Virus record (IMG/VR): IMGVR_UViG_3300012000_000005
Coordinates: 31,462 to 95,461 of that record
Strand: one strand, 5' to 3'
DNA: 64,000 bases
DNA from: a virus
Made by a program: the position numbers and the translations under genes. Numbering within the stretch: the stretch's first letter is position 1; the number at the start of each line of letters is the position of its first letter. The notes under the pieces are model-generated. The model was given only the letters and a program-made list of their open reading frames with translations. It had not been told where the DNA came from and searched no databases. Positions 1 to 64,000 of the stretch are shown here, in pieces.

Positions 1-2
1 AA

Positions 3-176
3 GGTCCAACTGGTTCTCAAGGTATTCAGGGTGTAACAGGACCAACAGGAAGTCAGGGTTTACTAGGTCCAACAGGCCCTACAGGCACTACACTACTTAA
101 TGTAGATGGTGGCGGCCCTGCAACAAATTATGGCGGAGTTATAACCATCAACGGAGGAGACGTGAGCGGTAACTAA
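3..176 (+). CDS. 3' end of a collagen-like (Gly-X-Y) fibre protein, partial
   Basis: Frame 3 reads GPTGSQGIQGVTGPTGSQGLLGPTGPTG...VDGGGPATNYGG...INGGDVSGN*. Its TAA overlaps the next ATG (TAATG at 174-178). Confidence 0.8.
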   Translation, partial: GPTGSQGIQGVTGPTGSQGLLGPTGPTGTTLLNVDGGGPATNYGGVITINGGDVSGN

Positions 177-589
177 TGGCAATTAAATTACAATTACGTC
201 GTGGTACGGCGTCAGAATGGTCAACAACTAACCCTCTTCTTTCCGAAGGTGAACTAGGTCTTGAGCTTGACACTGGAAAGTTTAAAGTTGGCAATGGAAC
301 TCAAAACTGGAATGCGTTAGTATATGCATCTGGTATACAGGGACCTACAGGACCACAAGGACCAGCAGGCTCAAACGGCGCTGCAGGTGCAAACGGTTCT
401 GCGGGACCACAAGGACCAACAGGCTTGCGTGGACCAACAGGTGCACAAGGCCCCGCTGGAGACGGTGGAGTTGGTCAACTACTTGCTATGGATGCGCAGT
501 TAGAACTTGGAATATTCTTTCCGCGTTATTCACAGACACGTACTACTACTGTTGTACAAACCGTTATTCCACCAATTTCGCTTATCTAG
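176..589 (+). CDS. Short collagen-like fibre protein with an Mtd/hyaluronidase-type N-terminal attachment domain
   Basis: N-terminus [36 protein letters not shown] is the typical Mtd_N-like motif, followed by GXY repeats. Confidence 0.8.
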
Positions 590-603
590 GAAGGTAACAA
601 TTA

Positions 604-3600
604 ATGGCACGTAATATTGCGCCCGAGGATTATGTATTTAATCCGACTCTTAAGACTATTACTATTGAGCGCTACATCAAGAAAATTCACATCTTCCTTA
701 TTGTTAACGCAACAACTAATCAGATTCTTTTTAACTTTTCTGACCCAGATAAAAAAGCTACGGTCAGCTATATATATCCAGACACAAGCGTATCTAATCC
801 TTACGGAGAAACTAACTATAAAACTGTAATTCAGTTAGACGCAGCTATTAGCACAGCGGGTATGACCGCTAATGACACACTTCAAATTGTTGTTGATGAT
901 GAGCACCAGAAGGTCACATTTGATGACACCTTTATTGACGGAGCGCAGAAGCTTCGTACATCTAGCCCTCAGTCACTTATGGATACTGACTTTGAATACT
1001 CAGTACAGCCATCTAAATGGGAGGCGCTATTCCTTCACAACAACTACCCATCATTCTTCCCTAAAGGAACTGGTGGTAACTCCCTTGACATCGTGTCTAT
1101 GACTGGTAATGGAGTTAGACCACGTTCTACTATGACAGTTACAACTGCGCTTCCTCACGGTCTAACCCCAGGACAGGTAGTATCTGTTCAAGAAACTCTT
1201 AACTATCTTGCAGAGGGTACCTCTCTTGTAACTTCAGCGCCTACCCCTGAAACTTTTACATACACAGCTCGTGGAGTTGTTTCGGGAGACGTTCTTTCTG
1301 GAACGCTTACTAGCGTATACGGTGGAGACATTTTTGACGGCGCTCACATTCCTGGAGGTAACTTCCCAATTGGTGGAGTTAGCACTCTAAAAGATTGGAG
1401 AGCTACTACAGACGGTGCGGCACCAGTTTCAAAAGTAACAGTTCAATTTGAACAGCCACACGGTGTTTATCCAGGAGCACTTATTGTTGTTACTGGTACA
1501 AACAGCTTTGATGGTAACTGGTCAGTAAGCGAAGTTCCAACAACAAGAACATTATCCTTTCAATTAGACCGTCAGCAGTCTGCTGTGTCAGTTCCTAATA
1601 CAGCATTAATTCTTACAAAAGGCGACGGATATATCGTACACAGGCCATTTGATGGCGGAGTTTCTTTGACAACTGGTACTAATACAATGGGTAACCAAGT
1701 TATTCGTCAAACCCGCCGTTACTTCCGCTACCAGTCTGGTAAGGGCATTCAGTTCTCAACTGGTGCTCAATTAACTCCAGTATTTGACGTAGAGCAAATG
1801 TACTTAAATGGCGGAGCAATTGGACCAGCTATTGTTACAGTTAAGACTGTACAAGACCATGGTCTACAAGCTGGTGTAGGTATTCAGGTTGAAGGCGTTA
1901 TTACCCGTGGAGCTTATAATCCTTTTAATGGTGATAACTTTGTTGTTACTGAAATTATTGATGTTAACACATTTACCTATGCAGTAAATCTAACTCAAAC
2001 AGTTTCTTTAACTGACCAGAACCCAGCGGGTGTTAACGTATACGTACACGCTCGTACTTGGTACGGAGCTGTTACTCGCGCTGGTATGTTTGATGACCAA
2101 AATGGTTTCTTCTTTGAATATGACGGAACAAAAATGTATGCTTGCCGTCGTCACTCTGAAAAAGAAGCTATTGGACGTATTAACGTAACTAAAGACTCAA
2201 GTTTTGTTACTGGTTTATCTACTCAGTTCCGCAAACAGCTTGTAGTTGGTCAATCAATTGTTATTAAGGGCGCTACATATAGAGTTGTTCAAATTAACTC
2301 TGCAACATCCATGAATATTGCCCCTGCTTACAAAGGAACGTCTGGTCTTCGTACAAGATTTATGATTACACAGAACGAAAGAATTCCTCAAGAAGAGTGG
2401 AACATTGACCGTTTTGACGGTACAGGACCATCTGGTTACAAGATGGATATTGGCCGCATGCAGATGATTTATATCGACTATACCTGGTACGGTGCTGGAA
2501 CTATTCGTTGGGGTATGCGTGGCGTAAATGGAAAGATTGTTTGGTGCCATAGACTACCTATGAACAACGTCAATAACGCCGCCTATCAGCGTTCAGGTAA
2601 CTTGCCTGCACGTTATGAAGTATCTAACGACCCTGGTTATTTTTCACGTATGTTAGCTGGTGGCTCCGCTGGAGTTATTGGAACACAACTTGGGCCTGAT
2701 GACAATGTTCTGTGGGTAGAAAACACGGCAGATTGGCCAGCCGCTGGTTATGTTTGGGTTAGAGATGATACCAACTGCGAAATTATGCGCTACTCTTCAG
2801 TAGGAGCGTACGACCCAGTAAAGAAATGCGCACCTATCTTTATCGCAGAACGTAGAGCATCTGTTACACAAATTTATCCAGATATTCCATTTACTTTTTC
2901 TGGAACAAAGTCACGTGTAACATTTACCCCAGATTCCTCATTTACTGGTGTTGGAGGAAATCCTCAGGTAGCAGTTCAGTCAATTACTCAAAATTGCGCA
3001 CCTATCATTAGCCACTGGGGTTCCTCAGTTATTATGGACGGTAGGTTTGACGATGACTCAAGCTTTATCTTTACTGGTGGTATGACAAAGCTTCTTAGCG
3101 TAGCAGCAGGTGTTCAAAGACCTCTTATTGCTATTCGTTTGGCACCGACCGTAGATAACGCTATTGCACGTAACTATGGTATTAGAGAGTTAACTAACCG
3201 AATGCAATTAAAGTTAAACTCTATTGGTGTTACTACTAACGGACAGTTCCGTATAGATGGCTTACTAAACCCAAACAAACTCGAATACACTAGATGGACC
3301 GCGGCCCAGATGACTACAACTCGTTCGTCTGTAACTGGAGCATCTGGCGTTAACACTATTACTATTGCTGATACCTCAGGTACTAACGGTATTGTTCCTG
3401 GAATGTTGGTAACAGGAACTGGTATTGGTTCAGGAGCTACTATTGCTTCTGTAGCCGCAAACAGAGTAACTTTGTCGGTTGCAAACTCGGGAACTGTTTC
3501 TGGAACTATTACCTTTACGCCTCGTTCTGGTTTAGCTGGAATTCCAGATGATTGGGGTCGTGACCTCGTTGGTTCTGGTTCTTTGGCTCAGATTATCTAC

Positions 3601-3900
3601 TTTGATAACACTGGTCCTGGAGCTGGTAACGCCCAAACTGCCTCAGGCCTTGTCACGGGTGGAGACTCTGTAGCGTCTTTCTACTCAGAAAATGGCGCTG
3701 GTGGCACCAACTACAACATCTCTAACTATGACCTAAGTAAAATTAGGGACCTTGGTAACTCAATTCTTAGCGGAAATGGCAATGTATCTAGCCCATCATA
3801 CCCAAATGGCCCAGACCTACTTGTTATTGCCGCGACAAATATCGGTACCGCATCAGCCAATATTGCCGCTCGTATCTCATGGACTGAGGCTCAGGCATAA
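604..3900 (+). CDS. Large virion structural/fibre-associated protein (1098 aa)
   Basis: Beta-rich, with repeated 'TVTT..PHGL..GQ.V.V' modules and a lectin-like 'RQTRRYFRYQSGKG..DYTWYGAGTIRWG' segment; lies in the structural region. Confidence 0.65.
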   Translation: MARNIAPEDYVFNPTLKTITIERYIKKIHIFLIVNATTNQILFNFSDPDKKATVSYIYPDTSVSNPYGETNYKTVIQLDAAISTAGMTANDTLQIVVDDEHQKVTFDDTFIDGAQKLRTSSPQSLMDTDFEYSVQPSKWEALFLHNNYPSFFPKGTGGNSLDIVSMTGNGVRPRSTMTVTTALPHGLTPGQVVSVQETLNYLAEGTSLVTSAPTPETFTYTARGVVSGDVLSGTLTSVYGGDIFDGAHIPGGNFPIGGVSTLKDWRATTDGAAPVSKVTVQFEQPHGVYPGALIVVTGTNSFDGNWSVSEVPTTRTLSFQLDRQQSAVSVPNTALILTKGDGYIVHRPFDGGVSLTTGTNTMGNQVIRQTRRYFRYQSGKGIQFSTGAQLTPVFDVEQMYLNGGAIGPAIVTVKTVQDHGLQAGVGIQVEGVITRGAYNPFNGDNFVVTEIIDVNTFTYAVNLTQTVSLTDQNPAGVNVYVHARTWYGAVTRAGMFDDQNGFFFEYDGTKMYACRRHSEKEAIGRINVTKDSSFVTGLSTQFRKQLVVGQSIVIKGATYRVVQINSATSMNIAPAYKGTSGLRTRFMITQNERIPQEEWNIDRFDGTGPSGYKMDIGRMQMIYIDYTWYGAGTIRWGMRGVNGKIVWCHRLPMNNVNNAAYQRSGNLPARYEVSNDPGYFSRMLAGGSAGVIGTQLGPDDNVLWVENTADWPAAGYVWVRDDTNCEIMRYSSVGAYDPVKKCAPIFIAERRASVTQIYPDIPFTFSGTKSRVTFTPDSSFTGVGGNPQVAVQSITQNCAPIISHWGSSVIMDGRFDDDSSFIFTGGMTKLLSVAAGVQRPLIAIRLAPTVDNAIARNYGIRELTNRMQLKLNSIGVTTNGQFRIDGLLNPNKLEYTRWTAAQMTTTRSSVTGASGVNTITIADTSGTNGIVPGMLVTGTGIGSGATIASVAANRVTLSVANSGTVSGTITFTPRSGLAGIPDDWGRDLVGSGSLAQIIYFDNTGPGAGNAQTASGLVTGGDSVASFYSENGAGGTNYNISNYDLSKIRDLGNSILSGNGNVSSPSYPNGPDLLVIAATNIGTASANIAARISWTEAQA

Positions 3901-3974
3901 TGTCCACGGTTTACTATGGCAAGACATTTAAAAATGCTACACTTTTAATAACCTCGGAAGGTAGGTAATAACAC

Positions 3975-4313
3975 ATGCCCGATTACTCATCGCTGTCTAC
4001 GCAGATTACTGCTGTTAAGACAGAGATTACAGATAGTCTTGCAGCGAGCACATATACCGCACAGGACCTTGTGTTCGTCGCCAAGGCATTAGAAACCCTT
4101 GGCAGCCTGCTAGGGGTAAACGACATTGTTGCTGCAACCGCAGACCGCGTCACAGCAATTACAACTGCTGGTACCTCACAAGTTGCTGCTGTTAACTCAG
4201 CTGGCACTACACAGGTTTCTGCAGTTAACACTGCAGGAAATACAAAGATAGCTGCTATCCAAGCGGAGTCAGCTAACTTAACCAATCTAGCTTATATAGG
4301 AGTACTAGCATAA
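3975..4313 (+). CDS. Small helical virion protein with TAG(T/N) repeats
   Basis: ORF with an RBS-like GGAAGGTAGG upstream and A/T-rich internal repeats. Confidence 0.6.
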   Translation: MPDYSSLSTQITAVKTEITDSLAASTYTAQDLVFVAKALETLGSLLGVNDIVAATADRVTAITTAGTSQVAAVNSAGTTQVSAVNTAGNTKIAAIQAESANLTNLAYIGVLA

Positions 4314-4618
4314 TGCCAACTACAGTTACACGTTTTAGAGCAGGTACTGCTGGAACTACAGATGGCTCTGCCTACTCTGTTCCTGCAAGTAATACTGCAA
4401 TTATTACTAATGTAAATCTTTCAAACAAGACAGGTGCTACACGCACAGTCACCGTTACTGTTGGTGGCTTTTCGTACTGCACAGGTCTACAGGTACCGCC
4501 AAACGGTACTGTAAACTTCGATACTCGCACAGTGTTGAATGCCACAGAAACCATTACAGTTACGGCAGATGTTGCATCTGCAGTTGACTTTTTGATTTCT
4601 GGCGTTTTAATTTCTTAA
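4313..4618 (+). CDS. Small beta-sandwich virion protein
   Basis: Coupled start (TAATG); 'YSVPASNTAIITNVNLSN' pattern common in phage fibre-associated proteins. Confidence 0.6.
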   Translation: MPTTVTRFRAGTAGTTDGSAYSVPASNTAIITNVNLSNKTGATRTVTVTVGGFSYCTGLQVPPNGTVNFDTRTVLNATETITVTADVASAVDFLISGVLIS

Positions 4619-4644
4619 CAACCAGGTAAAGGACAGGTATATAA

Positions 4645-7600
4645 ATGGCTATTAGTTCAAGCAAAGAATTTATCGTATTTCCTAACGATAATTCTGGTCG
4701 CGTTTACGTTAAAGAGCAGGCCTTTACAGCCAGTGGTACCTGGACAGTTCCTGCTGGTGTAACAAGCGCTCAAATCATCCTCGTTGGTGGAGGTGGCGGC
4801 GGTGGAGGCGGAAGCCAAAACGTCGCGGGCGGCGGTGGCGGTGGCGGACAGGTAATTGTTCGTAACCTCGACGTTAATCCACTACAGACCTACACTGTAA
4901 CAATTGGTGCAGGTGGTCAGGGCGGTCTTGGCGCTCAGACTGGTGCAGCTGATGAAACAAGCACACTTCCAGGCGGTAACGGTACTCCTACCTCATTTGG
5001 AAACATTACAGTTGCAAACCTTTTGACAAATACAGACTTTGATTACAACATTCTTGGCTGGGAACCAGACATTACTTTCCGTTCTGCCACTGGTATTTCT
5101 GGTCAGTCTGGTATCACCGTATATCCTAATGCTGCTGGTATTTCAGTAGGTCAGATTGTATCTGGTGGTAACATTGCTGGTGGTGCGGTTGTTCAGTCTA
5201 TTACTGGAAACGTAGTAGCGCTATCTCTTGCTAACACAGGTACAGTGAGCGGTATTATTCGTTTTGACAACGATACTGTTCGTCTACGTCCATCTAACGT
5301 ATTCTTTAATAACATCTCAGGTGGCGGTGACACAACTAACCCACAGACATCAAATACCCCAGGTTCACCATATTTCCAGAACCTATCTAACAACATTTTG
5401 ATGCCTGAACTATCACAGCTTGAAGAAGCAGCCCTTATCACGAACAATAACATTCGTCAGTATGGAACTGCGCTTTCTACCTTTACCATTACCAACGCTG
5501 GTGTTCCTACCAAGTTGGCAGAAATGGCTGGCGGATACGCTAAGTTAGCAACGGGTGTATTAACTGCAACATCAATTACTTTGGATAGCACACTAAATGT
5601 TTATCCAGGTATGTCTATTTCAGGAAATGGTTTCCAAGCTGGAACTACTGTTCTTAGCGTAGATAGCAGCACAGCGATTACAATTTCTGCTGCACTTACA
5701 TCGCCATTAACTGCCAGTGCTTGTACTGTTTCTTACACAGGCGCTACTGGTGCTAACGCCCTTATTTGCGGTACTAGCTCCTCAACAGCGTCGGGTAACC
5801 CAACATGGGTTCAGTTCTCTAACATGAACTCAACCAGCACTTCAAACGGTCTTCAGACATCTGCAGGTTTCCAGGGAGTTCCATATATCCCAGGCACTAC
5901 CTACACAATGTCTGCTTATGTTTCTACAAACGTAAATATCAGCACCTCAACACCAATCCTATTCCAGATTCGTTCAGCGGGAGCTTCTCGTAACGCTATC
6001 TCCAGCACTTCATATCAGGGCGGCTCTAACTCAGCAACCACTGACTCTATTGATGCTGGTACCGCTAACGGTTTCTTTGTGCGTCAAGCAACTCCAGCAG
6101 CCTTGAGTGGGTACGGTGGTTCCTTCTCAACTACAGCTAACGCAGGCAACAACTCCACAACAATTACTGTTGCTGATGCAAGCGGTATTTTGCAGAGCAT
6201 GACCATCACAGGTTCAGGTATTCAGTCAAACACTACAGTATCTTCTATTGTGGGAAACACTGTTACTATAAGCCTTCCAACAAACGCTGTTATTACTAAC
6301 GGTGCTGTTTCATTCAACTCTGGAAACTCTCAGGTACTTGGTTCAAACGTTACTCCTAGCCAAACACCATGGCGCCGTATCTCAGCAACCTTTACCACAC
6401 CAACAATTGCAACCACACTTGCTAACAGCATTTATGCGTTTGGTTCAACACCTCAGTTTATTCACCCAGTAATCATGCTTCAGCAGGGTTCTGTAAACTA
6501 CTGGTTTGATAACATCCAGCTTGAAGTTGGTAATACAACTACAACTTGGCGTCCACCTGTATACCGTGAGGCACAAGCACTTGTTGCTATGTCTAACAAC
6601 GCACAGGGCGGAAACCTTGAGGCTTCACACCGATTTGTAAGGTCAGTAGCTGGTACTCAGTACTCAGGTTCTGCATTCGTTGTTGATATGGGTACAGCTA
6701 ACCAGTACCGTCCAGTGCGTGGATTTATCGAGTTTTTTGATAGAGACTACAACTCACTGCTTCGTACAGAAGGCAGCAACGTATTCTTGCCAATCTCTGG
6801 TGTTTCAGCGCTAACTCAGCAAATGCCTAACGTTACTTATCCAGTACGTGTAGGTGTGACAGCTACAGCTCCTGTTAACACTGCTTGGATGAAGTTTGGT
6901 GTCTTTAAGCTTAACGGCACTCAATCAGCTTCAGCTAACGCAATTGAACTTGCAATCATGGCTCCACAGCTTGAGGCTGCAGCAGTCCCAACTATTTACA
7001 AAGAAGCTGACGGCGTTAACTTTGTATACGCTGGACAAGCTGGTGTCACACCAATTGTTACAGCAGCAACCATCTCTGCAGAAGGTGGCGGAGGCGGCGG
7101 AACATATAACGCTAACTCACTAGTTTGGCAGTACGGTCTAGAAGGCGGCAACAACGGCGGTCACGCTGCACGTAACGCCCACACTTCTATGACTCTTGCT
7201 GGCGGTGGCGCTGGTTCAGGTTCTGCAGGTGGCAACGCGCTTTCATACATGCCTGGATTCTCAGGCGGTAACACCACTGGTGGTTCTAACATCACTACAG
7301 GTACAGCTCAGCAAACATGGCCACTTCGTGGAAACTACGGTGGTGGCGCATTCTGGCAGACTGGTACAGGCTCAGCTAACATCCCAGGTTGGGGTGGAGA
7401 CGGTGGTCTTGGACAGTTAATTAACAGTATTAACAGCGGTTCGCCTATTGGCCTCGCACTTGGTGGCGGTGGCGGTGGCGCTGGCTGGAGCTCTAACTCA
7501 CAATTCCAAACTTCTCCAGGTCGCGGAAACGGTGGCGGTGGTAAGGGTGCAGGTACTTGGATTCTTAACCAGTCTGCTGCAACTGCTGATTACTACGCAC

Positions 7601-8295
7601 GTGGCCTTGATGGTATTGCTAACACTGGCGGCGGAGGCGGCGGTGGAGGTTCAAACTGGTCCAACGACCCAGCTACCTTCATTAACCACGCAGCTGCAAA
7701 CGTTGCTGTTAACTATGAAGCGCTATCTGCTGAATACTTCAAGTGGACACCTATTTACAACGCAACAATCGTTATCTCAGGACAGGCTGGTTTCTACGGT
7801 TCAAACGTTCTACGTGTGACTATTCAAGATGTTGGTAATGCAAAAATTACTACCACATGGCAGTCATTCCCAATTCTTCCACGCATCCCACTATTCTTCT
7901 CAGGTGTGGCTGCACGTCTAACAACTGCTCCTGGTGGTGTGACATCTTCACAGTTCCCAGGTCTTGCTAAGCGCGTACGTCCAACAGTTCGTTGGAAGAA
8001 TGACCGTAACATTGTTCTTCGTGAAGACCGTCCAGATTTCAACATTGTATTTGCTGGTACTAACGCCATCACTTACCTTGGCGCAGCAGGTGCTACATCT
8101 GGTTCATGGTTAACTCTTCAGGCTCCAGCTGACGCATCATTCTTTGATGTATGCTGGGAATTCCTATACTTTGATGCTGGCGACATCGTTGATGTTGACC
8201 TTGGTGGATGCCAGTATCAGGGCTATAAGTCAGACGGCGGTAACGGTGCTGACGGTTATGCTCTAATCCGCTGGTTTGACAAAGCAGTTCTATAA
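4645..8295 (+). CDS. Glycine-rich receptor-binding/fibre protein with carbohydrate-binding-like modules (1216 aa)
   Basis: 'FTASGTWTVPAGVTS..IILVGGGGGGG' glycine-rich domain, split around CBM-like segments (GTTYTMSAYV, WFDNIQLEVG). Confidence 0.7.
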   Translation: MAISSSKEFIVFPNDNSGRVYVKEQAFTASGTWTVPAGVTSAQIILVGGGGGGGGGSQNVAGGGGGGGQVIVRNLDVNPLQTYTVTIGAGGQGGLGAQTGAADETSTLPGGNGTPTSFGNITVANLLTNTDFDYNILGWEPDITFRSATGISGQSGITVYPNAAGISVGQIVSGGNIAGGAVVQSITGNVVALSLANTGTVSGIIRFDNDTVRLRPSNVFFNNISGGGDTTNPQTSNTPGSPYFQNLSNNILMPELSQLEEAALITNNNIRQYGTALSTFTITNAGVPTKLAEMAGGYAKLATGVLTATSITLDSTLNVYPGMSISGNGFQAGTTVLSVDSSTAITISAALTSPLTASACTVSYTGATGANALICGTSSSTASGNPTWVQFSNMNSTSTSNGLQTSAGFQGVPYIPGTTYTMSAYVSTNVNISTSTPILFQIRSAGASRNAISSTSYQGGSNSATTDSIDAGTANGFFVRQATPAALSGYGGSFSTTANAGNNSTTITVADASGILQSMTITGSGIQSNTTVSSIVGNTVTISLPTNAVITNGAVSFNSGNSQVLGSNVTPSQTPWRRISATFTTPTIATTLANSIYAFGSTPQFIHPVIMLQQGSVNYWFDNIQLEVGNTTTTWRPPVYREAQALVAMSNNAQGGNLEASHRFVRSVAGTQYSGSAFVVDMGTANQYRPVRGFIEFFDRDYNSLLRTEGSNVFLPISGVSALTQQMPNVTYPVRVGVTATAPVNTAWMKFGVFKLNGTQSASANAIELAIMAPQLEAAAVPTIYKEADGVNFVYAGQAGVTPIVTAATISAEGGGGGGTYNANSLVWQYGLEGGNNGGHAARNAHTSMTLAGGGAGSGSAGGNALSYMPGFSGGNTTGGSNITTGTAQQTWPLRGNYGGGAFWQTGTGSANIPGWGGDGGLGQLINSINSGSPIGLALGGGGGGAGWSSNSQFQTSPGRGNGGGGKGAGTWILNQSAATADYYARGLDGIANTGGGGGGGGSNWSNDPATFINHAAANVAVNYEALSAEYFKWTPIYNATIVISGQAGFYGSNVLRVTIQDVGNAKITTTWQSFPILPRIPLFFSGVAARLTTAPGGVTSSQFPGLAKRVRPTVRWKNDRNIVLREDRPDFNIVFAGTNAITYLGAAGATSGSWLTLQAPADASFFDVCWEFLYFDAGDIVDVDLGGCQYQGYKSDGGNGADGYALIRWFDKAVL

Positions 8296-8305
8296 GGAGT
8301 AACTA

Positions 8306-8611
8306 ATGGCTAAATATGCACTGATTGACGGAACACTTGTAAACTCTGTAGTTGTAGCCGACTCCGAGGAAGGTCTCGGAGTTATGGCTTCACTATTTGA
8401 GGTTATAGATGTTACGGCATTAGTTCCACAGCCTTCAAAGGGCTGGGCATACGAAGGTGGGATTTTTTATCCTCCTAAGTTGACAGACGCCGCTAAAGCA
8501 CTGTGGGATGGAAAAACATTCACAGACCCTAATATTATCGATGCAGAGGTTGTAGAAGAAACCCCTGCTATCGAAGAAACACCTGCAACTTCTAGTAGAA
8601 AGAGAAAGTAA
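8306..8611 (+). CDS. Fibre-associated small protein (possible assembly chaperone)
   Basis: 'MAKYALID..VNSVVV...GWAYEGGIFYPP' motif typical of ORFs that follow glycine-rich fibres; RBS AAGGAG. Confidence 0.55.
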   Translation: MAKYALIDGTLVNSVVVADSEEGLGVMASLFEVIDVTALVPQPSKGWAYEGGIFYPPKLTDAAKALWDGKTFTDPNIIDAEVVEETPAIEETPATSSRKRK

Positions 8612-8995
8612 ATGGCAATATCATCATCGCCTACGGTGTTGACCCAGTCTAACGACGCCTACATCAACGCTGGACATACTGGACGTTTGCAGACCTTTTC
8701 TGCATCAACTGGTGCAGTAAGTATCAACGTAACTAACGGACCTTTTGTCCGTATTGCAAACCCTGTCGGTGCGGTTACCGTAACCTTTGTTGGTATTCCA
8801 ACTGGTTATGGAAACCTGTGGCAGGTAGAAGTTGCTAGCCGTGGAGCTAATGCTGTTGCATTTAACAACATCATTTGGGACGGTGGCTCAGCCCCAACTT
8901 TAGCTTCAGGTACTAATAAGACTGTTCTTGAGTTCTACTCATGGGACGGCGGTACCCAAATCTTCGGTCGCGTTAAGTTTGCAACCCTAGCTTAA
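8612..8995 (+). CDS. Virion fibre-tip-like beta protein
   Basis: C-terminal 'IIWDGGSAPTLASG..VLEFYSWDGGT..G' resembles phage fibre C-terminal domains. Confidence 0.55.
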   Translation: MAISSSPTVLTQSNDAYINAGHTGRLQTFSASTGAVSINVTNGPFVRIANPVGAVTVTFVGIPTGYGNLWQVEVASRGANAVAFNNIIWDGGSAPTLASGTNKTVLEFYSWDGGTQIFGRVKFATLA

Positions 8996-9007
8996 TTTAT
9001 AGAAATA

Positions 9008-9045
9008 GCTCCCCGCCGTCCCCAGGGACTGGCGGGGCTTTTCTA
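9008..9045 (+). terminator. Rho-independent terminator
   Basis: GC-rich hairpin CCCCGCC..GTCCC/GGGAC..GGCGGGG followed by CTTTTCT. Confidence 0.75.
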
Positions 9046-9053
9046 TTTAAAGG

Positions 9054-9068
9054 TACAATTAATTTATG
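9054..9068 (+). promoter_or_regulatory. -10 element (TACAAT) 6 nt before ATG; leaderless promoter
   Basis: TACAAT-taattt-ATG with no Shine-Dalgarno (SD) sequence; the same geometry occurs at 7 other genes. Confidence 0.65.
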
Positions 9069-10124
9069 AAAATAGCCGTATACACCATCGCATTAAATGA
9101 AGAACAGTTTGTAGAACGCTGGTATAAATCAGCTAAGGATGCTGACTATCTCATGATTGCTGACACAGGCTCTGTTGATGAGACTGTAAGTAAGGCTGAA
9201 GCCCTAGGAATTGTGTGCCACAAAATTAGCATACGTCCGTGGCGCTTTGATGACGCCCGCAATGCTGCCCTTGCTTTATTACCTGACAACATTGACTATT
9301 GCATATCTTTAGATATGGACGAGTTGCTGGCACCAGGTTGGAGAAAGGAAATGGAAAAAGTTCCAAAAGGCTCTACACGTATACGCTACGACTACACCTG
9401 GAACTTTAACGACGACGGCACCCCAGGCTTAACATTTGGCGGAGATAAGATTCATGCACGTCACGGTTATCGTTGGGTTCATCCTGTTCATGAGTGCTTG
9501 TATACAGACCGTATAGAAGAAAAAGAATACTGGTCTAAGTTAGGACTGTGGCACAAAGCTGATAACTCTAAATCCCGTGGGCAGTACCTACCTCTTCTTA
9601 AACTGTCAATAGAAGAAGACCCAGATAATGACCGTAACGCCTACTACTACGCTCGAGAGTTATTCTTTCACGGACAGTACGAAGAAGCTAAGGTTCAGTT
9701 TGAACGTCACCTTTCCCTGCCAAAAGCTATATGGAAAGCTGAACGCGCATCGTCTATGCGCTACATAGCCAAGTGTTCTACAGACGAGGCAGAAAAAATT
9801 AAATGGTGGAAATTAGCAACTCAAGAAGCACCTGGTAGAAGAGAGGGGTATGTTGAGTGGGCTAACTACCACTACGACAAAGGTAACTTTACAGAGTGTC
9901 TACATCTGTGCAAAAAAGCACTTAATATTAAAGAACGAGATATGGACTATTTAAATGAAGCATTTGCTTGGGGCCCTTTGCCTTACGACTTAGCCGCTGT
10001 ATGTTCCTTTTGGCTTGGTGAAAAAGAAAAAGCGGTTGAATATGCGGAGAAGGCGGTAGAGCTAGACCCGACAAATGAGAGATTAAAGAGTAACCTAGAA
10101 CTTTGTAGGAAGGAGATTGCCTAA
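9066..10124 (+). CDS. GT2-family glycosyltransferase with C-terminal TPR repeats
   Basis: IAVYTIALNEE, ADTGSVD, FDDARNAAL, SLDMDE (DxD) and VHE motifs; TPR-like helices. Confidence 0.85.
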   Translation: MKIAVYTIALNEEQFVERWYKSAKDADYLMIADTGSVDETVSKAEALGIVCHKISIRPWRFDDARNAALALLPDNIDYCISLDMDELLAPGWRKEMEKVPKGSTRIRYDYTWNFNDDGTPGLTFGGDKIHARHGYRWVHPVHECLYTDRIEEKEYWSKLGLWHKADNSKSRGQYLPLLKLSIEEDPDNDRNAYYYARELFFHGQYEEAKVQFERHLSLPKAIWKAERASSMRYIAKCSTDEAEKIKWWKLATQEAPGRREGYVEWANYHYDKGNFTECLHLCKKALNIKERDMDYLNEAFAWGPLPYDLAAVCSFWLGEKEKAVEYAEKAVELDPTNERLKSNLELCRKEIA

Positions 10125-10645
10125 TGAGAGGTCACACCCCAGGCGGTCGTTTTGACGCTGACTTTGAAACCACCGACCTATTAAAAGGTGTAGACCACGA
10201 CCTCAAGTACCCAGTGGGTACAAAGGCTCTCTGGTATGTGTGGAACCCTGCGGCAACTGTAGTTGACCCTATCTACGACACTGGTCAAGATATAACCAAT
10301 AACCTTGGTGGCAAAAGGTGGCTTGGTCCTTATGAACTTCCTGTAGTTAGAGCAGTTATCACTCAAGGTCAAGCTAAGACTTCGGCGGTCGGTTACTACA
10401 ACGCGGATGAGCTTCACCTTACTCTTAACATTGAAGACGTTGAAAGAATTGCTCCTGGTGTTATTGCAAACCCAGATAGGCAAAACCGCGGTCGTCTAAT
10501 CTGGAAGAACCAGGTATATCGTCCATATGCTGTTCAAGAACGCGGCATTGTTGCTGAAAGATTCACCCTACTGGTAGTAGACTGTATACAGGTCATGCCA
10601 GAAGAAATGGTTAATGACCCACAATTTTTAGCGTACGCTAACTAG
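10124..10645 (+). CDS. Putative head-closure/neck protein
   Basis: Position upstream of the tail terminator and sheath; beta-rich, with 'DPIYD' and 'RLIWKNQVYRP' patterns. Confidence 0.45.
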   Translation: MRGHTPGGRFDADFETTDLLKGVDHDLKYPVGTKALWYVWNPAATVVDPIYDTGQDITNNLGGKRWLGPYELPVVRAVITQGQAKTSAVGYYNADELHLTLNIEDVERIAPGVIANPDRQNRGRLIWKNQVYRPYAVQERGIVAERFTLLVVDCIQVMPEEMVNDPQFLAYAN

Positions 10646-10653
10646 GAGGCAAC

Positions 10654-10935
10654 ATGCTAAATCATTCAGCGTTTACAGTAGGTACTAGTCCAGTTTTACT
10701 TGTAACTATTGGACCAAAAGAACCCACCACTACAGTCACAATTGTTAACGACGATAACAACTCTATCTATGTTGGCGATGCTCAGGTTGCCACATCTGGA
10801 GCAGATAAAGGCCTTACTATAAAGAAGGACTCTGCTTATAGATTTGACCTTAACGCTGGGGACAAGCTGTATGCAATAACGGCTACACCTACAGCTGCCA
10901 ACGCCGTATCTATTGTCTATTCATCATTGTTCTAG
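10654..10935 (+). CDS. Small beta-sandwich virion protein
   Basis: RBS AGGAGG; 'IYVGDAQVATSG..GL' motif. Confidence 0.6.
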   Translation: MLNHSAFTVGTSPVLLVTIGPKEPTTTVTIVNDDNNSIYVGDAQVATSGADKGLTIKKDSAYRFDLNAGDKLYAITATPTAANAVSIVYSSLF

Positions 10936-10944
10936 GAGTAATAT

Positions 10945-11109
10945 ATGAAAGGCAAATCTAAAGTAGAAAAGGTTATGCACGAGTACAAAGCTGGTACTTT
11001 AAAGTCTGGTAAAAAAGGTCCTGGTAAAGGACCTAAAGTAAAGTCCAAAAAACAGGCTATAGCAATTGCTATGTCTGAAGCTGGTATGTCAAAGAAGAAG
11101 AAAAAATAA
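10945..11109 (+). CDS. Small Lys-rich protein (DUF6496-like), 54 aa
   Basis: My translation: MKGKSKVEKVMHEYKAGTLKSGKKGPGKGPKVKSKKQAIAIAMSEAGMSKKKKK; RBS AGGAG. Confidence 0.75.
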   Translation: MKGKSKVEKVMHEYKAGTLKSGKKGPGKGPKVKSKKQAIAIAMSEAGMSKKKKK

Positions 11110-11330
11110 TGGCACAAAAAGAAAAACCAGCCAAGCTTCTTGCTGGTGGAGCACCGCACGTTGTCTATAAAAAAGACAAAAAAGTGATTGTTGACCACCT
11201 TGGTAAGAAGGGTGGCAAAAACGACAAAATAAATCTAACCCAAAAAGGCGGAGCTAAGACAGTGAAGCAAGGGGTTAAGGCGGTAAAAAACTGGCATTCA
11301 AAGAATGCCCATCGTAGTCAGGGACGCTAA
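11109..11330 (+). CDS. Small basic protein
   Basis: TAATG-coupled; Lys-rich, 73 aa. Confidence 0.7.
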   Translation: MAQKEKPAKLLAGGAPHVVYKKDKKVIVDHLGKKGGKNDKINLTQKGGAKTVKQGVKAVKNWHSKNAHRSQGR

Positions 11331-11500
11331 TGGCTAAAAAAGAAAAACCAGTTTGGGAGAAGAAGGACCCAACCCCAGGCAAATCTAGTAAACTATCTAA
11401 GAAGCAGAAATCCTCTGCTAAGGCTAGGGCGAAGGCAGCAGGCCGTCCCTATCCCAACCTCGTCGACAACATGGCTGCTGCAAGAAAGAAGAAAAAATAA
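11330..11500 (+). CDS. Small basic protein, 56 aa
   Basis: My translation: MAKKEKPVWEKKDPTPGKSSKLSKKQKSSAKARAKAAGRPYPNLVDNMAAARKKKK; TAATG-coupled. Confidence 0.75.
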   Translation: MAKKEKPVWEKKDPTPGKSSKLSKKQKSSAKARAKAAGRPYPNLVDNMAAARKKKK

Positions 11501-11631
11501 TGTGCGCAACATGTGGATGCATGGGCAGCAAGAAGTCTGCTAAGAAGGCTCCAGCAAAGAAGGCAGCAGCTAAGAAGGCTGCAGCTAAGAAAATGCCAGC
11601 TTTCCTAAAGAAGGCTGCAAAGAAGAAGTAA
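11500..11631 (+). CDS. Histone-H1/Hc1-like AKK-repeat peptide with N-terminal CxxCxC, 43 aa
   Basis: My translation: MCATCGCMGSKKSAKKAPAKKAAAKKAAAKKMPAFLKKAAKKK; TAATG-coupled. Confidence 0.7.
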   Translation: MCATCGCMGSKKSAKKAPAKKAAAKKAAAKKMPAFLKKAAKKK

Positions 11632-11632
11632 C

Positions 11633-11902
11633 ATGGCTAAAACTCCGTCCTTCATGAAGGGCAAATACACTAAGTCCAAAGATGAAAAGATGGACGCCCG
11701 TCTTATGAGAAAGGGCGGCATCACTGATAAAGATGATAAGGCTGAGTTCCATAAGATGGACAAAGCCCACGGCAAAAAGAAGAAGCCAAAGACTATTGCC
11801 GAAGATAAGAAGATTGACCTAGGCATTATTAAAAAGGTCAAGAAGAAAGAAAAGGCTGAGGAAAAAGCCGAAGCCAAGGCAGAAAAAAAGAAAAAGAAGT
11901 AA
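11633..11902 (+). CDS. Small Lys-rich charged protein
   Basis: 89-aa ORF, very K-rich; last gene of the cluster. Confidence 0.7.
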   Translation: MAKTPSFMKGKYTKSKDEKMDARLMRKGGITDKDDKAEFHKMDKAHGKKKKPKTIAEDKKIDLGIIKKVKKKEKAEEKAEAKAEKKKKK

Positions 11903-11908
11903 CCGCTT

Positions 11909-11936
11909 AGGGGTCCCAAAAGGGCCCCTTTGCTTT
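11909..11936 (+). terminator. Rho-independent terminator
   Basis: AGGGGTCCC-AAAA-GGGCCCCT followed by TTGCTTT. Confidence 0.65.
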
Positions 11937-12010
11937 ATCCTAGTTAGTGAGCCCATGCGGGGCTCAAAGCACCACCCCTGCGTTTACCCTGCTACTCCTA
12001 CAGGAGCACC

Positions 12011-12172
12011 ATGCCTGAAGATAACAAGATAAGTAAAGCTTCCGATGTGGAATTCATCGAGGCTTTAGCCGAAGCCAATAAAGGCTCGGGCGCTGGCGTG
12101 TGGAAAGCACTTGTAATAGGAGCAGTAACGCGAGGGATTATTAACGGTGTTACCAACAAGCGTCGTAAATAA
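12011..12172 (+). CDS. Hypothetical protein, 53 aa
   Basis: RBS AGGAG; MPEDNKISKASDVEFIEALAEANKGSGAGVWKALVIGAVTRGIINGVTNKRRK. Confidence 0.55.
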   Translation: MPEDNKISKASDVEFIEALAEANKGSGAGVWKALVIGAVTRGIINGVTNKRRK

Positions 12173-12470
12173 TTTTAATTCTAAGCTGTCGTCATCATCA
12201 ATCTCGTTGACAGCCGAGCTTCGTCGTCACGCTCTCAATCGAGGCTGGCCTAGTGAGATAGTCAATTCCTTAGCGGTCGTTAAAAACGGCGGCTTACTTG
12301 ACATTACTTACCCAGAACAGTTTCGTACACAGATAGAGAACTTAGAGTATGGCGATGGTCCTAACCCACCCTCACCTGTTCTTCGTTCTTTTAACTACAG
12401 GGCAGACCAACTAGCTGAAGACATCTACGAGGAAACTCACGAGTCACTAATAGAAGCGAGCAGGATATAA
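12147..12470 (+). CDS. Putative neck/tail-completion protein
   Basis: 'LEYGDGPNPPSPVLR' resembles the 'LEYG..pprPflR' motif of phage neck proteins; position. Confidence 0.5.
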   Translation: MLPTSVVNNFNSKLSSSSISLTAELRRHALNRGWPSEIVNSLAVVKNGGLLDITYPEQFRTQIENLEYGDGPNPPSPVLRSFNYRADQLAEDIYEETHESLIEASRI

Positions 12471-12471
12471 C

Positions 12472-13113
12472 ATGGGTAACCCATTTATTATTGCTGAGGA
12501 CTTAGCCTTAAAAACCCTGTTACAAGGAATGACTGTGTCAGATGAGAAGAACGCATCTCGTCAAGTTAAGGTGTGGTTTGGGTACCCAGACGTTGAAGTC
12601 AGAGCCCAAGAATTCCCATTTGTAACTATTGACTTAATTGACATGTTACCCGCAAACGATAGGCAAACCTCAGGAATGCTTACCGACAATGATTACAGAG
12701 GAACAATATCCCCTGTAAACAATAGGACCTACTCCTATGAAATACCAGTAGCTTTTGATTTGGTCTATCAGATTACGACCTACGCGAGAAATCCGCGACA
12801 TGATAGGGCCATCATTCATCAGCTCACAACTAAGTTTCCATCAAAGTACGGCGGCTTGTTAGTGCCTAATGAACTAGGTACTGAAACCTCAAGACGACAC
12901 ATGTTCCTTGATGGGTTTGCAAAGAGAGACGCAGTTGACGGTGAGACTGGCAACCGCAGACTTCTTCGCAATGTCTACACAGTAAGAGTTGTTAGCGAAC
13001 TTACCCCGCTTGCTGCAAAGATTGCTACCAAGCGTGTTGAGGAAGTTAACATCAACACTAACCCAGTGTCCGTACCACAAGCCGTAATCCCTGCAGGACT
13101 AACAAAACTCTAA
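12472..13113 (+). CDS. Tail terminator/sheath-cap protein (Pvc16/gp15-like)
   Basis: 'FPFVTIDLID...P.AFDLVYQITTYAR' directly upstream of the sheath gene. Confidence 0.6.
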   Translation: MGNPFIIAEDLALKTLLQGMTVSDEKNASRQVKVWFGYPDVEVRAQEFPFVTIDLIDMLPANDRQTSGMLTDNDYRGTISPVNNRTYSYEIPVAFDLVYQITTYARNPRHDRAIIHQLTTKFPSKYGGLLVPNELGTETSRRHMFLDGFAKRDAVDGETGNRRLLRNVYTVRVVSELTPLAAKIATKRVEEVNINTNPVSVPQAVIPAGLTKL

Positions 13114-13152
13114 TACACGGTCACCAAAGTTTAAACAAAGGAGATATAACAA

Positions 13153-14655
13153 ATGGCAGTACTACGACCAGGGGTCTACGTCGAAGAGACGCTTAACCCT
13201 GTTGCACCTGTAGTTGGCCCGAACTCAGATTCTATTGGTGCTTTTATTGGCGCCAACGATAGAGGACCAGTTCTTACACCAACACTTGTAACTTCTTGGA
13301 GCCAGTATGTAACCCTATTTGGTTCTTGGAATACCAGTGCAACTAACAATTTACCTTTAGCTGTATACATGTTCTTTTCAAACGGCGGAAGCCAGTGCTA
13401 CGTTGTTCGTATAACAAACAACGCTACAACCGCAACCCGTTCTTTGGCAGACCGTGCAGCAACACCATCTACAACCCTTCAAATTCAAGCAAAGAACGCT
13501 GGCGCTTGGGGTAACAACATTAACATTTCAGTAGTTAACTCTGTTACATCAGGTCTCTTTGATTTGCTTGTTTACTACAACGGCAACACAGATGCTAACT
13601 TGGTAGAGCGTCACAATGACCTTTCCATGACAGCCTCTAATGCTCGTTACGCACCAACAGCAGTAAACGCAGCATCAAATTACGTAGTTCTTACAGACCT
13701 AAACTCTGGAAACACTGGAGCTACTCGTAACCCAGCTGTTGTAACTAACCAAACTCTTGCTACTGGAAGCGCTGGAAGCGCCCTAGGAAACAATGATTAT
13801 GGAACTGGTTTGCTAGCTCTTGACACTGTTAAGCAATCTTTGATTCTTAACGTTCCAGGAGTATCAAACGTTCCTGTCATTAATGCAGCAATTGGTTATG
13901 CAAACTTTAGACAAGATGTTTTTGTTGTTATTGATGGAGTATACGATGTAGTTTCTACACAGCTTGCTCTTGCTTCTCAATATACATCTAGCTCATTAGC
14001 TGCAGTTTACTATCCAAACCTATTGATATCTGACCCAACAACCGCTGTTGGTTCTGGTTCTGGACGTACTGTTGCAGTAGGTTCTGGAGCTGCAGTTGTA
14101 GGTTTGATTAGCTCAACAGATGCATCACGCGGAGTGTTTAAAGCACCAGCGGGCTTGCAGGCACGTCTTGCAGGAGTTGTATCAGTTGTTACTCTAACTA
14201 ATGCTGAACTTGATAACCTTAACTCAGCAGCGGCACCAGTAAATGCAATTAAGTTTGTACCTGGTTCTGGATTTGTTGTTATGGGTTCAAGAACACTTAA
14301 GCCTGGATACGTAGACAAGTACGTACCAGTACGCCGCACACTTATTTATCTACGTAAGGCTCTTACAGACCTTACTGAGTTTGCCATCTTTGAACCAAAC
14401 GACGAAGCTTTATGGCGTCGTCTTGAAGCCAGCGTTAGTACATTCCTAACAGACTTCTGGAGCAAGGGCGGTCTACGAGGCACAACACCTCAAGCAGCAT
14501 TCTTTGTTAAGGTTGATGCAGAAAACAACCCACAAAGCTCAATTGATAATGGATATGTAAACATCGAAGTCGGTGTTGCATTACAGCGTCCAGCTGAGTT
14601 CATCATCATTAAAATCGGTCAGTTTGACGGTGGAACCACCGTTACTGTGGCGTAA
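13153..14655 (+). CDS. Contractile tail sheath protein
   Basis: PGVYVEE, FFSNGG..CYVVR, RGVFKAPAG, YVPVRR, FEPND..LW and PAEFIII motifs. Confidence 0.95.
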   Translation: MAVLRPGVYVEETLNPVAPVVGPNSDSIGAFIGANDRGPVLTPTLVTSWSQYVTLFGSWNTSATNNLPLAVYMFFSNGGSQCYVVRITNNATTATRSLADRAATPSTTLQIQAKNAGAWGNNINISVVNSVTSGLFDLLVYYNGNTDANLVERHNDLSMTASNARYAPTAVNAASNYVVLTDLNSGNTGATRNPAVVTNQTLATGSAGSALGNNDYGTGLLALDTVKQSLILNVPGVSNVPVINAAIGYANFRQDVFVVIDGVYDVVSTQLALASQYTSSSLAAVYYPNLLISDPTTAVGSGSGRTVAVGSGAAVVGLISSTDASRGVFKAPAGLQARLAGVVSVVTLTNAELDNLNSAAAPVNAIKFVPGSGFVVMGSRTLKPGYVDKYVPVRRTLIYLRKALTDLTEFAIFEPNDEALWRRLEASVSTFLTDFWSKGGLRGTTPQAAFFVKVDAENNPQSSIDNGYVNIEVGVALQRPAEFIIIKIGQFDGGTTVTVA

Positions 14656-14670
14656 AGGAGATAACCACAA

Positions 14671-15261
14671 ATGGCTAGCAGCATAATCAACCGCCACTCA
14701 ACCTTGGCAACAGACCCGTTACGTTCGTTTCGGTTCTTTGCTCAGTTTGAGGCAGCTAAAGAAGGCGGCGTGTTTAATAACAAACTCGTCACTTGGTCAG
14801 GCGGCTTTAGCAACATCAGTGGTTTGAGCGTTAATACTCAGGCCATCCAATACCGTGAAGGCGGTTACAACACCACAGTACACCAGGTACCAGGTATGAC
14901 TACCTTTACACCAATTACATTCCAGCGTGGAGTTCTTGACGGAAATGACCAGGCAATCACATGGATGCGCGGACTTTTTGCTGCTGCAGCTGGTGAGGGT
15001 CTTAAGGTTGAAGCTGGCAAAGGCTTCCGCGTAAACATTAAGGTGTTTGTAGCAGACCATCCAAACTCAGGTCCTACAGACGTTCAGCGCTACAAGATGG
15101 GCTTCAAGATTCATAACGCCTGGATTACTGCGCTAAACTATACAGACCTTAATGCAGCAGACGGAGCAATCTTGTTTGAGTCAATGACACTCGTTCATGA
15201 AGGACTATCAGTGTTCTTTACAGACGATGATGGCAAAGACCCAGCAGGTCTCATTTCTTAA
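14671..15261 (+). CDS. Tail tube protein (T4 gp19/Afp1-like)
   Basis: DPLRSFRF, ISGL, YREGG..PG, ITFQRG, NAW and ESMTLVHEG motifs. Confidence 0.9.
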   Translation: MASSIINRHSTLATDPLRSFRFFAQFEAAKEGGVFNNKLVTWSGGFSNISGLSVNTQAIQYREGGYNTTVHQVPGMTTFTPITFQRGVLDGNDQAITWMRGLFAAAAGEGLKVEAGKGFRVNIKVFVADHPNSGPTDVQRYKMGFKIHNAWITALNYTDLNAADGAILFESMTLVHEGLSVFFTDDDGKDPAGLIS

Positions 15262-15288
15262 TTAACAACAACTTTAGGAGTATAAATC

Positions 15289-16083
15289 GTGCCAGATATT
15301 ATTACTGATGCAGAACTTGTAAATAAATTCGCAGCAAAGGCGATGGAGGAGCCCGCACAAGTCATTAAGACGCGGGCCCCTTCAGAGTCAGAAGTATCTT
15401 TGCCAGGCGGCTTCTTAGAAGCTAATGGTGAAGTTATCAAGACAGTCGAGGTGAGGGAACTTACTGGAGCTGATGAAGAAGCAGTTGCTAAAGCTGGTTC
15501 TTCAGGCAAAGCACTTGACGTGCTATTGCAGAGGGGTCTAGCAAAAATTGGGTCTAGGACTGTAGAAAAAGAAGACCTAAACTCACTTCTTGCTGGAGAT
15601 AGAGACGCAATTCTTTTAGGTATTAGAAGAGTTACGTTTGGTGACGATATGGAAATCGGTTACCGTTGCCGCACTTGCGGTGAGGAACAGAGAGACTCAT
15701 TGTTACTAAGTAAAGATGTACCTGTTGTTTCTCTAGAAGACCGTGCTCAAGAGGGCACTTTTGAAGTAGAGACTAAGAAGGGTACAGCAGTTGTTGCTTT
15801 ACCAAATGGTATTACACAGCGCAAGCTGATGGAAAACATTGATAAGACAACAGCAGAAATTAATACCTTGTTACTATCTGGATGCATTGTTTCACTAAAC
15901 GGCTCACCATCTTCTGGAGCTTCTACTGCCCTATCACTAGGTATGGCGGATAGAACAAAAATCGTTGATGAGATTATCAAACGTAACCCAGGCCCACGCC
16001 TAGGGGAGGTGAAGAAGGCTTGTCAGGCATGCGGTGAAGACGTACTTCTACCGCTTAGCTTGCTAGATTTGTTTCGCCTTTAG
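15289..16083 (+). CDS. Tail assembly chaperone/baseplate hub assembly protein (T4 gp26-like)
   Basis: VRELTGADEE, GDRDAILLGIRRVTFG, two CxxC pairs; lies between tube and tape measure. Confidence 0.75.
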   Translation: MPDIITDAELVNKFAAKAMEEPAQVIKTRAPSESEVSLPGGFLEANGEVIKTVEVRELTGADEEAVAKAGSSGKALDVLLQRGLAKIGSRTVEKEDLNSLLAGDRDAILLGIRRVTFGDDMEIGYRCRTCGEEQRDSLLLSKDVPVVSLEDRAQEGTFEVETKKGTAVVALPNGITQRKLMENIDKTTAEINTLLLSGCIVSLNGSPSSGASTALSLGMADRTKIVDEIIKRNPGPRLGEVKKACQACGEDVLLPLSLLDLFRL

Positions 16084-16222
16084 TGAAGCAGATTACGAAA
16101 GCCTACTAGACCAATACGAGATTCTTACTAGAACTTTTGTTGGTTGGACACTTACAGAGATTCGTGGGCTCTCACCTAGAGAGCGCATGAACTGGTTAGA
16201 GCGGTCGAAAAGGACAAGATAG
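16079..16222 (+). CDS. Start-less +1-frame extension of the chaperone (GpE'/gp51-like segment)
   Basis: FSEADYESLLDQYEILTRTFVGWTLTEIRGLSPRERMNWLERSKRTR*. No ATG/GTG/TTG between the in-frame TAG at 16064 and the conserved segment (the only ATG encodes the near-terminal M of RERMNW). Confidence 0.65.
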   Translation, partial: FSEADYESLLDQYEILTRTFVGWTLTEIRGLSPRERMNWLERSKRTR

Positions 16223-16225
16223 TAA

Positions 16226-18502
16226 ATGGATTCTAAGCAAGGCCTAAACTTAGGCGGCTCCCATAGCGGCGCTGCTGCAAGTAACATGCAACGGTTTGAG
16301 TCTTCTGCTCGAGGCGCAAATAATAACTTGCTGCAAATGGCAAGTACGCTTCAGAGCAGAATTTTGCCTACCCTCTCATCTGCTGAGCAGATGCTTGCTC
16401 GTTTAGGTTCTCGCGCTAAAAATGTTTTCTCTGGTATGGGTGGCGGCGGTAGTTCTAATACCGTCATGGCACAACCTACCTTCTCTAATACTGGTAACAA
16501 TACAACTCCTGGCGGACCTACTCCACCATCTGGTGGTGGGGGTGGTGGCGGTGGTGGCACTGCACAACCTGCGGGTAACCAGCCTAGAGGCAACACAGTA
16601 TTTCAACAGCCAGCTAATACTGCTGGAACAATTGCAGCCGCAGCGGTTACCGCTGGTGGTATTGCTATGCCTTCAGTTGATGAAGCATTCAGAATGCAGT
16701 TATACACTGCACGTGGCGGACTTGTTCTTGGCGGAGCCTATGGAAGAGCAGGCGGAACATATAACGGTGTAGGACAAGCAATCAGCGGTAGTGGCGCCAG
16801 TTCTTACAACGACACTAGAGATTTATTAAATAGAATGGCCAAGTCAGGCACAGTAAAAGATGAGTTTGACGCTGCTCGTTCTTTGCAGGTAATGCGACAA
16901 AGCGGATTATATGGAGGCTCTTCAGCAAATGCTGCACAGCTTGCCATGGGCGCTGCACAGATGTCTAACCTAACTCCTGGTATTGGAGTTGAAGGTGCTA
17001 TGCAAGCACAGGGCGCTGTACAACGTGGACGTTCCGTAAACATGTTGAGAGCAGTTGGTATTCGTATTCGTGATGACCAAGGCAACATGAAACCACTACC
17101 TCAAATTATTGATGAGTTGTGGATGAAGCTTGAAAGAGAAAAGCGTAAGAACGGCGGTAGTGGCAGCACGCTACGAGACGTACAGATATCTTTGCAACCA
17201 GGTAATGCTCTTGCAACCATGCTTGATAACCTATTTGGAAATGACCCATACCTAAGAGCTCAAGTAGAAGACGGTCTTTTGTTTAAAGCTCAAAGCGGCG
17301 GCATGAGTATGTCTGACCCAAGAGTCTCAAAGAAAATGGAACAATTAGGATTTACAACTTTTGCTGCCAAGATGCAGAGCCAAAGAACAGCACAAGCAGC
17401 AGAGTTTATCTCTCAAACTGCTCCAGCTATGGCTGATGCTAAAGGTAGAGCTGACCAAATTGTTTCATACATTAGCGGTTTCTTTACTGAAGTAGAAAAG
17501 TTTACAGGTTTAATTAGTGCATTGGGCGCTACTAAAGGGTTCTTTGAAACTCTTGGCGGTGCTGGTAAGGGAGGCCTTGGAGGCTTCTTTGCTTCGTTAA
17601 TTCCAAATCCAATTGCCTCTGCTATTTCTAATATATTTAAAGCTGACGGCGGTCCTGTAGAAGAACAGCGTCCGTATATTGTCGGCGAGCGCGGTCCAGA
17701 ACTATTTATGCCTAAGACAGATGGCGTAATTATTCCTAACGATGAACTAAAGAACTACCCATTCCGACATGCTGGTGGCGCCGTAAAAGGAAAAAAGGGA
17801 CACATAGAGTTAAACGATAAGTCTTCTAATGAAGACTTTGCTAAAGCTATGTTGTTACATTTAAATGCGCCTATGACTAAAGATGCTATTGAAGCTTTGA
17901 AGATATGGCAAAACTTTGAAGGCGGACACTTCCAAAACTCTGCTAAGTACAATCCTCTTAACACTACATATGATAAGTACTCTAACAAATCTATGAATAG
18001 TGTTGGGGTAAAGATTTACAATAGTTGGGATGATGGACTACACGCAACTATTGAAACTCTTACTGGAGCTAAAGCTGGAGCACGAGGTTACTCAGATATT
18101 GTTAAAGCTTTACAAAGCGGAGCTAATAAAGAAGAGATTCTTGCTGCAATTAATAATTCAGCTTGGGTAACAGGTAAGACTGGTCAGAACCCATATAAGT
18201 TTAGTAAAAACCAAAGTGCGTCTGATTTCTCTGGTTTCTCTGGAATGTCTCCAAAAGATGGTGGGTTTACTGGTAGCGATAGATACGCTGGTTTTTGGGA
18301 TGACTTTACAAAAGGATTTTGGGAAAGCTCAAAGAAGATGCAGCAACAAGCCGCAGCTCAAGGAGCTCAAACAACTAATAACTACAATATGGGCGGAGTT
18401 GCAATTAAGGTAGATGGCTCAAGTGGTGCACTAGGTATTGCAGAGGCACTTAAAAAAGCTTTATCAGACAAAGACCTATTTAAACAAGTGATGGGGTCAT
18501 AA
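16226..18502 (+). CDS. Tape-measure protein with a C-terminal lysozyme-like domain
   Basis: A/G/Q-rich helical protein with 'ADGGPV..PYIVGERGPELF' motif and an 'EGG..YNPLNTT..NSVGVK.Y.SW..G..AT..TL' muralytic-like segment. Confidence 0.75.
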   Translation: MDSKQGLNLGGSHSGAAASNMQRFESSARGANNNLLQMASTLQSRILPTLSSAEQMLARLGSRAKNVFSGMGGGGSSNTVMAQPTFSNTGNNTTPGGPTPPSGGGGGGGGGTAQPAGNQPRGNTVFQQPANTAGTIAAAAVTAGGIAMPSVDEAFRMQLYTARGGLVLGGAYGRAGGTYNGVGQAISGSGASSYNDTRDLLNRMAKSGTVKDEFDAARSLQVMRQSGLYGGSSANAAQLAMGAAQMSNLTPGIGVEGAMQAQGAVQRGRSVNMLRAVGIRIRDDQGNMKPLPQIIDELWMKLEREKRKNGGSGSTLRDVQISLQPGNALATMLDNLFGNDPYLRAQVEDGLLFKAQSGGMSMSDPRVSKKMEQLGFTTFAAKMQSQRTAQAAEFISQTAPAMADAKGRADQIVSYISGFFTEVEKFTGLISALGATKGFFETLGGAGKGGLGGFFASLIPNPIASAISNIFKADGGPVEEQRPYIVGERGPELFMPKTDGVIIPNDELKNYPFRHAGGAVKGKKGHIELNDKSSNEDFAKAMLLHLNAPMTKDAIEALKIWQNFEGGHFQNSAKYNPLNTTYDKYSNKSMNSVGVKIYNSWDDGLHATIETLTGAKAGARGYSDIVKALQSGANKEEILAAINNSAWVTGKTGQNPYKFSKNQSASDFSGFSGMSPKDGGFTGSDRYAGFWDDFTKGFWESSKKMQQQAAAQGAQTTNNYNMGGVAIKVDGSSGALGIAEALKKALSDKDLFKQVMGS

Positions 18503-19857
18503 TGCCAGTTCCATTAGCTGTTCCGTTAGCATTAGGTGCTATTAGAGTAGGCGCTGCAGTACTTGCTCGTTCTCGTGCGGTAAGCGCTGCAAAAATTGCA
18601 GTTAACGTTGCTACTAAAAGTAAAGCTGGTGGCACAGTAAAAACTGTTCTTAATAAGACTGTTAAGAATCCAACTGTTAAGACAGTTAGTGTTAGCGCTA
18701 AAGCGGCTAAAGGAACTGGTAAAGCAGCTACAGCCGTGGTAGCGCCGTCAATAGTAACTCGTGTTCTAGGATTTGCAAGAGCGGCTGGTCCTACCGCTGG
18801 TCCAGTGGGAACTGGTCTATCTGCATTAGCTGGTAGTGCTGCTTGGTATTTAACAAATAAAAAGAAAAAGAGCGGAACTAATTTAGGTAATAGACCGCTT
18901 GGTCAAGGAAGTAAAAAGGGCGGTAAGGGCGGAGACAGTGCATCTGGAACCCAACCAACTCCCGTAATACCTACACCTAACGGATTTAAATTTAACTTAC
19001 CACCTCACAGTTGGAGTTTACCTACAAGACCTCAACTAGTAGTTCCTGGAATATCCAACAGCTTAGCTGAAAACGTAGTGCAACACGGACTTAGAAGAGG
19101 AAGACTTTGGTATTTTGATAATGCTGGAATTATATCTAGCTATGATTACGACACTGGCGAGCTAACTAGCGCAGCAAAAAAAGCAGAAGAAAGACGTAAA
19201 GATGGAACGTACCAGGGTGACAAAAGTACAATTACATACAGCAAAGATATGTATAACTATGGATTCCAATTTCTTTGGAACCCAGAGTCAATCTCCCTTA
19301 GTGTTAACAGAAACATGGACGTAACTCCAACTGCAGCTGACGTCTATACTTCTGTGTCTGGAGCATTCCCTGGGCAAGAAAGTATTTCTTTTACTGTTAT
19401 CTTAGACAGAACAAATGACATGGCATGTATACGCGGTCAGTCTGGAACTTGGAAAGAATTTGCACCTTTTTATAGCAGTGGAAAACATCCATTAGCTGGC
19501 AATACCCCAACAATTGAGGAACAGATAGAAGAGCTTTCTCGTATTGGTACCATGCACGACATTGAGTATCTTTTAAAAGCTATTAACGGAGATGGTGTTT
19601 CAACCAAAGACCAACCTGGTGGTTGGACAAACTTATTAGGTAAGAAGACCGCAGACATTGGATACCTACAACCCTCTCTTCTTGCTTTTGAATTTGGTGG
19701 GGACCCCCTAGACCCTACTAACCAAAGCGCACTGTCCTATGTAGGTTGGATTAGTTCTTTATCAGTAAATCACACGGCGTTCACTGAAGGCATGGTGCCA
19801 ATTAGAAGCACCGTATCAATTGCCTTTGATTGCTTCGCTGGTTCGGCAATGGTATAG
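18502..19857 (+). CDS. Baseplate/tube-initiator protein (Afp7-like C-terminus)
   Basis: 'FQFLWNPESIS', 'YVGWISSLSVNHTAFTEGMVPIRSTVSI'. Confidence 0.65.
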   Translation: MPVPLAVPLALGAIRVGAAVLARSRAVSAAKIAVNVATKSKAGGTVKTVLNKTVKNPTVKTVSVSAKAAKGTGKAATAVVAPSIVTRVLGFARAAGPTAGPVGTGLSALAGSAAWYLTNKKKKSGTNLGNRPLGQGSKKGGKGGDSASGTQPTPVIPTPNGFKFNLPPHSWSLPTRPQLVVPGISNSLAENVVQHGLRRGRLWYFDNAGIISSYDYDTGELTSAAKKAEERRKDGTYQGDKSTITYSKDMYNYGFQFLWNPESISLSVNRNMDVTPTAADVYTSVSGAFPGQESISFTVILDRTNDMACIRGQSGTWKEFAPFYSSGKHPLAGNTPTIEEQIEELSRIGTMHDIEYLLKAINGDGVSTKDQPGGWTNLLGKKTADIGYLQPSLLAFEFGGDPLDPTNQSALSYVGWISSLSVNHTAFTEGMVPIRSTVSIAFDCFAGSAMV

Positions 19858-19865
19858 GAGTAGAC

Positions 19866-20147
19866 ATGTCTATATTTTCAGGTTCTCGATATGAGTATTC
19901 AACTGTTGACTTTTTTTCAGTGGTTGCAGGTGAATCAGAAAACCCTACAGTGTTCTATGAGTTTGATGACCTAGGCCTTACCTCGTATCAAAACCACAGA
20001 TACCTATCTGGTGAACGTCTAGACCAACTTGCATATCGTTATTACAGCCGTCCTGAAATGTGGTGGATAATTGCTGAGTACAATCCGCAAATTGACGACC
20101 ATGAAAATATTCCTAATGGAACAATATTAAGGATACCTAGTGTCTAA
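19866..20147 (+). CDS. LysM/tail-X-like baseplate protein
   Basis: GERLDQLAYRYY..PEMWWIIAEYNP..IPNGTILRIP; ATG at 19866 with RBS AGGAG. Confidence 0.85.
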   Translation: MSIFSGSRYEYSTVDFFSVVAGESENPTVFYEFDDLGLTSYQNHRYLSGERLDQLAYRYYSRPEMWWIIAEYNPQIDDHENIPNGTILRIPSV

Positions 20148-21486
20148 TTTTATATCTATTAGATTTCCTAATGCGTCTGTAAATCCAACATACGTTTATT
20201 CATTAACCCTGCATCAAAAGTTTTATGAACATGAAATGATTTCTATGACTTTTAAAGACTGGGCATACTCTTTTGATAATGTTAAACCTGGTACACCAGT
20301 TGAGATTGTGTTAAGGTCAGCAAAAGATAGCAGAGATTTTTATGGGTACGTTCACCACGTTGAAGCAGATAAAACTCCAGGAAAAGACTTTGCTACTGTC
20401 CACTGTATTGGTGGCTCCTTCCCTTTAAAACAATCAAGTCAATTGTCATACAAAAATGTAACAGCAAACATGGTTGTAGAAGAGCTAGCAAATAAACATG
20501 GACTTGTTGCTATTGCAGAACCTCATCCACGCATATTCCAACAAATATCTCACCCAGGATTAACAGATTGGCAAATGCTTGTAAAACTTGCAAAGCAAGT
20601 TGGGTGGGGATTACGTTCAGAAAATACAGAAATTTACTTTCAACCACTACTAGAAGACTATAAGACGTACCGAGCTCAGGCCCCTAGATTTTTTCAAAAG
20701 CCTGTTGGTCATGGGTTTGGTGGTATCTATAGTTTTACTCCAATTATTGGAGACTCTATAAATTACGATGGCGACGTTAAAGCTGCAGTTGCTGTAGGCG
20801 GTGTGGACAAAACTACTAAGTCCGCATTAAAAACCACTAGACAAAAAAGACGCAAGGTAACCAGACGCAGGACTCAAGATGAGTTCTTTGATAGATACAA
20901 CACTGATGCAGTTGCTCCTAGCCTTGAGATTATGGATTACGAAGCTGAAGCAGCAGAGTTAAGAAACGCATTTCCATACAGAGCCACGGTTAAGGTTATT
21001 GGACAAACACGTTTAAGACCAGGAATGCCAGTGTACCTAGGAAACCTTGGTAAAGATTATTCTGGTTTTTGGACCGTGCTTGGTGCAGAACACCACTACG
21101 AGGAAACTCAAACAAAAGTCTATACATATACAACCACACTAACTGTTGGAACCGACTCTCTTGGTGGGGCAGTTCGTTGGGATGACGGAGAAACAATTGA
21201 ATCCCCAGATGCAGAAACAAAGAGAGTTATTGTTCCTGGTAAAAGACAGACTAGACAAAGACCAAAAACAAAACTAGTTAGAACTGGTATAAAAATCGGT
21301 CCTCAAACTAAAGGCAGTTTTGGAAAAATACAAAATAGGCCTAAAATAGTTAGTGCCAAAAATAGTACTGCTGTTTGGAAGACTGGTTCTAAAAACCTAT
21401 CTAAATCTAAATTAGCTAACCCAGAAAAGAAACGCTCACCCGTAATAGCAGCTAGAGTACAAAAAGCAGCAGCGAGGACCAGATGA
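20140..21486 (+). CDS. Baseplate hub protein (gp27/late-control-D/VgrG-N-like)
   Basis: 'TDWQMLVKLAKQVGW', 'LRPGMPVYL..LG..YSGFWTV'; position. Confidence 0.75.
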   Translation: MSNFISIRFPNASVNPTYVYSLTLHQKFYEHEMISMTFKDWAYSFDNVKPGTPVEIVLRSAKDSRDFYGYVHHVEADKTPGKDFATVHCIGGSFPLKQSSQLSYKNVTANMVVEELANKHGLVAIAEPHPRIFQQISHPGLTDWQMLVKLAKQVGWGLRSENTEIYFQPLLEDYKTYRAQAPRFFQKPVGHGFGGIYSFTPIIGDSINYDGDVKAAVAVGGVDKTTKSALKTTRQKRRKVTRRRTQDEFFDRYNTDAVAPSLEIMDYEAEAAELRNAFPYRATVKVIGQTRLRPGMPVYLGNLGKDYSGFWTVLGAEHHYEETQTKVYTYTTTLTVGTDSLGGAVRWDDGETIESPDAETKRVIVPGKRQTRQRPKTKLVRTGIKIGPQTKGSFGKIQNRPKIVSAKNSTAVWKTGSKNLSKSKLANPEKKRSPVIAARVQKAAARTR

Positions 21487-22028
21487 AAAACTATAACGAA
21501 AAGTTTTACGGTCTATATGAGGGCATTTGCTCAGACGTAGATGACCCAGATAAAGAAAACCGTATTAAGTTACAGGTTCCGCAGGTGCTTGGTGAAGACA
21601 TTACTGAATGGGCTAGACCCTGCCTTCCTGTAACCTCTAATAGCAACCACCCAGACCATAAAAAACATTTAGCATCTGAGGTTGCGGCTTTGTTACAGGC
21701 TCACGCTAATCACTCTGAGACTATTGGGACTACCAGCAACGGTGTTCCTGGCGTTACTGGAGGAGGTTCTCATAGCCACTCTATTACTATTAACCTTGCT
21801 CACACCAATAACCACACTGGTAAGAGCCCAGACACTACATACTTTTTAGACCACCCACACAAGACAGACCCTAACGAAGACAATAAACACAACGATGACC
21901 AAGAAATAACAACGGACCAACCACACCACACCCCACACAGACTGGTACCAAAGCTTGGTCAAAAAGTGTGGGTTATGTTTATTGGTGGGGACCCTAACTT
22001 TCCAGTATGGATGGGAGTAGAACTCTAA
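21483..22028 (+). CDS. Baseplate spike, gp5/gpV OB-fold with His-rich insertion
   Basis: FYGLYEGIC..DDPD..RIKLQVPQV...WARPC and VPKLGQKVWVMFIGGDPNFPVWMG. Confidence 0.8.
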   Translation: MKNYNEKFYGLYEGICSDVDDPDKENRIKLQVPQVLGEDITEWARPCLPVTSNSNHPDHKKHLASEVAALLQAHANHSETIGTTSNGVPGVTGGGSHSHSITINLAHTNNHTGKSPDTTYFLDHPHKTDPNEDNKHNDDQEITTDQPHHTPHRLVPKLGQKVWVMFIGGDPNFPVWMGVEL

Positions 22029-22432
22029 TGGAAACACCAGCAGCAATATCTTTGCCCTTTTCATTTAACTCTAACGGCTCATTGACCGTTAGCACAGACC
22101 CTAAAAAGATATGGCAAGACCGAGTAACTATTGCGGTCATGACTTACTTTGGAGAAAGGGTGATGCGCCCTAACTACGGAAGCGGTGCAAAAGGCGCGGT
22201 GTTTGAAAACGCCGATACCGCTAAGTCTGTTATTAACGAGGCTGTAAGCAAGGCATTCTCAGTATGGCTATCTCCGCTAAAGCTTACAAACATTCAATAC
22301 AAGTACGAGAACAATCAGGTTGATAGCTTTGAAGTGTTTTATACATACGGCGGTGGCGGTATAGCAGAGAGTGTAACTATCAATACTGCTATCCTAAGCA
22401 GGGCTGCAGAACAGGTACTGGAGGTTAGATAA
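22028..22432 (+). CDS. Baseplate wedge gp25/gpW-like
   Basis: ISLPFSF, T..GERVMRPNYGS; start taken at the TAATG-coupled ATG at 22028. Confidence 0.85.
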   Translation: METPAAISLPFSFNSNGSLTVSTDPKKIWQDRVTIAVMTYFGERVMRPNYGSGAKGAVFENADTAKSVINEAVSKAFSVWLSPLKLTNIQYKYENNQVDSFEVFYTYGGGGIAESVTINTAILSRAAEQVLEVR

Positions 22433-24144
22433 TGGCAGAACAAAACTATATCCCGCAGGTTGACTATACCTCTAGGGACTACGCAGCTCTTAGGGAAGAT
22501 TTAACTGAGTTAATACCTTTCTTTGCTCCGCAATGGACAAACAGAGACCCATCTGACTTTGGCATGGCCATCTTAGAGTTGTTCTCTTATGTAGCTGATG
22601 GTTTACATTTCTATATAGACAGAACAGTGAACGAGTCTTTTATTGATACCGCTAGCCAAAGAGAAAGCGTGCTTCAGATTGCTCAGCTGTTGGGATATAC
22701 ACCAACAAAGACTACCCCGTCTACAGTACTGCTTACTTTTCAAAATTCAACAGCCAGCATTATTACTGTTCCAGCTAAAACAAAAGTTGCTGCTAACGTA
22801 ACTAACAACGGAGTTGTGACACAGGTAATCTTTGAAACAGATTCTGCAGTTCAGGTTCCAGCTAAATCTTTAGGTAATAACGGCTCAGCTACAGTAATAG
22901 CTACACAAGGTGAGACTGTATACGATGAGGTTATTGGAACATCTGACGGAACAGCAAACCAAGAGTTTGAGTTGTCAGAAAGCCCAGTAATTAATGGAAG
23001 CATAACTGTAAATGTTAACGGCGTTATTTATACCGAGGTTCCATATTTGGTTGACTACAGTGGATATGACCCTGTGTTTTCTACTTACACTAACTCAGAA
23101 AAAACAACCTTTATCAAATTTGGAGACAGCATTAGTGGACGCATTCCGTTAAACGGAGTGCAAATGACTGCTACCTACAGAGTAGGTGGTGGTCTTCTTG
23201 GAAATATTCCAGCTAACACAATTAAGTTTATTAAAACAAATGCTGTAGCAGGTTTATCAGTTAACAACCAAGATGTTGGATTAGTATCTGGAGCTGCTGC
23301 TGGAGGAGCTGACGAAGAATCAACCGACTCTATTAGAGTCAACGCTCCAAAATCTATTAGAGCACTAAACAGAGCGGTATCTCTTTCAGACTACGCCTCT
23401 CTTGTAATTCAAGTAGCTGGCGTTGCTAAAGCTGTATCAACAGCCGACGTGTATAGCAGCGTTACTGTTTATTTTGCCCCATACGGTGACAGCGGTCTAC
23501 AAAGCGACGGTGTTACTTCTTCCCTAGTCTTTAATAATTTAAAGACAGAGATTGAAGAGTATTTAGTAGATAAAATTCCTGCTGGAACAACTATTACATT
23601 GCAGCCGCCATCATACGTAAACTGTACAGTTGTAGGAAGTATTATTGTTCTTCCAACATATAGACAAGACCAGGTTAAAGCTGCTGTTGAAGAAGCAGTA
23701 CGAGACCTATTTGCTTTTGATAACGTTGTATTTAATGACTACATTGGTTATACAGATGTACTAAAAACTATTGACTCTGTGGAAGGCGTAAGCCGAGCTA
23801 ACCTACAAAAGCTTGTAAGAACTGCAAATGACCAAACATTTACTATTAGTAATAAAGCGCTTAACAACAGCGTTGCGACTCTTACTACCTCTGTAAACCA
23901 CAACATTACTGTAGGTCAGGTTGTTAGCGTTACAGGAGTTGATAGCACGTTTAACGGAATCTTTAGAGTTACTGCTAAGACTAACAACACATTTTCATTT
24001 GAGTGTGTTGCTACAAATGTTAGCTCTACCGCAGCTGTTGGTTCGGTAACTGTATACGAAGTTAACGACATTGAGTGCGCTAAGAGCGAGCTACCTCAAC
24101 TATCTAGTCTAACCATTGCGGCCTCTGGAGGTATTGTTATCTAA
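22432..24144 (+). CDS. Baseplate J/gp6-like wedge protein
   Basis: DYTSRDY, WT.RDPSDFG, ASQRESV..IAQLLGY, FGD..GRIP, YRVGGG..GN and RAVSLSDY motifs. Confidence 0.9.
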   Translation: MAEQNYIPQVDYTSRDYAALREDLTELIPFFAPQWTNRDPSDFGMAILELFSYVADGLHFYIDRTVNESFIDTASQRESVLQIAQLLGYTPTKTTPSTVLLTFQNSTASIITVPAKTKVAANVTNNGVVTQVIFETDSAVQVPAKSLGNNGSATVIATQGETVYDEVIGTSDGTANQEFELSESPVINGSITVNVNGVIYTEVPYLVDYSGYDPVFSTYTNSEKTTFIKFGDSISGRIPLNGVQMTATYRVGGGLLGNIPANTIKFIKTNAVAGLSVNNQDVGLVSGAAAGGADEESTDSIRVNAPKSIRALNRAVSLSDYASLVIQVAGVAKAVSTADVYSSVTVYFAPYGDSGLQSDGVTSSLVFNNLKTEIEEYLVDKIPAGTTITLQPPSYVNCTVVGSIIVLPTYRQDQVKAAVEEAVRDLFAFDNVVFNDYIGYTDVLKTIDSVEGVSRANLQKLVRTANDQTFTISNKALNNSVATLTTSVNHNITVGQVVSVTGVDSTFNGIFRVTAKTNNTFSFECVATNVSSTAAVGSVTVYEVNDIECAKSELPQLSSLTIAASGGIVI

Positions 24145-26930
24145 TGGCACGTTACGGTCTTGATTACTATAGCGCTAAAAGTTTTCCTTTAAGCTATTAC
24201 GGTCCTGACTCCCCAATCAGCTTTGTTGCTGAAGACTTTTTTGGTCAATCTGTGGGGTATGGTCAGGTAAACCTTACTTGGATTACCCCTACTGGAGCCT
24301 GGGCTAAACTTCGTATTGTAAAAAACAAGTACGGTTACCCAATTAACATAAACGATGGTCAAACAATATTTGAAACTACTAGGGGAAATGACCCTCAGTT
24401 TTACGTAGATGTAAATAGACCAAACGAACCTAAAGTATTTTACTATTCAGTTTTTGTTTTTGAAACTACTCAACTCTCTTGGGTACTAGCTGGAAGAACA
24501 ACTGGTCTATCTGTCTATAACTATGGAACACAGACTCGTTTATACGACTATTTACCAGATGTAATGAAACTTGTATCACCGTATTCTGCTGGTTCTAGCA
24601 CAGACAACAAAGACCTAAAAGACTTTTTATCTGTGTTTGGGTTTAAGTTTGACTATATTAAATCATTGGCTCAACTATCTAAAGAAAAGTACAATACCGA
24701 AAAAACAGTTGGCGTCCTTATCCCGCCATTACTAAATCAATTTGGCATTACCTATGAGCCTGAGATTGGGTTTGAACGCTCAAGAGTTCTTCTAAGAGAT
24801 GTTCTGCTTATTGAAAAAACTAAAGGCAGCCGTGACGGATTAAAGAGTTACATAAAGGGGTTCACTGGTTGGGGAGTTCCACAACCACTTGCAACTACTC
24901 CAAACCCACCTGTAGAAGGAATAACCGTAAGTCACAACATAATGTTGGACTATAACGATTCTTCTTTTGAGGAAGGTATTGGACACTGGACCTCTCCAAA
25001 CTCATCAGCTTTGCTTTCTCAAGTTGGAAGAAAAGACATCTCAGCAGTTGCTATTTCTAGTAATCAAGCTCGTTTAAAAATTGGTGCCCACGGGTTTGGA
25101 GTTGGACAAGAAATATTTATATTTAACTGTCCGTTCCCTATCTTTAATAGTCCCGTAACCACTAAGACTATTACATCAGTAGATACAGATTCTATTTATT
25201 TTGCACTTACCGCAGCAGACTTTCCATTAAGAAACGCTTATAACTTTGCAATTGATGAGTATCCATATGTTCTTCCTAATCCAAATCCTTGGGTAGAGAA
25301 CACAACTCCAGCTCTTTTTCCAAATAAACGAAAAGGAATACTTGCTGTTAAGAATGCTAATGCAACACAGTCTGCAGAAATTTATATCTCCTGTGGAGAC
25401 GCAAAACCTGTCACATTAGGTATACCAGTAAAAACAGGTATTCAATATACATTTAGCGGGTACACAGCCTCTAGTGGAGCGGGTCGCTCTATACAGGCAT
25501 CTATTAAATGGTATGACAGATTTGGCGCGTTGATGTCTACCACTACAGGCACTGGCGTAACCAACACTACAAACGCATTTAGTGCTAGACCGTTTGTAAC
25601 AGACCGTGCGCCTACTCGTTTATTCTTAAACGCTATTACTAAGCCAGGAAGCGGGTATGTAAACGGTTCTTATACCAATGTGCCTTTAGTGTACGTATCT
25701 GGTAAGCAACCAACCATTGCTCCATTAGCAAATATATTTGTTGACAACGGAGCTGTGGCATCTATCTCTATCCCTAATGGTGGAGCTGGTGCCGATACAA
25801 CCACAGTCTTTACTGTAAGCAATACTAACCTTGGAGGAACTGGCTCTGGTTTTGAAATCACTGTACAAAGATGTCAAGAGTGTTATTACGCAGTTCCTCA
25901 ATTTGTTTTATCTTCTGTAGGTGCTGGAAACAGCAACGAGTATCACTACTTTGATGCCTGCCAGTTTGAACAGGCAACTTCAGTGACCTCGTACGATGAC
26001 GCTAGAACAGTTCACCTTACGCTAAAAGCCAACCGTATTAACGAATTATTAAATCCTAGGTTTGAGTCGCCCTATACCCCCTGGTCTGTAACCAACGCTA
26101 CGGCTACAGTTGTTAGCGGAAGTGCTGAGCCTAACTTAGACTCGTATCAGATTACCTCCAAGGTAGTAACTGGTGGGGTTGCAACATTGACTACGGATGT
26201 AGTTCATACATTTAAATCAAACGACTCTGTTGTTATTGAGAATATGGGTGCGCCTTTTGACGGAGTAAAGGTTTTAAACTCTGCTGGAGATAACGTTATT
26301 TCTTTCCCTGTCACAGGCGGTAATGTAACTAAAACGGTCACTACAGGACAGGTTTATAAATCTGGAAATGCTCTACGAGTTACCTCTTCTGGAACTACTC
26401 AAGTACTTGTTAAGTCAACTACAACTAGCGCTGACTTAACTAACATTCACTATCCAGACACAGCATATAGCTTTAGTTCTTATGTAAAAGCTGGCCAGGC
26501 TGGTGTTTCGGTTTCCGCGGCAATTGTTTGGTACAACAGCAATAAGACTGTTATATCTACTTCTCAGGGAACTTCTAGAGCCGCTTCAACAACTGGGTGG
26601 GTGAGACCTTCTGTAACCGCCATAGCTCCGTCTAATGCAGCTTATGCACACGTACAGCTGGTGTGGGAGCCTGCGGCACCTGGAAACATTATCTATACAG
26701 ACGCTGCTCTATTTGAAAATAGCTTCTTTGTATTAGATTACTTTGACGGTAGCACTGGCTTTAGCTCAACAGCTGAGCTCTTCTGGGAAGGCAGCACCCC
26801 TAACGCTGGGCGCAGCCATTACTACAAGAACCGAGTCTCTATTGAAAAGCGCCTTAACGCGGGTGCCCTTGATGAGTATGTTGGACTGGGGGCATCGTAC
26901 GCCGTTTACCTGGCACAGCCAAAGACGTAG
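24144..26930 (+). CDS. Baseplate/tail protein (P2 gpI-like N-terminus, CBM-like C-terminal domains)
   Basis: LYDYLP..DFLSVFG..KGSRDGLKSYIKGFTGW; multiple CBM-like repeats. Confidence 0.7.
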   Translation: MARYGLDYYSAKSFPLSYYGPDSPISFVAEDFFGQSVGYGQVNLTWITPTGAWAKLRIVKNKYGYPININDGQTIFETTRGNDPQFYVDVNRPNEPKVFYYSVFVFETTQLSWVLAGRTTGLSVYNYGTQTRLYDYLPDVMKLVSPYSAGSSTDNKDLKDFLSVFGFKFDYIKSLAQLSKEKYNTEKTVGVLIPPLLNQFGITYEPEIGFERSRVLLRDVLLIEKTKGSRDGLKSYIKGFTGWGVPQPLATTPNPPVEGITVSHNIMLDYNDSSFEEGIGHWTSPNSSALLSQVGRKDISAVAISSNQARLKIGAHGFGVGQEIFIFNCPFPIFNSPVTTKTITSVDTDSIYFALTAADFPLRNAYNFAIDEYPYVLPNPNPWVENTTPALFPNKRKGILAVKNANATQSAEIYISCGDAKPVTLGIPVKTGIQYTFSGYTASSGAGRSIQASIKWYDRFGALMSTTTGTGVTNTTNAFSARPFVTDRAPTRLFLNAITKPGSGYVNGSYTNVPLVYVSGKQPTIAPLANIFVDNGAVASISIPNGGAGADTTTVFTVSNTNLGGTGSGFEITVQRCQECYYAVPQFVLSSVGAGNSNEYHYFDACQFEQATSVTSYDDARTVHLTLKANRINELLNPRFESPYTPWSVTNATATVVSGSAEPNLDSYQITSKVVTGGVATLTTDVVHTFKSNDSVVIENMGAPFDGVKVLNSAGDNVISFPVTGGNVTKTVTTGQVYKSGNALRVTSSGTTQVLVKSTTTSADLTNIHYPDTAYSFSSYVKAGQAGVSVSAAIVWYNSNKTVISTSQGTSRAASTTGWVRPSVTAIAPSNAAYAHVQLVWEPAAPGNIIYTDAALFENSFFVLDYFDGSTGFSSTAELFWEGSTPNAGRSHYYKNRVSIEKRLNAGALDEYVGLGASYAVYLAQPKT

Positions 26931-26942
26931 TAGGATAGCGGC

Positions 26943-27224
26943 ATGCTAGACCTGATATTGATTGGTTGTTTTACGGGATTTCTATTGGCGACGATAGAGC
27001 CGTTAATTTCTATTCTGAGTATATTTATCAGTAATAGGGTTATGAACGCTATTTCCTCAATTCTTTTTTCAAGCATTGCAACATGGTTAGTTGAAGTTTC
27101 AACTATCAAAGGTTTTATTCTGTATGCGGTAGCAGGAGCTTTCCTAGGCTCTGCCCTATTGGCAGCAGTTGAACGTGTGGCAACTTATCGCCCAGCCGTT
27201 GTGCAATCCCTAAGAGAACAGTAG
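26943..27224 (+). CDS. Small multi-pass membrane protein (leaderless)
   Basis: Hydrophobic 93 aa; TAGGAT-N6-ATG. Confidence 0.6.
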   Translation: MLDLILIGCFTGFLLATIEPLISILSIFISNRVMNAISSILFSSIATWLVEVSTIKGFILYAVAGAFLGSALLAAVERVATYRPAVVQSLREQ

Positions 27225-27251
27225 TATCGGGTCTCCATACAAGGAGGACCT

Positions 27252-27911
27252 ATGTCTAAATATTTTGTAATCGTTGCTGGTAACGGCACAACTAGCAGAG
27301 CAAACATAGAAGCTCTGATGGAAGACTATTACTATGCAAACGGTGAGGGTGGAACTCTTCTTCTTCCCTACACTGATAAACCATCTCAAGGCCAAGTCTT
27401 TGCTGCACAGTATGCAAAAGACAATGGCAAAGATATTGTTGTCTTTGCTCCAGAGGGGGCGTCTCACGACAGCATCCCATCATCTAGTGCTGTACTAACT
27501 ACTGAACCTTTTGCTTCTGCTGCCGATGAGGCAAAGGGAAATAACCCATCCGCCTTTATTCTGTGGGCAGATGAAGACGGCGACTCACAAGTAATACTTA
27601 CTCACTGTAGAGATGCAAACATCCCGTGTTTTGATTTAACTAATGGTCTTGGACCTTTGACCGCAACTAAAGACGCGGTACCTGTTGTTACCCCTGTTGT
27701 ACCTAAACAAGAACAACTTCCTATTGCTGAGGTAGAAACCGAAGAAGAGGAAGAGGAGGATGAAGAGGAAGACGACGAGGAGTATGAAGAGGACGAAGAG
27801 GAGCTGGAAGACCTAGACGGCCTCTATGAGGGCGTTGAGGCGGTAGCTCGAATCTTTGCTAAGGTACTGATTGAGGAGTGGAATAAGGCGAATGAAAAAC
27901 CTAAGCCCTAA
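27252..27911 (+). CDS. Hypothetical protein: Rossmann/SLOG-like N-terminus with a long acidic tract
   Basis: RBS AAGGAGG; IVAGNG; a D/E run of about 30 residues. Confidence 0.65.
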   Translation: MSKYFVIVAGNGTTSRANIEALMEDYYYANGEGGTLLLPYTDKPSQGQVFAAQYAKDNGKDIVVFAPEGASHDSIPSSSAVLTTEPFASAADEAKGNNPSAFILWADEDGDSQVILTHCRDANIPCFDLTNGLGPLTATKDAVPVVTPVVPKQEQLPIAEVETEEEEEEDEEEDDEEYEEDEEELEDLDGLYEGVEAVARIFAKVLIEEWNKANEKPKP

Positions 27912-28800
27912 GGCCCTAGGCCTGCTGGTACATATAAACCGATACGGGGCTATAAACGGCGCTGAGGGCCTTGCAGAGGCCTTTGGTACTGGGGTTAAGT
28001 CCGTCCGTACAGGCCTTACGGAACTCCGCTCTAATGGCCTTATAAGCCTTTCTAAGGGGCGTACAGGCAACGGTCATTACTGGTCTGAGGTCCTGATTAC
28101 GGAGGCTGGTCAGGCTGTGGTAGAACGGTATGCCGAAATGGCACACGGACGGAGTGCCAAAAAGGCACCCCGACGGAGTGCCAAAACAGGCAACTACATA
28201 TCACCGAATAGCCACTCAGCTAATACTCCGTATAGTAAGAGAGCTAATTCAATATTAAAAGAGGGTCGGACGGAGTCCGACGAGAAAGAAGAATTTGATA
28301 AAGTCCCAATGCCGATAGGAGAGCAAATGCAAAGAGACCCAGACGACGAAGCCGAGGCCAAGAAAAAGTGGGAAGAAGAAACTCGGATAAAGCGTCGCGA
28401 AGCCAAAGAGTCTCGTCGTGTAGAAAAGATTAAACACATTGCTTCCCGTCCCGTTGAAGACTGGACCCCGACTCAGTTAGCAGAATACTTTGCTGACCAC
28501 ATGAAGCAGATGAACTGGAAGATTGCTGAGTGGACTAGTCGTAGTGGGTTTAAGGGTGGCATTGAAAACCTGCGCATGAATCACAACACTAATGGGGTTA
28601 TCGAAAAAGAATTGATTGATAGGTTCTTTTCAACTATTAAACATGACAAGGGACTTGACAACCCAGACCTCATATGGCGTATGTTTATCAAACGGGCACC
28701 GCAGATGTTAAATGATGCTAAGGCTTCTTTGAGAACTGATAAAGACGTTGTAGCATTAAGAGAACAGGCTTCTAAATCATGGGAAGGTCTTGATGTATAA
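27892..28800 (+). CDS. Replication initiator (N-terminal HTH, lambda-O-like organisation)
   Basis: LSPKALGLL..LAEAFGTGVKSVRTGLTELRSNGLI winged HTH; internal direct repeats; followed by a DnaC-like loader. Confidence 0.7.
   Translation: MKNLSPKALGLLVHINRYGAINGAEGLAEAFGTGVKSVRTGLTELRSNGLISLSKGRTGNGHYWSEVLITEAGQAVVERYAEMAHGRSAKKAPRRSAKTGNYISPNSHSANTPYSKRANSILKEGRTESDEKEEFDKVPMPIGEQMQRDPDDEAEAKKKWEEETRIKRREAKESRRVEKIKHIASRPVEDWTPTQLAEYFADHMKQMNWKIAEWTSRSGFKGGIENLRMNHNTNGVIEKELIDRFFSTIKHDKGLDNPDLIWRMFIKRAPQMLNDAKASLRTDKDVVALREQASKSWEGLDV
28140..28186. repeat. Iteron-like repeats inside the initiator gene (candidate origin)
   Basis: GACGGAGTGCCAAAA at 28148 and 28172, each within a GGCAC-N9-GTGCC palindrome. 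Confidence 0.6.
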
Positions 28801-29482
28801 GTTAGAAGAGCAAAAGATTCGCCGTCGTACTTGGATACAGGCAGCAAACATTCCACCCGCTATGCAAGGCTGGAGATTAGAAGATTGCGTAGAGTCTGAC
28901 CCAGAGGATAAAACAAAAATCATTCGTTGGATTAAGGCTGTAGAAAAGGGTTTGGTTATTAGGGCTGTTGGTAACAAGGCATGTGGCAAAGGGTTGTTGT
29001 TAGATGGAAACCCAGGCCGAGGCAAGACCACGTTGGCTTTAGCCACTTTACAGGAGATGATGCTCACTCTTCCTATAGAAGCTTTTAGTGTAAAAGATGG
29101 CGATACTCTTACAAAACCTTGCTATTTCATGACTTTCAACGACTTTTTGGAACTTAAAGGTTCCATGATGGATGACCCGACAGATGCACAGGACACGCTC
29201 TATCATGGTGTCTTAGGAGAATGCTTGGCTGACGCCTACAACATTCGTATACTTGTACTAGACGATGTTGGTAAGGAACACGCTGGGCTCTCTGGGTGGC
29301 AGAAGAATATGCTTCATCATCTTCTTCGCACTCGTTTTAACAACGGACTACCTACTATCGTTACAACAAACGTAAAACTAGAAGATTGGGCAGGCCTCTA
29401 CGGTGATGCTACAGAAAGTTTCGCACGTGGAGCTTTTGCCTATTTACCAATCGTGGCAGAAAAAGGAGACCTACGTCGATGA
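28793..29482 (+). CDS. DnaC/IstB-like helicase loader ATPase
   Basis: Walker A GNPGRGKTT, Walker B LVLDDVGKE, R..NGLPTIVTTN. Confidence 0.85.
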   Translation: MYKLEEQKIRRRTWIQAANIPPAMQGWRLEDCVESDPEDKTKIIRWIKAVEKGLVIRAVGNKACGKGLLLDGNPGRGKTTLALATLQEMMLTLPIEAFSVKDGDTLTKPCYFMTFNDFLELKGSMMDDPTDAQDTLYHGVLGECLADAYNIRILVLDDVGKEHAGLSGWQKNMLHHLLRTRFNNGLPTIVTTNVKLEDWAGLYGDATESFARGAFAYLPIVAEKGDLRR

Positions 29483-29793
29483 GGAATGCGGTGAATGAAG
29501 AACTAAGACTAGTGCAGGTGTTCCTGAGTCAGTCTCAGACGCCTGGACCAGGTATCTTTGAAGTGTCGGTTCAAGAAGGAACCGATAAATTGTTCTGCAC
29601 ATGCCCAGGATTCAGTGGACGAGGTTCTTGTAAACATACAAAGTTTGTCAAAGCCCGTATTGAAAATAACAACGGCAACTATCCTCTAGAAATATCTAAT
29701 CGTGCATCGAAAGAAGATGCAGACAAAGCGCGGTCTTCTAATTCACGGTTCCGCGAGTTCATTATAAAGTTCGGTAAGATAGAGGTATTCTAA
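29479..29793 (+). CDS. SWIM zinc-finger protein
   Basis: CTCPGF..RGSCKH. Confidence 0.75.
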   Translation: MRNAVNEELRLVQVFLSQSQTPGPGIFEVSVQEGTDKLFCTCPGFSGRGSCKHTKFVKARIENNNGNYPLEISNRASKEDADKARSSNSRFREFIIKFGKIEVF

Positions 29794-29797
29794 CCCC

Positions 29798-30205
29798 GTG
29801 AAGCACGGGGACATAAGTAACGAACTGCCAAAAAGAATACTCGTTACTACAGACATATTTTTACGAATTGAACTTACGAAGCAGCGCAAGTTTAAAATTA
29901 TTCCTACCATAAAGGTAGACAAAAAAGTTGACCGAGCTGTCCTTAGTTGGCTATACCTGTACACATCTAGGACAGGAACAACACTAGAGCTTATTTCTTA
30001 TGAGCTTAATGAAAATGATTTACAAGATTTTGTAGATGGACTTGACAGACTAGGCACTAATCCATTTAGATACTTTACAGCATACCAATCGGTACAACAC
30101 TTGGTTCAAGAGTTACCACTCAGACCTGAGGTTGTTGGTGTCGTTGATATACAATCAAGGATGCTAATGTACGGGCACTGGGGACGTAACATAAACGAAC
30201 TATGA
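29798..30205 (+). CDS. Hypothetical protein (possibly degenerate HAD-like fold)
   Basis: ORF tightly packed in the replication operon. Confidence 0.55.
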   Translation: MKHGDISNELPKRILVTTDIFLRIELTKQRKFKIIPTIKVDKKVDRAVLSWLYLYTSRTGTTLELISYELNENDLQDFVDGLDRLGTNPFRYFTAYQSVQHLVQELPLRPEVVGVVDIQSRMLMYGHWGRNINEL

Positions 30206-31425
30206 ATAATGAAACTAGATTACTAAGCAAAGTCCTAGAGGACAGGTCCATAACCCTATTGTTTGATAGGGGTGCAAGCGACCAGTGGTTTGTAGACCCA
30301 GAAAATAAAAACATATGGAAGTTAGTTCGTGAGCATTACTTTGCTTATGGAGAGGTTCCAAGCCTTGATGTTATTACCGCTAGTTATCCAAACTATAAAT
30401 TAACTCAGGCACAAGACAGCCTTGAGTATCTCGTAGATGCTGTTATTGATGAGAGACGCAGAGCATCAACTATTAAGATGGTTGATACTGCTATCAAGCA
30501 CATAGAAAAACAAGACCATGAAACAGCGCTTCTTGCAATTCAATCAAGCCTTAGCCAACTTGAGGCTGACGGTCTTAGTGGCACTAGCGATTTAGATTTA
30601 ACAGTCGATGCACAAAAACGCTATGACGAATACGAATACCGAAAGAACAACCCAGGTCTATTAGGTGTTGCAACTGGTTTTAATACTATGGACCAGGCAA
30701 CAGGCGGATTACAGAACGGTCAGTTGATTGTTATCGTGGCTCCTCCAAAGACTGGTAAGTCAACTCTTGCGTTGCAGATTGCACAGAACGTTCATATGAA
30801 AGACAAGAGAGTTATGTTCCAGTCATTTGAGATGAGCAACCACGAGCAGCTGACTCGTTACGATGCAATGAGAGCAAGGGTTTCACACAGTCGTCTTATT
30901 AACGGTTTACTTACACCAGAAGAAGAAGGACGTTACAAAGCAAAGCTTGCAAGCATTGAGAAGATGAGAGAAAAGTTTTGGTTAGTTGACTCAGCAGCGG
31001 GCATGACTGTCACTGGCATCTCCAGCAAGATACAGGTGTTGCATCCAGACGTTGTATTTATTGACGGTACATACTTGATGATTGACGAGCAGACTGGAGA
31101 GGCAAATACTCCGCAGGCTATTACCAACATTACTCGTAGCTTGAAACGCATGGCACAAAGGTTTAAGGTACCCATTGTTATTTCCACTCAGGCATTGAAG
31201 TGGAAGATGAAAAAGGGACAAGTAACTGCAGACTCAATTGGTTACTCCTCTTCTTTTCATCAAGATGCAGACGTAATATTTGGACTACAAAGAGAGGATG
31301 AAGCAGTGGACGACACTCGCGTACTAAAGATTCTAGACAGCCGTAACTCTGGCCGTGGCGAAGTAACACTTATGTGGGACTGGAACAACGGTCAATTCCG
31401 CGAACTAGAAAATGATGACCTATGA
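30202..31425 (+). CDS. dnaB: DnaB-like replicative helicase
   Basis: TGF..MD..TGGLQ.GQLIVIVAPPKTGKS, SFEM, VFIDG, QDAD. Confidence 0.92.
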   Translation: MNNETRLLSKVLEDRSITLLFDRGASDQWFVDPENKNIWKLVREHYFAYGEVPSLDVITASYPNYKLTQAQDSLEYLVDAVIDERRRASTIKMVDTAIKHIEKQDHETALLAIQSSLSQLEADGLSGTSDLDLTVDAQKRYDEYEYRKNNPGLLGVATGFNTMDQATGGLQNGQLIVIVAPPKTGKSTLALQIAQNVHMKDKRVMFQSFEMSNHEQLTRYDAMRARVSHSRLINGLLTPEEEGRYKAKLASIEKMREKFWLVDSAAGMTVTGISSKIQVLHPDVVFIDGTYLMIDEQTGEANTPQAITNITRSLKRMAQRFKVPIVISTQALKWKMKKGQVTADSIGYSSSFHQDADVIFGLQREDEAVDDTRVLKILDSRNSGRGEVTLMWDWNNGQFRELENDDL

Positions 31426-32369
31426 CATTAAACGAGATGCAGGAAACGTTAGAGAGGTTAGGCCTTGAAGTCGTATCCACTAGAGGCTCAGAAATCCAAA
31501 GCTATTGTCCAGCACATGTTGAAAGAACAGGTCACGAGGACAGAAACCCATCGTGGTGGATTAACGCTGATACAGGTGCACATATCTGTTTCTCATGCCA
31601 CTACAAAGGTGGACTGCTGTCATTGGTTTCCTATATTCAAAAGTGGGACTTCGACAAATCTAAAGAGTGGCTTAATGACGGGTCATCTAACCTTGCGGCT
31701 TCTTTACAAAAAGCAATCAAACCAAAAAAAGTATTTGAAGACATTACTTACATAACCGAGTCAATGCTTGCGGCTTTTATTGACCCGCCAGCAGATGCAC
31801 TTGCCTCACGCGGTCTTACATTGGCTGCAGCGCAAGAGTATGAAGTTCTATGGAGTGAAAGACACAGCAATTGGATTACTGTTATTCGTGACCCACACAC
31901 CCATAAGTTATTGGGGTGGCAAGAAAAAGGTCACAAGTCTAGATTCTTTAGAAACCAGCCTGTTGGGGTACCAAAGAGCGCAACGTTATTTGGTTACAAG
32001 CAATACAAAGGTGGGGACATGATTATTGTTGAGTCTCCGCTAGATGTAGTAAGAATGGCATCTGTTGGTATCAAAGGTGGGGTCAGCACTTACGGCTCTA
32101 TGGTATCTATGCAACAGTTCAACCTAATGCGTGGAGCCGATAGGGTTATTTTTGCTATGGACAACGATAAGGCTGGTCAAGACTCGTCAGTAAACTTGTT
32201 GATTCTTGCACAGGAATATGGCACAGACGCTTGGTTCTTTAATTACAGCAACACGGACATGAAGGATGTTGGCGCTATGAGCAAGTCTGAGATAGTCTAT
32301 GGATTAGAGAACGCACGCCATATGGTAAATGGAAAGAAAGCACTAAGAGGAGAACATGCCGTTACGTAG
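31422..32369 (+). CDS. DNA primase (CHC2 zinc finger + TOPRIM)
   Basis: CPAH..D.NPSW..HICFSC; IIVESPLD; FAMDNDKAG; KDVG. Confidence 0.9.
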   Translation: MTLNEMQETLERLGLEVVSTRGSEIQSYCPAHVERTGHEDRNPSWWINADTGAHICFSCHYKGGLLSLVSYIQKWDFDKSKEWLNDGSSNLAASLQKAIKPKKVFEDITYITESMLAAFIDPPADALASRGLTLAAAQEYEVLWSERHSNWITVIRDPHTHKLLGWQEKGHKSRFFRNQPVGVPKSATLFGYKQYKGGDMIIVESPLDVVRMASVGIKGGVSTYGSMVSMQQFNLMRGADRVIFAMDNDKAGQDSSVNLLILAQEYGTDAWFFNYSNTDMKDVGAMSKSEIVYGLENARHMVNGKKALRGEHAVT

Positions 32370-32841
32370 GATAAAGAAAAGACCAGCTTGGATATTTGAT
32401 GTAGATGGAACATTGGCTAACGTAGATTCAATATTAAAGTACATAGTTAACAAAGATGACACTGATGATTTTAAGAAAGATTTTGATAAGTTCCACAGAG
32501 AATCCGTCCATGTTCCACCCCATCCTCATGTGGTGGACATGTTGTGGAACGTTGTTGACAAGGGCGACACTGACATAATCATTGTGACCGCCCGCAGAGA
32601 AGAGTGGCGTGCCCACACCTCATACTGGCTAGAAACAAAAGCAAACGTCCCACACACCGCATTGTTTATGCGTGGCAATAAGGACTACAGACCAGACTAT
32701 GAGGTCAAAAAGGACATACTGGAACACATAAGACTATTCTGGGACGTTAAACATGCTGTTGACGACAACCCAAATGTGATTAGACTTTGGCAAGAAAATG
32801 GCATACCCACTACAAAGATAGGAAACTGGGACGGCAAATGA
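32356..32841 (+). CDS. HAD-family phosphatase (T4 PseT 3'-phosphatase-like)
   Basis: IFDVDGTLA, IVTAR, LFMR..DYRPD..VK, VDDNP. Confidence 0.85.
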   Translation: MPLRRIKKRPAWIFDVDGTLANVDSILKYIVNKDDTDDFKKDFDKFHRESVHVPPHPHVVDMLWNVVDKGDTDIIIVTARREEWRAHTSYWLETKANVPHTALFMRGNKDYRPDYEVKKDILEHIRLFWDVKHAVDDNPNVIRLWQENGIPTTKIGNWDGK

Positions 32842-33380
32842 TTATTGGACTCACTGGTTACGCACAGTCAGGCAAGGACACTCTTGCAAACATCCTTGTT
32901 GAAAAATATGCATTCAAACGCATAGCTTTTGCAGACCCTATACGTGAGTTCTGTTATGCCATGAATCCTGTAGTAGGACATGTAGCTAATGAAGAAACAA
33001 TATTAAGACAGCTAGTAGACCGAGTAGGTTGGGACGAGGCTAAGCAGTACGGCGGGGTACGCCGTCTATTGCAGAACGTGGGCATTGCTGCACGTGAAGT
33101 ATTTGGTGAACAGTTTTGGGTAGCACAGGCTTTAAGAGACGTGCACTTTACAGAGAACGTAGTTATTACAGATGTTAGGTTTCTTAATGAAGCAGATACT
33201 ATTAAGAAATACGATGATGCACAGATATGGAGAATCAAACGTCCTGGGTTTGGCCCAGTAAACGAGCACGTCTCTGAGTCTGAAATGGCAGATTACAAAG
33301 CAGACCAGATTTTTTATAACGCTGGGACCTTAGAAGATTTAAAGGTGCTGGTAGACACTCGTATGAGAGCTTATGTCTAA
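32838..33380 (+). CDS. Deoxynucleoside monophosphate kinase
   Basis: MIIGLTGYAQSGKDT, FADPI, RRLLQ..G, VITDVRF.NE, HVSE. Confidence 0.9.
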   Translation: MIIGLTGYAQSGKDTLANILVEKYAFKRIAFADPIREFCYAMNPVVGHVANEETILRQLVDRVGWDEAKQYGGVRRLLQNVGIAAREVFGEQFWVAQALRDVHFTENVVITDVRFLNEADTIKKYDDAQIWRIKRPGFGPVNEHVSESEMADYKADQIFYNAGTLEDLKVLVDTRMRAYV

Positions 33381-33678
33381 AGACTATAAAAAAAATTATG
33401 AACAGTATCTTTGCAATCACTGTTGGGTGTGGACTGCTAAGTTTTTAGATTGGATAACAGATGACGGCACGGTGTTTAAGGGAACCTATTTATGTATGAC
33501 ATGCGGTCACTGTCAAAAACAAGGAAAAATACTTATGAAGTATGATGAAAAGTTGCATGGTCACATGCCTTCTGGTTCTAGAAAAGGATTTGCTGATGTC
33601 CATGGGCGCGGCCCTTGCCCTTCTAAAGGTCTTAAAATGAAACCCATGCTTGAGGTAGAGTACGCAGATGACTTTTAG
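33373..33678 (+). CDS. Hypothetical Cys-containing protein
   Basis: CxxC pairs; overlaps both neighbours. Confidence 0.5.
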   Translation: MSKDYKKNYEQYLCNHCWVWTAKFLDWITDDGTVFKGTYLCMTCGHCQKQGKILMKYDEKLHGHMPSGSRKGFADVHGRGPCPSKGLKMKPMLEVEYADDF

Positions 33679-35257
33679 TGGCTCCCTTCTTCCTTATCAA
33701 CCAGAGGCCGTTGACAAGATGTGCCTTCGTAAGCGCATGTTGGTTGCCTATGACCTTGGGTTAGGCAAAACAGTTATTACCATAGCTGCAATAGAGCGTC
33801 TGATGGATGAGAACAAAGTAACTGAGCCAGGCCTTATAATTTGCCTGTCTTCCCTAAAATACCAATGGGCTGGACAGATAGAGAAATTTACTAATGGAAC
33901 TTCACGAGCTTTGGTTGTGGATGGAACGCCGAAGAAAAGAGCAGAGCAATATGCTCAAGCCCAAGACTGGCGTAACACAGGCATTGATTACATCATTCTT
34001 AACTACGAGCAGATTGTTAACGACTGGGACTATGTCAAGGAGTTACCAAGAGGATTTGTCGTCCTTGACGAAGCCACAGCAATCAAATCTTTTAAGTCCA
34101 AGCGCTCAAGAGCAGTCAAGAAACTTGTCAACGCCCCGTACCGTTTTGCACTCACAGGTACTCCTATTGAGAATGGCAAGCCAGAAGAGCTGTATAGCAT
34201 TATGCAATTCGTTGACGCCAACGTACTTGGTAGGTTTGATATCTTTGACGCCGCTTTTATCGTAAGAAACTCTTGGGGCGCACCACAGTACTACCGTAAT
34301 TTAAAAACTCTTCACGAAAAGATGAAAGAAGCATCTGTTCGTAAAGCACAGAAAGACGAGGACGTTGCTCCTTATCTTCCAGACACAATTCATAAAGACC
34401 CAATAAAGATATTCTTTGACAGAAAGTCTTCTAAGTTATACAGACGTATAGTTGAAGATTTGTTGTCAGACTTAGATGAAGCTCAAGATTTGTTTGGCAG
34501 CAACTTTAATATTATGGCTCACTACGGTATGGAGTCTAGACGCGGTGGTCCAGAGGACGAGATGCGTGGCAAGATTATGTCTAAGATTGGTGCCCTTAAG
34601 ATGTTGTGCTCTCACCCAGATTTGTTAAAAGCTAGCGCTGCTAAGTTTAGAATGATGGGAGGCGAGGGTTCAGCATACATAGCTGAGCTTGTCGATAACG
34701 GCTCGCTAGATGAGATTAATAGTTCTCCAAAATTAGATTACCTAATTCAATATGTAAAGGACCACCTAGAGCAGGATGACAATAACAAGGTGGTTATCTT
34801 TGCTACCTATGTTGACATGCTTGATAAGATAGTCGCAGCACTCGGCGAAGACATGTGCAGAAAGTACTCAGGTAAACTAGATGCTCGTACTAAAGAACTT
34901 AACAAAACTGACTTCAATACTAATCCCGCTGTACGCGTACTGGTTAGTTCTGACGCTGGGGGTTACGGTGTGGACCTTCCTGCTGCTAATATGCTTATCA
35001 ATTACGACCTCCCTTGGTCTTCAGGCAGCGCAACGCAAAGGAATGGCCGCATACAAAGAGCGTCATCTACCTGGCCAACAATAGTTATTCAAGACATTAT
35101 CGTTTCTGGTTCCATAGAAGAAAGACAACACGAGGCTTTGCAACAAAAGAGTGCAGTAGCAAATGCGGTAATTGATGGAGAGGGGTTTGACGATAACGGT
35201 AACATGCCGTTAAGCGTTGGAAGTTTAAGACAGTTTTTACAAGCAGCAATTGTCTAG
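33668..35257 (+). CDS. SNF2-family (SF2) helicase
   Basis: DLGLGKT, LDEA, LTGTPIEN, SSDAGGYGVDL, QRNGRIQR. Confidence 0.9.
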   Translation: MTFSGSLLPYQPEAVDKMCLRKRMLVAYDLGLGKTVITIAAIERLMDENKVTEPGLIICLSSLKYQWAGQIEKFTNGTSRALVVDGTPKKRAEQYAQAQDWRNTGIDYIILNYEQIVNDWDYVKELPRGFVVLDEATAIKSFKSKRSRAVKKLVNAPYRFALTGTPIENGKPEELYSIMQFVDANVLGRFDIFDAAFIVRNSWGAPQYYRNLKTLHEKMKEASVRKAQKDEDVAPYLPDTIHKDPIKIFFDRKSSKLYRRIVEDLLSDLDEAQDLFGSNFNIMAHYGMESRRGGPEDEMRGKIMSKIGALKMLCSHPDLLKASAAKFRMMGGEGSAYIAELVDNGSLDEINSSPKLDYLIQYVKDHLEQDDNNKVVIFATYVDMLDKIVAALGEDMCRKYSGKLDARTKELNKTDFNTNPAVRVLVSSDAGGYGVDLPAANMLINYDLPWSSGSATQRNGRIQRASSTWPTIVIQDIIVSGSIEERQHEALQQKSAVANAVIDGEGFDDNGNMPLSVGSLRQFLQAAIV

Positions 35258-35323
35258 TAGCTCAGTTGGCAGAGCAGGCGACTGTTAATCGCCAGGTCCC
35301 TGGTTCGAGCCCAGGCTAGACAG
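35251..35323 (+). tRNA. tRNA-Asn(GUU), no encoded CCA
   Basis: Acceptor TGTCTAG/CTAGACA, anticodon arm GGCGA-CTGTTAA-TCGCC, GGTTCGAG T-loop. Confidence 0.92.
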
Positions 35324-35327
35324 CTTC

Positions 35328-35400
35328 GCGGATGTAGCGCAGTTGGTAGCGCGGAACCTTGCCAAGGTTCAGGTCGCGGGTTCGAACCCCGTCATCCGCT
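35328..35400 (+). tRNA. tRNA-Gly(GCC), no encoded CCA
   Basis: Acceptor GCGGATG/CATCCGC, anticodon arm GAACC-TTGCCAA-GGTTC, GGTTCGAA T-loop. Confidence 0.93.
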
Positions 35401-35401
35401 C

Positions 35402-35989
35402 GTGGTTAGACTAAACAGGATATATACCAAGACTGGTGATACAGGCACGGCCGCACTCATGGGCGACGGACGCCATCCCAAAGAAGATATTATCTTTGAT
35501 GCAATTGGCACAGTAGACGAAGCTAACTCTTCTATTGGTGTTGCTATGTGTTATGTAGAAAACGAAGATGTACATAAAGTATTAAAAAATGTACAGAATG
35601 ATTTATTTGATTTAGGCGCTGACCTGGCCTATCCAAAAGCTTCTGTAACTGAAGCACACATTACTTATCTTGAAACCACTATAGATTTTTATAACTCTCA
35701 GTTAAAACCTTTAGAGTCATTTGTTTTACCTTCAGGCACCAAGGCTTCGTCCTACCTACATCTTTCTAGAACAATAGTACGGAGAGCTGAGAGGGATGTA
35801 TGGGATGCCGTAAAACAGCGGGAGACCAACCCCCTCATAGCCAAGTACCTTAATAGGCTTTCAGACCTGCTATTTGTCCTAGCTAGATACATGAATCATG
35901 GGGACGATATACTGTGGGAACCAGCAGTAAAACTATTGGCAGATGGTGTAATTGGCAACACGCCTGGCTCTGAACCAGGAGACGTCTAG
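35402..35989 (+). CDS. pduO: PduO-type ATP:cob(I)alamin adenosyltransferase
   Basis: RIYTKTGD.G, GTVDEANS.IG, QNDLFDLGADLA, FVLP.G, H..RT..RRAER, YLNRLSDLLFVLAR. Confidence 0.93.
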   Translation: MVRLNRIYTKTGDTGTAALMGDGRHPKEDIIFDAIGTVDEANSSIGVAMCYVENEDVHKVLKNVQNDLFDLGADLAYPKASVTEAHITYLETTIDFYNSQLKPLESFVLPSGTKASSYLHLSRTIVRRAERDVWDAVKQRETNPLIAKYLNRLSDLLFVLARYMNHGDDILWEPAVKLLADGVIGNTPGSEPGDV

Positions 35990-36010
35990 GTTCGACCCCT
36001 AGTCTGCCAG
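35937..36010 (+). tRNA. tRNA-Gln(CUG), no encoded CCA
   Basis: Acceptor TGGCAGA/TCTGCCA, anticodon arm CCTGG-CTCTGAA-CCAGG, GGTTCGAC T-loop. Confidence 0.88.
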
Positions 36011-36017
36011 CTTTACA

Positions 36018-36036
36018 CCCAACGATTATCGTTGGG
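36018..36036. promoter_or_regulatory. Perfect 9-bp inverted repeat (operator-like) upstream of the RHH gene's -10 element
   Basis: CCCAACGAT-T-ATCGTTGGG; then TACACT (36041)-N6-ATG. Confidence 0.5.
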
Positions 36037-36052
36037 CGGGTACACTTATAGG

Positions 36053-36199
36053 ATGCCTAACGCACCTAAGACCCCAACGCGTACTATCCGCGTGTCAGAC
36101 CAGCTATGGACCGCTGTCCAGAAGAAAGCTGCAGCTGAGAAGGTTACTGTAACCAGTATTATTATTGAAGCCTTAGAAAACTATATTAAAGAAGACTAA
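36053..36199 (+). CDS. Ribbon-helix-helix (Arc/CopG-like) DNA-binding protein, 48 aa
   Basis: My translation: MPNAPKTPTRTIRVSDQLWTAVQKKAAAEKVTVTSIIIEALENYIKED. Confidence 0.8.
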   Translation: MPNAPKTPTRTIRVSDQLWTAVQKKAAAEKVTVTSIIIEALENYIKED

Positions 36200-36203
36200 T
36201 CAA

Positions 36204-36359
36204 ATGGGAAAACACCACGATAAGGTTGCCGCTGCTTTAAAGTGGCGTCAAGAGACTATGCCTAAGGGCAGTGGCTACAAGAAGCCTGGCTCTATGAACC
36301 CACGCAAGACTGGGTTCCGCAGTTATACAGCAGCAGAGGCTCGTAAAAAGATAGGTTGA
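36204..36359 (+). CDS. Small basic hypothetical protein, 51 aa
   Basis: MGKHHDKVAAALKWRQETMPKGSGYKKPGSMNPRKTGFRSYTAAEARKKIG. Confidence 0.55.
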   Translation: MGKHHDKVAAALKWRQETMPKGSGYKKPGSMNPRKTGFRSYTAAEARKKIG

Positions 36360-36385
36360 CAAATATCCAAACCCTGTAATAGGTT
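36356..36385 (+). promoter_or_regulatory. SigA-type promoter
   Basis: TTGACA-18 nt-TAGGTT upstream of the SSB/PolA operon. Confidence 0.55.
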
Positions 36386-36415
36386 GTGTATGTAAACAAC
36401 AACCAAAGGGGATTT

Positions 36416-36826
36416 ATGGATATCACCTCAGTACGCGGCTACATTAAGCAGTACTCTGCTATTAAAGATGAAGTCGAAACATTAACTAAAAGACAATCAG
36501 AACTAAAGTCTCGTCTTACACAGACGATTGATGAGTATGGTTCAGCCGACGAACGCGGTCACATCGTTCTTTCTGTCCCAACCGATACATCGGAAGAGGA
36601 CGACCTAACAATTATGAAACAACGTCGTGTGTCTAAGAACTTAGACATGGACCTTGCTGAAACTATTTTGACTAAAAAAGGTCTCAAAGATAAATGCATC
36701 AAGATGGTGCCACAGATAGATGAAGCAGCAATCATGGCTGCTTTCTATGAGGGCTATCTCACGGAAGAGGATATTGATACTATGTTTCCTTCAAAGGTTA
36801 CATACGCATTTATTGTAGGGAAATAA
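36416..36826 (+). CDS. Hypothetical protein (coiled N-terminus)
   Basis: Start placed at ATG 36416, after RBS AAAGGGG. Confidence 0.65.
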   Translation: MDITSVRGYIKQYSAIKDEVETLTKRQSELKSRLTQTIDEYGSADERGHIVLSVPTDTSEEDDLTIMKQRRVSKNLDMDLAETILTKKGLKDKCIKMVPQIDEAAIMAAFYEGYLTEEDIDTMFPSKVTYAFIVGK

Positions 36827-37299
36827 TGTCAGACCAAATAGATAAAATGTTTTCTGACTTGGATACATACTATCCAGGCAGTAAACGAAAGCGCAGGGAA
36901 CCAAAAGCTCCCAAGGTAGAAGTTGACGATACGTGGGAATCAAAGTCCTACACTAAGACTCTACCTAATGGTAAGGACATGGAGTTCTATACTATTGGCG
37001 CTCTCGCTCAAGCGTTAGGACGACCAGTGATTACTATCCGTCAATGGATAAAGTCAGGTTACCTACCGCCATCACCATACAGACTTCCTACAAAGAAGAA
37101 TGTAAAGGGAGAAGACCACAAGGGTCGCAGACTATATTCTAAGGCCCAGATTGATAGCGTGGTAGAATTGTTTAAGGTCGCTGGCGTTTTGCACGTGAAG
37201 CGAATACAGTGGCCTAATCAGCAATTGACTAACGCAATCGCTGAGGCTTGGAAGAATATCCAAGTCGAAGACTCTAAAACAACTGAAACAAAGGAATAG
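36826..37299 (+). CDS. MerR-like HTH DNA-binding protein
   Basis: YTIGALAQALGRPVITIRQWIKSGYLP...RRLYS. Confidence 0.8.
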   Translation: MSDQIDKMFSDLDTYYPGSKRKRREPKAPKVEVDDTWESKSYTKTLPNGKDMEFYTIGALAQALGRPVITIRQWIKSGYLPPSPYRLPTKKNVKGEDHKGRRLYSKAQIDSVVELFKVAGVLHVKRIQWPNQQLTNAIAEAWKNIQVEDSKTTETKE

Positions 37300-37306
37300 A
37301 AAAACT

Positions 37307-37969
37307 ATGGCAGTAAACCGCACGGAAGAATATCTTCCACAAAACGATGAGTTCGACACCGCAACCATCGAAGAACGACCAGTAGCAGCAACTACAAATG
37401 CTGTTCAGTCAGGCTGGGATGCAGCAGAAAAGCTAACCACAGCCACAGGTGACTACCCAACAGAATTTAAATTCGTTGATGGTGAGTTCACAATCGTCAA
37501 GTTCATTGACCAAAATGGTCCATTCGCAATCTACAAGCAGCACTTTCTACAGCAGAAAACTGTTGGTAAGCGTTCGTATGTTTCACTTGGACCTAACGAC
37601 CCACTATGCACAAAGCTAGGTAGCAAGCCAGAAGATAAAAGAGCATTCACTATTGCAGTGGTTACTCCTTCAGGCGTTGTTCGCCAAATGCTTATTGCAA
37701 GCCCACGTTTGTACAAGACATTGTACGCAGCAGAGTTTTCTCCACAAGGACCTCTGACAAAGAACTACTGGGCTATTAGCCGTACAGGCAAAATGCAACA
37801 GACTGTGTATCACCTCAACGCAGTAAAGCCTCGTGACCTCATGGAAGATTGGGGTATTGATGAAAAGACGGCGGAAGAAGGCGTGGCAGCAATCAAGCCA
37901 TTTGACCGCTCTGTAATCAAAGAACACACATGGGCCGAACTAGAAGAGATTGCAAACTCTCTTCTATAA
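37307..37969 (+). CDS. Putative ssDNA-binding protein (gp32-like)
   Basis: Directly upstream of PolA; 'YKQHF...DPLC', 'YWAISRTG...TVY'. Confidence 0.6.
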   Translation: MAVNRTEEYLPQNDEFDTATIEERPVAATTNAVQSGWDAAEKLTTATGDYPTEFKFVDGEFTIVKFIDQNGPFAIYKQHFLQQKTVGKRSYVSLGPNDPLCTKLGSKPEDKRAFTIAVVTPSGVVRQMLIASPRLYKTLYAAEFSPQGPLTKNYWAISRTGKMQQTVYHLNAVKPRDLMEDWGIDEKTAEEGVAAIKPFDRSVIKEHTWAELEEIANSLL

Positions 37970-37979
37970 CCACTAGAGT

Positions 37980-38025
37980 TCTGAGGGCCAGTAAACTTAA
38001 TCCCCTTTCGTCGCTGGCCCTCAGA
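37980..38025 (+). other. Stem-loop between SSB and PolA
   Basis: TCTGAGGGCCAG ... CTGGCCCTCAGA 12-bp stem, about 22-nt loop, no U-tract. Confidence 0.6.
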
Positions 38026-38048
38026 CACCTATCAATCGAGGCAATCAT

Positions 38049-40022
38049 TTGAATATCATTACTACAAAAGAACAGCTAAAAGAACTTGTTGATTATTACC
38101 TTGCACAAGAAGCATTTGCATTTGACGTAGAAACAGTCGGCGATAGAAGAGGAGTACCTGTTGTTAATCAAGTACTATGGCTTAGCCTTGCGACTTATGG
38201 TCGTGGGGATGTTATTCCGATGGGCCATCCTCATGGTGAATTTGTATCAGAAAGCTTCCCACTTACAGGACAGGGGGAGAAGCGTGTATTGGCTGGTTTA
38301 CAAGCCCGCGAAAGCGATTACTCTAGGGACAAGCGCAAAGCTACTAGGACTTTCGAATCTGCTCCTGAACAACTATCGCCAGCAGAAGTCTTTGCTGAAT
38401 TAAAACCTTTATTCTTTAGTGACAAGTTAAAGATTGGTCACAACCTAGTCTTCGACCTTTGCTCTGTAGCAAAGTACTTTGATAAAACAATTCCAGTAGG
38501 CCCATACTTTGACACGATGGTGGGCTCGTTTATTTATGACAACCGCAATAAGAACAAGTGCGGTCTTGATGATTGCTTAGAGCGCGAGCTTGGATACAAG
38601 ATGGAGAAGGGTGTGGGTGCTCAAGTAGAGGTCCACGCTTTTAGTGTTGTTGCTAAGTATGCGTACTTAGATGCTAAATATACGTTTATGCTTTGGAAAG
38701 TAGTACGCGATAAGATTAAAGAGTCTGGCGTAGAAAACATCATGAAGTTAGAGATGGATGTGCTTGAGGTTTTATGCCACATGAAACTTCACGGTGCTCC
38801 TATAGATACAGATGCGCTTTCTGAGTTGCATACCAAACTAGAAGCAGACATTGAGGCTGCTAGAGCACAGATTTATAAGCAAGCGGGCAGAGTATTTAAC
38901 ATTAACTCTAACCAAGAGAAACAGTATCTTTTGTACAGCAAGAAGTCTGAGGGAGGACGAGGTCTTAAGCCAAAGATTCTTACTAACAAGGGTGCTGAAA
39001 AAGAGATGCAAGGCAAAGACCTTGACTACATGGACTACTCAGTATCAGCCGAGGCTTTAGAACCATACAGAGATAAAGACCCAATGGTCCACGCCCTACT
39101 GGAGTACGCTGACCTTAATAAGTTGCTTAGCACTTATGTTATTCCGTACCTTGGTGGAGACGTTGTTCGTACAGTGGGTGGTAAATCTAAAGTAGAGTAT
39201 AAAGAAAGCTTGTTAGTAAGCGGTCGTATACATGCTGACTTTGTACAGCATGGCGCTGAGACTGGCCGTTTTTCTAGCCGTAATCCAAACCTGCAGAACA
39301 TACCTAACCCATCTGCTAGTGAAAACGGTAAAGCTATTCGTAATCTTTTTTACGCACCTGAGGGCTACAAGTTAGTGGTTGCTGACTACTCACAAATTGA
39401 GCCTCGTATTATTGCGTCTATGTCTAAAGATAAAACCATGATGAAAAATTATCTTGAAGGGCAAGACATCTACACCACTGTAGGAGATGTCATGGGTGTC
39501 AACCGTCAGGCTGGTAAGGTCTTAGTTCTATCTATGGCTTATGGTGTAGGACCAGACAAGATTGCTCGCTCCATAGGTTGTTCAGTTACAGAGGCTAGAA
39601 ACCTTCTTGGTGACTTTGCCTCTAAGTTTGGGGCGGTTAACTCTTATAGATTAAAAGTAGTTGGCGCAACTAAACAGAAAAAGTACGTTACTACCATAAT
39701 GGGTAGAAAACGGTACATTCCAGACATTGTATCCAAGGACTTTATTAAACGTGGCAGTGCTGAGCGCCAAGCATTCAACACACGTATCCAAGGTTCTGCT
39801 GCTGACATCATGAAGCTTGCTATGATTAGGGCACATAGACTTATCCCAAAGGAATCAAGCATCCTACTTACCGTACATGATGAGTTGGTTACTTTAACCC
39901 CAGCCAGTCTTGCTGAAGAGACAGCCGCGGCTATCAGAGAGGCTATGGAAGGTATTCAACTTCTTGATGTTCCGTTATTAGCGGACATCACGACCGTGCA
40001 GAGGTGGGGTGAGGCAAAGTAA
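38049..40022 (+). CDS. polA: Family A DNA polymerase (3'-5' exonuclease + polymerase)
   Basis: FDVET, GHN..FD, TGRFSSRNPNLQNIP, ADYSQIEPR, K..YG, IQGSAAD, VHDE; TTG start. Confidence 0.95.
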   Translation: MNIITTKEQLKELVDYYLAQEAFAFDVETVGDRRGVPVVNQVLWLSLATYGRGDVIPMGHPHGEFVSESFPLTGQGEKRVLAGLQARESDYSRDKRKATRTFESAPEQLSPAEVFAELKPLFFSDKLKIGHNLVFDLCSVAKYFDKTIPVGPYFDTMVGSFIYDNRNKNKCGLDDCLERELGYKMEKGVGAQVEVHAFSVVAKYAYLDAKYTFMLWKVVRDKIKESGVENIMKLEMDVLEVLCHMKLHGAPIDTDALSELHTKLEADIEAARAQIYKQAGRVFNINSNQEKQYLLYSKKSEGGRGLKPKILTNKGAEKEMQGKDLDYMDYSVSAEALEPYRDKDPMVHALLEYADLNKLLSTYVIPYLGGDVVRTVGGKSKVEYKESLLVSGRIHADFVQHGAETGRFSSRNPNLQNIPNPSASENGKAIRNLFYAPEGYKLVVADYSQIEPRIIASMSKDKTMMKNYLEGQDIYTTVGDVMGVNRQAGKVLVLSMAYGVGPDKIARSIGCSVTEARNLLGDFASKFGAVNSYRLKVVGATKQKKYVTTIMGRKRYIPDIVSKDFIKRGSAERQAFNTRIQGSAADIMKLAMIRAHRLIPKESSILLTVHDELVTLTPASLAEETAAAIREAMEGIQLLDVPLLADITTVQRWGEAK

Positions 40023-40504
40023 TGTGGCCTTTTAAGAAAAAGAAACCCTTAAACATACAGTTTGAAACTGTAAATTCAGAAATACCTTTGGGCACACTAA
40101 TGCGTTGGTTTTTGTATGACACCGACCTAGCTGAAGAACCTAACACTATTGCTAAAATATTAGGTATGACTCCCGTCAGTGAAGAGGGAGACGAGCATGA
40201 GATGCAAGAAAGCGAAAAAAGATTAGAGCAGATTGCCTATTTACTTCCGTACATAGACATGATGTCTGAGATGACAGCGGATGTTATAACTGGCATACAG
40301 CTTGATGAACTACAGAAGCACGACCCAGGTAATGAAAAAGAACGTGAGCGCGAAAGAGAAATGATGCGCATGATGTATAAGATGATTGCGTTTTCTTCAC
40401 TTCTTGGGGGCTTGTCTTCTGGCGTACAACTTGGTTTAATTAACCCAGGGGAAGTATTTAGTACAAGCTTAGACTTTAGAAAGTTGGAGGACTTAGGTGA
40501 GTAA
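40022..40504 (+). CDS. Hypothetical protein
   Basis: Coupled ORF. Confidence 0.6.
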   Translation: MWPFKKKKPLNIQFETVNSEIPLGTLMRWFLYDTDLAEEPNTIAKILGMTPVSEEGDEHEMQESEKRLEQIAYLLPYIDMMSEMTADVITGIQLDELQKHDPGNEKEREREREMMRMMYKMIAFSSLLGGLSSGVQLGLINPGEVFSTSLDFRKLEDLGE

Positions 40505-40829
40505 CAATTGGTGGGCAAGCAAACTTGGTGGTCAGCCTTCAAACACATTTCAAACGCCACCACCTGCTCCACGACCAGTACAACAACCAACCCCGCCAGT
40601 AGAAAACATCCGAGTATCAGAACGTTGCCCAGGCTGCGGAAGTCAAAACTATGGTGGAGCAACTCCAGAGTCTAGAAAGCGTTGTTACGATTGTGGCTAC
40701 CCTATAGTACAATCGGGTACTGGAATGAGAGGAGTAAACACGGGTCAGTCGGCTGCGGGGCCAGCGCAACCAGCTAAACAAGTATCAACTGGCGGATACA
40801 ATCCAACCACAATCATAGGGAAGATTTAA
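40497..40829 (+). CDS. Zinc-ribbon protein with Pro-rich linker
   Basis: CPGCGS...CYDCGY. Confidence 0.65.
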   Translation: MSNNWWASKLGGQPSNTFQTPPPAPRPVQQPTPPVENIRVSERCPGCGSQNYGGATPESRKRCYDCGYPIVQSGTGMRGVNTGQSAAGPAQPAKQVSTGGYNPTTIIGKI

Positions 40830-41881
40830 TGAATGCAGAATTAGTAAAAGTATTACGAAACATAAATAAAAAATACGGCGAAGACACAATCATTTTAGGT
40901 TCTGAGATTAAGACCGATGTATCTCAGCGTATAACAAGTGGTTCAATAAGTTTAGATGTAGCCCTTGGTGGTGGGTGGCCAGTAAATCAATGGCACGAAA
41001 TTATTGGCGAGGCAAGTAATGGCAAGACTGCTATCGCACTTAAAACAATTGCTGCTAATCAAAAGAAAAATCCAGAGTTCACTACCGTTTGGGTAGCCGC
41101 TGAGCAATGGGTACCTAGTTACGCAGAGATGTGTGGCGTAGACGCAAGTCGTGTATATGTAGTTTCAACAAACGTAATGGAGGAAGCCTATGAATCGGTC
41201 ATCCAAATTACTGGCAGTAAAGCGGTCGATTGTATTGTTATTGATTCGTTACCTGCCTTGGTCCCTACAACAGAGGACGATAAAGAGATGGAGATGGCTA
41301 CTGTAGGTCGTGGCGCCCTTCTAACTAATAAGTTTTTTCGTAAGGTTGGTAAAGCATCTAAGCGTTCATTGGTAGAACCAGAACGCCCTTTCATAGGTAT
41401 TGTTATTAACCAATGGCGCTCAAAGATTGGCGTCATGTACGGCGATGACCGTACTACCCCAGGCGGTTTAGGTAAGGACTATGCGTTCTTTACCCGCCTA
41501 GAAATACGTCGTGCTGGCTGGATTGAGGTTGGTTCAGGCCAAGAAAAGAGACGTGTGGGTCAAGAGGTTAAGGTACGAGTAATCAAAAACAAGTCTGCCC
41601 CACCATCCCAGGTGGCATCTTTTGACTTTTACTTTGCCAAAGGCAATGGACTTTTGGCTGGCGACCTAGACTTTGCCAAAGAGATATTGGCTATTGGAAT
41701 TGTCAACAAAGTGATAACCAGAGCTGGTGCCTATTACCGCTACGGCGATAGACAGTGGCAAGGTTCCGATGCTATGCTTGACTCTATACGGGAAGAAATT
41801 GATTTAAAGGAGACACTCGAGCGTGACGTTCTTGACTCAATCAAACAAGGCTCTAAGTTAGTAGCCGAGGATGAAGAGTAA
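40829..41881 (+). CDS. recA: RecA/UvsX recombinase
   Basis: TSGSISLDVALGGG.P, EIIGEASNGKT, IVIDS, INQ.R.KIGVMYG..TTPGG, KNK.APP. Confidence 0.93.
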   Translation: MNAELVKVLRNINKKYGEDTIILGSEIKTDVSQRITSGSISLDVALGGGWPVNQWHEIIGEASNGKTAIALKTIAANQKKNPEFTTVWVAAEQWVPSYAEMCGVDASRVYVVSTNVMEEAYESVIQITGSKAVDCIVIDSLPALVPTTEDDKEMEMATVGRGALLTNKFFRKVGKASKRSLVEPERPFIGIVINQWRSKIGVMYGDDRTTPGGLGKDYAFFTRLEIRRAGWIEVGSGQEKRRVGQEVKVRVIKNKSAPPSQVASFDFYFAKGNGLLAGDLDFAKEILAIGIVNKVITRAGAYYRYGDRQWQGSDAMLDSIREEIDLKETLERDVLDSIKQGSKLVAEDEE

Positions 41882-42212
41882 GGGACAAAGGGAGTCGAAG
41901 AAACACGAGGACCGATTAGCAAAAGCAATCGGCGGTCAGCGTAATGCTGGCAGCGGTGCGTTTTGGAGTCGGAAGGGTGATGTTCGGTCTAAAGACTTGT
42001 TAATAGAACACAAGTGGACTGGCAAAGCCACCGTGACTATCAAGGCCACGGTTCTAGAGAAGATTGTTAAGGAAGCAATCCTTGACAGTCGTACTCCAGT
42101 ACTCGGTTTCAGTCTCAACAATGAAAACTATGTGATGTTATTGGAGGACGATTTTCTAGAACTACGCCAGAAAACTTTGGAGTGTAGTTGTTCGAAGATA
42201 TCGGCCACTTAG
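41871..42212 (+). CDS. PD-(D/E)XK nuclease (Hjc-like)
   Basis: E.RLAK..GG.R..GSGA....KGDV....LLIEHK. Confidence 0.7.
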   Translation: MKSKGQRESKKHEDRLAKAIGGQRNAGSGAFWSRKGDVRSKDLLIEHKWTGKATVTIKATVLEKIVKEAILDSRTPVLGFSLNNENYVMLLEDDFLELRQKTLECSCSKISAT

Positions 42213-42505
42213 AAGGTTGGCGACATCAAGCCAAGTGTCGGGGGATGGACACAGAGCTTTGGTTTCCTCCCAGAGATAAAGCCAAATATAAAAAGATTGC
42301 ATCCGTATCTAAAGCTGTCTGCTTTGGACGTGATGGCTTACCTGAATGCCCAGTGCGTAAGGAATGTTTGCTGTACGCAGAAGCACAAGAAGAGCAACAC
42401 GGTATATGGGGTGGCATGTCGCATCGTGAGCGTAATGCGCTTAAGCGTAAAGCTAAGAAGCACGGCAAAACCCTAGAGGAGTGGATACTTGACGGCGACC
42501 TGTGA
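42188..42505 (+). CDS. whiB: WhiB-family Fe-S transcription factor
   Basis: WRHQAKC..DTELWFP, VC, CPVRKECL, GIWGG..ER. Confidence 0.9.
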   Translation: MFEDIGHLEGWRHQAKCRGMDTELWFPPRDKAKYKKIASVSKAVCFGRDGLPECPVRKECLLYAEAQEEQHGIWGGMSHRERNALKRKAKKHGKTLEEWILDGDL

Positions 42506-42517
42506 TACGGTGTCGGT

Positions 42518-43369
42518 ATGACAGAAAAGTACAAGCCAGGTGGGGCACTAAAATCATTTTTAGATGCAGGCAAAAAACCTTCACGAGTTCTAGGGTCGGT
42601 AGAACGTTATGTTCTATCTAAACCAACGGATAAATCTAGACGCACAGACGTCTTACACCCCTCAGAGATGGCGGGCGATGAGTGGTGCTATCGAGCATCT
42701 TACTTTCAATTAAAAGGCCATTTACCATTAGAAAGCTCACGTCGTAATAGTTTACGGCTGCAATCAGTTTTTGCAGAGGGTCACGGCATTCACGCTAAGT
42801 GGCAACGATGGTTTCAAGAAATGGGTCACTTGTACGGAAAGTGGTACTGCAAAGATTGCGACGAGTATTTTTGGGGCGGGTCTGATTGCCACGAAGGTCC
42901 ACTAGAGTATAAAGAAGTCCCGTTGTTTTACGAACCACTACGCATCTTTGGGCATGCAGATGGTTGGCTTACTAATTTTGGTGACCCTCTAATGCTAGAA
43001 GTAAAGTCAATAGGTTTTGGAACTATACGCTGGGAGAACCCAGAGATGGCAAAAGAGTTTGGAACCATGGAGAAGGTGTGGCCAGAAATCAAAGCTCCAT
43101 TTGCTAAGCACGTAACTCAAGTACAAATCTATATGAAACTTGCAGAGCTATTGGGGTATGACAATTACCCACGGGAAGCTGTTCTTATTTATGAGAACAA
43201 AGCTACGCAAGATGTAAAAGAGTTTGTTGTACCAAAGAGTGATTTTGCTATTGCGCCTTTATTCGAGGCTGCCGCTATGATTGTCGAGTCGATTAACAAC
43301 AACACTCCACCCGCTTGTAATTTAGATAAGTGGGGCGGATGTTCAAAGTGCGGAGGCTACAATGAGTGA
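42518..43369 (+). CDS. Cas4-like/PD-(D/E)XK exonuclease (leaderless)
   Basis: HPSE..WC.R, G..IH, GHADG, LEVKS, Q.QIYM, C-terminal Cys cluster. Confidence 0.8.
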   Translation: MTEKYKPGGALKSFLDAGKKPSRVLGSVERYVLSKPTDKSRRTDVLHPSEMAGDEWCYRASYFQLKGHLPLESSRRNSLRLQSVFAEGHGIHAKWQRWFQEMGHLYGKWYCKDCDEYFWGGSDCHEGPLEYKEVPLFYEPLRIFGHADGWLTNFGDPLMLEVKSIGFGTIRWENPEMAKEFGTMEKVWPEIKAPFAKHVTQVQIYMKLAELLGYDNYPREAVLIYENKATQDVKEFVVPKSDFAIAPLFEAAAMIVESINNNTPPACNLDKWGGCSKCGGYNE

Positions 43370-43856
43370 GTTAGTTGCTACAGGTATAAGTGAGATTGTT
43401 CTACAGCAGTTAGAAGCGCAGGGACTTCCACTAAAAAGGAAGATGGATATTGCCCCACCCCCATTCCCTGAGGATATAACGTTAGTTGATGACCAAGACC
43501 TAATGATTATGGCTGCAAAGTACATGGAAAATCTAAACTTTCTTAGAACTCAAGTTGCCTGTGCATCATTGGCAGAGTTAGAAGCTACTAATAATTATGA
43601 GATAGAAGTGGCTCGTGGACTATTAACTAAGACCAACGGAAAGACTACGGAAAAGGCCGTCATGTTAAAGGCATCTGTGTCCACCGATGACACAGTGATG
43701 GTTCTAGAGAAAGCAAAGAACTATGCCCACGCTTATCGTAAATTATTAGAGACAGCACTAGAAAACCTAGAGCGGTACTACTCCCTAACTAGTAGAGAGC
43801 TTACCCGACGTACCTCTAACGGTAGGTCAGGATTTGGAAATAGATTTGTACCATGA
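43362..43856 (+). CDS. Helical hypothetical protein (possible recombination mediator)
   Basis: Coiled-coil ending in SRELTRR, within the recombination cluster. Confidence 0.5.
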   Translation: MSELVATGISEIVLQQLEAQGLPLKRKMDIAPPPFPEDITLVDDQDLMIMAAKYMENLNFLRTQVACASLAELEATNNYEIEVARGLLTKTNGKTTEKAVMLKASVSTDDTVMVLEKAKNYAHAYRKLLETALENLERYYSLTSRELTRRTSNGRSGFGNRFVP

Positions 43857-44410
43857 CCTTAAAAAAATTTGATGGAGGTCTGTCGGTCACAGGCAGTAGC
43901 CGTTTGTATCTGGGTATTGACCAGTCATACAGCGGTTTTGCGTGCACGCTGCTTTCAACAAATGGCACATACTTAACAACAGTATTTAAGTCTGAGATTA
44001 AAGGCATAGATAGGCTTGTTGAGATTAGGAAGTTTTTAAAAGAAACGATTGATGGTGCAAAGTACCCTATAGAAGACATAGCCATGGAAGATTACGCTTT
44101 TGCTGGTCAAGGCAGGGTGTTCCATCTAGGTGAACTTGGGGGTATGGTTAAACTTGTATGTAGAGACGCGGGGTACTACCCGCTTCTTGTCCCGCCCACA
44201 AGCCTGAAGAAGTATGTAACAGGCAAGGGGACGGGTATACAAAAGGCTCAAATGCTACTTTACATTTATAAAAAATGGGGGGTAGAATTTACCGACGATA
44301 ACGCCGCAGACTCGTATGCATTAGCAAGACTTGTGGCTGGGCTTCATGGACCAGCATACGAGAAAGAAGTGTATGAAAAGCTGCAAGGCGCAGACCATAG
44401 GGAACGATAA
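43853..44410 (+). CDS. ruvC: RuvC-like Holliday junction resolvase
   Basis: LGIDQS, IAMEDY, LGELGG, PTSLKKYVTGKG, DNAADS. Confidence 0.85.
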   Translation: MTLKKFDGGLSVTGSSRLYLGIDQSYSGFACTLLSTNGTYLTTVFKSEIKGIDRLVEIRKFLKETIDGAKYPIEDIAMEDYAFAGQGRVFHLGELGGMVKLVCRDAGYYPLLVPPTSLKKYVTGKGTGIQKAQMLLYIYKKWGVEFTDDNAADSYALARLVAGLHGPAYEKEVYEKLQGADHRER

Positions 44411-44971
44411 ATGACAACAATCGTAGGAGTGCAGCATAAAAACAAGTGCGTACTAGGTGCAGATAATCAAGTAACCGATGACGACGGCCGCATTTTTAGA
44501 CACAAGAACATGGTTAAGATTTCACAATTAGCTAATGGAGTGTTGCTAGCGGGTGCAGGTGAGGTTGGGGCTTGCGATATTGCCCAACACCTGTGGAAAC
44601 CACCACGTATGACAGCTAAAGATAAGGCTGACACCTATCACTTTGTTATTTCAAAGTTGATTCCTTCTTTGCGTGAGTGCCTAAAAAATAATGGTTATAA
44701 CTTTGATGAAGAGAGGCCAAAGAACGACAAGGGCCAAAGATTTCATTTCTTGATAGCTGTTAATGGTGAGATATTTGATGTTAGCGAAGACCTATCTGTG
44801 TGCCAAGCTGAAACAGGGTTCTATGGAGTAGGTAATGGCTCTGGTTACGCTCTGGGAGCCTTGCATGCTGGCGCAAACATACAGGAGGCGTTAAAGATAG
44901 CTGAAGATTTAGATGTGTATACCTCAGGACCTTTTCTTATATTAGAACAGAAAAAAGCTAATGAAAGATAA
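44411..44971 (+). CDS. HslV/proteasome-beta-like Ntn peptidase
   Basis: N-terminal (M)TTIVGV with Thr nucleophile, ADNQ, K, GVGNGS.YALGAL, D.YTSGP. Confidence 0.8.
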   Translation: MTTIVGVQHKNKCVLGADNQVTDDDGRIFRHKNMVKISQLANGVLLAGAGEVGACDIAQHLWKPPRMTAKDKADTYHFVISKLIPSLRECLKNNGYNFDEERPKNDKGQRFHFLIAVNGEIFDVSEDLSVCQAETGFYGVGNGSGYALGALHAGANIQEALKIAEDLDVYTSGPFLILEQKKANER

Positions 44972-45179
44972 GCAGCTCAGGGCCCACGGTTACATGACCG
45001 TCGATGAGTTCATTAGTAAATTAACCCCTGGTCTAAGAGACTATCTATTACATAACTGGACTAAAGATGAAACTAGCCTCAACCACCCTGAAGACCTTGC
45101 TTCAAACGCCCTTGTTTATATGGAGGTGGCTTTCTCAGTGATAGGACAGTTTGGTGCAGCGCCACACGAAGAGCATTAG
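44961..45179 (+). CDS. Hypothetical protein
   Basis: Overlapping ORF in the operon. Confidence 0.5.
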   Translation: MKDKQLRAHGYMTVDEFISKLTPGLRDYLLHNWTKDETSLNHPEDLASNALVYMEVAFSVIGQFGAAPHEEH

Positions 45180-45384
45180 AGAACTAAAGCCCGATTATTC
45201 AGGGTCTATGGATTATGCAGACCAGGTTCTGCATGAATGCCCTATTTGCGAGTCAACTATATGGAATATAAAAGCTCAATTTGAGGATTATGAAATGGCT
45301 ACGTACTTCCTGGACATGGAGTGCAGCAGCTGCGGTACCTATGGCAGGGCCCCTACCCCTTTAGACAGACCAAATCTAATTTAG
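45151..45384 (+). CDS. Zinc-ribbon protein
   Basis: CPICES...CSSCGT...PTPLD. Confidence 0.6.
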   Translation: MVQRHTKSIRELKPDYSGSMDYADQVLHECPICESTIWNIKAQFEDYEMATYFLDMECSSCGTYGRAPTPLDRPNLI

Positions 45385-45435
45385 ACTTCATAATTGTACT
45401 TACGGGAGTCCCACTATACGTAAACCGAGGTACAC

Positions 45436-45714
45436 ATGTCCGAACAACCCCAAGAACAAATCCTACGCGTAAGCGCTGGGTCCAATCCACAGGCTGTGGC
45501 ATCCGCAATTGCTCATAGTATTTATGAGACACGTAATTGTAAGATTCGTGCGGTAGGTGCAGGTGCAGTTAATCAGGCTGTAAAAGCTATCGCTATTGCT
45601 CGTGGATATACAGCTCCCCGCGGTCTTGACCTCATCTGCGTCCCAGGGTTCTCAAGCATTGAGAGCCATGACGGCCAGATTTCCGCAATTGTCTTTGAAG
45701 TAAAGGCAAGTTAA
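45436..45714 (+). CDS. spoVS: SpoVS-family (Alba-like) protein
   Basis: LRVSAGSNP.AVA.AIA, AVGAGAVNQAVKAIAIARGY, P.F: full-length family signature. Confidence 0.9.
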   Translation: MSEQPQEQILRVSAGSNPQAVASAIAHSIYETRNCKIRAVGAGAVNQAVKAIAIARGYTAPRGLDLICVPGFSSIESHDGQISAIVFEVKAS

Positions 45715-45774
45715 CCCTGTATTTATCCAATAATAAGGCTACCCTTATTTAAACCCTTGGCCAAAGGAAACTAA

Positions 45775-46119
45775 ATGAAAAAAGATTCAACTAAGAACAA
45801 GGCACCATTGGCTCCGACATCAGCGGAACCAAAGAATGCCGCAGGCGCAAAGCCACGCGTTGCTATGCCTTCAAAGGGCACACTTGTTAAAAAAGGTGGA
45901 GCTCAAGCTGGAGACCCATACAAGCAACCAAAACCTGCACGCTCTAACATCATGGGCAAGCTTGCTCGTGGCGGTGCACGTTATGGTATCCGCGTTAAAT
46001 TCCAAAAGACCGTAGCACCAGAAGCAGGAGCAACACAGGCAAATGGCCGTATGTTTGCACCTGCAGTTCGTCGTCAACGTCCTAATTTTCAGGACGGCGG
46101 CGGGTCACACGGTAACTAA
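45775..46119 (+). CDS. Basic low-complexity hypothetical protein
   Basis: RBS AAGGA; followed by a terminator. Confidence 0.6.
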   Translation: MKKDSTKNKAPLAPTSAEPKNAAGAKPRVAMPSKGTLVKKGGAQAGDPYKQPKPARSNIMGKLARGGARYGIRVKFQKTVAPEAGATQANGRMFAPAVRRQRPNFQDGGGSHGN

Positions 46120-46132
46120 AACTTAATAGCTC

Positions 46133-46156
46133 AGGCCCCCGCAAGGGGGCCTTTTG
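46133..46156 (+). terminator. Rho-independent terminator
   Basis: AGGCCCCC-GCAA-GGGGGCCT-TTT. Confidence 0.8.
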
Positions 46157-46254
46157 CATTTACAGGAATATATTTAAATTTAGAATGTTGTATACTATTG
46201 ATGACTGCTCAATTCCGAGGGTCACTAAACATTTATCGTCTAAGGAGATAAATT

Positions 46255-46791
46255 ATGGCTTCAGGCTACCCAATTCAATGGTCAGGAAACAACGACTGGT
46301 CTCACCCTAAAGAAATGAAACTAGGCGCTCAACAGGTTGCAAACGCTCACCGTATTGCTGCTGAACGTTCCGTAGACCCATTAGCACTACTAAATAACAT
46401 GCTTAAACCGTGGACTTTCGGTTTTGATAAGCATCTAGACATGTTTAACCAGTTATTTGACCTCAAAGTCAACTCAACCTATCCCCCATACAATATTAAG
46501 ACCCTACCCGATGACAAAGCCGAGATTGAACTGGCGGTTGCGGGGTTCAAGAAGTCTGAAATTAACATTGAGTATAAAGAAAATGTTATTACCGTATCGG
46601 GAGAAAAGGAAGAGGAGGACGGGGCAACCTACGCCTACAAAGGCATAGCTGGCCGCACCTTCTTGCAGCGTTTTGCCGTGTCAGACGACGTGGTAGTAAA
46701 CGGTGCTAAGCTAGAGGACGGGTTCTTGACCATCGCACTAGAGAGAATCGTTCCAGAGGCTAAGAAAGCTAAGACTATTTCAATAGAATAG
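46255..46791 (+). CDS. Small heat-shock protein Hsp20 (IbpA-like)
   Basis: YPPYNI, IELAVAGF, YKGIA.R.F...F, A.LEDG.L.I.LER.VPE. Confidence 0.92.
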   Translation: MASGYPIQWSGNNDWSHPKEMKLGAQQVANAHRIAAERSVDPLALLNNMLKPWTFGFDKHLDMFNQLFDLKVNSTYPPYNIKTLPDDKAEIELAVAGFKKSEINIEYKENVITVSGEKEEEDGATYAYKGIAGRTFLQRFAVSDDVVVNGAKLEDGFLTIALERIVPEAKKAKTISIE

Positions 46792-46830
46792 TTGTCCATG
46801 GTTGTACATAGATGTCCATGGTTGTCTAAC
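46791..46830. repeat. Four tandem imperfect 10-bp repeats
   Basis: GTTGTCCATG GTTGTACATA GATGTCCATG GTTGTCTAAC. Confidence 0.75.
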
Positions 46831-46897
46831 AATCTTATTATAATATTGCAAGGTTGACAGTAACCATGTTATAGTACGACTCCCCCTTCTTGTACAA

Positions 46898-46932
46898 AGC
46901 CCCCTGCAAATATTTTTGCAGGGGGCTACTTT
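46898..46932 (+). terminator. Terminator-like hairpin
   Basis: AGCCCCCTGCAAA-TAT-TTTTGCAGGGGGCT-ACTTT. Confidence 0.7.
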
Positions 46933-46997
46933 ACATACCGCTAGTGATTCTTTATGATACGCTTAAGATGCAGTGCAAGACGGGATGAAAGGAACTT

Positions 46998-47300
46998 GTG
47001 GTGCCGAAACTATCGGACAAAAAGAGTCTTGGTGATTTGTTAACCGAATTAGAGACTAATCCTAAGAGACGTAGAAGCGCAGGCGGATGCATATGCGCTA
47101 GATGGTTAGAAACTGTTGATGAAGAAACAGTTGAACGAATGTATAAAGCATTCGGTGGTCAGAAAATCCTTGTAGATATGTCTAATTACTTCTTTGCAAT
47201 TAAAGAAGTGTACCCAGAGATACCTCTACAAAGGACCACGTTTTACAATCACTTTAGAAAAAAGTGTTCATGCTATAAACAAGAGAAAGAACTGAACTGA
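46998..47300 (+). CDS. Hypothetical protein (C..C...H...CxC)
   Basis: RBS AAGGA; precedes the phosphoesterase. Confidence 0.55.
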   Translation: MVPKLSDKKSLGDLLTELETNPKRRRSAGGCICARWLETVDEETVERMYKAFGGQKILVDMSNYFFAIKEVYPEIPLQRTTFYNHFRKKCSCYKQEKELN

Positions 47301-48331
47301 TGACAAAAATGTCTATAGGGGATTTATTAGATAAAGCTATAGAAGAACAAGTAGTTGCTGCACCTAGCGTAGATTGGGCTTGGCCTCCAGTACAACCAGC
47401 AAAGCCAACAATAATTAAGCCAGCAACATATAAAGAACGCAAGGGTAAAAAAGATGGCACACGTTTAATAATGTTCGTGCCAGACCCACAGATTGGTTAT
47501 CGTAAATACGAAGACGGAACACTAGACCCATTCCATGATGAAGCAGCGATTGATGTTCACTTCCAATTACTTGCGTATCTAGAAGAAAAATATGGCGTAG
47601 ATGAAATTATTCATCTGGGGGATTACTTAGATTTACCAACCATGGGCAAGTACGCACAAGAAGAAATGTTTGCCCACACAGTACAACCAGCACTTGATTA
47701 CGGCCACAACCTACTAGCAAAGCAAAGAGCTACTTGCCCAGACGCAAAGATTGTTTTGTTGGAAGGAAACCATGATTGCCGCATGAATAAATTTGTAGTC
47801 ATGAATGCTATGGCAGCCAAGGGAATTAAGAGGGCAGCGTCAAAGCCAGAAGACTGGCCTGTTATGTCCATCCCATACCTTCTACGTCTAGATGACATTA
47901 AGGTTGAGTATGTGGGCGCCTACCCAGCAGGAGAGTATTGGGTAACCAAATACCTTCGCGCTATTCATGGAACCACAGTGCGTTCAGGTGGCTCAACAGC
48001 AAGTGCCTATATAAATAAAAACCCACACATCTCAACAGTGTTTGGACATGTCCACAGACAAGAGATGCAGTACAAGACTGTGCATGACCAAGATGGTCCT
48101 ATCCGCAGTGTATCTGCAAGCCCTGGATGCCTATGCCGAATTGATGGCGCGGTTCCTTCATACGGCTCTGGTCTTACTGATAACGGTCGACCAGTTAAAC
48201 ACTGGGAAGATTGGCAGCAAGGAGTGATGATTGGTTGGGTCAGACCTGACGATTCCTTCACTTTACAGCCTATCCATATCATGGATGGCTGGGCTGTTTA
48301 CGAAGGCAAAGAGTTTACAGCGACCCTGTAG
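47300..48331 (+). CDS. Calcineurin-like metallophosphoesterase
   Basis: PDPQ, LGDYLD, EGNHD, HG, GHVHR, WQQG. Confidence 0.85.
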   Translation: MTKMSIGDLLDKAIEEQVVAAPSVDWAWPPVQPAKPTIIKPATYKERKGKKDGTRLIMFVPDPQIGYRKYEDGTLDPFHDEAAIDVHFQLLAYLEEKYGVDEIIHLGDYLDLPTMGKYAQEEMFAHTVQPALDYGHNLLAKQRATCPDAKIVLLEGNHDCRMNKFVVMNAMAAKGIKRAASKPEDWPVMSIPYLLRLDDIKVEYVGAYPAGEYWVTKYLRAIHGTTVRSGGSTASAYINKNPHISTVFGHVHRQEMQYKTVHDQDGPIRSVSASPGCLCRIDGAVPSYGSGLTDNGRPVKHWEDWQQGVMIGWVRPDDSFTLQPIHIMDGWAVYEGKEFTATL

Positions 48332-48354
48332 TTTTACAGGCGTATGATTGATGC

Positions 48355-48894
48355 ATGCCTAATCCACATCAAAATACGCAGAACTTAGGTGCCAATGGCA
48401 TGTACGGCACCTACACCAATTATGGTGGCGGTGGTACTCCTGTCGCTCGTTCAGAGCTCGACTTTCTGCGCCTTGGTGTTGGCCGTGTTCCACAAGCTGA
48501 ATATCCAGACGGTTATTTAGGCACGATACGAACACGTCGCGATGACCGCGGTCGTCCCAATGGACAATCAGAACGTGTATCAGACTCACTTAAAGTTAGA
48601 ATAGGACAGCGTTCCTACCAACGTGGTGTTCACCGCGGTGAGCGCATTGACCAGTCTGATTACTATTACCCAGCAGGATTAGATAACATGCGTGGCATTG
48701 AACGTCAGATGAAAGCTAGCAAAGACGGTAATGTCTATCGTGTAAAAAGAAATGTAGAAGTAACCACACTAGTTCCAGCTCCTCATCTACCTAACGATGG
48801 TAAAGCAGGTCCATCAGTAAGAAGCGATTCCCCATACAACATTAACAAAGTACGCGTAGAGCAAATGTCTCGTATGCGTCCACAGTGGAAGTAA
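48355..48894 (+). CDS. Hypothetical protein (leaderless)
   Basis: TATGAT-N6-ATG; G/R/P-rich. Confidence 0.65.
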   Translation: MPNPHQNTQNLGANGMYGTYTNYGGGGTPVARSELDFLRLGVGRVPQAEYPDGYLGTIRTRRDDRGRPNGQSERVSDSLKVRIGQRSYQRGVHRGERIDQSDYYYPAGLDNMRGIERQMKASKDGNVYRVKRNVEVTTLVPAPHLPNDGKAGPSVRSDSPYNINKVRVEQMSRMRPQWK

Positions 48895-48897
48895 ACT

Positions 48898-49290
48898 ATG
48901 CCAGGTAAATATGCAGACGGTACCTACGGCCGCAAGCCGTGGCAGGATGATGGCCGCAAGCCTTATCACACACCGATTGAGGCAGCGTTCCCACCACAGG
49001 ATTACCTTGGACCTTTTCAGTCTAATCAAGACCGCTTACTTAATCAGGCGCTCGCTACATGGACTATGACAAGTGAAGAGGTACAAGAATACGTACGTCC
49101 TAACCTCCCACAGGTTAACCTGTTTCCAGACAGGTACGGATTCGTTACAGAAGAAATAGGCATTCGAGATATTATTGACCTACCAGGTAGAAGCGGAAAC
49201 CAAGCAGGTCAACGTGTGGAGTCTGACTTCTCCAACACACCTAACACTCCACAATCTACTAGCCGCAACACATTAGGAGGCTCAGTATGA
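48898..49290 (+). CDS. Hypothetical protein
   Basis: Operonic ORF. Confidence 0.6.
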   Translation: MPGKYADGTYGRKPWQDDGRKPYHTPIEAAFPPQDYLGPFQSNQDRLLNQALATWTMTSEEVQEYVRPNLPQVNLFPDRYGFVTEEIGIRDIIDLPGRSGNQAGQRVESDFSNTPNTPQSTSRNTLGGSV

Positions 49291-49496
49291 AAGACCCTGG
49301 ATTATTTACAGATAGCACTGGCGAAGGCATGGCAGGGGCTACAGATGTGTCTTTGGAGACGATTTATAACGGCACCAAGGCCTGTAAGGCATGTGGTATT
49401 TCAATGAACCCAGTACAATCATTGAAAGACCAGAGTCTATGCCCAGGTTGTACTCGACGTAAGGCAGCAAGACTAGTTAAAGGACGGATGGCATAA
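49287..49496 (+). CDS. Small Zn-finger protein
   Basis: CKACG..MNP...CPGC. Confidence 0.6.
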   Translation: MKDPGLFTDSTGEGMAGATDVSLETIYNGTKACKACGISMNPVQSLKDQSLCPGCTRRKAARLVKGRMA

Positions 49497-49705
49497 TGGC
49501 AGTTAATCAATCACGCTCCCTAAACGGAGACATGAACGAGGGCGCAACAGACGGTAAATATCGCAAGCGTCGTCCAAATACCACAGTTCAACCAGGTATG
49601 GGTGACCAGCTTGTTGTACAGAACCGTGCAGACCTACATCCATATATGAATTATGGATTTATTAATTCAGAAGAGACTTCTAAAGTAAACCCAGCGGGTA
49701 ACTAA
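49496..49705 (+). CDS. Hypothetical protein
   Basis: TAATG-coupled. Confidence 0.6.
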   Translation: MAVNQSRSLNGDMNEGATDGKYRKRRPNTTVQPGMGDQLVVQNRADLHPYMNYGFINSEETSKVNPAGN

Positions 49706-49983
49706 TGATTAAAGGCGTCCGCAGAGAATTAGATGCACGTCGTCAATCAAAGGCAACGGAGTCATCAATTAAGGCACATAAAGACACTATGCTTGGGCTA
49801 CTTCGCGCTTCAGTTGGAAGATATAGCGATAGTCCAGAAGTTGCACAGCGTCGTCGTGTCGCTGCAGGAGACCCAACAGCTACCGCAACAGGTTCAGACG
49901 GTAGAAAAATTACAACAAAGAACCCAACACCTCGAGATTCAGGCGGACATGTAAATGCCTCAGCGTCGAGAAACGGATACTAA
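49705..49983 (+). CDS. Hypothetical protein
   Basis: TAATG-coupled. Confidence 0.55.
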   Translation: MIKGVRRELDARRQSKATESSIKAHKDTMLGLLRASVGRYSDSPEVAQRRRVAAGDPTATATGSDGRKITTKNPTPRDSGGHVNASASRNGY

Positions 49984-50146
49984 AAGACAGGGTGGGCCGT
50001 GGCCTACACCTGTTGGCATGGGAGCATTAGTAAGCCCAGATGATTTTCATGCAGCAAGAGCACGTCAAGAAGCTTATCAAGCAGAAGAAGCTGCCTTTGA
50101 TAAAGGTGGCATGTCTGCTGTCAATAAATTAAGGAATAAAAAGTGA
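49955..50146 (+). CDS. Hypothetical protein
   Basis: Overlapping ORF. Confidence 0.5.
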   Translation: MPQRRETDTKRQGGPWPTPVGMGALVSPDDFHAARARQEAYQAEEAAFDKGGMSAVNKLRNKK

Positions 50147-50598
50147 ACCCCACTGAGATGCAGTTCTCTGGAACAAGAGATGAAAAAGGTGAGATTAAAC
50201 TTTCAGCCAAACCTGCGCTGAACCCTAAAGAACACCAGTTCATTAAGTTTGATAAAGAGGCACCATCACACAGGGCGTTACTCGGCGCCTCCGCTAACAC
50301 AGAGCACCCTAATTACGTAGAAGGGCTTGCTATTCACAGCGGAGGCTTGTTTTCTGTACCAAAAACAGCAACACGTAAGCCAGGCAAAAATGCGCCTGCC
50401 CCAGAGCAAAGACGTAGTAGGCTTATTAGCGATGCTATGGCCGCTGGACCACTGGTCTCAAAAAAACCAAAGGAAGCAAGTCCAGTAAAGGCAGTAGCCG
50501 AAAAATTAAACGTAGACCAAGAACGTTCAGCCAAGCGTAAAGATACCCCAGAGGCAATAGCCAGACGAAACGCGCAAATTAAGAAAGCACGGGGATAG
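50143..50598 (+). CDS. Basic hypothetical protein
   Basis: GTGA-coupled ORF. Confidence 0.55.
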   Translation: MNPTEMQFSGTRDEKGEIKLSAKPALNPKEHQFIKFDKEAPSHRALLGASANTEHPNYVEGLAIHSGGLFSVPKTATRKPGKNAPAPEQRRSRLISDAMAAGPLVSKKPKEASPVKAVAEKLNVDQERSAKRKDTPEAIARRNAQIKKARG

Positions 50599-50632
50599 TA
50601 GACATCCTATAGTTCTGTGGTAGGCTGTTCGC

Positions 50633-51193
50633 ATGGTACTTGACCTATCCTACTTAAATAAAGATACGCCGCCTGAAAAGCGGCCAAAAGTTCTATTGCT
50701 TGCTTGTTTTACTTGCAAGTCGGTAGAAGAGATTCCTTATGATGACCGATTCCCAAACACAGATAAACCAGGTCATGACCAGAACCGTAATCCATTTCTA
50801 CATGCAGTAGTTGACCAACATGGTCCAGACCATAAAGGCACCCTGGCTGATGCTGATTTAGTTATTTGGCAACACCCAGATGGAAAACGGCAAATTACTG
50901 AACAATTCCAAAAAGGCTCACCTGGCCTTGATGTATTCGGTACAAATTTCTATGACACTAAGGACAATTATTCCGCAGATGCAATGCGTTGCTATGCCGA
51001 GCACAATCGTCCGCAGGGTCAGTGCTCTGACTACAAGTCAGAAAAGAAAGTGTTAAAACCAGAAACATCTAAGGACCGTAGGGAAGCTGGACTTGACCCT
51101 AGTAAGATGCCAAAAATGCATTTGTGTGATTTCTGCCCTGTTAAGTCATACAACATGAAGAAGTTTAACGAAAGTAAAGGACTATATAAATGA
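50633..51193 (+). CDS. Cys/His-containing hypothetical protein (leaderless)
   Basis: TGTGG-TAGGCT-N6-ATG; CFTC, C..H.RP..C, CDFCP. Confidence 0.65.
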   Translation: MVLDLSYLNKDTPPEKRPKVLLLACFTCKSVEEIPYDDRFPNTDKPGHDQNRNPFLHAVVDQHGPDHKGTLADADLVIWQHPDGKRQITEQFQKGSPGLDVFGTNFYDTKDNYSADAMRCYAEHNRPQGQCSDYKSEKKVLKPETSKDRREAGLDPSKMPKMHLCDFCPVKSYNMKKFNESKGLYK

Positions 51194-51474
51194 GCGAAGA
51201 AGTTATTGAAGACGCAGTTGTAATACCAGAAGAAGGAATTGCAGAAAATGTACCTGCAGAAGATAGTGGTGGAATTACAGCCTTTATTATTGTAAAGAAA
51301 CCAAGCGGGGACTGGTACGCAACGGCAGACCTGTCGACCACCCTTACCGTGGACCGTCAGGCAAGCCTAGATGACATCAAACATGGGTGTCAGGACATAG
51401 TAGACAGCATGAACCAGTCCGCAATTGCCTATCAGGTCCTGGATTTGATAAAACCGTTGATTTCTGGCGAATAG
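51190..51474 (+). CDS. Hypothetical protein
   Basis: ATGA-coupled. Confidence 0.6.
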   Translation: MSEEVIEDAVVIPEEGIAENVPAEDSGGITAFIIVKKPSGDWYATADLSTTLTVDRQASLDDIKHGCQDIVDSMNQSAIAYQVLDLIKPLISGE

Positions 51475-51539
51475 TAAACCCGTATTTAGCCTGTACCTCA
51501 GGAGTATACTGTAAATACACTTCAAGGGGGTAGGTCTCA

Positions 51540-51758
51540 ATGGCGTTCGTAGAAATGACATGCGTGTGCGTGGCATCTTTTCAAGCAGAAGTCGAAGAAA
51601 ACGAATCAATGGTCATGATGTGGGCACAGCAATTTATTAATGCACACAGTCAATGTGGCTATATGACTCCAATAAAGACAGACAGAGCAGAGCATCCAAG
51701 CAAATTCATTGCTGATACCGATGTTATGTACAAAGAGCGGCGGGAAAAAGAACTATAA
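51540..51758 (+). CDS. Hypothetical protein (CxC...HxxC)
   Basis: RBS AAGGGGG; TATACT upstream. Confidence 0.55.
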   Translation: MAFVEMTCVCVASFQAEVEENESMVMMWAQQFINAHSQCGYMTPIKTDRAEHPSKFIADTDVMYKERREKEL

Positions 51759-51765
51759 TACCTAG

Positions 51766-52695
51766 ATGAACTATTACGACGCGCTGGTACGGCAGGCAGA
51801 GCCAGTCAAACTAGAGCCGTCGGAAACTTCATACTTCAGCACACCTGGAGCTGGTCTAGACCCTAGGTTGTTCAGGAACGGCAAGATTGTCCCCCACATC
51901 CGTTCTTTAATTTTAAGAATCCTATTTGACCATTTAAAACAGAGTTACTACAACCCTGAGGCCTTTGCCCATGTTTGGCTAGCTGGCTCAGCTGTGAGCT
52001 ACCAATGGACCGCAGCTCGTAAACCAGCAGACTTGGACTGCTTAATAGGAATTAATTATTTAGTTTTTAGGCAATCTAATCCTAAGTACAAAGGTCTTAG
52101 CGATAAAGAGATTTCCCAGATGTTCAACGAGGGGTTCCAGACCCTCCACCAGTCCACTTCTAATTTCCTAGATATATTTGAGTTGACATTTTATGTTAAT
52201 GTTCAGTCTGACATCCGCTCCATTAAACCATACGCAGCTTACAGCTTGACGAATGATGATTGGACTGTGATGCCAGAGGTTCGCGGTGTTCCGCAGAATC
52301 AGATATGGAATAGAAAAGTGGAGCAGGATAAGTCTATGGCAGTCGATATTTTGTCAAGGTATTCTGACGCCTTAACATCTATTGGCTCAGCAACCACAGA
52401 TGTGGCAAGAAGGAATGCCGAAGCTGCATTAAAACTTGCTGTAGAACAAGGCGCTGCTTTATTTGAAGATATTCACCACGGTCGTAAATATGCATTTAGC
52501 GCCTCTGGACAAGGCTACGCTGATGTATATAATTATCGTTGGCAAGCTGGAAAAGCATCTGGTGTTGTACAAGCATTAAAACAACTAAAAGAAATTTCCA
52601 CAAAAAGCCGAAAAGAATTTGAAGCACAAACGTATGGCATGGAATTGCCATCAACTAGCACTCTGATAAGGAGAGCGGCTACACACTACAAGTGA
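51766..52695 (+). CDS. Pol-beta-superfamily nucleotidyltransferase (leaderless)
   Basis: hAGS..SYQW..ADLDC (GS + DxD), third acid in FELTFYV, Y.L..D.W. Confidence 0.7.
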   Translation: MNYYDALVRQAEPVKLEPSETSYFSTPGAGLDPRLFRNGKIVPHIRSLILRILFDHLKQSYYNPEAFAHVWLAGSAVSYQWTAARKPADLDCLIGINYLVFRQSNPKYKGLSDKEISQMFNEGFQTLHQSTSNFLDIFELTFYVNVQSDIRSIKPYAAYSLTNDDWTVMPEVRGVPQNQIWNRKVEQDKSMAVDILSRYSDALTSIGSATTDVARRNAEAALKLAVEQGAALFEDIHHGRKYAFSASGQGYADVYNYRWQAGKASGVVQALKQLKEISTKSRKEFEAQTYGMELPSTSTLIRRAATHYK

Positions 52696-52707
52696 TAGGG
52701 TCTATCT

Positions 52708-53166
52708 GTGGCAATATTAGTATTTTTAGACGGCGTACTTAGAAATGATAAAAGCGCCCCCATCCCAAATGGTATGGCGCTGTACAGAAGTCTTAAAGAA
52801 AAGCATCGCGTTCTTGTTCTATGTGAAGACGTAGAAAAGGATGACCATTGGCTACGTCAGCAACGCGTCAATAACATTGACGACCTTGTTGATTATAAAA
52901 AAATTCCAGCACTCGGCGAGCACCCAAAGCTACGTCAGGTAGAGTGGGTAAAGTCCCAAGGTCCCGTAGAGTATGTAATAACTTCGGACCCAGAATTAGT
53001 CACCCAGCTACTTGAAATTGGTATGACAACTTTGGTATTTTTACAGCCGTTGTATATTAGAGAAGAATTTAGGCCAGACAGCCGCAGGGGTGTTAAAGCC
53101 TGGTCAGACATTGTTGAAGAAATTGAACGCCAACAGGATGCCTTTAAGGAGGACCCACGAATATGA
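52708..53166 (+). CDS. HAD-like protein, first Asp of DxD replaced (FLDGVL) (leaderless)
   Basis: ILVFLDGVLR..PIPNG..LY. Confidence 0.6.
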   Translation: MAILVFLDGVLRNDKSAPIPNGMALYRSLKEKHRVLVLCEDVEKDDHWLRQQRVNNIDDLVDYKKIPALGEHPKLRQVEWVKSQGPVEYVITSDPELVTQLLEIGMTTLVFLQPLYIREEFRPDSRRGVKAWSDIVEEIERQQDAFKEDPRI

Positions 53167-53276
53167 GCGAGAAGCCAACTTGCCCTAGAGGGTGCGAGGG
53201 AAATGTATTAGATTACGTAAGCGGAGATGCGTACCTGTGTGCTAAGTGTGGCATCACCTGGAGCAAGCCTAAGTGA
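53163..53276 (+). CDS. Zinc-ribbon peptide, 37 aa
   Basis: MSEKPTCPRGCEGNVLDYVSGDAYLCAKCGITWSKPK; ATGA and GTGA overlaps on both sides. Confidence 0.6.
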   Translation: MSEKPTCPRGCEGNVLDYVSGDAYLCAKCGITWSKPK

Positions 53277-54739
53277 AGGTTATCTATCTAGGTGCTGAGG
53301 TTCCTTCAAATAGAGTAATACTCGAGGAAACTACCGCAAACCATGTTGGGGTCAGCTACCACCGACTGGTGAGCCGAGGGCTTCCTAAAACCAAAGAGTA
53401 TCTATTAGAAAACTACTTTAATAAAGATTTCTATATTTATGTGCACCCTGGCCTGCCCAAGACGCTGAAGCTCACAGCTGATGAGCTCGAAGAGTTTGCC
53501 GCGGGATACGAGCATTTTGTAGCCGTTAATATAGATAGGCTCAATACTGTATTTGAGATTAACAGCCCTACAATCGACCCAGCTTGGGTAGAGCGTCATC
53601 GTACAAAGGTTTGGTCGGAGTTACCCCCAGGTAAGTTCGTCCCCGTATGGCAGCCCCAGACGGATTTAAACGGCCTTCAGAGGTTAGCGGACTACTATTT
53701 AGATGTCGCAATCCCAGGAGATGCTATAGAAATAGATACAAGACTGGCTAGCGCTACCCGCTTAAACACCAAGCGCCAAGGGACCAGATGGCATGCATTA
53801 GGGTGCGCAAAGCCCGATAACCTTCGGTCTATTCTATTTGAAACCGCAAGTACCTTATCCTGGCTATCGCCAATGATGCACGGAGAAACAATCATTTGGG
53901 ATGGCACAAGGTTAGTCAGGTACCCAAAGAAGATGAAAGAACAAGCAAGACCAAGGTACAAGGCAATCTATGAAAAGGCTGGCTTGGACCTTGATAAGAT
54001 AATCGAGGATGACCCGCAGGAAGTCTGTAAGTTGGCGGTGTGGTCTTATGAACAGTTCGAGATAAGGATGAACAAGATGACCAATAGCCCAGACGACCCG
54101 TTGTTATATGATAATAGCGAGGGGAGAGAAGTGGAGCAAAGTGGGGAAACCAACCCTACCGTATATGATAATAAGGGTATTCATACGCGGAAACTTGAAC
54201 CACGAAATGCTGACGAATATGCCAATCTTCCAGTGTTCGGATTCGATACAAAGAGTGAAGTTGACGCCGACGGTGTCATCAAAGATGTAACCACTGTATC
54301 CTCACACAGCACCTCGCTTAGGGCATGCGATACCTGTTTCGTAGCCGCTAATTGCCCCGCTTTTAAACCACAATCTATGTGTGCTTTCAAGTTACCAGTA
54401 GAAGTAAAGAGTAAAGAACAACTTAAGGCTTTAATCAATGCGGTGATAGAAATGCAGGGACAAAGGGTCGCTTTTATGCGATTTGCTGAAGAAATGAATG
54501 GTGGATACGCTGACCCCAATGTATCTCAAGAGATAGACCGCCTATTCAAATTGATTAAAACAACCAAAGAATTGGACGACTCACGTGAGTTTATTCGCAT
54601 GACTGTAGAGCGCCAAGGAAGCGCAGGTGTGCTAAGTTCTATCTTCGGAGATAAGGCACAAGCGCTTCGTGAGTTGCCAAATGGCGGGCTAAATGAAGAG
54701 CAAACCACCCAGATAATTAAGGGTGCTATCGAAGAATAA
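53273..54739 (+). CDS. TGT/DpdA-like TIM-barrel protein (degenerate active site) fused to a 4-Cys domain
   Basis: FVPVW..L.RL..YY..VAI.G, WHALG, .S..SW..PMMHG; C-terminal CDTC...CPAF...C. Confidence 0.5.
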   Translation: MKVIYLGAEVPSNRVILEETTANHVGVSYHRLVSRGLPKTKEYLLENYFNKDFYIYVHPGLPKTLKLTADELEEFAAGYEHFVAVNIDRLNTVFEINSPTIDPAWVERHRTKVWSELPPGKFVPVWQPQTDLNGLQRLADYYLDVAIPGDAIEIDTRLASATRLNTKRQGTRWHALGCAKPDNLRSILFETASTLSWLSPMMHGETIIWDGTRLVRYPKKMKEQARPRYKAIYEKAGLDLDKIIEDDPQEVCKLAVWSYEQFEIRMNKMTNSPDDPLLYDNSEGREVEQSGETNPTVYDNKGIHTRKLEPRNADEYANLPVFGFDTKSEVDADGVIKDVTTVSSHSTSLRACDTCFVAANCPAFKPQSMCAFKLPVEVKSKEQLKALINAVIEMQGQRVAFMRFAEEMNGGYADPNVSQEIDRLFKLIKTTKELDDSREFIRMTVERQGSAGVLSSIFGDKAQALRELPNGGLNEEQTTQIIKGAIEE

Positions 54740-54846
54740 GGATTTCTTATTATCATATAAGAGAGCCTCGCAATACCCTGGAACAGCATAGTTTCCAAAC
54801 AGATGTAACGCACTAGTAGAATTAACTTTTTAACAGAGGAGAGAAT

Positions 54847-56874
54847 ATGGCACTGAGTTTCCGACTAGCAGAAGAATTCCTAAAGGACTACCGCAGTAAG
54901 AAAGTACCTTGGGGTTATAAAGATGCGGCGGGTAACTCGGTGGGTGAGATTACTTTCCTTAGAACATACTCCCGACTAAAAGAGGACGGAACTAAGGAGA
55001 CTTGGGTAGATGTATGCCAGCGAGTAATCGAGGGCATGTACTCCTTACAGAAAGACCACTGCAAAACCAATCGTCTACCTTGGAATGACAGCAGAGCTCA
55101 AGCCTCGGCTAAGGAAGCCTTCGACCGTTTATTTAATTTAAAGTGGACACCCCCAGGACGAGGTCTATGGGTTATGGGAACACCACTGGTCAACGAGCAG
55201 AAGAACTCCGCGGCTTTACAGAACTGCGCCTTTGTGTCTACCTCTAGTATGACTAAGTTAGACCCTGCTAAACCGTTTGCTTTCCTCATGGAAGCATCAA
55301 TGTTGGGCGTGGGAGTCGGATTTGATGACAAGGGTGCAGACAAGGACTTTTTTATTTACGAGCCAAAACTGCCTGAGGTCATAATCCAGATTCCAGATAC
55401 CAGGGAGGGATGGGTGGAGTCAGTAAGTACCCTGATTAACTCCTATTTAAAACCAGAACAGCCTGTTTATGTATTTGATTATTCTTTAATTAGACCAGCG
55501 GGTACCCCCATCAAAACCTTCGGCGGCACAGCTGCGGGCCATGAGCCTCTGGAGAAGCTCCACAATCACGTACGACGCATCTTTAATAGAAAGAGGGCGG
55601 GTTCTAAATTAACAAGGGTAGATATAGCAGATTTGGGTAATCTAATTGGAGTCTGCGTTGTATCTGGCAATGTCCGCCGCAGTGCTGAGCTGTTGATGGG
55701 CCGACTTGATGACCAAGACTTTTTAAATTTAAAGAACGCAAAGGCTTTCCCTGAGCGCAACTCCTACGAAGCTGCAGCTCCTGGCTGGGCCTGGATGTCT
55801 AACAACTCTGTAGAAGTATCTGTGGGTTCTAAATTAGACCACATAGTTGAGGGTATTGCTTTGAACGGTGAGCCTGGTGTTATCTGGATGGATGTTACTC
55901 GTCAGTATGGCCGACTCATAGACCCAATCAATAATAAAGACCATCGAGCTGCTGGGTACAATCCGTGCGCTGAACAATCGCTGGAATCTTTTGAGTGCTG
56001 TACTCTGGTTGAAACTTACCTCAATCGCCATGAATCTAAAGAAGATTACCTACGTACTCTAAAGTTTGCCTATCTCTATGCAAAGACTGTAACATTGCTT
56101 CCTACCCACTGGGAAGAGACTAACGCAATCATGCAACGCAATCGTCGTATTGGAACCTCTATGTCTGGAGTGGCTAACTTCGCTGACCTCGTAGGTATGC
56201 CTGTACTTCGTGAGTGGATGGACGAGGGGTATAAAACAATTCAAGACTACGACCGCACATATTCAGAGTGGCTTGGCATTCGAGAATCAATTAAAACTAC
56301 CACCGTTAAGCCTAGCGGTACCGTTTCTATATTAGCGGGAGAATCTCCTGGGGTTCACTGGACTCCTGGCGGCAAGTACTTCCTACGTGCAATCCGTTTC
56401 TCTAATGAAGACCCAATGCTACCTTTGTTTAAAGCGTCGGGTTATAAAATAGAAAAGGCTTCCGAATCTCCTAAGACAACTAGCGTCGTTTACTTCCCCA
56501 TCAAATCAGAGGCGCTACGGTCAGAAAAAGATGTTTCAATCTATGAAAAGATGTCGCTCGCGGCTACCGCACAGCGATATTGGTCAGACAACAGCGTCAG
56601 CGTTACAGTATCCTTTAATGCAAATACTGAAAAAGACGCCGTAGGAACAGTTCTACACATGTTTGACGGGCAACTCAAAACCGTTTCCTTCTTACCAATG
56701 GGGAACGAGACTTACCCGCAAATGCCCTACACACAGATAACCGAAGCAGAATACGAAAAGTATGCCTTCAAGTTATTGCCTATTGACTTTGTTGACGTTT
56801 ATGCAGGTATGGCCGCGGACGCAATCGGTGAAAAGTATTGCTCAACTGATTATTGCGAAATCCCACAACAATGA
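54847..56874 (+). CDS. nrdJ: Class II (adenosylcobalamin-dependent) ribonucleotide reductase, monomeric RTPR type
   Basis: RTYSR, PPGRGLW, LQNC, GNVRRSA, NPCAE, KPSGT, C-terminal CSTDYC; no small-subunit gene nearby. Confidence 0.93.
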   Translation: MALSFRLAEEFLKDYRSKKVPWGYKDAAGNSVGEITFLRTYSRLKEDGTKETWVDVCQRVIEGMYSLQKDHCKTNRLPWNDSRAQASAKEAFDRLFNLKWTPPGRGLWVMGTPLVNEQKNSAALQNCAFVSTSSMTKLDPAKPFAFLMEASMLGVGVGFDDKGADKDFFIYEPKLPEVIIQIPDTREGWVESVSTLINSYLKPEQPVYVFDYSLIRPAGTPIKTFGGTAAGHEPLEKLHNHVRRIFNRKRAGSKLTRVDIADLGNLIGVCVVSGNVRRSAELLMGRLDDQDFLNLKNAKAFPERNSYEAAAPGWAWMSNNSVEVSVGSKLDHIVEGIALNGEPGVIWMDVTRQYGRLIDPINNKDHRAAGYNPCAEQSLESFECCTLVETYLNRHESKEDYLRTLKFAYLYAKTVTLLPTHWEETNAIMQRNRRIGTSMSGVANFADLVGMPVLREWMDEGYKTIQDYDRTYSEWLGIRESIKTTTVKPSGTVSILAGESPGVHWTPGGKYFLRAIRFSNEDPMLPLFKASGYKIEKASESPKTTSVVYFPIKSEALRSEKDVSIYEKMSLAATAQRYWSDNSVSVTVSFNANTEKDAVGTVLHMFDGQLKTVSFLPMGNETYPQMPYTQITEAEYEKYAFKLLPIDFVDVYAGMAADAIGEKYCSTDYCEIPQQ

Positions 56875-57299
56875 AAATACTTGTAAGTATTGTTCTAATT
56901 GTAGGCGGGCTATTCTATGTTAATCAGCCAGAGAAGTGTATAAACCTACACGTTGATGGCGGCGGAAACCAGGTGAGCTCGAGCTGCATCCCGTCGCCAG
57001 ACAATACAAATGCTTTAGTTCTATTAAGAAATGCCGATTATAAAATAGAAGGCACAGTTAAATATGGAAATGCTGTCGTATGCAGAGTCAACGGAATGCC
57101 AGCTCAAGAGCTCGAATCATGCAAGGACATGCCACCAGCGGAAGCATATTGGGCAGTTTTAATTAAAAAGCACAGGGCTATCCCACTATTTAATGAGTGG
57201 GGTTGGGCTCAAACAGGAATCAACGAAGTTTATCTATCTCAGGGAGACTCTCTAGGATTGGTATTCGTAGTTAATGGAGAAGTAAAATGGCCGTCTTAA
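56871..57299 (+). CDS. Membrane-anchored DUF4430/transcobalamin-C-terminal-like (putative cobalamin-binding) protein
   Basis: ATGA overlap with nrdJ; N-terminal TM/signal; AL.LL..ADYKIEGT.KYG.AVVCRVNG.P, C..MPP..AYWA, W.W...GI....L..GDSLGLVF. Confidence 0.65.
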   Translation: MKILVSIVLIVGGLFYVNQPEKCINLHVDGGGNQVSSSCIPSPDNTNALVLLRNADYKIEGTVKYGNAVVCRVNGMPAQELESCKDMPPAEAYWAVLIKKHRAIPLFNEWGWAQTGINEVYLSQGDSLGLVFVVNGEVKWPS

Positions 57300-57415
57300 C
57301 ACCAGTAAAGAAAACAACTAATTGGCTAATTCCACAACTTATTACAAACCTATTCGCTCTCTACATAGCAAATAAGATAAGCGTCGATATATGGCGCTCG
57401 CTAACAGGTCATTAA
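57287..57415 (+). CDS. Small single-TM peptide ending in ...WRSLTGH, 42 aa
   Basis: My translation: MAVLTPVKKTTNWLIPQLITNLFALYIANKISVDIWRSLTGH; overlaps the previous gene and precedes a terminator. Confidence 0.6.
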   Translation: MAVLTPVKKTTNWLIPQLITNLFALYIANKISVDIWRSLTGH

Positions 57416-57425
57416 AGACTTAAAC

Positions 57426-57465
57426 AGAAAGGCCACCTAGACCCGAAACTAGGTGGCCTTTCTTT
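57426..57465. terminator. Bidirectional terminator between converging blocks
   Basis: AGAAAGGCCACCTAG-loop-CTAGGTGGCCTTTCT-TT. Confidence 0.8.
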
Positions 57466-57538
57466 GCGTTAGGGGTAGAGGCAACCCTGACGCGAGTGGG
57501 TGCGTTGGGGAAGCAAGAAACCCAACGCGGACAAAAAA

Positions 57539-57688
57539 CTATTTACATGAGGTACAAAAGTTCTGCACTCGTAGGTTCTCTTTGGTTACCACCATAGTTC
57601 TTGAACAATGGTAGCAAGGCACTAATTTAAATGCCTTATCCGCTCTCCTACGAAGGAACAACGCTACGAGTTCTTCTTTAATCTTCAT
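57539..57688 (-). CDS. Small Zn-finger protein
   Basis: MKIKEE...CYHC...FCTSCK. Confidence 0.55.
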   Translation of the reverse strand: MKIKEELVALFLRRRADKAFKLVPCYHCSRTMVVTKENLRVQNFCTSCK

Positions 57689-57779
57689 AGTCGTCATCAT
57701 CTCCTTCCTCATAAATCTCTTCATCGGGGATGTCGGGCATCGGCCTATCCCACAATGGCTCAGGTACTATCCTACTCAA
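57678..57779 (-). CDS. Acidic peptide, 33 aa
   Basis: TTG start after AGGAG; SRIVPEPLWDRPMPDIPDEEIYEEGDDDYED. Confidence 0.45.
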   Translation of the reverse strand: MSRIVPEPLWDRPMPDIPDEEIYEEGDDDDYED

Positions 57780-57781
57780 TT

Positions 57782-58087
57782 TTAAGACTCCTGTTTATAA
57801 ATTAGAGTACCTTGAATCTTTACTGGCTTTCCGTTCTCATCTTCGTTAACAACAGCGAGCTTAACGCTCTTGCGTGGGGTCAACTGCTGAACCCTCTCTT
57901 TAATATAACGCTTACCTGCGCTGGCGTTAGCCCACGCGGTTACGTTGTTATCAATTTCAATGTCGTCATATCCACCGAGTCCGTTGCTACGACTTTCGGT
58001 AATGGTATAAGTGACCTTCCATGCGCCACCTTTAACTGTGTTTTTCATGAGTGTTGCTTTGAACGTGCGTTCTACTTTGCGAGCCAT
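57782..58087 (-). CDS. Hypothetical protein
   Basis: ATG at 58087 after RBS AAGGAG. Confidence 0.6.
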   Translation of the reverse strand: MARKVERTFKATLMKNTVKGGAWKVTYTITESRSNGLGGYDDIEIDNNVTAWANASAGKRYIKERVQQLTPRKSVKLAVVNEDENGKPVKIQGTLIYKQES

Positions 58088-58494
58088 GTTGTCTCCTTTG
58101 TTGGCCAATAGTACGGTAATGTTTCATCTACTTTGGGAAAGTATTTGCGATAATGCTCGGGCAACTTTCTTACGAGGTTGGCTTGGTGCGACGTGTGGAA
58201 CTCGTCGTGACCTAGCCATGCTGGCAATATTACCCTATCTTTAGGGAATTGCTCTAACAGGGAATCTTGGAAGCCTCGTTCGCGCCACTCGACACAAACT
58301 AATCTGCCGTATTCGTATAGTGCGCCTTCATAATCTCTCCACATAAGAACGGCGGGGTGGTTTCGCCAACCTTTCGTCATACCTGCTAATACACGCATGA
58401 CTTGGTAGGCTTCTACTCTTTGCTTACCTAACCTCTTATCGTCGAGAACTCTCGCGCTCTCTTTAAAGTCAGGAAGCGGTAGGAAAGTCTGAAT
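58072..58494 (-). CDS. MSMEG_6728/DenV-like pyrimidine-dimer DNA glycosylase, apparent ATT start
   Basis: (I)QTFLP.PDF..SARVLD.KRLGKQRVEA.Q, GWRNHPAVLMW, P.WLG...H.SHQANL..K.P.HY, LPY.WP. Confidence 0.85.
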   Translation of the reverse strand: MQTFLPLPDFKESARVLDDKRLGKQRVEAYQVMRVLAGMTKGWRNHPAVLMWRDYEGALYEYGRLVCVEWRERGFQDSLLEQFPKDRVILPAWLGHDEFHTSHQANLVRKLPEHYRKYFPKVDETLPYYWPTKETTWLAK

Positions 58495-58506
58495 CTCTCT
58501 TACTCC

Positions 58507-58650
58507 TTAGAACGGTGGCTGGTCACCCTTTGGTGGCAAGCACATTACGCAGAACGCTACACCCGCAGTAACCGCTTCGTCAATATCCATGCCGTCAGGA
58601 ACTATAATTTCTCCGCGGTCATACTCTACAAAACACTTTGGACACTCCAT
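58507..58650 (-). CDS. Small Zn-finger peptide, 47 aa
   Basis: MECPKC...FCVMCLPP. Confidence 0.5.
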   Translation of the reverse strand: MECPKCFVEYDRGEIIVPDGMDIDEAVTAGVAFCVMCLPPKGDQPPF

Positions 58651-58659
58651 AACTAACCC

Positions 58660-58803
58660 TCACTCACTCTCTTTTTTAATAATAGGTAACTCTTTTTCTA
58701 TATTTAAACTCTCTTGTTGGCAAGTACAACCGCCACACCCGCAGCGTTGAGCTGGTTCTTCAGCGGGGGTATAAAGAATCTCATTTCCGACGTTATCTCT
58801 CAT
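58660..58803 (-). CDS. Small Cys-rich peptide, 47 aa
   Basis: Contains CGCGGCTC; ATGA overlap with the upstream gene. Confidence 0.5.
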   Translation of the reverse strand: MRDNVGNEILYTPAEEPAQRCGCGGCTCQQESLNIEKELPIIKKESE

Positions 58804-59237
58804 TTATTCTCTCCACTTTCAAATAGACTCTCTCCACCTTCTATTTTTCCTTCGGCTAGAGTTATTTTCTCCCCGTATCCTTGCCACACGATATTTCCTT
58901 CGCTGTCGTGGATAGTGATTAATCTTTCATTTTCTACCCATTGATGAAGCGCATGACTATCTACTAAAACTCTAACGCTGGCTTCGGGCTCTCCCTTGTA
59001 TAGGTTGCCGTCGGGTAGTTTAATCATTGAATCCCACTCGCCATTGTTTGCTCTCTCGATAGCCTCTAAGCATGGGTCTATCATGGCTAGTGGTATTGGT
59101 TTCTCGAATCTTGTTTGAAGGTGATTTCCAACCTCGTTCCATAACGGCGGTAATTCCTCTAAGCCGTCGTCGCCTCTCTCGCTAATAATCTCAGCGTCAA
59201 TAATCTCGTTACCGTAATTGTCGTACTCAGTTACCAT
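58800..59237 (-). CDS. Hypothetical protein
   Basis: Likely start MVTEYD at 59237; 'HLQ....PIP..MIDPC.EAI'. Confidence 0.6.
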   Translation of the reverse strand: MVTEYDNYGNEIIDAEIISERGDDGLEELPPLWNEVGNHLQTRFEKPIPLAMIDPCLEAIERANNGEWDSMIKLPDGNLYKGEPEASVRVLVDSHALHQWVENERLITIHDSEGNIVWQGYGEKITLAEGKIEGGESLFESGENK

Positions 59238-59379
59238 CAGGGTTCGAATCTTTCTTGTAGTCGGGCTTGTACTTGGGCTTTCTATTATATAACTTCTTGT
59301 TTCTAATTGGAACACTCGCATTACTACGGCGTAACTCGAGGATACGCCGTAGTTGCTCTGCGGTCTTTGAGAATCTCAC
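59227..59379 (-). CDS. Small basic protein (ELRRSNA..P.RNKK.Y.RK motif seen in actinophages)
   Basis: GTG start overlapping the upstream TGA. Confidence 0.55.
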   Translation of the reverse strand: MRFSKTAEQLRRILELRRSNASVPIRNKKLYNRKPKYKPDYKKDSNPDGN

Positions 59380-59468
59380 TCGTCGTCGGTTTCGTCGGGC
59401 TCGATACACTTGTGGTTATCCCACGCGTAAGGGCTCTGCTCGTCACCGCACCATGTACACGTTGCCAT
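59376..59468 (-). CDS. Zn-binding peptide, 30 aa
   Basis: MATCTWCGDEQSPYAWDNHKCIEPDETDDE; TAATG-coupled. Confidence 0.45.
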   Translation of the reverse strand: MATCTWCGDEQSPYAWDNHKCIEPDETDDE

Positions 59469-59779
59469 TACTCACCGTCTAATCCGTAACCGTTTTCAAG
59501 GTCACGTTCGTCGGCTTCGTCGAATATAGGCGCTCGTAATCCTAGCCTATCTGCGTACGGCTCGATACTATCAACCGCCATATCTATCTCGCCTCTTGTG
59601 TCGTGGTAATCGAATAACTCGGTTAAGCGCTCGTCTGTATCGTTTCGTAGCGCCATAAGGTCAAGGCTTGCGCCTATCGCGGTATCGATTAGGTAGATAG
59701 CGTCGCTATCTCCTTCCATATATTTCTTTACTACGTCTTGGTATTGACCCGATAGTAGTAAGTCTTTCATAGCACCCAT
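59468..59779 (-). CDS. Acidic hypothetical protein
   Basis: RBS GAAAGGG. Confidence 0.6.
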   Translation of the reverse strand: MGAMKDLLLSGQYQDVVKKYMEGDSDAIYLIDTAIGASLDLMALRNDTDERLTELFDYHDTRGEIDMAVDSIEPYADRLGLRAPIFDEADERDLENGYGLDGE

Positions 59780-59780
59780 A

Positions 59781-59981
59781 TTAGTTTCCCTTTCGTACTT
59801 GGTACTGCTTCGAAGTATCCTCTAAGTAGAACGAATAGTCAATAGCGGTATGCGCTAAGTTGGTTAGATATTCTGCTTGAGGGTGGTCACTCACTTCGGT
59901 TGCGCCGACTATCTTGAGTAGCGTATCCCTTAGTAGTTGTTTGTAATCTATATTTGTTTCCTCTGCTATTTCTATTTCCAT
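59781..59981 (-). CDS. Hypothetical protein
   Basis: RBS-like AGGGA. Confidence 0.55.
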   Translation of the reverse strand: MEIEIAEETNIDYKQLLRDTLLKIVGATEVSDHPQAEYLTNLAHTAIDYSFYLEDTSKQYQVRKGN

Positions 59982-60065
59982 TATCCCTGCTTCTGTAATC
60001 CTTCCGTTTGCGGGTTTGTGTTGAAGCGCGGTGGGGGGAAGGGATAGCCCACCGCGCCAACCTTA

Positions 60066-61970
60066 TTAGCGCCTTACGACCTTCATCTGTGATTTAACTA
60101 GGTCTTTGGCTACGTCGAGAATATCTTTGGCTTCGTCAACGACCCTAAAGAACTTAGCGCCATGACGTAAGGTAATCATGTATTGGTCGTAACGCTCTCG
60201 GTCGTTATCTTTGACCCATTGAAGGCTACCTAAGAATATGACACTCGTTAGAACGTTGTTGGCGTTCATGCGAGAGATAATACCGTCGTTAATCTCTGTA
60301 CTATCCCACTCGCCGTCGGTAATCATGAAGCATATCTTGATACCTTTACGGCTTGCGTTAAGTATGCGCTCGGCTTCGATAAGCGCCTTGAACGGATTAG
60401 TGCTACCGCTACTATCAACGAATCTAAACTCGTCGGGCTTAGCCTTATCGTCTGCCTTGTAGATTAGACGGCTATCGTGGTTGAACTTATAGACGGTTAC
60501 TCGACCGTTGATACGCTCGATACCGCGCTTTAGAATCCACGCCGTTTCCATTGTCTTATAGATACGAGCGCCCATGCTACCCGAGGTATCTACTAGGATT
60601 ACCGCTTCAATATCATTAGACGAGTTACCTTCACTCCAACGGTCGAATAACTTATTGATGTCATTTACGTCGGCGTTCATGGCTCGAGATACGTTAAGCC
60701 TACCGCTTTCTACCTCTAACTCCCACGCAGGGTCGTTATCGATACGAATACGCTCTAACTCTACGGCGAATCTACGAGCGCTCGCCGTAGCGTTCATAGG
60801 TACGCTCATGTTTTTATAGTTGGCAGGTCGAACACCTGAACGCATGACGTCGTTATCCATAATCGCTCTACGAACTTCGGCGGTATCACGACGTACGTTT
60901 TCGTCGTTTCTTATATTAGATAACTCGGAGTTAATCTTATCTTTGAGTAACTTCTCGCTATCTGTATATTCGTGTTGTACGTCTTGAGTAGTAATCGAAT
61001 CGTCAACCGTACCGTAACCTTGCCCTACGTTATCGTCATTGATGTCGTCGAACTTCTCGGTCTGTGTAGATTTCTCGGTTGCGTTAGCCTTATCTTGTAG
61101 TCGGTCTTGTTCCTTCTGACCTTCTGCTCGACCCTTTCTCATCATTTGGCGGTCGATATGACCGTCGCATTGACCTTTACCGTTTTGTGGTACTTGAGGT
61201 GGTGGGTTTTGCTCATCATTACCGACAACCTTAGCGAACTCTGCGATAAGCCTCTTGGCTCTATCGTAATCGCGTGGGAAGGCGAGTGTGCGGTACTCAT
61301 GGATAATATCCGCTAGGAATATCGCTGTGGCTTTGCCGAACTGCTGTGAGAATCGCGTGGCGATTTCCTGACGAATATCGTAATCTAAGTATTTTCTACC
61401 TGTGATTAATATAAATAAGGAAGCCCACTCACTTGAATCACCTTTGAGTATGTAGTCAAGCGTTGAAGCCTCTACGAACGGTTGAACGGCAGGATACTTA
61501 GCGATAAGTAAGCGCTCGATACGACTATCCTCGAGTATGTTCATGGCTCGACGATATTGGTTTTCCATGACCCACTTACCTAACTCGGAGTTTTCGCGTG
61601 GCGTATAAAGAACGTGTGCGACCTCATGGTAGTTGAATCCATGAAGGCTAACGATAGTGTTATCGTCAATATCCTCGAGTAGATGAGCGTTGAACACGAT
61701 AGCCTTACCGTCATTGTAGGCGGTAGTTTCTAGGTCGGGATTATCGTCAACCCTGACCTCTATCTTGTCACCTGTGATAATACTATCGGCGCGTGAGTAG
61801 ATAACACCCACGCTCGATAGTTTTTCTTTGTGCGCTTGATAAGCCTCTTGCTTGGCTTCGATTAGGTCTTGGTCGATTTCCATTTTGCCTAACTCGTCGT
61901 TCCATTGATAGGCACTATGAATCTCGCGGAGTAGGTCGTCGGTAGAATCTGCTTGGTAGCGGTATCCCAT
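60066..61970 (-). CDS. CobT-like protein: HExxH metallopeptidase-like N-terminus + vWA (MIDAS) C-terminus
   Basis: HEVAH..NILEDSRIE; VDTSGSM, ITDGEW. Confidence 0.85.
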   Translation of the reverse strand: MGYRYQADSTDDLLREIHSAYQWNDELGKMEIDQDLIEAKQEAYQAHKEKLSSVGVIYSRADSIITGDKIEVRVDDNPDLETTAYNDGKAIVFNAHLLEDIDDNTIVSLHGFNYHEVAHVLYTPRENSELGKWVMENQYRRAMNILEDSRIERLLIAKYPAVQPFVEASTLDYILKGDSSEWASLFILITGRKYLDYDIRQEIATRFSQQFGKATAIFLADIIHEYRTLAFPRDYDRAKRLIAEFAKVVGNDEQNPPPQVPQNGKGQCDGHIDRQMMRKGRAEGQKEQDRLQDKANATEKSTQTEKFDDINDDNVGQGYGTVDDSITTQDVQHEYTDSEKLLKDKINSELSNIRNDENVRRDTAEVRRAIMDNDVMRSGVRPANYKNMSVPMNATASARRFAVELERIRIDNDPAWELEVESGRLNVSRAMNADVNDINKLFDRWSEGNSSNDIEAVILVDTSGSMGARIYKTMETAWILKRGIERINGRVTVYKFNHDSRLIYKADDKAKPDEFRFVDSSGSTNPFKALIEAERILNASRKGIKICFMITDGEWDSTEINDGIISRMNANNVLTSVIFLGSLQWVKDNDRERYDQYMITLRHGAKFFRVVDEAKDILDVAKDLVKSQMKVVRR

Positions 61971-61972
61971 GA

Positions 61973-63427
61973 TTAGATTACCGCCTGATGTTGAGTGATA
62001 GGGATATTGAAGGTGGTAACACCGTCGCTAACCTTATCATCTAGCATTTCTACTTTAGCCTCGTCGGTCTTAATTGAAAGTACCGCTAAGCCTAACTCCT
62101 CTGCGATATTATCGCGGTGAGTGTTGACTACCAACCGTACCGCCGAACGTTCCTCATCACCCTCGAAGGAGTTGATGTAGTTGTATGTAGCGAACTCCAT
62201 GCCGAAGGCTTTGGCATTAGTTACGAACGCTACGAGCGAACGAGTTGAGATAGGAGTGACGAGCGTACCTTTATTGAACTCGTCGCGTAGTTGATTTGCC
62301 ATTTCAACGAGCGCTCTATTCTTGAGTAACTTCTGCTCGATAGGCTTGTCGTATGGGAACGATAGTCTTATTGAGAATCGGTCTGCGAGTGCTTGGTTGA
62401 GTGGTCGAGTGCCACGATAGTCGGGGTTCATGTCACCGATAATCAATAGATTAGGGTGAGCCTTGATTACCTCGCCACCGTTTTCCATTAGTTGAATCTC
62501 ACGACGATAATCGAGTAGTGAGAATATGAAAGTTAAGAATCGCTCGGGCGCGAAGTTAATCTCGTTGAATAGGAGTACGCCACCGTTACGAACTATCTCT
62601 GTAACTGCGCCGTCTTGCCACCTAAAGTGACCGTCGGGAGTTGGTATCCAACGACCGACTAGGTGAGAGGCTTCTAGCCCGATATGGCATGCGACGTTGA
62701 AGTACCTCATGCCTCGAGCGCTTGCGTATGCTTGAGCGCTCATAGTCTTACCGCTTCCTGCGTGACCTTCAATTAGAACGTTCATGCCGTTGGCGAGTGC
62801 GTGGTCGTACACCTGATAATCGGTTAAGCCGTCAACGACCTTGCGGTTGATGTAGGTATCTGCCCACTTCTTGTCGGGTACGCTTACCATAGCATTGACG
62901 AGCGCTTGGCTTGTCGTTGGTACGGTTGGTCGTTCGATAACCTTAGTAGTGGTGGTTGCCACCTGTGCTACTTGCGCGATAGGAGTATCAACACCCTTCA
63001 CGATAGGCTTAATAGATACACCCTGATTACGTCGCTTGTCGGTGATGTAATCGTTGAGTGAGTTGTCGCCGATTTCTAGGCGAGCGATAAGGCTACCTGC
63101 GACCTCATTGTGCGCCTCGGGCGCGGTTGCGGTAGGAGTGGTTTCTAGGGCATATAGCGCCTTGATACCGACGTTAGTGATTTGACCTAGTTTCATCATG
63201 TCGCGGTCGCGGTCGCTAATAACGACGGCGCATGGTTCATGAGAGATAGGGTTATTTGGTAGTTGTGTGAGTGATACTTGCTTCCACGCCTGACCTCGAC
63301 CTTTCATGCCGTTCGATACGCGGTGGTATAGATATACCTCGGTATCGTCGGATAAGATGAGTGTCTGCGCTTGGGCAGGTAATCCCTCGAGTTGGTCGTC
63401 TGATACGACGAGTAACGCGAGTGACAT
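61973..63427 (-). CDS. MoxR/CbbQ/CobS-like AAA+ ATPase
   Basis: GHAGSGKT, W.DG, LLFNEIN, MNP.YRGTRPLNQALADRF, ISTR. Confidence 0.88.
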   Translation of the reverse strand: MSLALLVVSDDQLEGLPAQAQTLILSDDTEVYLYHRVSNGMKGRGQAWKQVSLTQLPNNPISHEPCAVVISDRDRDMMKLGQITNVGIKALYALETTPTATAPEAHNEVAGSLIARLEIGDNSLNDYITDKRRNQGVSIKPIVKGVDTPIAQVAQVATTTTKVIERPTVPTTSQALVNAMVSVPDKKWADTYINRKVVDGLTDYQVYDHALANGMNVLIEGHAGSGKTMSAQAYASARGMRYFNVACHIGLEASHLVGRWIPTPDGHFRWQDGAVTEIVRNGGVLLFNEINFAPERFLTFIFSLLDYRREIQLMENGGEVIKAHPNLLIIGDMNPDYRGTRPLNQALADRFSIRLSFPYDKPIEQKLLKNRALVEMANQLRDEFNKGTLVTPISTRSLVAFVTNAKAFGMEFATYNYINSFEGDEERSAVRLVVNTHRDNIAEELGLAVLSIKTDEAKVEMLDDKVSDGVTTFNIPITQHQAVI

Positions 63428-63550
63428 TTGTTCGGGTTTCCCTTCTTAATCGCCGTTGTTGGCTTAGTACCTATCTAAGCCTATTTCCGTATTTAATTCC
63501 ACTCCCGAGCCTCATTTTTGTATAACGAACTTATAACGATTTTCTCTCAC

Positions 63551-63559
63551 TTATCCACA
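63551..63559 (+). promoter_or_regulatory. Perfect DnaA-box consensus
   Basis: TTATCCACA. Confidence 0.45.
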
Positions 63560-63775
63560 ACCCTCTCTATGCGCCCGACGGCGCGGTAATAGGGTTATCT
63601 CTTGTATATAGAGAGAGAGGGGGGAAGGGGGCGAACACTAGCCTTATTGCTTCTTATCATATAGCCCACCCTCTCTCATAGCCGTAGGTCTGGCCTTACG
63701 CCTAATAAGCCTATCTCTCGTCGTGGCAGTAGCCTAACTCTCTCGGCTAGTCAAGCCGACACGCCGTTGCTCTCT

Positions 63776-63791
63776 TGTGATATGCGCCACA
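63776..63791. promoter_or_regulatory. CRP/GlxR-like site
   Basis: TGTGA-TATGCG-CCACA, one mismatch to TGTGA-N6-TCACA. Confidence 0.4.
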
Positions 63792-63970
63792 GGCCGCAGG
63801 GTTTGTGTTGGCCATAGCCTGCGGCTATGGCCAATGACGGAGTAGGCCGTCAAGGCCTTCAAATAGGGTGGGTCTATTCTAATATAGTTGGGTGGGTCAA
63901 CACAAACATTTCCGCGCCGAAGTTACTCGCGAGTAGCAACAGAATCAACGGGCGGCGGCGAACAAGCAAT

Positions 63971-64000
63971 AAGCCTACCGCCGAAGGAGCGGTAGGCTTT
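63971..64000. terminator. Terminator-like hairpin at the window end
   Basis: AAGCCTACCGC-CGAAGGA-GCGGTAGGCTT-T. Confidence 0.6.

Follow-up and report, generated by a model that had tools for sequence, protein, structure and literature searches.

We identified a set of small genes in a freshwater actinobacterial phage which, in related phages, form one overlapping operon (p142-p42-pduO) that is gained or lost as a unit and is found only in genomes encoding a class II RNR. The interpretation that we favor, and that we regard as reasonably probable, is that these genes are a phage accessory module that captures corrinoid from the surroundings at the cell surface, then re-adenosylates it for the phage's own NrdJ. 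An earlier note on this DNA had proposed a phage unit that captures, activates and uses B12, and this overall reading is supported by the linkage of the genes in phage operons, by the predicted fold of p142, and by the riboswitch-preceded operons in which cellular relatives of p142 are encoded. The phage carries WhiB, has a GC content of 44.5%, and is of freshwater origin.

Positions of the genes and of the hairpin in the window (the whole stretch of DNA analyzed, 64,000 nucleotides)
Feature	Position	Strand	Description
nrdJ	54847..56874	+	675 aa, class II ribonucleoside-triphosphate reductase
p142	56871..57299	+	142 aa, N-terminal anchor, predicted transcobalamin-beta-domain-like (SLBB) beta-grasp, four Cys
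p42	57287..57415	+	42 aa, single-helix membrane peptide
hairpin, likely terminator (maybe bidirectional)	57426..57463	+	15-bp, GC-rich, between convergent units
pduO	35402..35989	+	PduO-type ATP:cob(I)alamin adenosyltransferase

Translational coupling links nrdJ, p142 and p42. As the earlier note had described, the TGA of nrdJ overlaps the ATG of p142 (ATGA, 56871-56874), and the p42 reading frame, which overlaps the p142 stop codon, ends in a terminal His (...WRSLTGH). The membrane anchor, the four Cys residues and the sequence motifs listed for p142 are likewise all present in the ORF, and the Cys residues and motifs recur in an alignment of 31 homologues. The hairpin downstream of p42, for which a strong terminator had been claimed, folds at -29.1 kcal/mol (z -5.5), with 0 of 200 shuffled sequences folding equally well. 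It was missed by a simple terminator scan because its T tail is imperfect. The genes downstream of the hairpin are encoded on the minus strand, and it likely closes the nrdJ-p142-p42 unit. RNA-library contigs from several studies span p142, p42 and the junctions between the genes, although this is weak evidence, as DNA carry-over is possible and the contigs speak to presence only.

NrdJ is a monomeric class II RTPR, scoring 369.5 bits against TIGR02505 (cut-off 340) and also matching the Pfam models RNR_Alpha and PF21995 (RNR-II_ins_dom, the class II insertion domain; E 4e-13), as well as phrog_367. No PF02310 B12-binding domain was found elsewhere in the 95-kb phage genome and, judged from its sequence, NrdJ is the sole recognizable B12 client of the phage. 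The full PduO reported elsewhere in the window is confirmed by matches to PF01923 (E 1e-56, 191.8 bits, covering positions 1-171 of 171) and TIGR00636 (179.3 bits, cut-off 108), with only PduO residues 1-175 being kept in relatives. In this phage, pduO is located ~19 kb from nrdJ inside a tRNA cluster (flanking tRNAs at 35251-35323, 35328-35400 and 35937-36010), i.e., away from the position directly after p42 that it occupies in most related phages. The site where canonical relatives have the pduO start codon (TAATG) reads TAAAG here.

The structure model of p142 begins with a hydrophobic helix (residues 3-17), which is predicted to provide the export or surface anchor seen in the transcobalamin-type SLBB clade. 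A beta-hairpin after a helix is the B12-contacting hallmark of this clade (Burroughs et al. 2007, PMC1796856), and the p142 model contains such a hairpin: DSSP assigns a helix to residues 48-54, followed by strands at 59-62 and 66-73, and the best-kept motif of the protein, EGTxKYGxAVVCRVNG, is carried on this hairpin (the 59-73 region). The model also shares its 3D fold with 3u7z, a solved DUF4430 member, and the predicted fold of p142 is that of the cobalamin-binding beta domain of transcobalamin. The link to DUF4430 and transcobalamin made in the earlier note therefore stands at the level of fold, but not as a sequence match to PF14478, which does not match p142 (E<=1), any of 98 distant p142 relatives (E<=0.001), or the six-frame translations of the phage and four cellular genomes (E<=1). 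Nor does p142 match NF040672 (the SCO2322 family, cut-off 85 bits), against which its cellular relatives score 17.7-29.4 bits over part of the model only. A profile search of PDB sequences with the p142 alignment returned nothing relevant (a chance match to CDC14 at E 0.06), and a Foldseek search of BFVD viral structures returned nothing below E 0.06. That p142 is recognized by none of the sequence models of B12-binding families that we ran counts against a role in B12 binding. A protein atlas cluster in which 27% of members carry PF28005 SCO2322 (score 0.87) is a lead only.

The beta domains of transcobalamin, haptocorrin and intrinsic factor (PDB 2bb6, 4kki, 2pmv, 5np4) share 13-20% identity with p142, with no HMM-level match. 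Unlike transcobalamin, p142 is membrane-anchored, has two extra Cys pairs, and lacks the alpha/alpha toroid domain that supplies most of the cobalamin contacts there. The transcobalamin toroid carries the His that coordinates the cobalt, and this residue is absent from p142 together with the toroid. Without its toroid half, the lone beta domain of p142 may bind weakly or need a partner.

Our survey of cellular genomes showed that 31 of 401 sampled Actinomycetia contain p142-like genes, with 25-37% identity to p142. The operon order is conserved at nearly all of the 65 cellular loci (toroid protein, p142-like protein, CbiQ/EcfT, double ABC ATPase, multi-TM protein), i.e., these homologues show the linkage to CbiQ/CbiO and a toroid that typifies the transcobalamin-type clade. 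A cobalamin riboswitch (RF00174) is located just upstream of the operon and on the same strand in 25 of 26 genomes, and in 9 genomes this is the only RF00174 match. The cellular proteins carry a lipobox (for example, LLVGC in L003) or a signal peptide with a C-terminal TM-RRR anchor; in some cases an alpha/alpha toroid is part of the same polypeptide, and one protein has a match to PF01122 Cobalamin_bind. Their sequences identify them as exported lipoproteins or anchored proteins in cobalamin-riboswitch-controlled ECF-type transporter operons. They are of the same type as DUF4430 (3u7z) and SCO2322, which has the toroid protein SCO2321 as its neighbor, and the bacterial transcobalamin-like SLBB proteins in CbiQ/CbiO operons have been predicted to be B12 scavengers (Burroughs, Balaji, Iyer & Aravind 2007, PMC1796856). 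The phage protein differs from this type in that it matches neither PF14478 nor NF040672, in that its anchor is N-terminal and not C-terminal, in that it is joined to a new peptide, p42, and to PduO, and in that no transporter or toroid gene is present at the phage loci, where the neighbors are nrdJ, p42 and pduO.

The topology of p142 bears on where the protein would act. It is quite improbable, in our judgment, that p142 and p42 are an intracellular or membrane-proximal escort, carrying cobalamin from the inner face of an importer to PduO and NrdJ in the manner of eukaryotic B12 trafficking chaperones and with no surface scavenging. Such a role would fit the lone beta domain, the lack of any lipobox or clear signal-peptidase site that we could see in p142, and the tight translational coupling of p142, p42 and pduO, which points to stoichiometric co-operation with an enzyme of the cytoplasm. 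However, C23, C39, C71 and C84 of p142 are invariant across 31 homologues, and the structure model places them so that two disulfides are possible, which suits an extracytoplasmic protein; in addition, every cellular relative has a signal peptide, a lipobox or a C-terminal anchor, and the clade consists of secreted or cell-surface proteins (PMC1796856).

Across phages, we examined 80 viral p142 loci, which fall into 24 lineages after dereplication at 90% identity. The p42 gene lies directly after p142 at 75 of the 80 loci by tblastn, and at the other assessable loci by eye, so that it is found in all 23 lineages that could be assessed. It is directly followed by pduO at 60 loci (19 of 24 lineages), with the p42 stop codon overlapping the pduO ATG in related phages (TAATG or TGATG). 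In 11 lineages nrdJ is immediately upstream of the cassette, and these include a different NrdJ with only 28% identity. Where cassette-containing records at least 85% complete have no adjacent nrdJ, a class II RNR was found elsewhere in 6 of the 6 searched. The association of p142 homologues with nrdJ and pduO that the earlier note had predicted is borne out. Every near-complete cassette genome contains a class II RNR, and the cassette occurs at just 5 of the 75 assessable loci that have the closest NrdJ. NrdJ function does not require the cassette, which is missing from the majority of phages with closely related NrdJ. Twenty whole records of cassette-less NrdJ phages contain neither p142 nor PduO, and the two therefore co-vary in presence. 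The cassette is present in at least 143 viral contigs, and those examined are from freshwater sources. By contrast, tblastn against the GenBank phage collection (50,697 records) identified no p142 homologue, and PduO is present in only 15 of these records, mostly short unannotated fragments. In DSL-LC01, the deposited phage nearest by nrdJ DNA, the genes that follow the RNR are all small and hypothetical.

This pattern of linkage also bears on a second alternative, which we hold to be very improbable: that p142 and p42 act on host corrinoid uptake, blocking or re-targeting an ECF-type transporter or surface binder (as in superinfection exclusion or receptor masking), or that their ligand is not cobalamin but, for example, cobinamide, some other tetrapyrrole or yet another soluble molecule. 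SLBB domains bind varied soluble ligands (PMC1796856), and exclusion is a frequent function of phage membrane "moron" proteins. The phage copies of p142 form one group that is sister to the Aurantimicrobium-type cellular clade, and in Aurantimicrobium, a member of this nearest cellular clade, the operon is present with no riboswitch detected, a result that favors another ligand and counts against B12. The same applies to our literature search, which found no measured ligand for the cellular family. Exclusion, however, would not account for the constant operon arrangement with PduO, for the fact that p142 and PduO are either both present or both absent, or for the restriction to NrdJ genomes. 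Moreover, the neighbors of the cassette in other lineages are genes of replication and recombination (RecA, RuvC and nuclease genes), not of lysogeny or exclusion. Finally, mere hitch-hiking of p142 and p42, as small membrane genes with no functional tie to the neighboring nrdJ and pduO, is close to refuted. In its favor are the variability of the region, the absence of the cassette from most related NrdJ phages, and the relocation of pduO in this lineage. Against it, the gene order and the overlaps between genes persist across 24 lineages whose identity falls as low as 47%, and next to two distinct NrdJ types; the p142 family is independently linked to cobalamin riboswitches in cells, and the fold match of p142 is specific.

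The peptide p42 has a variable, Lys-rich N-terminus and a C-terminal motif, ...D(I/V)WRSxxGH-stop, in which W, R, G and H are invariant, except that two divergent lineages have a CxC end. Since the frame is conserved, with a pN/pS of 0.37 across 20 diverse copies (0.15/0.74 over the last 9 codons), this small ORF is beyond chance. Searches of Pfam, PHROG and curated HMMs gave no family match, and tblastn with p42 against the 65 cellular p142-like loci found nothing; the C-terminal TM-RRR anchors of the cellular proteins are also dissimilar to it, and we no longer consider p42 to be an anchor split off from a cellular protein. A complex prediction for p142 and p42 using both alignments scored 0.00 and, with controls not run, counts neither for nor against binding. 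Probably, p42 is a membrane partner of p142 with its C-terminal His at the outer face. BtuM is a solitary ECF-type S component that ligates cobalt via Cys, and CbiN is a small accessory peptide of CbiMNQO. By analogy, p42 may be a small membrane component of corrinoid or cobalt uptake with a possible metal-ligating end (His or CxC), although its one helix and 42 residues are too small for a transporter, and the likeness to BtuM and CbiN is a lead only.

In the surface-capture reading that we favor, p142 would be inserted in the host membrane during infection, with its beta-grasp domain outside, stabilized by two disulfides and binding free corrinoid. The phage encodes no transporter, and entry would proceed via the B12 importer of the host. 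Since light cleaves the Co-C bond, most of the cofactor taken up in sunlit water would be hydroxocobalamin; after its reduction, PduO would convert the cofactor to adenosylcobalamin and hand it over to NrdJ, raising dNTP synthesis in a host unable to make B12. The acI Actinobacteria, for example, do not synthesize B12 and possess ECF modules located downstream of cobalamin riboswitches (PMC5301498). A more specific version, which we put forward tentatively and think rather unlikely, is that p142 and p42 jointly form a minimal two-piece corrinoid receptor that stands in for the absent toroid half, the C-terminal His of p42 (Cys-x-Cys in the two divergent lineages) serving as an axial cobalt ligand at the outer membrane face. 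The pair would then dock on the host's riboswitch-controlled ECF module as a high-affinity front end supplied by the phage, re-wiring vitamin uptake in a B12-auxotrophic host (e.g., a freshwater acI-type actinobacterium). The operon would, in addition, deliver the cofactor directly to PduO and NrdJ.

Many aquatic phages use B12-dependent RNRs, and most of their hosts cannot make B12. A class II RTPR of a lytic phage depends on host B12 (Wu et al. 2023, PMC10547690), and that study of virioplankton, which names no B12-supply gene, explicitly raises the cofactor supply of marine RTPR phages as an open question. In contrast, we describe a candidate uptake and activation cassette that is concrete and testable, comprising a putative B12 binder of extracellular type, a new conserved peptide and an adenosyltransferase that are inherited as a unit. 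In keeping with the earlier note, we found no published description of this three-step set as a phage system in the literature on DUF4430, SCO2322 and phage adenosyltransferases. If our reading is correct, this would be the first virus-encoded vitamin capture system known to us, and the small soluble domain of p142 could serve as a minimal B12-binding scaffold. It would also provide a function for an uncharacterized Actinomycetota family, encoded in SCO2322/SCO2321-type operons behind cobalamin riboswitches, and would have a bearing on B12 cycling in lakes.

The window covers the 3′-terminal two thirds of an IMG/VR record of 95,461 bp that has a completeness rating of 99%, and nrdJ, p142, p42, the hairpin and pduO all lie where the earlier note had placed them. 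The class II ribonucleotide reductase (RNR) assignment of nrdJ was borne out, as its product exceeds the curated cut-off of TIGR02505 (monomeric adenosylcobalamin-dependent ribonucleoside-triphosphate reductase) and contains the class II insertion domain. Beyond the hairpin, gene direction flips to the opposite strand. Four studies provided RNA-library contigs that span p142, p42 and both gene junctions, consistent with transcription of the unit as one, with DNA carry-over as an alternative source. In one RNA-library run (X7), one contig stops and the next starts within the hairpin loop (57441-57449), which could reflect transcript ends or could only mean that the assembly broke at an inverted repeat. 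Directly 5′ of nrdJ, and preceded by a small CxxC...CxxC ORF, is a gene whose phrog_887 match suggests 7-deazaguanine modification of the phage DNA.

Features of the window discussed in the text
Feature	Position	Strand	Description
tRNA gene	35251-35323
tRNA gene	35328-35400
pduO	35402-35989	+	complete PduO-type adenosyltransferase, set among tRNA genes
tRNA gene	35937-36010
WhiB-family gene	42218-42442		PF02467, E 4e-19
CxxC...CxxC ORF	53163-53276		37 aa
phrog_887 match	53273-54739		queuine tRNA-ribosyltransferase / DpdA-like, E 1e-51
nrdJ	54847-56874	+	675 aa
p142	56871-57299	+	142 aa; start shared with nrdJ TGA as ATGA
p42	57287-57415	+	42 aa; overlaps p142 stop
hairpin	57426-57463	+	15 bp; -29.1 kcal/mol, z -5.5; 3′ of p42

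The p142 protein matches no Pfam, PHROG or NCBIfam model, and a six-frame search with PF14478 (DUF4430) gave no match even at E≤1. It has 145 close homologues with lengths near 150 aa; in these, four Cys residues are invariant, and so are the motifs quoted in the earlier note (EGT.KYG.AVVCRVNG.P, AYWA and W...GI....L..GD.LGLVF). Using the homologue alignment, AlphaFold2 produced a confident model (pLDDT 87.5, pTM 0.80), with transcobalamin, haptocorrin, intrinsic factor and the DUF4430 structure 3u7z as its best PDB matches in Foldseek. The model contains an extra beta-hairpin past the helix (strands 59-62 and 66-73), which is the site of the family's most conserved motif; Burroughs et al. 2007 (PMC1796856) identified this hairpin as the element that contacts B12 and typifies the transcobalamin clade among SLBB domains. 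The proposal of a DUF4430/transcobalamin-like protein therefore holds as a fold prediction, since both the Foldseek matches and the hairpin agree with it, but not as formal membership of Pfam DUF4430, since PF14478 does not match. Outside nrdJ, the phage encodes no protein with a classical B12-binding domain.

At least 143 IMG/VR contigs encode a p142 relative, and we retrieved 80 of these loci and compared them by tblastn with the window's proteins. A p42 homologue is located directly 3′ of p142 in 75 of 80 loci, a PduO gene directly 3′ of p42 in 60, and a class II RNR directly 5′ of p142 in 29, a count that takes in a second, Pfam-confirmed NrdJ type with only 28% identity. Dereplication at 90% identity gave 24 lineages, with PduO adjacent in 19, just upstream in one more and ~6 kb off in another, and with nrdJ adjacent to the cassette in 11. 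In canonical loci, p142 and p42 abut or overlap, and the pduO ATG overlaps the p42 stop (TAATG or TGATG). In phage lineages other than the window's, the cassette lies amid RecA, RuvC and nuclease genes, i.e., in the DNA-metabolism block. The lineage in the window has a derived arrangement: pduO has shifted to a tRNA cluster, and the hairpin 3′ of p42 stands at the former site of the pduO start. This pduO, a full gene as the earlier note had claimed, has a GTG start 2 nt past the end of one tRNA and extends 53 nt into the next; residues 1-175 alone are conserved in relatives, and the last ~20 codons, which enter the tRNA gene, are probably a by-product of the move.

Reading by eye the five loci without a p42 match demonstrated that one stops at a contig edge and four encode a divergent p42, two with a C-terminal ...WRxxTGH and two with ...WRxxTCxC. 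Among the lineages, p42 is present in 23 of the 23 that are assessable. It is under purifying selection (core pN/pS 0.37; last nine codons pN 0.15, pS 0.74), with an invariant W, R, G and terminal H and a variable N-terminus. A helix in N-in, C-out orientation, presenting a possible cobalt ligand beside p142, is suggested by the positive N-terminus and by the C-terminal His, which is conserved except for Cys in variants. In the two phage lineages where ...WRxxTCxC replaces ...WRSxxGH (L128:5200-5400 and L130:6430-6600), a potential metal-ligating residue is retained despite the changed residue type.

Where cassette records do not contain an adjacent nrdJ, a class II RNR is present elsewhere in 6 of 6 searched at ≥85% completeness, and the records with no such match are fragments (16-62% complete). 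We also examined the 80 viral loci whose NrdJ is most similar (78-99% identity): only 5 of the 75 with sufficient flank contain the cassette, and 20 whole records of cassette-less NrdJ phages (five 97-100% complete) are missing both p142 and PduO. The cassette thus implies an NrdJ, but the reverse does not hold. The p142, p42 and pduO genes are acquired and lost as a set; that p142 and p42 hitch-hike beside nrdJ and pduO is less well supported than a role in B12 supply.

Our scan of cellular genomes, with one genome per species, identified 65 p142-like loci in Actinomycetota (Aurantimicrobium, Intrasporangiaceae and Nocardioidaceae; 21-42% identity), nearly all within a common five-gene operon that encodes, in order, a prenyltransferase-like alpha/alpha toroid protein (weakly matched by the SCO2321 family of NCBIfam), the p142-like protein (likewise weakly matched, by the SCO2322 family), CbiQ/EcfT, a double ABC ATPase and a multi-TM protein. 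The cellular p142-like proteins contain either a lipobox, or a signal peptide plus a C-terminal anchor, and some are fused to the toroid, giving a transcobalamin-like two-domain protein, one of which matches PF01122 (Cobalamin_bind). Maximum-likelihood analysis places the phage proteins in a single group (support 88/87), whose sister is the Aurantimicrobium-type clade of cellular proteins (joint branch 100/99). With coordinates mapped by hand, 25 of the 26 genomes searched have a same-strand cobalamin riboswitch (RF00174) immediately 5′ of the operon, Aurantimicrobium being the exception, and this match is above the gathering score in 15 of the 25. In nine genomes (G018, G019, G021, G025, G026, G028, G034, G035 and G037; loci L005, L006, L008, L012, L013, L016, L031, L032 and L037) it is the sole RF00174 match, which makes this SCO2321/SCO2322-ECF operon a leading candidate for the principal corrinoid importer of these genomes; we found no characterisation of it in the literature searched. 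Some operons contain two tandem p142-like paralogues (L020:6647-10282, L025 and L038; uncultured Actinomycetota / Marmoricola), and L020 has two cobalamin-riboswitch matches, one ahead of the toroid gene and one ahead of the second paralogue. The operon's last gene (L003:12189-12956, L017:13090-14352) specifies a conserved ~255-aa multi-TM protein that matches nothing in Pfam or NCBIfam; judging by its position, it could serve as the substrate-specific (S) component of this ECF-type system.

A 2007 study had predicted that transcobalamin-like SLBB proteins scavenge B12 or B12 precursors (PMC1796856); the cellular operon matches this prediction, to which the riboswitch evidence is an addition. 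In line with the earlier note, which knew of no prior phage description, we found neither a phage-borne p142-type protein nor the p142-p42-pduO cassette in the literature searched, and p142 is absent from every GenBank phage record searched. A 2023 paper on phages with RTPR, the adenosylcobalamin-dependent reductase, does no more than speculate that B12 uptake could be boosted by viruses of this kind (PMC10547690).

The WhiB-family gene marks the virus as a predicted actinophage, and, together with its GC content of 44.5% and its recurrence in metagenomes from freshwater, lakes and rivers (11 studies), makes a freshwater actinobacterium the likely host. The acI Actinobacteria do not synthesize B12 and contain ECF modules behind cobalamin riboswitches (PMC5301498). 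Less well supported readings are that p142/p42 affects a host transporter or binds another ligand, or that it is a cytoplasmic escort. In the mechanism we favor, p142 would be exposed at the membrane's outer face, stabilized by two disulfides, and would bind a corrinoid, the host importer would bring it in, and PduO would re-adenosylate it for NrdJ.
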